Assembly: GCF_000008625.1 (NCBI RefSeq)
Contig: NC_000918.1
Coordinates: 420,001 to 452,000 of the forward strand
DNA length: 32,000 nt
Source of the DNA: Aquifex aeolicus VF5
GTDB taxonomy: Bacteria; Aquificota; Aquificia; Aquificales; Aquificaceae
Direction of reading: 5' to 3'
Below, piece by piece: positions 1 through 32,000 of this stretch. The translations under genes were made by a program, and so were the position numbers. The notes beneath the pieces were generated by a model. That model searched no databases and was not told where the DNA came from. It saw only the letters and a program-made list of their open reading frames with translations. The stretch's first letter is position 1. Each line of letters opens with the position of its first letter.

Positions 1-88
1 CGTGGAAGTTGACGGCAACCTTATTACCGCAACCGATCCCAAGTCCATGCTTGAGATGATGAAGGTGATTATATCGAGGCTAAAGTAA
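1..88 (+). CDS. 3-prime end of a gene entering from the left edge; possibly DJ-1/PfpI family
   Basis: Open frame from position 2 to TAA at 86-88, giving ...VEVDGNLITATDPKSMLEMMKVIISRLK. The stop overlaps the next ATG (TAATG). The VDGNLIT-type C-terminus is typical of DJ-1/PfpI proteins as I recall them. Only 28 aa are visible. Confidence 0.35.
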   Translation, partial: VEVDGNLITATDPKSMLEMMKVIISRLK

Positions 89-924
89 TGAAGAAATTTT
101 TAATAATCCTCTTATCCTTCGTTCTTTTCGTATTCCCTGAGGATCTTATTCTCGTGAGCATTTATCCCTTTTACGACGTTGTAAAAGACATAAGCGGGAA
201 GTATTACAGAGTTGAGAGTTTAGTTCCTCCGAAAGCGGATTACCACGTTTACGAATTGACACCAAGAGAACTCATAAAACTCTACAGGGCAAAAGTCGTT
301 TTCGTTAGCGGTGTTCCCTTAGGAGAGTGGGAAGAGAAGGTGGAGAAAATAGCCAAGGGCAAAGTTTACTCCCTGTCAAAAGGCATAGAGCTAATCACCT
401 ACGGACACGAAGAATTAGGGAAGGATCCTCATTTCTGGGTATCTCCAAAAAGAATGCTAAAAGTGGCTAAAAACGTAGAAGAAGCCCTCACGGAAACCTT
501 TAAAAAGAACTTTTCTGAAAATTACAAAAACGTTGAGCAAGAGCTGAAAAAACTGGATGAAGCTTACACGAAAACGCTTTCCAAGTGCGAGTATAAAAAG
601 TTCGGAGCAGTTCACGGAGCCTTCGGATACCTTGCGAAAGACTACGGACTTGAACAGGTACTCCTCAGGGAGGAGCACGGACACGGTGATATATCTCCAT
701 CTGAACTGAAAAAACTTGTAAAACTCATAAAGAAAAAGGAAATAAAGGTAGTTTTAATTCCTAAAGGTGTGCACTCAAAGTTTGCAGAAATATTGAAGGA
801 AACGTACAACATCACCGTTTACGAGGTAAACGTTAAGATAATCCCGGAAGAGGAGGGAGATAATTATTACAAAATTATGGAAAGGAACTTAAAAGTTTTA
901 AAAGAAGCTCTCAAATGCGGGTAA
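88..924 (+). CDS. znuA: Periplasmic metal-binding protein of a ZnuA/TroA-type (cluster 9) ABC importer
   Basis: 278-aa ORF with an N-terminal hydrophobic signal (MKKFLIILLSFVLFVF) and a short His/acidic loop (REEHGHGD). It is followed by, and overlaps, the ABC ATPase and permease genes. Confidence 0.8.
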   Translation: MKKFLIILLSFVLFVFPEDLILVSIYPFYDVVKDISGKYYRVESLVPPKADYHVYELTPRELIKLYRAKVVFVSGVPLGEWEEKVEKIAKGKVYSLSKGIELITYGHEELGKDPHFWVSPKRMLKVAKNVEEALTETFKKNFSENYKNVEQELKKLDEAYTKTLSKCEYKKFGAVHGAFGYLAKDYGLEQVLLREEHGHGDISPSELKKLVKLIKKKEIKVVLIPKGVHSKFAEILKETYNITVYEVNVKIIPEEEGDNYYKIMERNLKVLKEALKCG

Positions 925-1613
925 TAGAAGTAAAAAATCTTACCTTTTCATACGACGGTAAACACAACGTCCTTGAAGACGTTTCTTTTTACGTAGAAAA
1001 GGGAGACTTTTTGGGGATAGTTGGCCCAAACGGAGCGGGGAAATCCACACTTCTGAAATTGATTCTCGGCTTTTTAAAGCCAAAATCTGGAGAGATATAC
1101 CTCTTCGGAAAGAAAATAGAAGAATTCAAAGACTGGAAAAGGGTGGGATACGTTCCCCAGAGACTTAGCGTGGAACACGCTTTTCCCGGAACTGTGAAGG
1201 AGCTCCTAAGCAGCGTATGCGAAGACAAGAAGGAAATAGATTACCTTGTTGAGTTTTTAAAGTTAAAGAATATAGTTAACAAGCAATTTACAAAGCTCTC
1301 GGGAGGACAGCAACAGAGGGTTTTACTTGCTATGGCTCTTTCCTACAATCCTGAACTTATACTCCTCGACGAGCCAACTGTAGGACTTGACGTACACGCA
1401 ATAAACCACTTCATGAGTATTCTACTGGATCTCAATATGAACCATAAAAAGAGTATAGTGATGATTTCCCACGATATAGGAACACTCCTCAAACACGCGA
1501 GTAAAATACTGTGTCTGAATAAAAAGGTATGCTACTTCGGAGAACCTGAGGGGGCAATAGAGTACATAGAGGAAGCCTTCGGGCTGAGGGGTTTTCTCCA
1601 TGGAGTTTCTTAG
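915..1613 (+). CDS. znuC: Metal ABC transporter ATP-binding protein (ZnuC-like)
   Basis: Walker A GPNGAGKST, ABC signature LSGGQQQR and Walker B LILLDEP. The gene overlaps the upstream SBP gene by 10 nt. Confidence 0.9.
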   Translation: MRVIEVKNLTFSYDGKHNVLEDVSFYVEKGDFLGIVGPNGAGKSTLLKLILGFLKPKSGEIYLFGKKIEEFKDWKRVGYVPQRLSVEHAFPGTVKELLSSVCEDKKEIDYLVEFLKLKNIVNKQFTKLSGGQQQRVLLAMALSYNPELILLDEPTVGLDVHAINHFMSILLDLNMNHKKSIVMISHDIGTLLKHASKILCLNKKVCYFGEPEGAIEYIEEAFGLRGFLHGVS

Positions 1614-2402
1614 TTACGACTTCGTCCAGAGGGACTTATTGCCGGAATACTCATAGGTGTATCCACTGCATTGACAGGAGTCTTTTTAATCTTGAGAAGG
1701 TACGCATTTCTGGGAGCGGGTCTCTCTCACGCTGCCTTCGGAGGCATAGCCCTCAGTTTCTTGCTGGGAACCGACGTATACTTAACTACCGTTATCTTTA
1801 CTATTCTGGTTGCGAACTTCGTCCAGTTTCTGACTCAAACAAAGAAAGTTCCCGGTGACACCGCAATTGCAGTTATTTTCTCAAGCGGTATGGCGCTCGC
1901 CGTAACCATTCTGGGAATTGTCAGGGGATTCGGTGAAAACCTCTTTTCGTACCTTTTCGGAAACATACTCATGGTTACGAAGGAAGAACTCTTCTACACG
2001 GCGGGTGTGTTTCTTATAACTCTGCTTTTTATAGGAATCTTTTACAAGAAACTCCTTCTCACAACGTTTTCCGAAGAAATGGCGAAGGTAAAGGGGATAA
2101 ACATATCCTTCCTGAATTACTCCTTTGTTACGCTCACGGCTCTCGTTGTGGTCGCAAGCATAAAGGCAGTAGGGGTAATACTTGCCTCTTCCTTAGTCGT
2201 AATTCCTGCGATGAGCGGTTTGATACTTGCAGGTTCCTTCTTGAGCAGTCTAATAATATCTTCGGTTGTTTCTACTCTTTCCGTTGTCCTCGGGATATAT
2301 ATTTCCTTCAATTACGACGTTCCGCCGAGCGGTTCGATAGTGGGAATAGCGATACTCCTCTTTCTAGCTTCCTTCTTACTGAGAAAGCTTCCTCTGAAGT
2401 AG
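1600..2402 (+). CDS. znuB: Metal ABC transporter permease (ZnuB-like), with an apparent frameshift near its 5-prime end
   Basis: The track ORF 1671..2402 (TTG start) is multi-TM and carries the LSHAAFGG region. ATG 1600 in another frame encodes MEFLSYDFVQR, a family-typical N-terminus. It joins the downstream frame (GLIAGILIGVSTALTGV...) if one G is added to GGG 1631-1633. Confidence 0.75.
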
Positions 2403-3338
2403 AACCTTGAACCTGTCTCCCATAGAGATAAGCATGGTCTTCAGTCTAGATAGCCTTTCCACACTCTCAGCACTCTCCTCCCAGCTCAGTTTCTCGAGTT
2501 CGTTCAAGAATGTTGGTATGTGCATCAAAAAGTCCCTCTGACTTTGGAAGAGAATAGTCTCAAGACCAAAGTCCCTTCCGTATTCCATGAGTGCGGAAAA
2601 ATTCACGTGTGCGGTTATGTCCGCGTTCCCAGCTTCCTTTAGAAAGTCCTTTACAACCTTGTGTTCTTTGTAGGCTACTACAGTCCCCTCAGGATACTTT
2701 GTTATTTCCTCGGAAGTGTACCCGTAATCTATCACGAAATGATAACCTTCAACAAGACTCTCGGAAATTTTCTTCAGCATATCTATACAGTCGAGACAAA
2801 CTTCCACAATCTGATTTAAGTTTTCGTAATTCATTCTCCTTAGGAATTCCTTTACCTTCTCGTTTTCTAAACTTAGCCACACTTCGCTTCCCTTTTCATC
2901 AACGTAAAGCTCCTTACCTCCCTTTACTATGTGAACAGGAAGGGCGTCAAAAAACTCATTTGAGAACACTATTCCTTCAACCTTCGGTAGCTCTTCTACC
3001 CATTCCACGTTTTTAAAGTTCTTTAAAACTTCTCTTTGCTTACTTATCAGGTAAGGACTGAACTCGTATATGTAATACTTTAATCTGTTGAAAAGATCCG
3101 GATAATTTGCCCTGTAGTAATTAAGGATGTCGTAAGCAAGCAGCCCTCTCCCGGCACCCAGTTCAACAAGGGCGGGTCTTTCAAACTCAGAAAGGTGCTG
3201 GGAAAAGAACTCGGCGAGTGCTTCGCCAAAAGCCCTGTCCAGTTCCGGAGCCGTAAAGAAGTCCTTTAAAGCCCTCTGGGAGGAGTAGTAATCCTTTACC
3301 GCTTTTTCCATAAAGTCTCTGAAACTGATAAAAGCCAT
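2376..3338 (-). CDS. SAM-dependent methyltransferase, MidA/NDUFAF7-like (DUF185 type)
   Basis: 320-aa ORF with the SAM-binding motif LVELGAGRGLLAYDIL and overall MidA-like layout (recalled family pattern). Its 3-prime end overlaps the convergent permease gene. Confidence 0.6.
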   Translation of the reverse strand: MAFISFRDFMEKAVKDYYSSQRALKDFFTAPELDRAFGEALAEFFSQHLSEFERPALVELGAGRGLLAYDILNYYRANYPDLFNRLKYYIYEFSPYLISKQREVLKNFKNVEWVEELPKVEGIVFSNEFFDALPVHIVKGGKELYVDEKGSEVWLSLENEKVKEFLRRMNYENLNQIVEVCLDCIDMLKKISESLVEGYHFVIDYGYTSEEITKYPEGTVVAYKEHKVVKDFLKEAGNADITAHVNFSALMEYGRDFGLETILFQSQRDFLMHIPTFLNELEKLSWEESAESVERLSRLKTMLISMGDRFKVLLQRKLSQ

Positions 3339-3372
3339 TATTTAGAATATATTAAATACTTTACGGGAGAAG

Positions 3373-5553
3373 ATGAAAAAGTTAGTAATAGGTATTTTAG
3401 GAATAGTTATAGCCTTATTTGTCGGACTGCTTGTCTTCCTCATACCCATCTACAAAAACCTTCCCGATCCGAAACTCTTGGAGAGCTGGACACCGCCTCA
3501 AGCCTCGGAGGTTTACGATGCAAAGGGAAGGTTGTACGGGACGATAGGCATCCAGAAGAGGTTTTACGTGAGTATAGACAAAATTCCCGAACACGTTATA
3601 AACGCCTTCGTTGCGACTGAGGACAGAAACTTCTGGCATCACTTCGGGATTGACCCTGTGGCAATAGTAAGGGCTGCAATTGTGAACTACAGAGCCGGCA
3701 GGATAGTTCAGGGAGGTAGTACGATAACCCAGCAACTCGCTAAAAACTTATTCCTAACTAGAGAAAGGACACTGGAGAGAAAGATAAAGGAGGCACTCCT
3801 TGCCATAAAGATTGAGAGAACCTTTGACAAAAAGAAGATAATGGAATTGTATTTAAACCAGATATATCTAGGGAGCGGAGCTTACGGCGTTGAAGCGGCA
3901 GCTCAGGTATACTTCGGAAAACACGTTTGGGAACTTTCCTTAGATGAGGCAGCGCTCCTAGCAGCTCTGCCAAAAGCCCCCGCAAAGTACAACCCCTTTT
4001 ACCACCCCGAGAGGGCACTCCAGAGAAGAAATCTCGTACTGAAACGGATGCTAGAAGAAGGTTATATCACTCCAGAGCAGTACGAGGAGGCGGTGAATAA
4101 ACCCCTGACGGTAAAAAAAGAAAACAAGTACAAATTCTCCGATTACTTCCTCGATATGGTGAAGAGTTACGTTTTTAACAAGTATGGGGAAATTGCATAT
4201 AAGGGCAGGTTAAAGATATACACAACGATAGATTTGGACTACCAGAAAATCGCTCAAAAATCGCTTGAGGAAGGTTTGAAGAGAGTAGCAAAGATTATAG
4301 GACTTCCTTTCCTTCCAAAGTCCGAAGAAGATATGGAGCTCGCTTATGAGAAAGAAGCACAGTTAAAGAGATTAAAAAGAGGAAAGATCTACGTAGCTAA
4401 GATCTTGAAGTACGACGGAAATTTCATGAAAGTAGAAATCCACGGCAAAAAATTAAAGGGAGAAATAAAAGGGCTTAACACCGAAGGACATAAGTATGTT
4501 TTCGTGAAATACCTCGGAGGAAATAGGGCGGAGATAATTCCTGACCTTGAGGGGAGTTTAGTCAGCATAGACGTAAAAACTGGAGAAATAAAGGCTATAG
4601 TGGGAGGAAGGAGTTACGCCTACTCTCAGTTCAACAGAGCTGTAAAAGCCCTAAGACAACCCGGTTCAGCTATAAAGCCCGTGATATACCTGTCCGCACT
4701 TCTGAAGGGAATGACTCAAATTTCCACGATTGACGCTTCTTCCAAACCGTACTACGACCCCTCAAAGGGCGAAGACTGGATTCCCAAAAACTATGACGAA
4801 AAAGAATACGGAAACGTTACCCTCAGGTATGCTCTTGCACACAGTATAAATACCGCGGCAGTAAACTTGCTGGACAAAGTGGGTTTTGAACTAGTCCTGG
4901 AAGTTGGCAAGAAAGTAGGATTAGACAATTTAAAACCTTACTACTCTTTAGCTCTGGGAACGGTAGAGGTCACGCCCCTGCAACTCACTGCGGCTTATCA
5001 AGTCTTTGCAAACCTCGGAACGGAGTGTAAACCTTTCTTTATAAAGAAGATAGTGGATGAAAACGGAGAAGTGCTAGAAGAAAACGTACCAGAGTGTGAG
5101 GAAGTCCTTCCAAAGCCTGAAACGAGAGTACCCGTGGATATGCTCAGAGCCGTGGTGCTGGAAGGTACAGCGAGGAGGGCGAGTGTACTGGACAGGATAG
5201 TAGCCGGAAAAACGGGAACTACCGACGATTTTCAGGATGCATGGTTTGTAGGCTTTTCTCCATACATAGTGACGGGTGTATGGGTGGGGTACGACGTGAA
5301 AAAGTCTCTCGGAAAGCATATGTCGGGTTCAAGGGTAGCACTTCCAATATGGATAGACTACATGAAAGTTGTTACAAGGATGTATCCAAACGAGGACTTT
5401 GAACTCCCTCCTGAAAATATAGTAGTAAATATAAACCCTAAAGACCTTGTTCTCGCGGATGAGACTTGCGAAGGTGTCCCTATGGTTTTCGTAAAGGGAA
5501 CAGAACCTCATATAACGTGCTCTGACTTGAATGCCATACTGGGACTCAGATGA
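3373..5553 (+). CDS. mrcA: Class A penicillin-binding protein 1A (glycosyltransferase plus transpeptidase)
   Basis: N-terminal TM anchor. GT51 motifs EDRNFWHHFGID and GGSTITQQ. Transpeptidase motifs SAIKP (SxxK) and KTGTT. A GGGAG SD lies upstream of the ATG. Confidence 0.92.
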   Translation: MKKLVIGILGIVIALFVGLLVFLIPIYKNLPDPKLLESWTPPQASEVYDAKGRLYGTIGIQKRFYVSIDKIPEHVINAFVATEDRNFWHHFGIDPVAIVRAAIVNYRAGRIVQGGSTITQQLAKNLFLTRERTLERKIKEALLAIKIERTFDKKKIMELYLNQIYLGSGAYGVEAAAQVYFGKHVWELSLDEAALLAALPKAPAKYNPFYHPERALQRRNLVLKRMLEEGYITPEQYEEAVNKPLTVKKENKYKFSDYFLDMVKSYVFNKYGEIAYKGRLKIYTTIDLDYQKIAQKSLEEGLKRVAKIIGLPFLPKSEEDMELAYEKEAQLKRLKRGKIYVAKILKYDGNFMKVEIHGKKLKGEIKGLNTEGHKYVFVKYLGGNRAEIIPDLEGSLVSIDVKTGEIKAIVGGRSYAYSQFNRAVKALRQPGSAIKPVIYLSALLKGMTQISTIDASSKPYYDPSKGEDWIPKNYDEKEYGNVTLRYALAHSINTAAVNLLDKVGFELVLEVGKKVGLDNLKPYYSLALGTVEVTPLQLTAAYQVFANLGTECKPFFIKKIVDENGEVLEENVPECEEVLPKPETRVPVDMLRAVVLEGTARRASVLDRIVAGKTGTTDDFQDAWFVGFSPYIVTGVWVGYDVKKSLGKHMSGSRVALPIWIDYMKVVTRMYPNEDFELPPENIVVNINPKDLVLADETCEGVPMVFVKGTEPHITCSDLNAILGLR

Positions 5554-6671
5554 GGTGGATTGAGGAGGAATTAAAGAGAATTAAGGAAGCAAACCTTTAC
5601 AGGGAAAGGATACTCCTTGAGGGAGTAAAGGATTTCTGCTCCAATGATTACTTGGGACTTAGAAAACACCCAGAAGTTGTAGAAGAAAGTATAAGGGTTT
5701 TAAAGGAAGCAGGACTAGGTTCAGGTGCTTCTCAACTGGTTTCCGGATACACAAAGCACCACAGGGAACTTGAGGAAAAACTTGCGGAGTTTAAGGGAAC
5801 TGAAAGCTGTGTTCTCTTCGGAAGCGGTTTTTTAGCAAACGTAGGAACGATACCGGCCCTTGTGGAAGAAGGAGATCTCGTCCTGAGTGACGAATTAAAT
5901 CACGCATCTATAATAGACGGAGTAAGACTTTCTAAAGCTCAAAAAAGGGTTTTTAAGCATAAAGATTACGAGGAACTTGAGGAGTTTTTAAAGAAAAACA
6001 GGAAAAAGTTTAGAAGAGTTCTAATAATTACGGACACCGTGTTCAGTATGGACGGAGATGTAGCGGATTTGAAAAGATTAACACAGATATGTGAAGAGTA
6101 CGACTGTATGCTTTACATAGACGAGGCGCACACAACGGGAACGATAGGAAAAGGCGGACTTGATTACTTTGGAATAGAACACAAAGAGTACATAATCGTT
6201 ATGGGAACATTATCAAAGGCTTTAGGAAGTTACGGAGCTTTTGTCTGCGGAACAAAATTACTGATAGATTACCTTGTGAACAAAGCGAGGAGTTTAATAT
6301 TCTCAACCTCTTTACCGCCTTCCGTGTGTGCAGGTGCTAAAAAAGCTATTGAGATAATAGAAGAAAATCCAAAATTAATTGAGTTTTTAAGAAAAAAAGA
6401 AAAGGAAATTTTAGAAATTTTGGAACAATTTTCTTTAGATTACAAATATTACAGCACACCTATAATTCCCATAATGGTTTACGACGAAAAAGAAACAGTA
6501 AGGATAAAAGAAGAACTTCTAAAGGAAGGTGTGTTTATTCAAGCTATAAGGTACCCCACAGTTCCTAAAGGAAAGGCGAGGCTCAGATTAACAGCTTCCT
6601 TAAATTACACAAGGAAAGATTTAGAATTTCTGAAAAATGCTTTAGAAAAAGTTTTAAAAGGAAGGGCTTAG
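5550..6671 (+). CDS. bioF: 8-amino-7-oxononanoate synthase / alpha-oxoamine synthase family (PLP-dependent)
   Basis: 373-aa ORF. The motifs SNDYLGL, SGFLAN, DEAH and the PLP-lysine context GTLSKALG are typical of BioF/Kbl. There is an ATGA start/stop overlap with the PBP gene. Confidence 0.8.
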   Translation: MRWIEEELKRIKEANLYRERILLEGVKDFCSNDYLGLRKHPEVVEESIRVLKEAGLGSGASQLVSGYTKHHRELEEKLAEFKGTESCVLFGSGFLANVGTIPALVEEGDLVLSDELNHASIIDGVRLSKAQKRVFKHKDYEELEEFLKKNRKKFRRVLIITDTVFSMDGDVADLKRLTQICEEYDCMLYIDEAHTTGTIGKGGLDYFGIEHKEYIIVMGTLSKALGSYGAFVCGTKLLIDYLVNKARSLIFSTSLPPSVCAGAKKAIEIIEENPKLIEFLRKKEKEILEILEQFSLDYKYYSTPIIPIMVYDEKETVRIKEELLKEGVFIQAIRYPTVPKGKARLRLTASLNYTRKDLEFLKNALEKVLKGRA

Positions 6672-6678
6672 AAAGCCC
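6664..6678 (-). terminator. Short hairpin GGGCTT-aga-AAGCCC spanning the overlapping stop codons of the convergent bioF and OMP genes
   Basis: Perfect 6-bp inverted repeat with a 3-nt loop. On the minus-strand transcript it is followed by TTCCTTTTAAAAC (T-rich). The stem is short, so this is weak. Confidence 0.25.
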
Positions 6679-7594
6679 AGTTTAGCCCTACACCGATGGA
6701 GTGCTGAACCATTTTCGTAGAGACTTCCCCGGCTCCCTGTGCGGCTTTAGCCGTAACAGTTTTGGGAAGAGCGTAAACGTAGGATAGATCTATATTGAAG
6801 TTGGGAGTAATCTTCCAGTTTAGACCCAAGGTTAAGTGGTGTTCCGCAAAAGCTGGGAAACCAACTAAGTTAAACCAGTAAAGTTGAAAGTCTGAAAACC
6901 GTGTATCAAAACTGGGAACACTATTTTTAGGTGTCATAGGATCTAAGTTATCCTTATCTCTTATGGGTGTCTTTCCGTAATTCCAACCAGCCCTGAGAGC
7001 CAAGCTGTCCATAGGCTTGTACTCTACACCGAGACCGAATACCCACTGATCCTCCCAGTCAAAGTCTCCGTATCCGTCAGCTCCGGACCAATCTATCCAT
7101 CTTATATCCAAACCGAGCTTAAGATTTTCAAGCGGTTTTACACCTATACCGAGCCCAACTTCTTGTGGTTGCTGTAATTTCATATCTTCAAACTTTCCGT
7201 CTCCATTTGAGTCAAATACATTTTTATACTTCATGGATACAGGAGACTGATACATCAAACCCGCGTATATAAAGTCTCCCATGTTAAAAGCTATTCCCAG
7301 AGAAACTCCAATTCCGAAGTCCTGAGACTGACCTCCCCCTGCATTCCAACATCTTGTAGGACTTGGCATCATGTCTCCATCGGTATCTTCAAATTGGCAC
7401 ATTTCAGCCCCTACATCCAGAGAACCCCAAGCTATGTGAAGTGCACCACCCACAGAAATCATTTCGTTAATCTTGTAAGAAACCGCAGGTGTTATTCTCA
7501 TGAACTGAAAGTTTGTATGCATCTTAGAAAGCGCATTAGTGTAATGTCCGGGAGGATTTTCAATTAGCTGTTTATCCCTGAAGTCTACACCCAT
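6668..7594 (-). CDS. FadL/OMPP1/TodX-family outer-membrane channel, C-terminal portion (downstream of an in-frame TAA)
   Basis: 308-aa ORF ending in the beta-barrel terminal ...GLNWAF, with alternating G/aromatic beta-strand patterns. The frame stays open upstream to 7633 and is contiguous with ORF 7634..8011 apart from one TAA. Confidence 0.75.
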   Translation of the reverse strand: MGVDFRDKQLIENPPGHYTNALSKMHTNFQFMRITPAVSYKINEMISVGGALHIAWGSLDVGAEMCQFEDTDGDMMPSPTRCWNAGGGQSQDFGIGVSLGIAFNMGDFIYAGLMYQSPVSMKYKNVFDSNGDGKFEDMKLQQPQEVGLGIGVKPLENLKLGLDIRWIDWSGADGYGDFDWEDQWVFGLGVEYKPMDSLALRAGWNYGKTPIRDKDNLDPMTPKNSVPSFDTRFSDFQLYWFNLVGFPAFAEHHLTLGLNWKITPNFNIDLSYVYALPKTVTAKAAQGAGEVSTKMVQHSIGVGLNWAF

Positions 7595-7633
7595 ACCAGA
7601 TACACCGAAAGCTCCTATACCAAGAGCAAGTCT

Positions 7634-8011
7634 TTAGTTTACCTTATGAACTATTCCTACTTCTGGAACTATGAAGGTATCAGCGTCACTCTTTACCCTA
7701 CCGTTGGTTTGGAAGTATCCACCTCCTCCGGAATTTCTTGGTTCAAAATCCATAAACATCTTGGAACTAACCTTTACATTAGGCATGAACAGGATTCCAC
7801 CGAAGCTAAGGAAAAACCTTTTAGTGTTGAAATAGGACATCCATGCTGGGTTTCTGAATATTGAGTCTATGGGTCCGACGGGCATTCCCGTTCCTATTCC
7901 ACCCATTCCCCTGGATGCGGGGCCTATTCCTATCATGTTGTCACCGTTTGTAGCTAAAGCAAAGGGAGCAAGCGCTAAAATAGACCCAATTACTGCAAAT
8001 TTCTTTTTCAT
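7634..8011 (-). CDS. FadL/OMPP1/TodX-family outer-membrane channel, N-terminal portion with signal peptide
   Basis: 125 aa. Signal peptide [20 protein letters not shown], then [11 protein letters not shown]...FRNPAW, typical of the FadL/Toluene_X N-terminus. It terminates at TAA 7634-7636, in frame with the downstream ORF. Confidence 0.75.
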
Positions 8012-8180
8012 CCCTCTACACCTCCTGTATTTTTCCTAACTTTTTATTAAAAAGTTTTGAAGGTAAACGTTGACTTAGTTTTTTCTTATACTTTTTAAAC
8101 CCCCATTTATATAAAAGTTTTAGAATATTAGATTGTTCTTATATTCACTTTGTAAGAATTCAAATCGTATAAAATTTTTT

Positions 8181-8187
8181 GAGGAGG
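8181..8187 (+). promoter_or_regulatory. Shine-Dalgarno GAGGAGG for the MoaD/ThiS-like gene
   Basis: GAGGAGG lies 6 nt upstream of ATG 8194. Confidence 0.7.
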
Positions 8188-8193
8188 TAGGAA

Positions 8194-8469
8194 ATGGCGG
8201 TAATAGTGAGGATACCCACACCCTTGAGAAGGTTAACCAACGGTCAAGGTGAGGTTGAAGTTGAAGCAAAAAGTGTAAGGGAAGCTATTGAAAAGCTGGA
8301 AGAGCAGTTTCCCGGTATAAAGGAAAGGCTTGTGGACGAAAACGGTGAGCTCAGGAAGTTTGTAAATCTCTACGTAAACGACGAAGACATAAGGTTTTTA
8401 AAGGGGCTTGATACAGAACTAAAAGACGGAGATACCCTCTCAATTGTCCCCGCCATCGCCGGCGGTTAA
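8194..8469 (+). CDS. MoaD/ThiS-family sulfur-carrier protein (beta-grasp, C-terminal GG)
   Basis: 91 aa ending ...LSIVPAIAGG. The di-glycine terminus and size are typical of MoaD/ThiS/CysO-type carriers. Confidence 0.75.
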   Translation: MAVIVRIPTPLRRLTNGQGEVEVEAKSVREAIEKLEEQFPGIKERLVDENGELRKFVNLYVNDEDIRFLKGLDTELKDGDTLSIVPAIAGG

Positions 8470-11400
8470 GCCTCCTTTATTATTTCTTCCAATCCTTCAT
8501 TTTTAAGGAAGAAAACCTCGGAAATACCTCCCCTTGCACTCACGCCTACAATCTTATCCGCAAAGGAGGTCACAACTTCTCTTAAGGTTACCACTATAAA
8601 CTGGGCTTCTTTTGACTTTTCTCTTATCAACTCACCCACTTTCTTAGCGTTAACCTCGTCAAGGTGGGCGTCTACTTCGTCAAAGTAGTAAAATGGAGAA
8701 GGTTTGTACTCCTGAAGGGCAAATATAAGAGAAAGAGCTGCTAAAGTTTTCTCCCCTCCCGACATCGCTTCGAGGTACTGGACGTCTTTCCCCCTCGGTT
8801 TTACGGTTAACTGAACACCTCCCGAAAAGGGATCTTCGGGATTGTCCAAGAACATCTGAGCTTTACCTCCCGGTGAGAGAAAAGAGAATATCCTTTTCAG
8901 GCTTTTATTTATCTGGTTAAAGGCTTCTAAGAAGACTTTTCTCTTTTTGTTTTCCGTCTCTTCTATTAACTTCTTTATAGCTTTGCTCTCTTCCTTTAGT
9001 TTTTGTTGCTTTTCTTTGTAGTCGTTAAAGCGTTTTAATTCTTCCGCGTAGTCTTCCTCCGCCCTGAAGTTCACACTCCCCAGCTTTTGTATTTCTTCCG
9101 TAACTCTTTTTAACTTCTCTTTAAGCTTGGGAATACTTTCTTCATCCGCTCCGAGTTTTAAGTCCTCGTATTCTTTAAGTTCTTCGTTTAAGTTCTCTAT
9201 TTTTTCTTCTAGTACCTTAAGGTTTTTCTCTTTTTCAAAGATTTTCTCTTTTAATTCTTCTTCTTTTATTTTTAATTTTCCGAGTTTTGATTTTAAATTA
9301 AGTATTTCCTTCTCGAGTTCTTCCTTTTGTTTTATGTAATCGTAAACCTTTACCTCTGCTTCCTTTACTTCCTGTAAGGTTTTTTCTTTAAAAAGGATCA
9401 AGTTTTCTATTTCTTTCTTTAGAGACTTTATTCTTTCCGTCAGGTACTCTCTTTCCCTTTCTTTTTCCTGTATTTCTTTCTCCAAGTATTCAAGCTCGTA
9501 GGTTTTTTTATTCAGTTCCCTTTCAATTTCGTTTAAAGACTTTTCTATTTCTGAAACCTGTTTCCTTACCTTTGAGTACTCCCTCCTCTTTTCCTCAACC
9601 CCTTCTCTGGAGTAGTGCCTCTTTATATCTCCTTCTTTGAGCTTTAAATTATTCAGCTTCTCCTCGTAGTACTCTATTTCTTCCGCCAATTCCTTTAACT
9701 TATCTTCTACATTTAAAAGCTTTTCTTCGAGTATTTTTAAGTATTCTTTTGAATTTTCGAGCTTTTCTTTAAACTTTTCTTCGTATTGCTCTAAGCCTTC
9801 AGAAGATAGTTCTTCTATTTTCCTTTCACTTACCTTTAAAAGCGCTGTCTTTTCCGAAATTAAGTTTCTTATTTCCCTTATTTTTTTCTGGATTATGCTT
9901 TCTTCATTTTTGAGCTTTTCCTCTTCTGCATTTAGTCTCTGGAGTTCTTCTTCATAGTAGCGTTTATTGAGTTCTCCCGAAGGCTTTACGGCTCCTCCCG
10001 TAATCACACCGCTTTTTTCAAAAAGCTCGCCTTCAAGCGTTACCATTCTGTAATTCCCTATACCTATTGCCTTTGCACTTTCAAAGTTTTCAACTATCAG
10101 CGTGTCTCCGAAGACGAACTTAACGACTTTCTCAAACTTCGGATCGTACTCCACGAGGTTTACCGCAAAGTCCACAGCCCCCTTTGTCCTCGGATACCTG
10201 AGAGGTCTTTCCTCAACCCTGACTCTATTCAGGGGAATAAAACTAAACCTTCCTAAGTTCATTCTCTTTGCAAGTTGTATGCACTCCTTTGCAACCTCTT
10301 CGTCTTCTACAACTATGAACTTTAGCCTTCCCCCGCCGGCTACCTCTATGGCGGTTATGTGCTCTGGATTTTTGACCCTTATAAGTTCACTTACGCTTCC
10401 GTAAACGCCTTTAATATCTTTAAAAACATCTGAAACGTCCGAAAAACTTCTTACTTCCCTTTCTATCGCACCCTTTTCCTTGAGTACTTCTTCAAGTTTT
10501 TTCCTGACTTCGCTTAATCTTTTTTCGTAAATGTTGAGTTCTTGCGTGAGATTTCTTAACTCTTCTTCTTCTTTCTTTTTAATTGCTTTTAGCCTTTTGA
10601 TTTCCTGTTCCTTTTCCTTAATTTCCTTGATTTTCTCTTCTCTTTCCGATATTAACTTGTTTATATCTTCCTTTATCCTTTCTATTTTGTTTTTTAAGTT
10701 TGCTCTTTGAATTTCTAACTCTTGTTTTTCTTTGTTAAGAGAGTTCAATTTTTCCGTTAATTTCTCCTTTTCTTCTTCAAGTTTTTTAACCTCGTCGAAG
10801 GTTATCTTTAGTCTTTCTTCTTCTTCTTCAAGTTCTCTCAATTTTTCCCTCTCAACTTCTTTTAAAGACTTATACTCTTCTTTGAGTTTTTCGAGTTCAA
10901 GTTGTAAAGTTCCTACCTCTCTTTCAAGATTTTCCTTATCACTCAAAAGGTTGTTTATTAATTCTTCAAGATTTTTAACTCTATTTTCGCTCTCTTTTAA
11001 TTCCCTTTCTTTTTCCTTTATACTCCTCTCTGCGTTTTCAATTTCCGCGGTAAACTTTCCCACTTTTTCTTTGAAGGGCATTATCTTTTCGTTTACTTCC
11101 TTTAAAAGTCTTTCTCTTTCATTTAATTCCTTTTCATTTTCCTGTATTTGGAAAGTTATATCTTCCAAACTTTCTCTCAAGGAGCTGAGTTCGTTTAAAA
11201 TTCTTTCCCTTTCTTTCAGGAGTTTTTCCTTTTCTTTTAGAAGTATTTTTGCTTCTGTTTCCCTCTTTATCCTTTGTAGTTCCTTAAATTTCTCAAGTTT
11301 TTCTTTTTCTTCCTTTAGTCTTTTCAATTGATTAGATATCTCTTCGAGTATGAGGTCTATTTCCTTTATTTTCAGTTCTACTTCCGCGAGTTCTTCTAAG

Positions 11401-11936
11401 GCTTTTTCCTTTTTCCTCTCGTATTCCCCTATTCCCGAAATTTCTTCAATTATTTTCCTCCTCTCTACGGGAGTCATCTTAAGGAACTTGACGATGTCTC
11501 CCTGATACACCACGTTGTAAGCGGTCTCGTATATACCCGCTTTTGCGAGGAAATCCTTCAAATCCCTCTCTCTTACTACCTGACCGTTTATTTTGAAAAT
11601 GCTCCTTCCGTCTTTTGAAACCTTTCTGGATATTACAACTTCTTCATCTTCTACAGGAAACGCTCCTAGGTTTTTGAAGTGAACTTCCACGTAGGCGTGA
11701 TCTGCTTTCTGACCGTTTTTGGAAAAAATTAAGTAACTTAAGTTCTTTGCCCTGAGTGCTTTTGCACTGCTAAGCCCGAGTGCAAAGGATATTGCGTCCC
11801 CTATGTTACTTTTTCCCGCACCGTTCGGGCCTACTACCGCTATAAATCCTTCACCGAGAGGTATTTCTTTCCTTTTTGTCCCGTAGGATTTAAATCCCTC
11901 CACTACTATCTTTTCTATGTACGCCCTTTTTTCCAT
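8466..11936 (-). CDS. smc: Chromosome partition protein SMC
   Basis: 1156 aa. N-terminal Walker A GPNGAGKSN, two long K/E-rich coiled coils flanking a hinge (GVYGSVSELIRV...), signature MSGGEKT and Walker B FYYFDEVDAHLD. Confidence 0.95.
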   Translation of the reverse strand: MEKRAYIEKIVVEGFKSYGTKRKEIPLGEGFIAVVGPNGAGKSNIGDAISFALGLSSAKALRAKNLSYLIFSKNGQKADHAYVEVHFKNLGAFPVEDEEVVISRKVSKDGRSIFKINGQVVRERDLKDFLAKAGIYETAYNVVYQGDIVKFLKMTPVERRKIIEEISGIGEYERKKEKALEELAEVELKIKEIDLILEEISNQLKRLKEEKEKLEKFKELQRIKRETEAKILLKEKEKLLKERERILNELSSLRESLEDITFQIQENEKELNERERLLKEVNEKIMPFKEKVGKFTAEIENAERSIKEKERELKESENRVKNLEELINNLLSDKENLEREVGTLQLELEKLKEEYKSLKEVEREKLRELEEEEERLKITFDEVKKLEEEKEKLTEKLNSLNKEKQELEIQRANLKNKIERIKEDINKLISEREEKIKEIKEKEQEIKRLKAIKKKEEEELRNLTQELNIYEKRLSEVRKKLEEVLKEKGAIEREVRSFSDVSDVFKDIKGVYGSVSELIRVKNPEHITAIEVAGGGRLKFIVVEDEEVAKECIQLAKRMNLGRFSFIPLNRVRVEERPLRYPRTKGAVDFAVNLVEYDPKFEKVVKFVFGDTLIVENFESAKAIGIGNYRMVTLEGELFEKSGVITGGAVKPSGELNKRYYEEELQRLNAEEEKLKNEESIIQKKIREIRNLISEKTALLKVSERKIEELSSEGLEQYEEKFKEKLENSKEYLKILEEKLLNVEDKLKELAEEIEYYEEKLNNLKLKEGDIKRHYSREGVEEKRREYSKVRKQVSEIEKSLNEIERELNKKTYELEYLEKEIQEKEREREYLTERIKSLKKEIENLILFKEKTLQEVKEAEVKVYDYIKQKEELEKEILNLKSKLGKLKIKEEELKEKIFEKEKNLKVLEEKIENLNEELKEYEDLKLGADEESIPKLKEKLKRVTEEIQKLGSVNFRAEEDYAEELKRFNDYKEKQQKLKEESKAIKKLIEETENKKRKVFLEAFNQINKSLKRIFSFLSPGGKAQMFLDNPEDPFSGGVQLTVKPRGKDVQYLEAMSGGEKTLAALSLIFALQEYKPSPFYYFDEVDAHLDEVNAKKVGELIREKSKEAQFIVVTLREVVTSFADKIVGVSARGGISEVFFLKNEGLEEIIKEA

Positions 11937-11950
11937 CAGATACGGATAAA

Positions 11951-12193
11951 TTATACTTCGTAAATTCTGTCAAGTAGTTCGTTAGCCTTTTCTTTGTCTA
12001 AGTTTCTCAGTTGTTTGTATACCTCCCTCGCTTTTTCAACTTTTCCCGCCCTTATGTAAGCAATTCCGAGCTTAAAAAGTAGTTCAGGATCTTTGGGATT
12101 TTTCTTTACCTCTTCTTCCAGTTCCTGGGCTAACTTCTCAACTAGCCCTTCCGCCATTTTGCTGAAAACGCCTTTTTTGCCAAACATCTTCAC
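11951..12193 (-). CDS. Small TPR-like helical protein (hypothetical)
   Basis: 80-aa ORF with an ATGA overlap to the upstream radical-SAM gene. LFKLGIAYIRAGKVEKAREVYKQL resembles one TPR unit. Confidence 0.5.
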   Translation of the reverse strand: MKMFGKKGVFSKMAEGLVEKLAQELEEEVKKNPKDPELLFKLGIAYIRAGKVEKAREVYKQLRNLDKEKANELLDRIYEV

Positions 12194-13143
12194 ACCCCGT
12201 ATTTATAAAACGGATACCTCGCACCTTGATATGTTCCCCTCCTTTCTAAGGTTTCCCTTACCTTCTGTATTACCGCATTTTTGTACTTGAAAGTACACCA
12301 CTCGGGAGCTATCAACCTCTCTTCGTCCGTTTCTCCGGTAATTCTGTGAACTACCATATCGGGCGGAAGTAGTTCTATCACGTCTGCACAGTACTCGGCG
12401 TACTCCTCAAGGGTAAGGGTTTTAAACTCTTCGTTTAAGTACTGCTTTTCCATGACCGTTCCCTTTATAACGTGAAGCGGATGTATCTTTATGCCATCTA
12501 TCGGAAGAGATGCTATGAGCTTTGCCGTTTCTATAAAGTCCTCCCTCGTTTCTCCGGGAAGTCCGATAATCATGTGTGCACACACTTTGAGGTTTCTCTT
12601 TTTCGTCCTAAGAACTGCATCCACGAAGTCGGAAACTCCATGCTGTCTGTTTATCTTCTTTAAGGTCTCGAAGTTTGCACTCTGGAGTCCGTACTCCACC
12701 CAAACCTCCAAGCCCTTGTTTGCGTAATACTCTAAAAGGTCGAGAACCTCTTCGGGAGCGCAGTCGGGACGCGTTCCCACGTCTATGCCTACAACGCCTT
12801 CAAACTTCAGGGCTGTATCGTAAACTTTTTTAAGTGTTTCTATATCCGCGTAAGTGTTCGTATAAGACTGGTAATAAATCGTAAAGTATATGTCCTCGCC
12901 GTACTTTTTCTTAGCCCTTTCAATACCTTCTTTTATTTGAACTTCTAAAGGGATTACAGGAGAAAGCATGGAAGGTTTTGAGCCGTCGTAGCAGTACGTA
13001 CAACCGCCCCTTCCCTTGGTTCCGTCTCTGTTCGGACACGTAAAGGGAAGTGCTACGGTTATCTTCTGTACCCTCTTCCCGTACTTTTCCTTGAAGTAGT
13101 CCTTAAGGGAGTAGTAGAGTCTTTGAGTCTTCACTTGAGCCAT
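12190..13143 (-). CDS. Radical SAM protein, TIGR01212 (YhcC-like) type
   Basis: 317 aa. Cys cluster FTCPNRDG...GGCTYC near the N-terminus, with length and layout typical of that subfamily (recalled). Confidence 0.7.
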   Translation of the reverse strand: MAQVKTQRLYYSLKDYFKEKYGKRVQKITVALPFTCPNRDGTKGRGGCTYCYDGSKPSMLSPVIPLEVQIKEGIERAKKKYGEDIYFTIYYQSYTNTYADIETLKKVYDTALKFEGVVGIDVGTRPDCAPEEVLDLLEYYANKGLEVWVEYGLQSANFETLKKINRQHGVSDFVDAVLRTKKRNLKVCAHMIIGLPGETREDFIETAKLIASLPIDGIKIHPLHVIKGTVMEKQYLNEEFKTLTLEEYAEYCADVIELLPPDMVVHRITGETDEERLIAPEWCTFKYKNAVIQKVRETLERRGTYQGARYPFYKYGV

Positions 13144-13159
13144 GATTTTATTAATTTAA

Positions 13160-15748
<2,589 letters not shown>

Positions 15749-15760
15749 AAAATTAATTTT

Positions 15761-15931
15761 ATGGTAGACAAAGAACTTCTCGAAATTCTCGCCTGTCCGA
15801 AGTGTAAGGGTGATTTAAAGTATGAGGAGGAAAAGGAAATCCTTATATGTGAAAAGTGTAAGGTTTATTACGAAATAAAGGAGGGGATACCTATACTTCT
15901 GCCCGAGTCTGCGAAACCTCTTTCAGGATAA
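15761..15931 (+). CDS. Trm112/YcaR-like (UPF0434) zinc-ribbon mini-protein, 56 aa; too short to appear in the ORF track
   Basis: My translation: MVDKELLEILACPKCKGDLKYEEEKEILICEKCKVYYEIKEGIPILLPESAKPLSG, stop TAA 15929-15931. It has two CxxC pairs and the family-typical LACP...GIP(I/V)(L/M)L pattern. Confidence 0.7.
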   Translation: MVDKELLEILACPKCKGDLKYEEEKEILICEKCKVYYEIKEGIPILLPESAKPLSG

Positions 15932-16256
15932 TTTCCTTTAATTCTTCTTCCCGATCCGTTGAGTAATCTGAAGGTATATCTTCTTGAAAGACCTTTTTAA
16001 AGTGAACGAACTTAACAGGTTTCCTGTACATCTTCCTGTAAGAGTAAACCATTTCCCAGTCCGCGTTGTTGTCACCGATGTAGAGTCCTTCCTGAGCACC
16101 GAGCATTTCCATACAGAGGTGAAGGGGGTAAGGGTGGGGCTTCCTTAAGTTCGGGTCTCCCACCTCGTCCTCGTCTATTATCGCTTCAAAGTACTTCCAA
16201 AGGTCAAACCTGTCAAAGAGGTACTTCAAATCCCTTCTCGGTCTTCCCGTGACCAC
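15891..16256 (-). CDS. HAD-superfamily hydrolase, C-terminal fragment (motifs II-IV)
   Basis: Begins VTGRPRR (motif II T/S-G) and contains K...GDNNADWEM (motifs III/IV). It is separated from the N-terminal fragment by an 11-bp tandem duplication. Confidence 0.7.
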   Translation of the reverse strand: MVTGRPRRDLKYLFDRFDLWKYFEAIIDEDEVGDPNLRKPHPYPLHLCMEMLGAQEGLYIGDNNADWEMVYSYRKMYRKPVKFVHFKKVFQEDIPSDYSTDREEELKEIILKEVSQTRAEV

Positions 16257-16579
16257 GCCATAACCACGCCATTTCTCTTCAAGCTTTCAAAGAACTCGGG
16301 TTTTAGTATTAACTCTTCTTTGTCTTTTAATTTGTCGTAATAGCCTTCGAAAACTTCTACGAGTTCCTTGTAATCCGGCGGTTTGTAGCCGAGGTTCTTT
16401 ATTAATTCGTAAGTAACGTCCCAGTCGTTGTTTATTCCGTTTTTAAATTTAAACTCCCGGATGTACGAAAGTTCCAGTTCTCTTCCGGTGAAGTGCTTTA
16501 TGGTTTCCTTTATTGCGTGGTGATAGGAATTCCTCACGTCTACAATTACTCCGTCCACGTCAAATATAGCTGCTTTCAT
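16226..16579 (-). CDS. HAD-superfamily hydrolase, N-terminal fragment (motif I plus cap)
   Basis: MKAAIFDVDGVIVDV is HAD motif I (DxDG). The ORF runs into the duplication at 16252-16273 and stops out of frame at 16226. Confidence 0.7.
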   Translation of the reverse strand: MKAAIFDVDGVIVDVRNSYHHAIKETIKHFTGRELELSYIREFKFKNGINNDWDVTYELIKNLGYKPPDYKELVEVFEGYYDKLKDKEELILKPEFFESLKRNGVVMAWSREDREGI

Positions 16580-17487
16580 ACCGTGAGCTCCACCTCTTTT
16601 GTTTTCTCAAGTAAGTACTGTATGAAGTTGCTCGCCAAGAAAGTGATAGTACTGTTTTTTGGATAAATTATGTGGAATCTCCTCTTTATTTCAAAACCTT
16701 TAATCTTAACGACTACTAAATTTCCCGCTTTTATTTCTCCGTTCAGTAATCCTTTAGACAGGAAAGAGCATCCGTAACCGTTTTTTACTATCTGTATTAT
16801 GTTTCTGCTGCTTGTTGATTCGATTTTTATGTTCAATTTATCGAACATTATTCCGAGTTCTTCGAGCTTTTCCCTCACGAGTTTCCTCGTTCCCGAGTGG
16901 GCTTCCCTCATAACGAGATCCAGTTCGTAAAGCCTTTCCGGTTCTATTTCTCCCTCCTTTGCTATCGGGTGTTCGGGATAAGTGAAAAATACTATCTCGT
17001 CCTCTAAAAAGGGAATATCAACGAATTTATCAGAAGGCTTTCTCTCTATTATTCCCACGTTCAGAACTCCGGAAACGAGTCCTTCTTCAACGTCGTGAGA
17101 GTTTCCCGTAAATATCTTTATCTTGGAACTTGGAAATTCCTTGTGAAATTCCGCTATTATCTTCGGGATTATGTACTCGCTGGGGGTTGCGCTGAGAACG
17201 AGGAATAGCGTATCTTTCAAATCTTTCTTTATCCTCGCTATTTCTTCCATAAGTCCTTCGTAACTGTTTAAAAGGAGTTTTGCTATTTCGTATATTCTCT
17301 TTCCCTCTTCAGTCAGGACCATCCTTCCGCCCTGTCTCTGGAAGAGTTTGGCTCCTACTGTTTTTTCCAGAGCTTTTATCTGCTGTGTTACTGCTGGTTG
17401 AGTTATGTATAAAACCTCCGATGCTTTTGAAAAACTTCCCAGCTCCGCGACGGTAACAAAAGTCTTGAGCTTAGAAATATCAATCAT
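16576..17487 (-). CDS. LysR-family transcriptional regulator
   Basis: 303 aa. N-terminal wHTH FSKASEVLYITQPAVTQQIKALE plus a C-terminal substrate-binding domain of typical length. It overlaps the HAD gene start by 4 nt. Confidence 0.9.
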   Translation of the reverse strand: MIDISKLKTFVTVAELGSFSKASEVLYITQPAVTQQIKALEKTVGAKLFQRQGGRMVLTEEGKRIYEIAKLLLNSYEGLMEEIARIKKDLKDTLFLVLSATPSEYIIPKIIAEFHKEFPSSKIKIFTGNSHDVEEGLVSGVLNVGIIERKPSDKFVDIPFLEDEIVFFTYPEHPIAKEGEIEPERLYELDLVMREAHSGTRKLVREKLEELGIMFDKLNIKIESTSSRNIIQIVKNGYGCSFLSKGLLNGEIKAGNLVVVKIKGFEIKRRFHIIYPKNSTITFLASNFIQYLLEKTKEVELTV

Positions 17488-17498
17488 CCTTATTAATT

Positions 17499-17513
17499 TT
17501 ATACCTCGGATAA
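17499..17513. promoter_or_regulatory. Candidate LysR-type box TTAT-N7-ATAA (T-N11-A class)
   Basis: TTATACCTCGGATAA lies 12 nt upstream of the lysR start. It has dyad arms TTAT/ATAA. The site is short and AT-rich, so it could occur by chance. Confidence 0.2.
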
Positions 17514-17557
17514 GAAATGTTTATGAGGGTTATAAAAAAGAAAAATGGAGAGAAAGA

Positions 17558-17938
17558 TTACCAGGTGAGAACTCTTCCCGCCTGACCGAGCGAAGGAAGT
17601 GCCTGGCTGGGTGTTAAAAGCGGTACGTCAAAGGCTAAGTCTTCCTTTGTCATTCCGTTGAGTTCTAAGGACTGGAGACATCCGACGAACTGAACACCGT
17701 TGTCCAATGCGAGTTCCATAAAGTCCTTGATGGTATTTCCTTCTTCCATGGGACGTATGCTTTCCGCAACGCCTTTCTTGAGAAGGAGTGTAGCTGGTCC
17801 GGTGAAGTACATGACCACGTTCATGTCAGCAGCAGCAGCGGTTGAAGCGAGGAAGAAAGCAGATGGAAGTCTCTTAGGATTTTCGGGACCTGTTATTAAT
17901 ATGATTACAAGATCAGCAGCTTGTTGTTGTTCGCTCAT
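17558..17938 (-). CDS. DsrE/DsrF-like sulfur-relay family protein
   Basis: 126 aa. The pattern LVIILITGP...FFLASTAAAADMNVVMYFTGP...VGCLQSL matches the DsrE-like fold with a conserved Cys (recalled pattern). An AAGGAGGTG SD precedes the ATG. Confidence 0.55.
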   Translation of the reverse strand: MSEQQQAADLVIILITGPENPKRLPSAFFLASTAAAADMNVVMYFTGPATLLLKKGVAESIRPMEEGNTIKDFMELALDNGVQFVGCLQSLELNGMTKEDLAFDVPLLTPSQALPSLGQAGRVLTW

Positions 17939-18037
17939 TCTTTCACCTCCTTAATAAGGAGTTTAATATATAAGAATGTTTAAAATCATCTAAAAAGATT
18001 TAATGGTAGTATAAACGGAACTTATAAAATACTTTCT

Positions 18038-18991
18038 TTGATGAAAATCTACTTAATGGGCTCGGACCAGAGGATAGTTAGGTGTGCGAGGGTGTCCTTT
18101 GCAAAGGACTCATATGTCGATGAAAAGAGGGACAAAAGACTCATTCGCTACCTCTTCAAGCACAGGCACGCGTCTCCCTTTGAGCACAACATCATTGCCT
18201 TTGAGTGGAAAAAGGAGAAGTGGATAGAACTCCTTTCAAAGCTGGAAAACCCTACCGTTCAGGTTTACTACTCAAATGGCTTTGTTTTTCTTAACTTAAG
18301 GAACGCTATCAACGTATGGGAACTTTTGCCCGACGCAGTCAAAGAAAGGATAAAGGAGGCTTTTCCTACCACTTACGGAGTAATTCAGCGGAGAGGGGAA
18401 ATTGAGGATGAGGAACTTTATTCCCTTCCCTACACTAAAGATAAAGCTTACGTAAAGGAAAAGATTGAGACGAGTTCTGGCTGGATCGGGCTTGTTGATA
18501 AGCTGGAACTGGAAACTGATATGGATTTTTACACTTTTGTGGTTGAATGCCCTCTTTTTGTAGCCCGTCAGTGGATGAGGCACAGGTTCGGCTCTTACAA
18601 CGAGGTTTCTAAAAGGTACGTGGGAAAGGAGTTTCTGGAATTTTATCTCCCTAAATACATAAGAAAGCAAGCGGAGAAAAACAAACAGGCTTCTGTGGAT
18701 GAACCTATTTCTGAGAGTGAAGTTTTTATAAAAAAAATAGAAAATTTGATAAGCAAAAGCGTAAAGCTCTACGAGGAGATAATAGAAAAGGGCGGTGCAA
18801 AAGAGCTCGCAAGGGGAGTGCTTCCCCAGTTTATGAAAACGAGGTTTTACTGGACCGTTCCGAGGATTTCTCTTGACAACTTCATAACCCTCAGAACTCA
18901 CGAAGGTGCACAAAAAGAGATAAGGGAATTTGCAGAAGCTATAAAGGAAATGGTAGGATACAGGGGAACTGATAAGAAGAACGTCATTTAA
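18038..18991 (+). CDS. thyX: Flavin-dependent thymidylate synthase ThyX (unusually long)
   Basis: ThyX signature RHRFGSYNEVSKRY (RHRxxSxxxxSxR), plus ARVSF...SPFEH and a C-terminal R..HEGAQ.EIR. The track start is TTG 18038. ATG 18041 is an equally likely start. Confidence 0.85.
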   Translation: MMKIYLMGSDQRIVRCARVSFAKDSYVDEKRDKRLIRYLFKHRHASPFEHNIIAFEWKKEKWIELLSKLENPTVQVYYSNGFVFLNLRNAINVWELLPDAVKERIKEAFPTTYGVIQRRGEIEDEELYSLPYTKDKAYVKEKIETSSGWIGLVDKLELETDMDFYTFVVECPLFVARQWMRHRFGSYNEVSKRYVGKEFLEFYLPKYIRKQAEKNKQASVDEPISESEVFIKKIENLISKSVKLYEEIIEKGGAKELARGVLPQFMKTRFYWTVPRISLDNFITLRTHEGAQKEIREFAEAIKEMVGYRGTDKKNVI

Positions 18992-19002
18992 AATTTGCTC
19001 TA

Positions 19003-20085
19003 TCAAGAAATCCCTTGAGTTCTTACAATTTTCTCTTTTTCGTCAACTTCAAAAATCTTTCCCAGAAACTGTTCACAAACCCATATATTTGTGAGGAGAT
19101 GCCCGGTAAACTGAGGAACTCTTATCTCACCTCCGACCAGAGCCATCAGAGGTATCAAGTGGTCCGCAAGGTGTCTGTCAACGGTGGCACCGGAGCTCCA
19201 GTCTTCGTGTAATTTTTTTACGGCCTCTGCTCCCACAACCTCTGCAAGCTTTCCCTTTTTACCCAGGTTATCCGCACCGAGAACGTTTCCTTTAGTGTCT
19301 TCAAGCCAGATGGTTATGCTCGTTCCTATTGAGTTTGCGTTTGCGTACTGTCTGTAAACCTCTGGTTCAGGGTAGCCTAAGTTTTTTAGAGCTTCTATAG
19401 CTCCCTTTGCCTGCCTTTCCGCCACTTTCCTTTCCCTTAACTCTTCGTGAGCCACGGAAAACACGTGAATTTTTCTAATCTCTCCTCTCTCAGTTCTGTA
19501 AAGGTTAACTTTATCTTTCAGGTATTCCTTCACTTCTTGTAAGTTTTCCGGCTGTTTTTCTAATTTGTTCCTTACGCTTAATTGGACAATCCCGCCACCC
19601 GCAGGGTAAAAGCCTCTCTTTAAAACTTCAAGTCTGATAAATTCGGGAACTTTGTAGATGTAGTGGAGAAATACGAACCTCACCCAGTCTATTGTCGGAC
19701 TTTTTGGTACGTCCGTTCCACCGATAACCTTTATCACTACTTCTCCGGGAACGAAAAGGGAGAGCGGAAGAATGGTTTGCAAGAAAAGAGGAATAGAACC
19801 TGCGGTGTCAAAGTTCACTTCGTAATAACCCGGTTTTAACTTTTGAGGTTTGTATTCAAGCTCAATAGAGCCGAGTTCGTCTCCCTTCACCTTTGCCTTT
19901 GCAAATCTTTTGAGAAGTTTTACTATGTTTAGGTGTTGTCTCTTGAGTCCAGGTTTTTCCCTTTTTGCCCTTATGTTGTAAATCCTTACGGGAACCTGTA
20001 GGAGTGTGCTTAAAAATAATGCCGTTCTTACTATCTGCCCTCCGCCTTCTCCGTACGAGCCGTCAAGCTCCAGAAACTCTCCCAT
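19003..20085 (-). CDS. rtcA: RNA 3-prime-terminal phosphate cyclase
   Basis: 360 aa. N-terminal [20 protein letters not shown] and the catalytic-His region [10 protein letters not shown] are typical of RtcA. Confidence 0.88.
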
Positions 20086-20090
20086 CTCCC

Positions 20091-20774
20091 TTAAATGTAT
20101 CTTCCTTCACTTTCCATTATTACTCTTATAACGTTTCCCTCCTTTTCAATTTTAGAAACTTTGTAGTCGTAGAAGTTTATCTTCTCAAGGGAATTCAGGT
20201 CCACGTTTTTCTCGACTATGTACCTCAGGGTGTAGGCCCTGTGAGGCATAGGGTTTACCACCTTCTTACCTTTTCTTATGTAATCAAACCTCACGAAGGT
20301 AACGTCTTCAGGGAAGGTTAGTGTTTCCCTCTGCTCTGTCGTTAAAAAGTCAAAAATTACAGAACTTTCAAACATCTTTTTAGATATGTCCTTTAAAACC
20401 TCTTTCCAGAACTCCGTTAGCTTTTTTCCTTTGTACTTGTCCTGAAAGGTTACCGAGTACCTCGGTATTGGGTCATTGACTCCGAGCATGCCAAAAAGCG
20501 GAGATATTATAATTCCCCTGTCTATTATGTTTTGTTGAACTTCGGGCGGAAGACACCAAAACTCAAGACTGTCCCAGAATTTCCCATTATACCTCCTCCA
20601 CGCGGGAGCAAGGGGTTTAGTTTCTACCTTGAAGTACTCTATTAATTCCTTTCTATAGGGATTCAGTTCAGGGAACCTGTTCTTTTCCCTGTTTTCCCAT
20701 ATTGAGAAGTAGTCCTCCTTTACGAGGTCCATCGTGGACTGCTTTTTCTCCGAAGGAAGCAGGTAAAAAATCAT
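20091..20774 (-). CDS. YaaA/DUF328-like (UPF0246) protein
   Basis: 227 aa. [30 protein letters not shown] and [13 protein letters not shown] parallel E. coli YaaA segments (MLSGLYGVLRPLD..PYRLEM, LYQFWGD, KKARGLMSRFIIE) recalled from memory. Confidence 0.5.
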
Positions 20775-20820
20775 GAGATTTATTTTAGCCCAAAAGAAGG
20801 CATGTTAAAATTTCCCTAAG

Positions 20821-22143
20821 ATGGAGCTTCACTTTGCGGATGAGCCATTAAAGGTAAGCGAAGAGATAAATAAAAGTATACTGGAAACACTCCAAGAGAA
20901 AGAACAAATAGAAGTTCGTGGGGATTACATAATATTTAAAAACTTTACTGGAGTTGTAGGAGATTGTTTGGTAATTCCACGAAAACTCGCAGAACACTTT
21001 AAGCTAATCAACGAAAGTGGTGAAAAAACGCAGAACTTTTACGAAAGGTATAAAGAATTATTTGGAAAATTCTTAAAGTATATCCTGAAAAAACTTGCTA
21101 AAGAGCACATAATTTATACCCTTAGCTTGTCCAGTTTTCCCGTTGATGAGAGTAAACTAAACGAAAGTAAAATCTTTAAACTCCTGGTTCTCTTAGAGAA
21201 AAAAGAAGAACTTATAAATTCCCTGCGTTTAATTTTGTCTATTCCGCACAAAAACTTGGTTGAATACGAAACTTATAAAAGTTTAAACGAGGTTAGTTAT
21301 GTTGATTCAAATGTAATTATTGATATAGTTCAGAATCCGGAAAAACTTTACGAAACGGAAAAGGGGATAATAGAACACGAAGGAAAGAGGTATTCCCCTA
21401 CCGCGGTTCTTCAATATGAGTTTGAGGAAAGTTTTGATACTCCAGAAAACAGGTTCGTTAAACACTTATTAAAGGAACTTGAAATCCTTTTGTCTGAAGA
21501 GCTAAAGGATTTCTTCTTCTTAGAAGAATTAAAAGAAATAAAAGAAGAAATAGAGTATACACTCCGGTCGGATGTATTTTCCGAAGTGGGAGACTTAAAC
21601 TTTTTCCCTTCAAATTCTCAGGTTTTGATGAAAAAAGCAGGATACAGGGAACTCTTCCAGATTTACAGGCTCTTGCACCTGTCCTTTGTTCCTAGAATTT
21701 TTGAAGATTTAGATTTAGCGTTCTCATTAAAAGATATGGCAACACTTTGGGAGTACTACGTTTTAATAGAGATTTTAAGGGAATTTAAAGAAAAGTTTGG
21801 AACTTACAAAGTGATAATTGATTTTGAGGAAAAAGTAGAAGGTAAAACGGTTTACGAAGAGGCACAGTTTAAATTTGAGAATGATTTAATCTTGTATTAT
21901 CAAAAGAGTCTTTATGCTTATTCTGGTTTACGCTTCAGACCGGATTTTTACGTGAAATTCAAAGACAACAGATTTATATTTGATGCAAAATTCAGGATAT
22001 TTGAAAATAATGAAAAGGATTTGCTTCAAAATATGCACTATTACAGAGACGGATTAAAAGTTACATCTGCCGTTGCTGTATGTTTTGGAGAAAAGAACAA
22101 AAGAGTTCTTTTTGGAAGACGGATGGAAGTAAAGAATCAATAA
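20821..22143 (+). CDS. McrC-like PD-(D/E)xK nuclease (DUF2357/DUF524-type architecture); the C-terminus probably continues to 22232 after a frameshift
   Basis: 440-aa ORF. Nuclease core RPDFYVKF...FIFDAKFR (D375, D388-A-K390), then MHYYRD. DTPENRFVKHLL is typical of McrC-like partners. Frame 0 stays open from about 22071 to TAA 22230-22232, overlapping the next ATG. Confidence 0.65.
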   Translation: MELHFADEPLKVSEEINKSILETLQEKEQIEVRGDYIIFKNFTGVVGDCLVIPRKLAEHFKLINESGEKTQNFYERYKELFGKFLKYILKKLAKEHIIYTLSLSSFPVDESKLNESKIFKLLVLLEKKEELINSLRLILSIPHKNLVEYETYKSLNEVSYVDSNVIIDIVQNPEKLYETEKGIIEHEGKRYSPTAVLQYEFEESFDTPENRFVKHLLKELEILLSEELKDFFFLEELKEIKEEIEYTLRSDVFSEVGDLNFFPSNSQVLMKKAGYRELFQIYRLLHLSFVPRIFEDLDLAFSLKDMATLWEYYVLIEILREFKEKFGTYKVIIDFEEKVEGKTVYEEAQFKFENDLILYYQKSLYAYSGLRFRPDFYVKFKDNRFIFDAKFRIFENNEKDLLQNMHYYRDGLKVTSAVAVCFGEKNKRVLFGRRMEVKNQ

Positions 22144-22222
22144 ATTTATTTTCTGAATTAATAGAAAATAATTTTGACGGAGTAGGGTATATTGATTTAA
22201 AATTAGATATGGGGGATTTTAA

Positions 22223-22543
22223 ATGGAACTAAAACCTAAGTTCATTATAAAGATAACTTCCAAATCATTGGAAAATTTCAGAAAAACCGTATTAGAAGGT
22301 ATTGAAAAGGAAGGAGAAAAGAAGTATTTTTGGAATATCTACAGTTATTGTGGAAATTTTAATTCAAATGATGTAGTATTATTTATTGCTGAAAAACATC
22401 CAGCTGTACTCGGACAAATTATAAAAACAGCGAATGGTGATGAATTTTATAATGAACGTTTAAAGAAAGAATGGAAAGATAAAAAGGGTAGATTTAAAGC
22501 ATATTTTGAATTTAAAAAAAATAAAAGAAATAAGTCTTCCTGA
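22223..22543 (+). CDS. Small ORF, probably the detached N-terminal (possible PUA-like reader) domain of the McrB-like NTPase
   Basis: 106 aa. It ends 22 nt after an A8 run (22514-22521), where removing 1 nt fuses it in frame to ORF 22506..23915. NDVVLFIAEKHPAVLGQI and ...AYFEFKK(I)KEISLP loosely resemble EVE/ASCH-type beta-barrels. Confidence 0.5.
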   Translation: MELKPKFIIKITSKSLENFRKTVLEGIEKEGEKKYFWNIYSYCGNFNSNDVVLFIAEKHPAVLGQIIKTANGDEFYNERLKKEWKDKKGRFKAYFEFKKNKRNKSS

Positions 22544-23915
22544 GGAAATTACAAAAAGTCTGTTATCGGAACATCAAGGCAGGAGAGTGTGTAAAAAATT
22601 TGATCAATTTTCAAAAGAAAATCAAGAAAAACTTTTAAATTTCCTTTCAAAGGAAATCTCAAATATGCAGGAAGCTACAAGAATAGAAACAGGCCAACAG
22701 GAAAAAGGAACTTGCTTAAAAAATTCTTCTTTAAAGTTAGATAGTCATATCGTAAACTCTTTCTACAACGCCTTAAAGACAAAAGGTTTCGTAATACTTG
22801 CAGGACTTTCTGGAACAGGAAAAACTAAGATTTTTGAAGAATTTGTAAAGTGTTTTCCCGAAAATCACAATCTCTTCTTCCCCATTCGTCCTGACTTTAA
22901 AGACTCTAAATCTCTACTCGGATATTACAACCCACTAAAAGGAGAATACCATTCAACTCCCTTGTTAGAATTCATTTTGGAAGCTTCAAAGAACTACCTA
23001 GAAAAAGGTAAAAATGCGGACACATTTTTCGTATTGTTTGACGAAATGAATTTAGCGAGAGTTGAGTATTATTTTGCAGACTTTTTATCAGTTTTAGAGG
23101 CAAAAAGATTTGAAAATAAAGATGAAGCAGTTAAAACTAATAGTTTTAATGAGTTTTTAGAAAGCTTAGAAAAAGATTTATCAGTATTAAACGAAGAAAA
23201 CTATAAATTTACATCTCAAAGCATAAAACTACACAACGAAGATACAAAAGACGTTCCAAAAGAACTATTTTTACCACCAAACCTTTATTTTATTGGGACG
23301 GTCAATATTGATGAAACTACTTACATGTTTTCTCCAAAAGTTTTGGATAGAGCATTTACAATAGAGTTTGACGTCGGAAGTTTTAAAGATTATTTAGAAT
23401 TTTTAAAAGCAAATTCAGATGATGAGAATTCAAACATAGATGAAAATCTGAAAGAAGATTTTATTAATAAAGGTGAGTTTGCAGTTATTGACAAACAAAA
23501 GATAAAAGAATTCTTTGAAAATGAAGAAAATAAAAAATATTTAAAAGATCTTGAGGAAATAAATAATACTCTAAAAAGGTTTGGTTTACATTTCGGATAC
23601 CGTGTATTTGACGAGATTGTTATGTTCCTGTATAACTCACAAAACTCCTACTTTAAATTTGAAAACTTAGATGAAGCGTTTGATTTGGCCGTTAAAATGA
23701 AAGTTCTTCCCAAGTTCCACGGAACAAGGCAAAGATTAGAAAAGCCTGTTGTTGAATTACTCAACAAACTTGGTGTGAAAAACCCTGAAGAAAAAATTAC
23801 AGATGGAATACCGCCAATAGATGAAATTGCTGAAACTCAATTCAAACACACAGTTCACAAACTCCTAGAAATGTTTTACAAACTGAAAACTCAGGGATTT
23901 GCTTCCTTCTTATGA
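22506..23915 (+). CDS. McrB-like AAA+ (AAA_5/COG1401-type) NTPase
   Basis: Walker A GLSGTGKTK. RPDFKDSKSLLGYYNP...Y.STPLLEF. Walker B with the McrB-type extension FFVLFDEMNLARVEYYFADFLSVLE. FIGTVNIDETT...PKVLDRAFTIEF parallels the McrB GTMNxxDRS...RRF region. The track start is TTG, inside the previous ORF. Confidence 0.7.
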   Translation: MNLKKIKEISLPEEITKSLLSEHQGRRVCKKFDQFSKENQEKLLNFLSKEISNMQEATRIETGQQEKGTCLKNSSLKLDSHIVNSFYNALKTKGFVILAGLSGTGKTKIFEEFVKCFPENHNLFFPIRPDFKDSKSLLGYYNPLKGEYHSTPLLEFILEASKNYLEKGKNADTFFVLFDEMNLARVEYYFADFLSVLEAKRFENKDEAVKTNSFNEFLESLEKDLSVLNEENYKFTSQSIKLHNEDTKDVPKELFLPPNLYFIGTVNIDETTYMFSPKVLDRAFTIEFDVGSFKDYLEFLKANSDDENSNIDENLKEDFINKGEFAVIDKQKIKEFFENEENKKYLKDLEEINNTLKRFGLHFGYRVFDEIVMFLYNSQNSYFKFENLDEAFDLAVKMKVLPKFHGTRQRLEKPVVELLNKLGVKNPEEKITDGIPPIDEIAETQFKHTVHKLLEMFYKLKTQGFASFL

Positions 23916-23923
23916 AGATTAAG

Positions 23924-24000
23924 TGGTGTGCCCGGCGGGACTCGAACCCGCGACCTCGAGATTAGGAATCTCGCGCTCTATCCGCCTGAGCTACGGGCAC
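23924..24000 (-). tRNA. tRNA-Arg (anticodon CCU), CCA encoded
   Basis: The reverse complement folds as a cloverleaf: GTGCCCG TA GCTC AGGCGGATA GAGC G CGAGA TTCCTAA TCTCG AGGTC GCGGG TTCGAGT CCCGC CGGGCAC A CCA. Confidence 0.93.
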
Positions 24001-24013
24001 TACCACTAAATAA

Positions 24014-24024
24014 ATATTATATAT
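24014..24024 (-). promoter_or_regulatory. ATATATAATAT motif (contains a TATAAT -10 box) upstream of tRNA-Arg
   Basis: The motif starts 14 nt upstream of the tRNA 5-prime end. The identical 11-mer sits at the identical offset upstream of tRNA-Phe. Confidence 0.55.
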
Positions 24025-24063
24025 CCTTTCGCCTACAGAAAAAGGAATTAAAATTTAAGGATT

Positions 24064-25179
24064 ATGGAACTCCAGGTGGAGACGGTCTTTCAAACGGTTA
24101 GAGATAAAGAGTTTTTAAGGATAGCGGATAAAGTTTTAAACGAAAAGCGTATAAATCAGGAAGAAGCTTTATACCTTTACAGGAGCAATGAGCTTACCGC
24201 CCTCGGACTGCTTGCGGAATACATAAACAGGAAGAAAAACGGAATGTATGCCTACTTTATAGTGAACAGACAGATAAATCCCACAAATGTATGCATGTAT
24301 CAGTGCGACTTTTGCGCCTTCGGAGTTAAGAAGTCGGATCCCAAAGCCTACGAGATGAGTATGGAAGAAATACTGAAAAAAGTGGAAGAGCTTTACCTCA
24401 TGGGAGGCAGGGAAGTTCACATAGTAGGAGGGATACCTTCTTACTGGGATTACGATAAGTACGTAAGTATAGTAAGGGAAATTAAAAAGCGTTTTCCCGA
24501 GATAATAATAAAGGCTTGGACCGCGGTTGAGATACACCACATGGCGAAAATCTCCGGAAAGTCCTACGAAGAAGTTCTGAGTGAATTAAAAGAAGCGGGA
24601 CTTGACGCTCTTCCGGGGGGCGGTGCGGAAATATTCTCGGAAAGGGTGAGGAAGATAATAGCTCCTTACAAGGCAAACGCGGAAGAGTACTTAGAAGTTC
24701 ACAGAGTTGCTCACAAACTCGGGATTCCCAGTAACGCAACGATGCTTTACGGACATGTGGAAACACTTGAGGAAAGGGTAGAACACATGGAGATGCTGAG
24801 AAGACTTCAGGACGAAACGGGAGGCTTTCAGGTGTTCATACCTCTCGCTTACTGGCCTGAAGGGACGAGGCTCGGCGGAACGAGAACCTCTTCCGTAGAC
24901 GACCTGAAAACTATAGCTATATCGAGGATTTACCTTGATAACTTTGATCATATAAAAGCTTACTGGGTTACCTTGGGTGAAAAAGTAGCACAGGTTGCCC
25001 TGAACTTCGGTGCGGATGATCTGGACGGCACGATACAGGAGGAAAAAATAGTACACGCTGCAGGAACCAAATCCGCTTACGGGCACTCCGTGGACAAACT
25101 CGTGAACCTCATAAAGAAAGCGGGTAAAACTCCCGCTGAAAGGGATACCTTCTACAGAGTTGTCAGAGTTTACGATTAA
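24064..25179 (+). CDS. Radical SAM enzyme of the futalosine menaquinone pathway (MqnE/MqnC family; cannot be distinguished by eye)
   Basis: 371 aa. NPTNVCMYQCDFCAF (CxxxCxxC), GGREVHIVGG, LPGGGAEIF, NATMLYGHVET, QDETGGFQVFIPL and DDLDGT are all characteristic of the MqnC/MqnE/CofH clade. Confidence 0.8.
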   Translation: MELQVETVFQTVRDKEFLRIADKVLNEKRINQEEALYLYRSNELTALGLLAEYINRKKNGMYAYFIVNRQINPTNVCMYQCDFCAFGVKKSDPKAYEMSMEEILKKVEELYLMGGREVHIVGGIPSYWDYDKYVSIVREIKKRFPEIIIKAWTAVEIHHMAKISGKSYEEVLSELKEAGLDALPGGGAEIFSERVRKIIAPYKANAEEYLEVHRVAHKLGIPSNATMLYGHVETLEERVEHMEMLRRLQDETGGFQVFIPLAYWPEGTRLGGTRTSSVDDLKTIAISRIYLDNFDHIKAYWVTLGEKVAQVALNFGADDLDGTIQEEKIVHAAGTKSAYGHSVDKLVNLIKKAGKTPAERDTFYRVVRVYD

Positions 25180-25759
25180 GAATTTTCTCAATTTCTTCTT
25201 TTTTTACCTTCCCTTCCCTTAATATCTTTACACCTTCTGTTAGGTCCAGTATAGTTGATGGTTCTCCCTTTATAACTCCCGCGTCTATGTATAGATCTAC
25301 TTTATTACCGAAGTAATTGTAAGCTTCTTCTACGCTTTCAGCTGGTTTTTTGCCTTCAGGGTTTACACTGGGTGCAACCACGGGTTTTTTTAATTCGCTT
25401 AATAAATCCCTTATAAATCCTTTTTGTGGTAGCCTAACGGCTAAGGTTCCTTTACTTACGTAGTCCAGTTTATCGCAGGTTTTTCTAAAAACTAAGGTCA
25501 AACCTTCCACTTTCAGGAGTTTTTTGTGTTCTTCCTTTACGTCAAGGCAGAGTTTTTCGAGCCACGATTCATCGGGAAGGAGAACCAAGAAAGGCTTTCC
25601 CGAAGGTCTCCTGATTTTGTAGAGTCTTTTTACCGCTTCTTCGTTCGTCGCATCTGCAAGTATGCCGTACAAAGTATCTGTAGGAGCTACAATTATCCCG
25701 CCTTTTTTTAGAATTTCTACCGCTTCTTTTAGGGCTTCCTTAGAGGCTTTTAAGATCAT
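25163..25759 (-). CDS. tsaC: L-threonylcarbamoyladenylate synthase (YrdC/TsaC type, single domain)
   Basis: 198 aa. GGIIVAPTDTLYGILADA, KIRRPSGKPF and APSVNPEG are YrdC-domain motifs. Confidence 0.85.
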   Translation of the reverse strand: MILKASKEALKEAVEILKKGGIIVAPTDTLYGILADATNEEAVKRLYKIRRPSGKPFLVLLPDESWLEKLCLDVKEEHKKLLKVEGLTLVFRKTCDKLDYVSKGTLAVRLPQKGFIRDLLSELKKPVVAPSVNPEGKKPAESVEEAYNYFGNKVDLYIDAGVIKGEPSTILDLTEGVKILREGKVKKEEIEKILNRKL

Positions 25760-26805
25760 TTCTTTTTAGAAAGATACATCAATGGGTTGTAAAGGTTGCC
25801 CTGTTTGTCCCTTATTTCAAAGTGCAGGGCACACCTTCCCTCATCTGGTTTTATCCCCACGTATCCAATGGTTTCGCCCTTCTTGACTTTTTGATCGGCT
25901 TTTACGGTATTCCTCTCGTTGTAAGCATATACGGTCGTGTAAGTTCCGTGATCTAAGATAACTATATTCCCGTAAACGGATATATCGTTACCGCTGTAGA
26001 TAACCTTTCCGCTTTCCACAGCCTTTACCGGTTTTCCGCAGTCCGTATAAATAGTCACTCCCCTCTTGTCCCTTACAACTTTTCCGTCCACAGGTAAAAA
26101 TGCGAGACTTATCTTTGGAATTTTTGCGTACTTCTCTATGTAAACCCACCTGTAAACGGGAATTTTAAGTTTCTGTCCTACGCGTATTAGGTTACCCTTC
26201 AGTCTGTTTATCCTCTTTATTTCTTTTACACTCGTTCTGAAACGTTTTGCTATTTTTATTAAAGTGTCTCCCCTTCTTACCCTGTATATAACTATTACTC
26301 TTTTCCTAACTCTTTCTTTCACAACCTTCGGGTACTTAGAAGTCGTGCGATACACCTTTTGTTCTTTCTTTACTGTCTTTACTTCTTTATAAACAGGTAT
26401 CTTTAACTTTTGCCCGACGTAAATTCTGTTTCCCTTTAATTTGTTTACTCTTTTTATTTCTTTTACGCTTACTCCAAATTTCTTGGCTATTTTTATTAAG
26501 CTATCTCCCCTTTTAACCCTGTAAACTACATAACTCTTTTTGTAGTTAGTTTTAGTTTTAGTTTTAACAACCTTTTTACTTTTGCTTATTTTCTTCTTCA
26601 AACAAATTTTTTCACCGGGTCTTAAGTACTTTCTATTTTTGAGTTTAGGGTTTAGTTCTAAAAGTTTTCCTATTGACGTTTTATACTCTTTCGCTATTTT
26701 CCACAGGGAGTCTCCTTTTTTTACCTTATAGTAAACACTGCACTCGGAAGCGTATAGGGTGAGGGCACTAAGAATACCTAATATCAAAACCGTAAACGGG
26801 TTCAT
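25756..26805 (-). CDS. Secreted peptidoglycan hydrolase with three LysM domains and a C-terminal M23 peptidase domain (NlpD-like)
   Basis: Signal peptide MNPFTVLILGILSALTLYA. Three Y.V++GD(S/T)L.KIAK...(L/I)...N.L units. M23 motifs DHG...TVYAY and ALHFEIR. Confidence 0.88.
   Translation of the reverse strand: MNPFTVLILGILSALTLYASECSVYYKVKKGDSLWKIAKEYKTSIGKLLELNPKLKNRKYLRPGEKICLKKKISKSKKVVKTKTKTNYKKSYVVYRVKRGDSLIKIAKKFGVSVKEIKRVNKLKGNRIYVGQKLKIPVYKEVKTVKKEQKVYRTTSKYPKVVKERVRKRVIVIYRVRRGDTLIKIAKRFRTSVKEIKRINRLKGNLIRVGQKLKIPVYRWVYIEKYAKIPKISLAFLPVDGKVVRDKRGVTIYTDCGKPVKAVESGKVIYSGNDISVYGNIVILDHGTYTTVYAYNERNTVKADQKVKKGETIGYVGIKPDEGRCALHFEIRDKQGNLYNPLMYLSKKK
26151..26528 (-). repeat. Intragenic DNA repeat: two copies of about 140 bp (period about 239 bp) encoding LysM units 2 and 3
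   Basis: About 26151-26290 and about 26390-26528 share long identical runs (for example tttatttcttttac, gctatttttattaa, tctcccctt). They encode YRVKRGDSLIKIAKKFGVSVKEIKRVNKLKGNRIYVGQKLKIPVY and YRVRRGDTLIKIAKRFRTSVKEIKRINRLKGNLIRVGQKLKIPVY. Confidence 0.8.
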
Positions 26806-27040
26806 CGGATTGCTCCTTTATTATTTCTACTTTATCAACCCTTGCCGCGGGAGGTCCTTTGAGTATGTCCTTTATGAAGTGTCCTATAAGTTCTTCGTCT
26901 CCCTCTACGAGTATTTCAACCCTTCCGTCGGGAAGGTTCCTGACCCAACCGTTTAATCCGTAACTTTCCGCTATTCTCTTCGTGTAGGCTCTGAAGCCCA
27001 CTCCCTGCACCAGACCTTCTACGAAAATCCTCAACTTCAT
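26768..27040 (-). CDS. acyP: Acylphosphatase
   Basis: 90 aa with VQGVGFRAYT and GWVRNLPDGRVE, the two acylphosphatase signatures. Confidence 0.9.
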   Translation of the reverse strand: MKLRIFVEGLVQGVGFRAYTKRIAESYGLNGWVRNLPDGRVEILVEGDEELIGHFIKDILKGPPAARVDKVEIIKEQSDEPVYGFDIRYS

Positions 27041-27061
27041 GTTAATTATGATAAACGTAAA

Positions 27062-28048
27062 TTAATCCCCTATTTCTATCTTTCCTTCGTCTATCATCTT
27101 TCTGATGATGTTCACTACCTGCCTTTGAGCCTTTTCTATCTCTGACTTCTTCACAGGCCCTAAGGCTTCCATGTCTTCTAAGAAGAGCTTTGCCGCACGC
27201 TTTGACATGTTTGAAAGGAACTTCTGTTTTATGTCTTCGGGAGCACCGAGCAGGGCTATCATCAAGGTGTTTTTGTCCACAACTTTCAGTATTTCTATGA
27301 TATCCCTGTCCGAGAGTTTCCTTATGTCCTCGAAGGTGAACATCTTTTCCCTTATCCTTTCTTCGAGGAGGGGATCTTCCTGTCCTATGCTCTGGAGAAT
27401 GAGCTCCCTCGTTTCCTTGTCAAGGGTGTTTAAGAGTTCCGCGGCAACCGCTGTTCCCTCCAGTTTTAAGGCTTCCTTCGCACCTAAGGAACTTATCTCT
27501 TCGAGGAGTATTTGAGCGAGTTCCTTCACGTACTGCACGTTTACGTTTTCTAAGGTGGCTATCCTCTTTACAACTTCCTTTTTAAGTTCTTCAGGTAAGT
27601 TCTGGATTATCTCAGCAGATTTCTTCGGACTGAGCTGGGAAAGGAACAGGGCAATTGTTTGAGGGTGTTCGTTTTTCAAAAGACTTGCGAGTATTCTGCT
27701 GTCTACTTTTTCTATTTCTTTTAATATCTTCTCCGCGTCTCCGAGCTCCAGTATGCCCCTGAACTTCTCCGCAAGGGTGGGAGGGATTACCTTTTTAATG
27801 TTCTCTATAAACTCTTCGGGTTTCTTTATCTTTATTCCAGCTTTCTTTATTTCATCCAAAAGCTCTTCCGCTATGTTCTCTATTTCCTCCTCCGGAACAC
27901 TTTCCAAATCTTTGGCGAGTGCAAAGAGTTTCTGGAGTTCTTCTTCTGAGAGTTCCTTTACTATGTTCATACTGACTTCTTCGGGTAGGGAAAGCAGGAG
28001 TACTGCAGCCTTCTGAGCCTTCGATAGTGCACTCTTTTCTTGAGCCAT
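27062..28048 (-). CDS. fliG: Flagellar motor switch protein FliG
   Basis: 328 aa. KAAVLLLSL start, EHPQTIALFLS, MFTFEDI and C-terminal LEDMEALGPVK...AQ..IV are typical FliG blocks. Confidence 0.9.
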   Translation of the reverse strand: MAQEKSALSKAQKAAVLLLSLPEEVSMNIVKELSEEELQKLFALAKDLESVPEEEIENIAEELLDEIKKAGIKIKKPEEFIENIKKVIPPTLAEKFRGILELGDAEKILKEIEKVDSRILASLLKNEHPQTIALFLSQLSPKKSAEIIQNLPEELKKEVVKRIATLENVNVQYVKELAQILLEEISSLGAKEALKLEGTAVAAELLNTLDKETRELILQSIGQEDPLLEERIREKMFTFEDIRKLSDRDIIEILKVVDKNTLMIALLGAPEDIKQKFLSNMSKRAAKLFLEDMEALGPVKKSEIEKAQRQVVNIIRKMIDEGKIEIGD

Positions 28049-28049
28049 T

Positions 28050-28748
28050 TTAGAATCCTAAAAATCCAAAATCTTGCTCCTTCCTCTGTATTAAACCACG
28101 TTGAACCATATTGTTCTCGAGAATCTTTATCAGGAGTTCGGGGTTGCAGTCCTTGGGACAGGAAAAGGTACAGTTCTTGCAGTGAGTACAGCTCTGGATG
28201 TTCAGGGGAACCAAATCCTTGAGTTTGTCCAGACCTTTTTTATTCCTCTTGTCAAAGACAACTCCGTAAGCTTTCGTGAAAGTGGAGGGTAGCCCGAAGT
28301 TTTTATCCGCCTGAATGGCCGGACATACGTAATTACATATACCGCAAAGGATACAGTCCCAGCTCTTCTCGGTGTTTTTGAGTTCGTCGGGCTTCAAGGG
28401 TATGTTCGTGGGAAGGGGCTCAAACCAGACTCTTCCTTTTTTTAATTTTTCATATATAAATTCATGTTCAACTACTAAATCCTTTATGGGAGGAGCTACA
28501 TCAACGGGCTCTAAAGTTATGTCGTCGTACACTCTGGTGTTGCACGCGAGTTTGTGTTCTCCGTTTACCTTTACCACACACGTCCCGCAAATTCCTGCCC
28601 TGCACATCGCCCTGAAGGAAAGTGTAGGATCTATTTCCTTAATGTTTTGTAAAATTTCCAGAACCGTTTTTCCCTCTCCGTCTACTTCGTACTCCTCCCA
28701 CCGAAAATCACCGTCCGAATAACGCTTTATCTTTACCTTCATACTCAA
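28050..28748 (-). CDS. Succinate dehydrogenase / fumarate reductase iron-sulfur subunit-like protein
   Basis: 232 aa. 2Fe-2S region FRAMCRAGICGTCVVKVNGEHKLAC, cluster CILCGICNYVCP and cluster CTHCKNCTFSCPKDCNP. No flavoprotein subunit gene is adjacent. Confidence 0.85.
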   Translation of the reverse strand: MSMKVKIKRYSDGDFRWEEYEVDGEGKTVLEILQNIKEIDPTLSFRAMCRAGICGTCVVKVNGEHKLACNTRVYDDITLEPVDVAPPIKDLVVEHEFIYEKLKKGRVWFEPLPTNIPLKPDELKNTEKSWDCILCGICNYVCPAIQADKNFGLPSTFTKAYGVVFDKRNKKGLDKLKDLVPLNIQSCTHCKNCTFSCPKDCNPELLIKILENNMVQRGLIQRKEQDFGFLGF

Positions 28749-28781
28749 AATTTTATAGCTTTAGAATTTATTATCCAGATT

Positions 28782-30404
28782 ATGGAACTCTTTATAGTGG
28801 AGTCTCCAACGAAGGCAAAAACCATTCAGAAGTTCCTCGGAAAAGGCTTCTTAGTTAAAGCCACACTGGGACACGTAAAGGATCTTCCCGAAAAGGAACT
28901 CGGCGTTGACCTCAGAACCCTGAAGGCAAAGTACGTATACAAAAGGGGAAAGAAAAAACTCGTGGAACAACTCAAAAAATTGTCAAGAAGGTCAAGTATA
29001 GTCTATCTGGGAACGGACCCCGACCGTGAAGGGGAAGCCATTGCCTACTTTTTAAAGAAAGATCTCGAAAAGGTAAATAAAAACATAAAGAGAGCTGTCT
29101 TTTACGAAATAACGCCGGAAGCCATAAGGGAAAGCATAAGAAACGCGGGCGACGTGAACATGAACTTAGTTTACGCCCAGTTTGCAAGGAGGATACTCGA
29201 CAGACTCATAGGTTACTTAATATCCCCAATACTCTGGAAGGAGTTCAAGAACTACAAACTCTCGGCGGGAAGAGTGCAGTCGCCTGCCCTCAGACTTATA
29301 GTGGAAAGGGAAAGGGAAATTCAGAACTTTAAAGTTAAGAAGTATTACTACGTAAAGGCCTTACTCAGAAAGGGGAGTGAAGAGTTTTGGGCTATTTACG
29401 ATTACCGCTACGAAAACCCCTCGGACGCAAAAATCATAGCCAAAAAGCTGGAGAAGGGATATTTCAGCGTTTACAAAGTGGAAAAGAAAAAGGAAAAAGT
29501 GTCACCTCCCAAGCCCTTTATAACCTCCGATCTCCAGTCAGAAGCAAATGCAAAGTTCGGATTTTCGAGTGAGAGGACACAGAAGTTGGCTCAGGAACTC
29601 TACGAAAAGGGATACATAACCTATCCCAGAACGGACAGCTACAGGATGAACGAAAAAAAGGCAAAGGAATTTATGAACTACATAGAAAAGAAGTACGGAA
29701 AGGAATACGTGGGAAGGTTGAGGAGGTTCAGGGAAAAGGCAACCGCGCAGGGTGCCCACGAGTGTATCAGACCAACAAGCCTGAGGGAAGAAATTCCTGA
29801 AAGGGAAGAATTGAGACTTCTTTACGACTTGATTTTCAGGAGAACGATAGCGAGTCTTATGAAAGAAATGCTCCTGGAAAGGGAAAAGGTTACGGTAGAG
29901 GCGATTACACCAGAACTCAAGCACCCTGTTTACCTCGTGGCAAAGGGATTGAAAATCGTCTTTGACGGATGGAGCAGAGTTTACCCGAGTGAGATAACCG
30001 AAGAGAAACTTCCAGAACTTTACGAAGGGGATCTATTAGATCTCGTGAAAACGACACTTGAGGAAAGGAAGACCCAGCCACCTCCGAGATACACGGAAGG
30101 AACTCTCATAAAGACCCTTGAGAAACTGGGAATAGGAAGACCTTCCACCTACGCAACTATAGTGAAAACACTGAAAGAGAGAGGGTACGTTGAAGTAAAG
30201 AAAAAAGCTTTAGTACCAACCGAGATAGCCTTTCAGGTCGTTGAATTTTTAATGGAAAGATTTCCCACACTTATGGATTACAAGTTTACCGCCCAGATGG
30301 AGGAAAAACTCGATCTCGTTGAAGAAGGAAAGCTCAATTGGAAGTCTGTAGTTTACGAGTTCATGGAAAAGATCTTCGGTAAGGAGTTGGAAATGGTAAG
30401 ATAG
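28782..30404 (+). CDS. topA: Type IA DNA topoisomerase (TopA core only, no C-terminal Zn ribbons)
   Basis: 540 aa. Toprim LFIVESPTKAKTI and GTDPDREGE, active-site Tyr context YITYPRTDS. It ends right after the core (..EEKLDLVEEGKLNW..). Confidence 0.9.
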   Translation: MELFIVESPTKAKTIQKFLGKGFLVKATLGHVKDLPEKELGVDLRTLKAKYVYKRGKKKLVEQLKKLSRRSSIVYLGTDPDREGEAIAYFLKKDLEKVNKNIKRAVFYEITPEAIRESIRNAGDVNMNLVYAQFARRILDRLIGYLISPILWKEFKNYKLSAGRVQSPALRLIVEREREIQNFKVKKYYYVKALLRKGSEEFWAIYDYRYENPSDAKIIAKKLEKGYFSVYKVEKKKEKVSPPKPFITSDLQSEANAKFGFSSERTQKLAQELYEKGYITYPRTDSYRMNEKKAKEFMNYIEKKYGKEYVGRLRRFREKATAQGAHECIRPTSLREEIPEREELRLLYDLIFRRTIASLMKEMLLEREKVTVEAITPELKHPVYLVAKGLKIVFDGWSRVYPSEITEEKLPELYEGDLLDLVKTTLEERKTQPPPRYTEGTLIKTLEKLGIGRPSTYATIVKTLKERGYVEVKKKALVPTEIAFQVVEFLMERFPTLMDYKFTAQMEEKLDLVEEGKLNWKSVVYEFMEKIFGKELEMVR

Positions 30405-30480
30405 TGGTGGCCCAGGGCGGAGTCGAACCGCCGACACCCCGGTTTTCAGCCGGGTGCTCTACCACCTGAGCTACCGGGCC
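30405..30480 (-). tRNA. tRNA-Phe (anticodon GAA), CCA encoded
   Basis: The reverse complement folds as: GGCCCGG TA GCTC AGGTGGTA GAGC A CCCGG CTGAAAA CCGGG GTGTC GGCGG TTCGACT CCGCC CTGGGCC A CCA. Confidence 0.93.
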
Positions 30481-30493
30481 TTACGACAAAAAT

Positions 30494-30524
30494 ATATTAT
30501 ATATTCCATTCCCTTTGAGTTCAA
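30494..30524 (-). promoter_or_regulatory. tRNA-Phe promoter candidate: -35 TTGAAC, 17-nt spacer, -10 TATAAT inside the shared ATATATAATAT motif
   Basis: On the minus strand, TTGAAC is the reverse complement of 30519-30524 and TATAAT is the reverse complement of 30496-30501. The 11-mer occupies 30494-30504, 14 nt from the tRNA 5-prime end. Confidence 0.55.
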
Positions 30525-30542
30525 GTGTCATAATTTAATTGT

Positions 30543-30833
30543 ATGCCCAAGGTGATAGTTGCAAACATAAACGCGGAGTTTGAAGGAATAGAAAATGAAA
30601 CAATTATGCAAATCCTTTACAGGAACGGGATAGAAATAGACAGCGCCTGCGGCGGGCACGGGCAGTGTACTTCTTGCAAGGTACTTATAATTTCGGGTTC
30701 CGAAAATCTGTACCCTGCGGAGTTCGAAGAAAAAGACACTCTGGAAGAAAACGGCATGGATCCCGAAACGGAGAGGCTTTCGTGTCAGGCTAAACTGAAC
30801 GGAAAAGGCGACGTGGTTATTTACCTTCCTTAA
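30543..30833 (+). CDS. 2Fe-2S ferredoxin
   Basis: 96 aa with four Cys in a C-x5-C-x2-C ... C arrangement (SACGGHGQCTSCKV ... LSCQAK). Confidence 0.8.
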   Translation: MPKVIVANINAEFEGIENETIMQILYRNGIEIDSACGGHGQCTSCKVLIISGSENLYPAEFEEKDTLEENGMDPETERLSCQAKLNGKGDVVIYLP

Positions 30834-30861
30834 GGAATTTTTATGATTTTAATAAGAAACT

Positions 30862-30879
30862 TGAATGAATTATCATTCA
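30862..30879. promoter_or_regulatory. Perfect palindrome TGAATGA-atta-TCATTCA upstream of the hydrogenase operon (candidate operator)
   Basis: 7-bp arms with a 4-nt spacer, 37 nt upstream of ATG 30916. It is immediately followed by a TGTATACT -10-like element (30886-30893) and the AGGAGG SD (30905-30910). Confidence 0.4.
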
Positions 30880-30915
30880 CGAAAGTGTATACTAAAAAAA
30901 TAACAGGAGGTGGGT

Positions 30916-31977
30916 ATGGAAACTTTCTGGGAAGTTTTTAAAAGACACGGAGTAAGTAGAAGGGATTTCTTAAAGTTTGCAACTACGATAACGGGCCTTA
31001 TGGGCCTTGCCCCTTCCATGGTTCCCGAAGTCGTAAGGGCCATGGAGACTAAACCCAGAGTTCCCGTTTTATGGATACACGGACTCGAGTGCACGTGCTG
31101 TTCCGAGTCTTTCATACGTTCAGCTACTCCTCTGGCTTCCGATGTAGTTCTCTCCATGATTTCCCTGGAGTACGACGACACACTCTCTGCAGCTGCGGGA
31201 GAGGCGGTTGAAAAGCACAGGGAAAGAATCATAAAGGAATACTGGGGCAACTACATACTCGCTGTTGAAGGAAACCCGCCCCTCGGCGAAGACGGCATGT
31301 ACTGCATAATAGGCGGAAGACCTTTTGTGGAAATACTTAAGGAAAGTGCGGAAGGGGCAAAGGCTGTAATAGCGTGGGGAAGTTGTGCTTCCTGGGGATG
31401 CGTTCAGGCGGCAAAACCAAACCCCACGACTGCAGTTCCCATAGATAAAGTAATAAAGGATAAGCCAATAATAAAGGTTCCCGGATGTCCTCCCATAGCC
31501 GAGGTTATGACCGGAGTAATTATGTATATGGTTCTATTCGACAGAATCCCTCCTTTGGACTCTCAGGGAAGACCTAAGATGTTCTACGGAAACAGGATTC
31601 ACGATACCTGTTACAGGAGATCCTTCTTCAACGCCGGTCAATTCGTTGAGCAGTTTGACGACGAAGGGGCTAAGAAAGGTTGGTGCCTTTACAAGGTAGG
31701 ATGCAGAGGACCCACGACTTACAACTCCTGTGGTAACATGAGGTGGTACAACGGACTCTCCTATCCCATCCAGTCGGGACACGGTTGTATAGGCTGTGCG
31801 GAAAACAACTTCTGGGATAACGGACCCTTCTACGAAAGGATCGGTGGAATACCTGTTCCCGGAATAGAAAGCAAGGCGGACAAGGTTGGAGCTATTGCGG
31901 CGGCAGCTGCTGCAGGCGGTGCAATAATTCACGGTATAGCTTCCAAGATAAGAAAGTCAGGTGAAAAGGAAGAATAA
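30916..31977 (+). CDS. [NiFe]-hydrogenase small subunit, Tat-exported (membrane-bound uptake type)
   Basis: Twin-arginine signal SRRDFLKFA and Fe-S ligand motifs [21 protein letters not shown] and GHGCIGC. I prefer ATG 30916, 5 nt after AGGAGG, over the track's GTG 30910. Confidence 0.92.
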
Positions 31978-31991
31978 GGGAGGTGTTATAG

Positions 31992-32000
31992 ATGAAGAGA
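31992..32000 (+). CDS. Start of the next gene (expected hydrogenase large subunit); only 3 codons are visible
   Basis: GGGAGG SD at 31978-31983, then ATGAAGAGA at 31992. The product is inferred only from the usual small-large subunit gene order. Confidence 0.3.

Follow-up and report, generated by a model that had tools for sequence, protein, structure and literature searches.

A probable McrBC-type restriction cassette of the DUF524/'NxD' subfamily, frameshifted in both genes, in Aquifex aeolicus

Genes, composition and distribution of the islet

In the 32-kb stretch of Aquifex aeolicus DNA analysed here (the window), three co-directional ORFs on the + strand occupy the space that separates a YaaA-like gene from the 3' end of tRNA-Arg(CCU): 20821-22143 (440 aa), 22223-22543 (106 aa) and 22506-23915 (469 aa). 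This arrangement had been described in an earlier note made from the letters alone and its coordinates were borne out, as were all the motifs quoted there (RPDF...FDAKFR, GLSGTGKT, FDEMN and GTVNIDETT). The last stop codon of the islet is separated by 8 nt from the 3' end of the tRNA gene, and the neighbours of the islet are housekeeping genes throughout. The features are collected in Table 1.

Table 1. Features of the islet and its borders (window coordinates)
Feature	Position	Strand	Basis or remark
Divergent intergenic spacer, 46 bp	20775..20820		between YaaA-like gene (-) and McrC-like gene (+); start of G+C drop
McrC-like gene (DUF2357 + DUF524-type PD-(D/E)xK)	20821..22232	+	470 aa with G restored; 440 aa as written, stop 22143
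Nuclease catalytic motifs	21751..22050	+	conservation in 56-57 homologues; published DUF524 motifs
E311	21751-21753	+	invariant in 56-57 homologues
P374-D375	21940-21945	+	invariant in 56-57 homologues
D388-A-K390	21982-21990	+	D388, A389, K390 invariant in 56-57 homologues
M405-H-Y-Y-R-D410	22033-22050	+	M405, H406, Y408, D410 in at least 90% of homologues
1-nt deletion, G versus GG in sister strain	22104..22105	+	L086 versus window; same lesion in L004
McrB-family gene, 563 aa with one A removed	22223..23915	+	alignment with homologues; hhalign versus E. coli McrB
N-terminal domain, ~100 aa, presumed DNA-reader/specificity module	22223..22519	+	beta-alpha-beta4-alpha-beta
A8 run with +1 insertion, splitting reader domain from GTPase	22514..22521	+	frame and homologue alignment
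AAA+ GTPase core	22803..23315	+	Walker A, Walker B, NxD signature
Walker A GLSGTGKT	22803-22826	+	invariant in close full-length homologues
Walker B DEMN	23040-23051	+	alignment with E. coli McrB IIDEIN
Signature N361-I-D363-E364	23304-23315	+	NxD(E) variant
tRNA-Arg(CCU), neighbour only	23924..24000	-	tRNA call, repeat search

The AT-richness of the islet was confirmed, the earlier counts being reproduced exactly (15/60 G+C at 23401-23460 and 30/60 at 13561-13620). A scan of G+C and codon positions across the window identified the islet as a compositional outlier: its G+C of 0.312, against 0.420 for comparison, is the minimum over all 3149-bp windows of the 32 kb (z = -5.1 versus eight non-overlapping flank windows), and the GC3 of the two large ORFs is 0.33 and 0.25, while most other genes of the window have 0.44-0.52.

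The position at a tRNA 3' end had been taken as a sign of acquired DNA. The anomalous G+C supports this, but the islet has no integrase ORF in either the ORF list or the Pfam search, and at the far border, near 20775, the tRNA 3' end is not repeated over 11 nt or more. There is no evidence of tRNA-Arg(CCU) as an integration site, and of the features of a tRNA-targeted integrative island the locus has the composition alone. In five other Aquificaceae contigs the cassette is missing beside mqnE; no empty insertion site proving insertion was found in these five. Its best homologues belong to Campylobacterota, Desulfurobacteriaceae, Hydrogenothermaceae and archaea, its relatives also occur on plasmids, and in three other hosts too the cassette is richer in AT than its flanks. 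These comparisons of sequence suggest that the islet was horizontally acquired, with A. aeolicus as the presumed recipient, and that vent thermophiles of several phyla and archaea exchange the cassette as a unit of two genes rich in AT.

The nuclease and GTPase subunits

The first gene (AAC06850.1 / WP_010880384.1) encodes the protein named 'DUF2357 domain-containing protein' in RefSeq. The ORF matches Pfam DUF2357, the N-terminal domain of McrC, with E = 2.1e-66 over profile positions 2-251 of 251 (224 bits, the Pfam cut-off being 23.3), and it carries the four PD-(D/E)xK motifs E, PD, DAK and MHxYRD which define DUF524 (PMC1913061). Moreover, when the AF2 model of the nuclease (pLDDT 88) was searched with Foldseek, the sole matches at E <= 1e-3 were McrC-type subunits: YdjA of BsuMI was the best (9a5m_A, E = 5.7e-6), followed by E. 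coli McrC (6ut6_G, E = 2.8e-4, and 6hz4_M, E = 9.3e-4, both with probability 0.99). The TM-scores are low (0.17-0.27), as can be expected because the nuclease is an elongated multi-domain protein. The recognition of a PD-(D/E)xK core and McrC/DUF2357-like features in the 440-aa protein was therefore correct. The score of 15.3 with Pfam PDDEXK_7 is under the cut-off of 22.1, no PADLOC model matches the nuclease ORF, and searching the solved structures of McrB and McrC by sequence gave no match.

The 469-aa ORF (AAC06851.1 / WP_010880385.1, aq_647), called 'McrB family protein' in RefSeq and also given as COG1401, is the McrB-like AAA+ NTPase that it had been thought to be. The alignment with E. 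coli McrB by hhalign (probability 94.3%, E = 9.8e-8, 164 columns) places GLSGTGKT and FVLFDEMN on GPPGVGKT and IIDEIN, and the signature Asn on the Asn of E. coli NTAD. The first two motifs do not vary among the close full-length homologues (n=7) and are present in most of 84 relatives, and N-x-D-(E/D)-T is kept in 70/84. In contrast to the nuclease, the GTPase ORF is matched by a PADLOC model, PDC-M26A, with E = 1e-49, the best stretch covering only profile positions 310-434 of 724. In Pfam, where the nuclease had its significant DUF2357 match, AAA_5 reached 21.2, slightly below the cut-off of 22.0, and phmmer of the GTPase against PDB sequences found no match. The similarity to McrB/McrC-type proteins is significant for the GTPase by profile comparison and for the nuclease by profile and by structure. 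GTPase-only McrB homologues of 370-420 aa are also present in the family list, some of them possibly cut by contig ends.

The ~100-aa domain that precedes the GTPase, annotated separately as the 106-aa WP_164930632.1 ('hypothetical protein'), is the sole unclassified part of the cassette and is only weakly ASCH/PUA-like. W37 and W84 are invariant in it. It matched no family in the Pfam search, its hhalign probability versus YqfB was 1.4%, and its AF2 model, one confident model of five (79.7 versus 57 or less), retrieved nothing with Foldseek at E <= 1e-3. Among the top weak matches ASCH/PUA-like proteins recur, with TM 0.4-0.5; they comprise several viral ASCH proteins as well as YqfB, TTHA0113 and the N-domain of ATP sulfurylase. 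The domain is rare, with five cluster representatives among 1.84 billion proteins, and is always found at the N-terminus of NxD-type McrB proteins adjacent to DUF2357 genes; the sole seemingly free-standing copy (locus P0207) is cut by the contig end and lies downstream of a DUF2357 gene. A speculative proposal, which we consider improbable, is that this module is an unclassified PUA/ASCH-like base-flipping reader and that transcriptional slippage on the A8 run sets a low dose of full-length protein relative to GTPase lacking the reader, much as E. coli has McrB-L and McrB-S. If true, such a reader would give a thermophile-restricted McrBC lineage a new DNA-modification specificity. The domain might also provide a thermostable specificity module if it were characterised in an intact relative such as those of Desulfurobacterium and Methanocaldococcus.

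Frameshifts in both genes

The earlier note had proposed three genes, in the order nuclease, reader and NTPase. This was not upheld: the 106-aa and 469-aa ORFs are one McrB-family gene with one extra A. After repair, alignments of its product to homologues of 559-612 aa cover 95-100% of the protein, and the repaired nuclease aligns end to end with homologues of 474-542 aa, the conserved C-terminal GxGY included. As the repaired proteins align with intact homologues in this way, the 'split' architecture is a frameshift artefact. Intact McrB homologues have no A-run at the position of the A8 (the one on contig L001 reads CTAAAAATACTAAAAATT there). In the McrC-like gene the frame is shifted by the deletion of a G at ~22104, and the last ~40 residues are lost. 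Homopolymer frameshifts had been claimed for both large genes, and this holds for the A8 of the McrB gene but not for the nuclease, where the lesion is a missing G beside a T5 run.

These lesions are real. Contig L004, from an independent run, has 100% identity to the window over 5474 bp, both lesion sites included, and a second sequencing run yields the identical three ORF calls. The A8 is common to the window and to contigs from three further sequencing runs, and because all of these carry it, no length polymorphism, as a phase-variable contingency locus would show, was found among them. In the sister contig L086, which is 99.9% identical, GG at 22104 restores the conserved C-terminus, and the A8 is shared with the window. 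In addition L086 has A5 for A6 at 21088, breaking the same McrC-like gene; this variant is possibly an assembly error.

In this strain the extra A detaches the 106-aa reader, whose ORF is preceded by a good GGGGGA Shine-Dalgarno sequence, from the GTPase, whose own ORF now begins at TTG and lacks a Shine-Dalgarno sequence. The G deletion strips the nuclease subunit of its conserved C-terminal ~40 residues. Given the two lesions and this start, the cassette is most probably non-functional, a decaying relic, and with both genes disrupted it is unlikely to provide active defence in this strain.

The truncated nuclease ORF retains all catalytic motifs and, according to the AF2 model, the core fold, and may have residual activity. 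The 469-aa GTPase ORF, if translated, might still function, and RNA polymerase slippage on the A8 could yield some full-length McrB mRNA.

Known systems, proposed mechanism and alternatives

The islet had been put forward as the most plausible place for an undescribed or poorly described defence system. It contains no new kind of defence system: RefSeq already names the proteins, and the pairing of DUF524/COG1700 with COG1401 was reported in 2007 and 2008 (Knizewski et al. 2007; Fukuda et al. 2008; PMC1913061, PMC2614495) and was included in the 2024 census of McrBC systems (PMC11090510). This subfamily has long been predicted computationally and is biochemically unstudied. It has the same N-terminal beta-then-helical region, now Pfam DUF2357, the same motif set in its C-terminal PD-(D/E)xK domain with alpha-beta5-alpha-beta topology, and the same McrB-type GTPase neighbour. 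The Aquifex copy does not differ from it in kind, and is distinguished by its two frameshifted genes and the rare N-terminal domain of the GTPase. The latter shares the N-I-D-E signature with the non-coiled-coil part of the NxD branch of McrB GTPases, defined by N-x-D followed by E (Bell, Makarova, Wolf and Koonin 2024, PMC11090510), and its McrC partner is of the DUF2357 type; this placement is by motif only. Unlike that branch, the Aquifex operon has no methyltransferase, two-component system or coiled-coil. The Aquifex proteins were not found in those parts of the supplementary files of PMC11090510 that were accessible.

McrBC of E. coli K-12 (EcoKMcrBC), the type IV prototype, is the same pair of a reader with AAA+ GTPase and a PD-(D/E)xK nuclease, with aligning Walker A, Walker B and signature Asn and a matching McrC fold. 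It differs from the Aquifex cassette in that the latter has the mcrC-like gene first, the signature NxD(E) and not NxxD, a reader unrelated to DUF3578/ADAM, and no detectable McrC sequence similarity. The order is indeed the reverse of the canonical mcrB-mcrC, as had been remarked, but it is not peculiar to this locus. The Desulfurobacterium, Methanocaldococcus and Nitratiruptor cassettes also have DUF2357 followed by McrB; in these three, in the window and at the P0207 locus an adjacent co-oriented McrB-type gene accompanies the nuclease. Among 53 metagenomic loci the nuclease comes first in 43, with genes usually overlapping, and both genes are co-stranded in 52. Nuclease-first order is thus now documented as the norm of the DUF524/NxD McrBC clade. 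PcaIAB, LlaJI and BsuMI (YdiS-YdjA) likewise combine an AAA+ GTPase with a DUF2357/McrC-like nuclease (PcaIB is annotated as DUF2357), but they have cognate methyltransferases and cut unmodified DNA, and no such methyltransferase stands beside the Aquifex cassette or its close relatives. As to the PADLOC candidate PDC-M26, of which only the GTPase component is matched, a literature search found no mention.

With a probability of about 0.75, the two genes of the islet form an NTP-dependent restriction cassette of McrBC type, in the DUF524/'NxD' subfamily, that was horizontally acquired by A. aeolicus and is now decaying. The DUF2357 domain of McrC inserts into the McrB ring and stimulates McrB. 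In intact relatives the McrC-like subunit consists of this domain followed by the PD-(D/E)xK nuclease, and the McrB-like subunit, translationally coupled to it, of a small presumed reader at the N-terminus, a linker and the AAA+ GTPase. If the cassette works as McrBC of E. coli does, the reader would bind a feature of the DNA as its target, the GTPase hexamer would assemble, McrC would dock and activate NTP hydrolysis and DNA translocation, and the nuclease would cut the DNA.

Could the locus be active as written, as a naturally split system of free reader domain, GTPase and nuclease, or as one in which slippage on the A8 provides switching or low expression (by phase variation, +1 recoding or transcriptional slippage)? 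The gene is broken within a homopolymer and precisely where the two domains meet, ORF2 is well placed for translation by its Shine-Dalgarno sequence, E. coli makes a short McrB-S without the DNA-binding domain (database annotation) and short GTPase-only homologues are known. However, the A8 is constant in the window and the contigs of the three further runs and absent from intact homologues, the split architecture is not conserved elsewhere (the P0207 copy being cut by its contig end), ORF3 has a poor start, and the partner nuclease gene has an independent frameshift of its own outside any homopolymer, so that we regard an active locus as quite unlikely. That the 1998 reference sequence is wrong at both frameshifts, the genes being intact in the organism, would agree with their nature as 1-nt indels in or beside homopolymers, and a third 1-nt difference at ~16258 splits a HAD-hydrolase gene in the window and is not in L086; this reading is disfavoured by the identity of L004, the second run and the A8 of L086, and is scarcely credible.

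The intact enzyme may alternatively not have been of type IV, and may have cut unmodified sites like LlaJI, BsuMI or PcaI, relying for protection on a methyltransferase encoded elsewhere whose loss forced inactivation of the nuclease. PcaIAB, with DUF2357 and an AAA+ GTPase, experimentally restricts unmethylated DNA (PMC8989522), NxD-branch systems are often reported with methyltransferases (PMC11090510), the best structural match is YdjA of BsuMI, and independent lesions in two near-identical strains fit counter-selection. Against this, the window has no DNA methyltransferase. Its single methyltransferase domain, at 2376-3338, is Methyltransf_28, a family which we do not count among the DNA methyltransferases. 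The intact cassettes of Methanocaldococcus and Nitratiruptor have no DNA methyltransferase next to them, that of Desulfurobacterium adjoins a class-I methyltransferase of generic type encoded on the opposite strand, and two genes standing alone as a cassette follow the type IV pattern; an enzyme for unmodified sites thus seems unlikely. A CoCoNuT-type system that targets RNA, also within the NxD branch, would share the NxD(E) signature, which is common to the CoCoNuT clade, but 563 aa (a 100-aa alpha/beta N-domain, a ~70-aa linker and the GTPase) are too short for a long coiled-coil, there are only two genes, without a HEPN, cold-shock or second nuclease gene, and the PD-(D/E)xK residues are intact and not inactivated. 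CoCoNuT membership, which involves a long coiled-coil fused to the GTPase, HEPN or another extra nuclease and often an inactivated McrC nuclease, was accordingly rejected as very improbable.

The practical value of the decaying McrBC-type cassette is small. The annotation can be corrected: WP_164930632.1 belongs to the McrB-family protein aq_647 as its N-terminal domain, now detached, and the genes for aq_647 and for the adjacent DUF2357 protein are both frameshifted.

Organization of the cassette and its gene order

The Aquifex aeolicus islet between the YaaA-like gene and tRNA-Arg (see table) had been read in an earlier note as a three-gene module, a reading which is not borne out: ORF2 and ORF3 are one gene, joined by removing a single A from the A8 run at 22514-22521. 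Homologues 559-612 aa long, from Desulfurobacterium, Methanocaldococcus and metagenomes, align with the resulting 563-aa McrB-like protein over its full length, first residue to last, and the alignment is continuous over the junction (FEFK-KIKEISL in the window and YIELK-KIKEVK in a homologue). Judging from these alignments, the 106-aa ORF is the N-terminal domain of that protein. The start codon of ORF3 is a TTG and has no Shine-Dalgarno sequence. Moreover, the 440-aa ORF1 is truncated, and the conserved C-terminus of its family, including a GxGY that hardly varies, is found in a 50-aa ORF in the next frame.

Coordinates of the cassette, its neighbours and other genes discussed in the text
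Feature	Position	Strand	Remarks
ORF1, DUF2357 domain-containing protein	20821-22143	+	440 aa; AAC06850.1 / WP_010880384.1
Next-frame ORF with conserved nuclease C-terminus	22080-22232		50 aa
ORF2, "hypothetical protein"	22223-22543	+	106 aa; WP_164930632.1
ORF3, "McrB family protein" (aq_647, COG1401)	22506-23915	+	469 aa; AAC06851.1 / WP_010880385.1
YaaA-like gene, upstream of islet	20091-20774	-	Pfam H2O2_YaaD, E = 7e-15
tRNA-Arg(CCT), downstream of islet	23924-24000	-
SMC gene	8466-11936	-
Low-molecular-weight phosphatase (LMWPc/ArsC-like) ORF	15320-15748
HAD-family hydrolase gene	15891-16579	-	split into ORFs of 117 and 121 aa

The opposite strand of the islet holds no ORF longer than 52 aa, all other genes of the window are housekeeping genes, and no DNA methyltransferase was found in the window. 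The only match retained from the Rfam scan was the tRNA; a sub-threshold match to "Plastid-ycf2 5UTR" opposite it (23926-24000, +; 37 bits, where the gathering score is 65.7) is spurious. The promoter and terminator scan returned a number of sites not above chance expectation.

The earlier note had also described the gene order as the reverse of the canonical one. The nuclease gene does come first here, but this is not peculiar to the locus and is shared across the clade. The order DUF2357 then McrB was found in Desulfurobacterium, whose intact pair occupies L001:384-3501, and in Methanocaldococcus and Nitratiruptor. Among the 53 metagenomic loci with both partners detected the nuclease gene lies upstream on the same strand in 43, in most cases overlapping the start of McrB, which makes the reversed order a trait of the clade. 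The canonical order was seen in nine loci, mainly from the most distant relatives, and in the remaining one the nuclease gene is on the other strand. In 15 further loci without a detectable nuclease gene, McrB lies within 1.2 kb of the upstream contig end. The closest McrB homologues (56-75% identity) belong to Campylobacterota, Desulfurobacteriaceae and Persephonella, and the archaeal ones show 39-47% identity. The intact cassette of Nitratiruptor tergarcus (L003:10242-18178) adjoins a two-component system, with an RT-Cas1/Cas2/Cas6 CRISPR locus some 5 kb away, a setting resembling a defence island which the Aquifex locus does not have.

Relationship of the two subunits to McrBC

ORF1 matched Pfam DUF2357 over the entire profile (E = 2e-66), the N-terminal domain by which McrC contacts and activates McrB according to the 2024 census (PMC11090510). 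Across 56 homologues the nuclease residues E311, P374-D375 and D388-A-K390 never vary, and M405-H-x-Y-R-D410 almost never does; these are exactly the motifs I-IV that define DUF524 (PMC1913061). In the AF2 model of the 440-aa ORF as written (pLDDT 88.4, pTM 0.80), a beta region at the N-terminus is followed by a helical bundle and by a nuclease domain of alpha-beta5-alpha-beta topology, and the out-of-frame tail (residues 426-440) is disordered. With this model, Foldseek returned at E <= 1e-3 only YdjA of B. subtilis BsuMI and E. coli McrC, the latter from two cryo-EM complexes and with a probability of 0.99. When the McrC-like profile was compared with E. coli McrC by hhalign, just a non-significant patch of 15 residues (DTxxNRxxK) was obtained, and sequence searches of all PDB chains with the repaired McrB and with a McrC profile gave no relevant match.

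The GTPase profile aligned with E. coli McrB with a probability of 94% (E = 1e-7), matching Walker A, Walker B and the signature asparagine, while the Pfam AAA_5 score was slightly below threshold. The sole strong match in PADLOC was the candidate model PDC-M26A (E = 1e-49); no mention of "PDC-M26" was found in the papers searched. The signature reads N361-I-D363-E364, and N-x-D-(E/D)-T is present in 70 of 84 relatives. An "NxD" branch whose signature is usually followed by E or D was defined by Bell et al., with no member characterised (PMC11090510). The Aquifex accessions are absent from the supplements of that paper, which also describes the CoCoNuT systems, and since no coiled-coil, HEPN or cold-shock component is present in the cassette, its identity as a CoCoNuT was rejected. 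Some McrB homologues have large inserts within the GTPase domain, directly behind Walker A (about 190 aa in P0005 and about 30 aa in P0206), in line with the census, which notes that modules are often inserted into the GTPase domains of McrB proteins (PMC11090510); in the window protein the insert is only a shorter one, about 50 aa long, and lies between Walker B and the NxD motif.

The N-terminal domain is rare. Among 1.84 billion proteins, a profile of the first ~100 residues of the McrB-like protein found no more than five cluster representatives, each of them placed N-terminally in a McrB homologue or after a DUF2357 gene at a contig end. It matched no Pfam family, and neither hhalign against YqfB nor searches of two Foldseek libraries gave anything significant. 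The best AF2 model (pLDDT 79.7; the other four at most 57) has the topology beta-alpha-beta4-alpha-beta, and ASCH/PUA-like proteins recur among the weak top Foldseek matches in the PDB and viral libraries, none of them significant. Both W37 and W84 are fully conserved. The domain may tentatively be taken as a PUA-like reader.

By analogy with McrBC, the reader domain of an intact system would bind DNA and the GTPase would assemble into a ring, into which the DUF2357 domain of the nuclease subunit would insert, stimulating NTP hydrolysis and translocation; the PD-(D/E)xK domain would then cut. These steps are drawn from the census and the PcaIAB literature (PMC11090510, PMC8989522) and are inferred for this cassette. 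PcaIAB likewise combines a DUF2357 subunit with a GTPase, and it restricts unmethylated DNA (PMC8989522). That the two genes stand alone speaks rather for a type IV-like role.

The earlier note saw here the likeliest place in the window for an undescribed or poorly described defence system. The system is not undescribed: the pairing of DUF524 with COG1401 was reported in 2007 (PMC1913061), recognised in 2008 as a separate, uncharacterised McrBC subfamily (PMC2614495) and covered by the 2024 census (PMC11090510), and two of the three ORFs already have RefSeq names. The additions made here are modest; they comprise a corrected gene structure, two verified lesions with their sister-strain variants, the clade-wide nuclease-first order and the rarity of the N-terminal domain.

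Frameshifts and probable loss of function

A contig from an independent run (L004, SRR29904085) is 100% identical to window positions 18506-23979, both lesion sites included, and a second run (SRR29904083) gave the same gene calls of 440, 106 and 469 aa. The sister contig L086 (ERR15087784, equivalent to 16127-23090) shows 99.9% identity over 6966 aligned positions, with four substitutions and three indels. At ~22104 it has GG against G in the window, which restores GEKNKRGSFWKTDG and the conserved tail, matching KEGKFWK of Nitratiruptor. From this comparison, the lesion of the window nuclease gene is a G deletion adjoining the T5 run and not within it; the repair that L086 indicates for ORF1 is the insertion of a G.

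The A8 run is common to L086 and the window. At 21088-21093, L086 has A5 against A6, and its McrC gene is split into 96 and 368 aa. In the simplest history the McrB gene would have broken first, in the common ancestor of both strains, and the McrC gene would then have decayed independently in each lineage, with the caveat that the A5 call may result from misassembly. The three indels in 7 kb of L086, which represents a near-identical Aquifex lineage, are all homopolymer-associated; two mend reading frames that are shifted in the window, and the third disrupts one.

In the window strain the reader is detached, the translation start of the GTPase is poor and the nuclease has lost the conserved segment at its C-terminus, although its catalytic core is still encoded. 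Granted the identity of the cassette, we put the probability that it is inactive in this strain at roughly two in three. The cassette is probably pseudogenised.

The HAD-family hydrolase gene is also split, with a lesion near 16258, where L086 has CCC against CC and a single 229-aa gene is called. This is apparently another 1-nt frameshift of the window strain, at a site outside the range of L004.

Composition and probable acquisition

The two 60-nt G+C counts of the earlier note were exact on recount. The G+C content of the islet (0.312 against 0.410 for the whole window) is the lowest of all 3149-bp windows, with z = -5.1 relative to the flanks, and its GC3 values are 0.33 and 0.25 against 0.44-0.52 for most other genes. 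The cassette is also AT-richer than its own flanks in all four hosts examined, and plasmid-borne relatives exist, as on the 54-kb plasmid of Thermococcus barophilus MP (NC_015471.1). The clade-wide order, the distribution over phyla, the plasmid copies and the AT-richness point to a mobile cassette. A second AT-rich stretch (9-11.5 kb, G+C 0.32-0.36) codes for the coiled-coil region of SMC and was ruled out as foreign DNA.

Neither an integrase nor a tRNA-derived direct repeat was found at the islet borders, and a search of the distal border for att-type direct repeats or tRNA fragments was negative. A 13-nt match to the tRNA T-arm (CGGGTTCGAGTCC) at 15625-15637, within the phosphatase ORF, is most likely due to chance. 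With mqnE as query, the closest Aquifex MAG (90% identity) and four Aquificaceae contigs diverge exactly upstream of this gene; as synteny ends there and none of the five has tRNA-Arg upstream of mqnE, an empty site was not demonstrable in them. Both independent Logan contigs carrying the islet end inside tRNA-Arg, about 64 nt beyond the McrB stop codon (23916-23979, to the end of L004), which probably reflects a break of the assembly graph at the tRNA.

Follow-up and report, generated by a model that had tools for sequence, protein, structure and literature searches.

A probably recently pseudogenised McrBC-like restriction module with frameshifts in both genes of Aquifex aeolicus VF5

The Type IV restriction system TgMcrBC of Thermococcus gammatolerans (PDB 6UT5; N-domain 6P0F and 6P0G) comprises an N-terminal YTH-like reader fused to a McrB AAA+ NTPase, accompanied by a McrC partner with a DUF2357 domain and a PD-(D/E)xK nuclease. 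Its N-domain has a YTH fold that targets 6mA DNA (Niu et al. 2020, PMC7680126), unlike the PDB title of 6P0G, which names m5C DNA as the bound ligand. More generally, among defence architectures that contain EVE, the commonest is fusion of a PUA-like reader (EVE/YTH/ASCH superfamily) to the N-terminus of McrB (Bell et al. 2020, BMC Biol, PMC7641849). A further branch of the McrB family carries a sensor motif shortened to NxD and followed by Glu, together with a DUF2357-type McrC partner, and no NxD McrB has been characterised so far (Bell, Koonin et al. 2024, eLife, PMC11090510). A locus of A. aeolicus VF5 resembles these systems and lies in a 32,000-nt stretch of DNA (hereafter the window), with the following features:

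20821 to 22232, + strand: mcrC-like nuclease gene (DUF2357 + PD-(D/E)xK); the annotated VF5 ORF stops at 22143 (440 aa)
21088 to 21093, + strand: A6 run in the mcrC-like gene, in frame in VF5, A5 in assembly ERR15087784
22104 to 22105, + strand: VF5-specific 1-nt deletion, a single G at 22105 against GG in ERR15087784
22223 to 22543, + strand: ORF1 (106 aa, WP_164930632.1), residues 1-98 of a predicted YTH-like reader domain, then 8 out-of-frame residues and a stop
22506 to 23915, + strand: ORF2 (469 aa, aq_647 / O66887 / WP_010880385.1), last third of the predicted reader domain, linker and McrB-like AAA+ NTPase
22511 to 22521, + strand: frameshift site TTT + A8, where one surplus base (T or A) sets the two frames apart
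23924 to 24000, - strand: tRNA-Arg(CCT), with the low-GC mcrBC-like island ending directly at its 3′ end

The NTPase encoded by ORF2 is identical to the A. aeolicus VF5 'McrB family protein' (AAC06851.1 / WP_010880385.1 / O66887, aq_647). Its Walker A (GLSGTGKT) and Walker B (FDEMN, within FVLFDEMN) motifs are the expected AAA+ motifs and are invariant in alignments of the homologues. Pfam AAA_5 scored 21.2 bits against ORF2, slightly below the 22-bit cut-off, and PADLOC PDC-M26A matched it with an E value of 1e-49. As a single-sequence query against the PDB the NTPase returned no match. With a family profile, homology to a characterised McrB was found, TgMcrB being matched by 6UT5 (E 4e-13, N-domain included) and 6UT3 (E 6e-8); E. 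coli McrB reached E 0.2 at best. The sensor motif of ORF2, PPNLYFIGTVNIDETT, aligns to PPNLYIIGTMNTADRS of TgMcrB and is one residue shorter, reading VNIDE (NxD then E) against MNTADR (NxxD). The NxxD signature is therefore absent, and ORF2 belongs to the NxD branch of McrB and not to the canonical NxxD McrBs. GTVNIDETT is found in ORF 22506..23915 at window positions 23270-23290, and relatives from Thermococcus, Methanocaldococcus, Persephonella and Desulfurobacterium are likewise of the NxD branch. Two close homologues, P0002 and P0005, carry an insertion of ~130 residues just after the NTPase Walker A region (alignment columns ~240-370); inserts are frequent in McrB GTPase domains (Bell et al. 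2024, PMC11090510).

Immediately upstream lies a 440-aa ORF (O66886 / WP_010880384.1), annotated as a 'DUF2357 domain-containing protein'. ORF 20821..22143 matched Pfam DUF2357 with an E value of 2e-66 and PDDEXK_7 weakly, and contains the nuclease motif RPDF...FDAKFR; nothing was found for this protein in PADLOC or NCBIfam. An adjacent McrC partner with a DUF2357 N-domain and a PD-(D/E)xK nuclease (PDF...DAK) is hence present, as in TgMcrBC. Adjacent mcrC-then-mcrB pairs in the same order also occur in three homologous loci (L002, L003 and L005). In the metagenomic locus L005 (1-4273), the McrC/McrB pair is found beside contractile-injection-system or phage-tail-like genes (sheath, tube, gp19-like).

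The locus differs from the described systems in several respects. Similarity to TgMcrB is remote (~22 % identity in the N-domain, with an NxD sensor in A. aeolicus against NxxD in TgMcrB), and the locus departs from TgMcrBC in having the gene order mcrC then mcrB and in being a frameshifted copy. It is without the long coiled-coil, HEPN, Hsp70-like and FtsB-like parts of CoCoNuT and CoCoPALM, and is therefore neither; instead, the A. aeolicus protein has a small modular reader domain like those of canonical McrBs. The architecture matches the EVE/YTH-McrB fusions (Bell et al. 2020, PMC7641849), a PUA-like reader standing N-terminal to McrB, but the A. aeolicus N-domain belongs to a rare subfamily without a Pfam match.

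A first-pass annotation of the window had noted an A8 tract in the overlap of ORFs 22223..22543 and 22506..23915. Both the overlap and the coordinates are borne out by the sequence, which reads ...TAT TTT GAA TTT AAA AAA AAT AAA AGA AAT AAG TCT TCC TGA... around the junction, the A8 being exactly 22514-22521. ORF1 ends in ...AYFEFKKNKRNKSS followed by its stop, and ORF2, from its TTG start, begins (M)NLKKIKEISLPEE. The ORF2 frame is +1 relative to that of ORF1, so that removal of one base yields a fused protein of 563 aa with the junction peptide ...AYFEF/LKKIKEISLPEE...; fusion is possible by any net loss of 1 nt from 22464, where the ORF2 frame has passed its last upstream stop, to 22540. 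When five homologues were compared with the locus by tblastn, similarity followed the frame of ORF1 between 22229 and ~22516-22519, and that of ORF2 starting at ~22506, which places the change of frame at TTT + A8. For ORF1 an SD is plausible, GGGGGA lying 6 nt ahead of its ATG. The sole SD-like element before the TTG of ORF2 is AAAGGG, ~14 nt upstream, and a well-placed SD is absent. Apart from this site ORF2 is uninterrupted over 1.4 kb in a 30 % GC background and keeps every residue that is invariant in the family.

Loss of one A had been proposed as the change that would fuse the two ORFs. This holds, but not as a unique route, since loss of one T from 22511-22513 is equally good. With the T deleted, the protein reads ...YFELKKIKE..., with Leu as in every aligned homologue, whereas deletion of an A leaves Phe where all aligned homologues show Leu (YFEF vs YIEL). 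At the same place the homologous locus L003 has TT + A8 in frame (GAA TTA AAA AAA ATA AAA GAA); removal of the T from the A. aeolicus sequence gives GAA TTA AAA AAA ATA, which is the L003 sequence, and puts the A8 in the same phase as the A8 runs of the ligA and thyX genes of the window. Judged from these alignments, a single event TT to TTT would explain the site more parsimoniously than a Leu to Phe substitution followed by A7 to A8. On the other hand, slippage at a 7-mer homopolymer is far more frequent than at a 2-mer. The surplus base may be a T of the TTT or an A of the run.

Over its full length, junction included, the repaired 563-aa protein can be aligned with P0004 (559 aa, Desulfurobacterium), P0006 (582 aa) and P0008 (612 aa), and by local HMM comparison also end to end with P0002 (691 aa) and P0005 (752 aa). 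For example, GRFKAYFEFKKIKEISLPEEITKSLL of A. aeolicus aligns with ERFKTYIELEKISELNLPHPLLDEIL of P0002 across the junction. The length of about 560 aa expected on deletion of one base is thus close to the mark, and the product is colinear with intact homologues of 559-752 aa. An exhaustive search of 1.84 billion representative proteins with a profile of the N-terminal 147 residues matched four proteins; three were fused proteins of 559-752 aa and the fourth was the 106-aa A. aeolicus fragment. No standalone N-domain was found among these 1.84 billion proteins, and wherever a homologue has this N-domain it is encoded as one uninterrupted ORF, the split arrangement being absent throughout. A word-indexed protein search with the N-domain alone returned nothing beyond the A. 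aeolicus fragment. A scan of genome contigs gave six distant loci and no Aquifex relatives, A. aeolicus itself not being among the matches. The architecture put forward at first, an N-terminal accessory domain and an AAA+ NTPase in one protein, is the one seen in the homologues, which are fused across the junction; homologues encoding the small protein and the NTPase separately, which would have spoken against it, were looked for and none was seen. These alignments support the view that a single ancestral gene, encoding a reader-type N-domain and a McrB-like NTPase, has come apart into ORF1 and ORF2.

The N-domain itself gave no Pfam match; the 106-aa ORF produced Pfam noise below threshold alone, and PADLOC and NCBIfam searches with it were empty. 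An AF2 model of repaired residues 1-147 was obtained with a pLDDT of 92.7 and a pTM of 0.88. The top Foldseek matches of this model were 6P0G and 6P0F, the T. gammatolerans McrB N-domain (E ~3e-5, TM 0.61-0.64), followed by the ASCH structure 5Y6C (E 3e-3) and by YTHDF2, the Mmi1 YTH domain and the EVE structure 2EVE at E 0.01-0.05. The model is thus a PUA-like beta-barrel resembling solved YTH, EVE and ASCH domains. Its best matches, 6P0F and 6P0G, suit the earlier label of 'reader domain', the predicted fold being that of a YTH-like reader of modified bases. W37 and W84 are invariant in the N-domain subfamily and align with Trp residues of TgMcrB, as judged by sequence alignment alone. The subfamily is rare, with four representatives in 1.84 billion proteins.

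It had been assumed that the A8 separates a reader-domain ORF from the NTPase. However, the model places strand 93-103 ahead of a helix, a short strand and a long helix to residue 146, and the frame breaks at residue 98/99, within this predicted core beta-strand of a ~147-residue domain. The break therefore cuts the reader domain itself and not a linker. By this model the 106-aa product is predicted to be a truncated reader domain that ends in 8 out-of-frame residues.

The frameshift is genuine and common to the sequenced lineages. Over 16,422 nt, tract included, the Logan assembly SRR29904085 shows no difference from the window, and SRR29904083 has the same 440/106/469-aa gene calls. ERR15087784 shows 9 differences from the window in 15.5 kb (6 substitutions and 3 indels) and keeps the A8. 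Of its three indels, two reinstate a reading frame, one at the mcrC C-terminus and one in a HAD hydrolase at 16257, and its A7/A8 runs all agree with those of the window. Both facts speak against a noisy platform; the variants are probably not noise, yet could include some assembly errors. Four of the nine differences (binomial p = 0.006), and two of the three indels (p = 0.023), fall in the 1.4-kb mcrC-like gene out of the 15.5 kb compared.

A closer inspection of the mcrC-like gene reveals that it is frameshifted in both lineages, at different places. The ancestral reading runs on in another frame to a stop at 22230-22232, overlapping the ATG at 22223. This C-terminus, in frame 0 (FWKTDGSKESINLFSELIENNFDGVGYIDLKL...), matches those of the homologues in L002, L003 and L005, where the conserved ending is ...FWK.DG...GVGYLDLKI. 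In VF5 the deletion at 22105 puts the last ~38 codons out of frame, with loss of the conserved C-terminus. In ERR15087784 the gene stays in one frame near 22105 (P0125 reads ...GEKNKRGSFWKTDGSKESINLF...), and a contraction of A6 to A5 at 21088-21093 splits the gene into 96 + 368 aa. The mcrB frameshift is therefore common to both lineages, whereas the mcrC frameshifts are private and different. A T6 to T5 contraction at 22109-22113 was considered as the cause of the VF5 frameshift and was ruled out by GG vs G at 22105 in the comparison with ERR15087784.

We consider the locus a recently pseudogenised Type IV (McrBC-like) restriction module and not a programmed switch, an ordinary kind of event, and put the probability of this at roughly three in four. 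The stretch 20821-23915 would be a horizontally acquired two-gene Type IV (McrBC-like) module, a McrC-like nuclease followed by a YTH-reader McrB-like NTPase of the NxD branch. A 1-nt insertion at TTT + A8 (22511-22521) would first have broken the mcrB-like gene, midway through a core beta-strand of the reader domain. Standard decoding would then give a truncated reader of 106 aa and at most a weakly initiated NTPase without a complete DNA-recognition domain, and a module without a complete reader would be unable to find its target. After this common mcrB lesion, separate 1-nt deletions would have arisen in the mcrC-like gene of the two close lineages. Pseudogenisation is favoured because the partner gene has independent frameshifts in two lineages, and the pattern of a common first lesion and private second lesions suggests that the module is no longer under selection. 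A frame disrupted with respect to intact orthologues is here combined with further lesions in the module, and early pseudogenisation, one of the options raised at the outset, is the one that the common mcrB and lineage-private mcrC frameshifts favour. A single frameshift in an otherwise intact NTPase ORF fits very recent decay, and no less so ongoing selection, provided that full-length protein is still produced in some amount. The truncation of the VF5 mcrC product (last ~38 residues) might be tolerated, which would count against decay.

The best surviving alternative, which we regard as unlikely, is adventitious or programmed recoding. RNA polymerase slippage on A8/T8 would give A7 transcripts, or a +1 slip of tRNA-Lys on AAA AAA A would shift the ribosome, and either would supply a small amount of full-length reader-NTPase and so hold a potentially self-toxic restriction system in check. 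The frames overlap exactly at the A8, loss of one base restores the full protein and the downstream 469-codon ORF is still intact. Moreover, productive slippage is known on runs of 8-9 A, and here, as in other genes disrupted at A/T runs, an mRNA with one A fewer or more would be back in frame (Baranov et al. 2005, PMC1088944). Cases include the A9 of Thermus thermophilus dnaX, the A8 of D. radiodurans and Nostoc IS elements, and ~10 % correction at the A8 of human apoB (PMC1088944). However, selection against A/T runs typically sets in at 9 nt, even if some IS elements make productive use of A8 (Baranov et al. 2005, PMC1088944). The A. aeolicus run, at 8 nt, falls short of this length, homologues do not conserve the site, and the operon partner is broken too.

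The arrangement is not conserved, every homologue with the N-domain being a single ORF; the out-of-frame arrangement with its slippery site does not recur in the orthologues, and the A8 of L003 is in frame. No significant RNA structure was found around the shift site (fold against shuffled sequence, z = -0.38) and no Rfam element matched. The few nt around the site hold no SD-like element, and AAU, the A-site codon that follows, is not a stop; the stimulatory elements expected of a programmed frameshift (an SD-like element, a slow A-site codon or RNA structure) were accordingly not found. There are three A8 runs in the window, so the tract, although put forward at first as a classic slipped-strand site, is not itself unusual. 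The other two are in frame in intact ligA (14827-14834, GCA AAA AAA ATA) and thyX (18730-18737, ATA AAA AAA ATA), in the same phase NNA AAA AAA ATA (x-K-K-I), and are unchanged in ERR15087784. This genome therefore shows neither avoidance nor visible instability of A8, and efficient slippage on such a run would harm the essential ligA and thyX with their identical runs. Lastly, the partner nuclease gene is itself frameshifted in both lineages, at non-slippery sites. The earlier suggestion of programmed +1 frameshifting is thus disfavoured. Low-level rescue by A8 slippage is possible and finds no support here. A more specific form, which we find rather less plausible, would make the A8 a built-in throttle: at about 85-95 °C RNA polymerase or the ribosome would slip, and a trickle of full-length YTH-McrB would keep self-toxicity tolerable. 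If true, this would be a recoding-controlled restriction system in a hyperthermophile, from the uncharacterised NxD clade.

Phase variation is very unlikely. Here replication slippage between A8 (OFF) and A7 (ON) would produce subpopulations expressing the Type IV system, and the locus does offer a homopolymer at which a one-step contraction restores the frame. Restriction genes are often phase-variable loci in other bacteria. However, A8 stands in the consensus sequences of all four assemblies, which represent two lineages with three other indels between them in 15.5 kb, so the comparison of tract length proposed at the outset gave no variation. The ligA and thyX A8 runs are invariant too, and eight A/T bases are short for a hypermutable tract. 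The ON state would also need repair of the mcrC-like gene (at the G1/G2 site in VF5 and the A5/A6 run in the other lineage), and the fused 563-aa protein is absent from a collection of 15 billion proteins. Neither the junction pattern with 6-11 bases at the tract nor the N-domain protein was matched in JGI metagenomes; these are uninformative on A7 because the scans met no A. aeolicus-like copy there, whatever the tract length. The phase-variable switch that had been raised is disfavoured by the equal tract length in the two lineages (consensus sequences) and the stable ligA and thyX runs.

It is still less probable that the split is functional, with the 106-aa protein as one working subunit and the NTPase, initiated on its own, as the other. 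In RefSeq both ORFs are annotated as proteins, and ORF1 has a plausible SD. E. coli McrB-S is without the DNA-binding domain, and LlaI is a three-gene system with a separate DNA-binding module, so that a split of this kind has parallels. There are precedents both for McrB products that lack the N-domain and for DNA-binding subunits that stand apart (10.64898/2026.08.31.748284). Against this, the cut falls in a beta-strand of one compact domain, so neither product would be a complete reader fold; ORF1 closes with 8 out-of-frame residues, the TTG start of ORF2 has no well-spaced SD, the homologues are all unsplit, and the small protein has no standalone counterpart among the 1.84 billion proteins searched.

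That the 1998 reference genome is in error and the real gene intact can be dismissed, common as homopolymer length errors are, because three separately assembled, independent read sets (SRR29904085, SRR29904083 and ERR15087784) agree on the A8 and the 106/469-aa split, the last of them while differing from the reference at 9 nearby positions; this refutes the option in the first-pass annotation, except for a systematic homopolymer artefact common to all three.

Recent decay of the module has practical value chiefly for annotation. RefSeq and UniProt list three intact proteins (WP_010880384.1, WP_164930632.1, WP_010880385.1 / O66886, O66887), which are really two frameshifted genes, and expression of aq_647 for structural work would produce an NTPase whose reader domain is mutilated. 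Once repaired, the sequence represents the NxD-branch McrBs in a compact, thermostable form and could be a useful template if resurrected. The two lineages also provide a small, clean case of the stepwise decay of a defence island, with a common first lesion and independent second lesions. Knowledge of frameshifting or of restriction biology is unchanged by these results. A search of the literature on aq_647, aq_646 and O66887 found no relevant paper.

The GC content of the mcrBC-like module is 27-33 % (20900-23900), against 40-48 % in the flanks. With this low GC and the abutting 3′ end of tRNA-Arg(CCT), the module looks like a small acquired island, as far as base composition and position go. 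Neither att-like direct repeats between the tRNA-Arg 3′ end and the other island border nor an integrase were found, and a scan for promoters and terminators gave counts at or below the shuffle expectation. All 9 differences between VF5 and ERR15087784 lie within 6.5 kb (15672-22219), with zero in the adjoining 8.1 kb (7559-15671), which holds the SMC, ligA and radical SAM genes. A HAD-family hydrolase gene at 15891-16579 (- strand) is read as 117 + 121 aa in VF5 (the window and SRR29904085) and as a single ORF of 229 aa in ERR15087784, which has one more C at 16257 (CCACGCCC vs CCACGCC). This split is another genuine VF5 frameshift.
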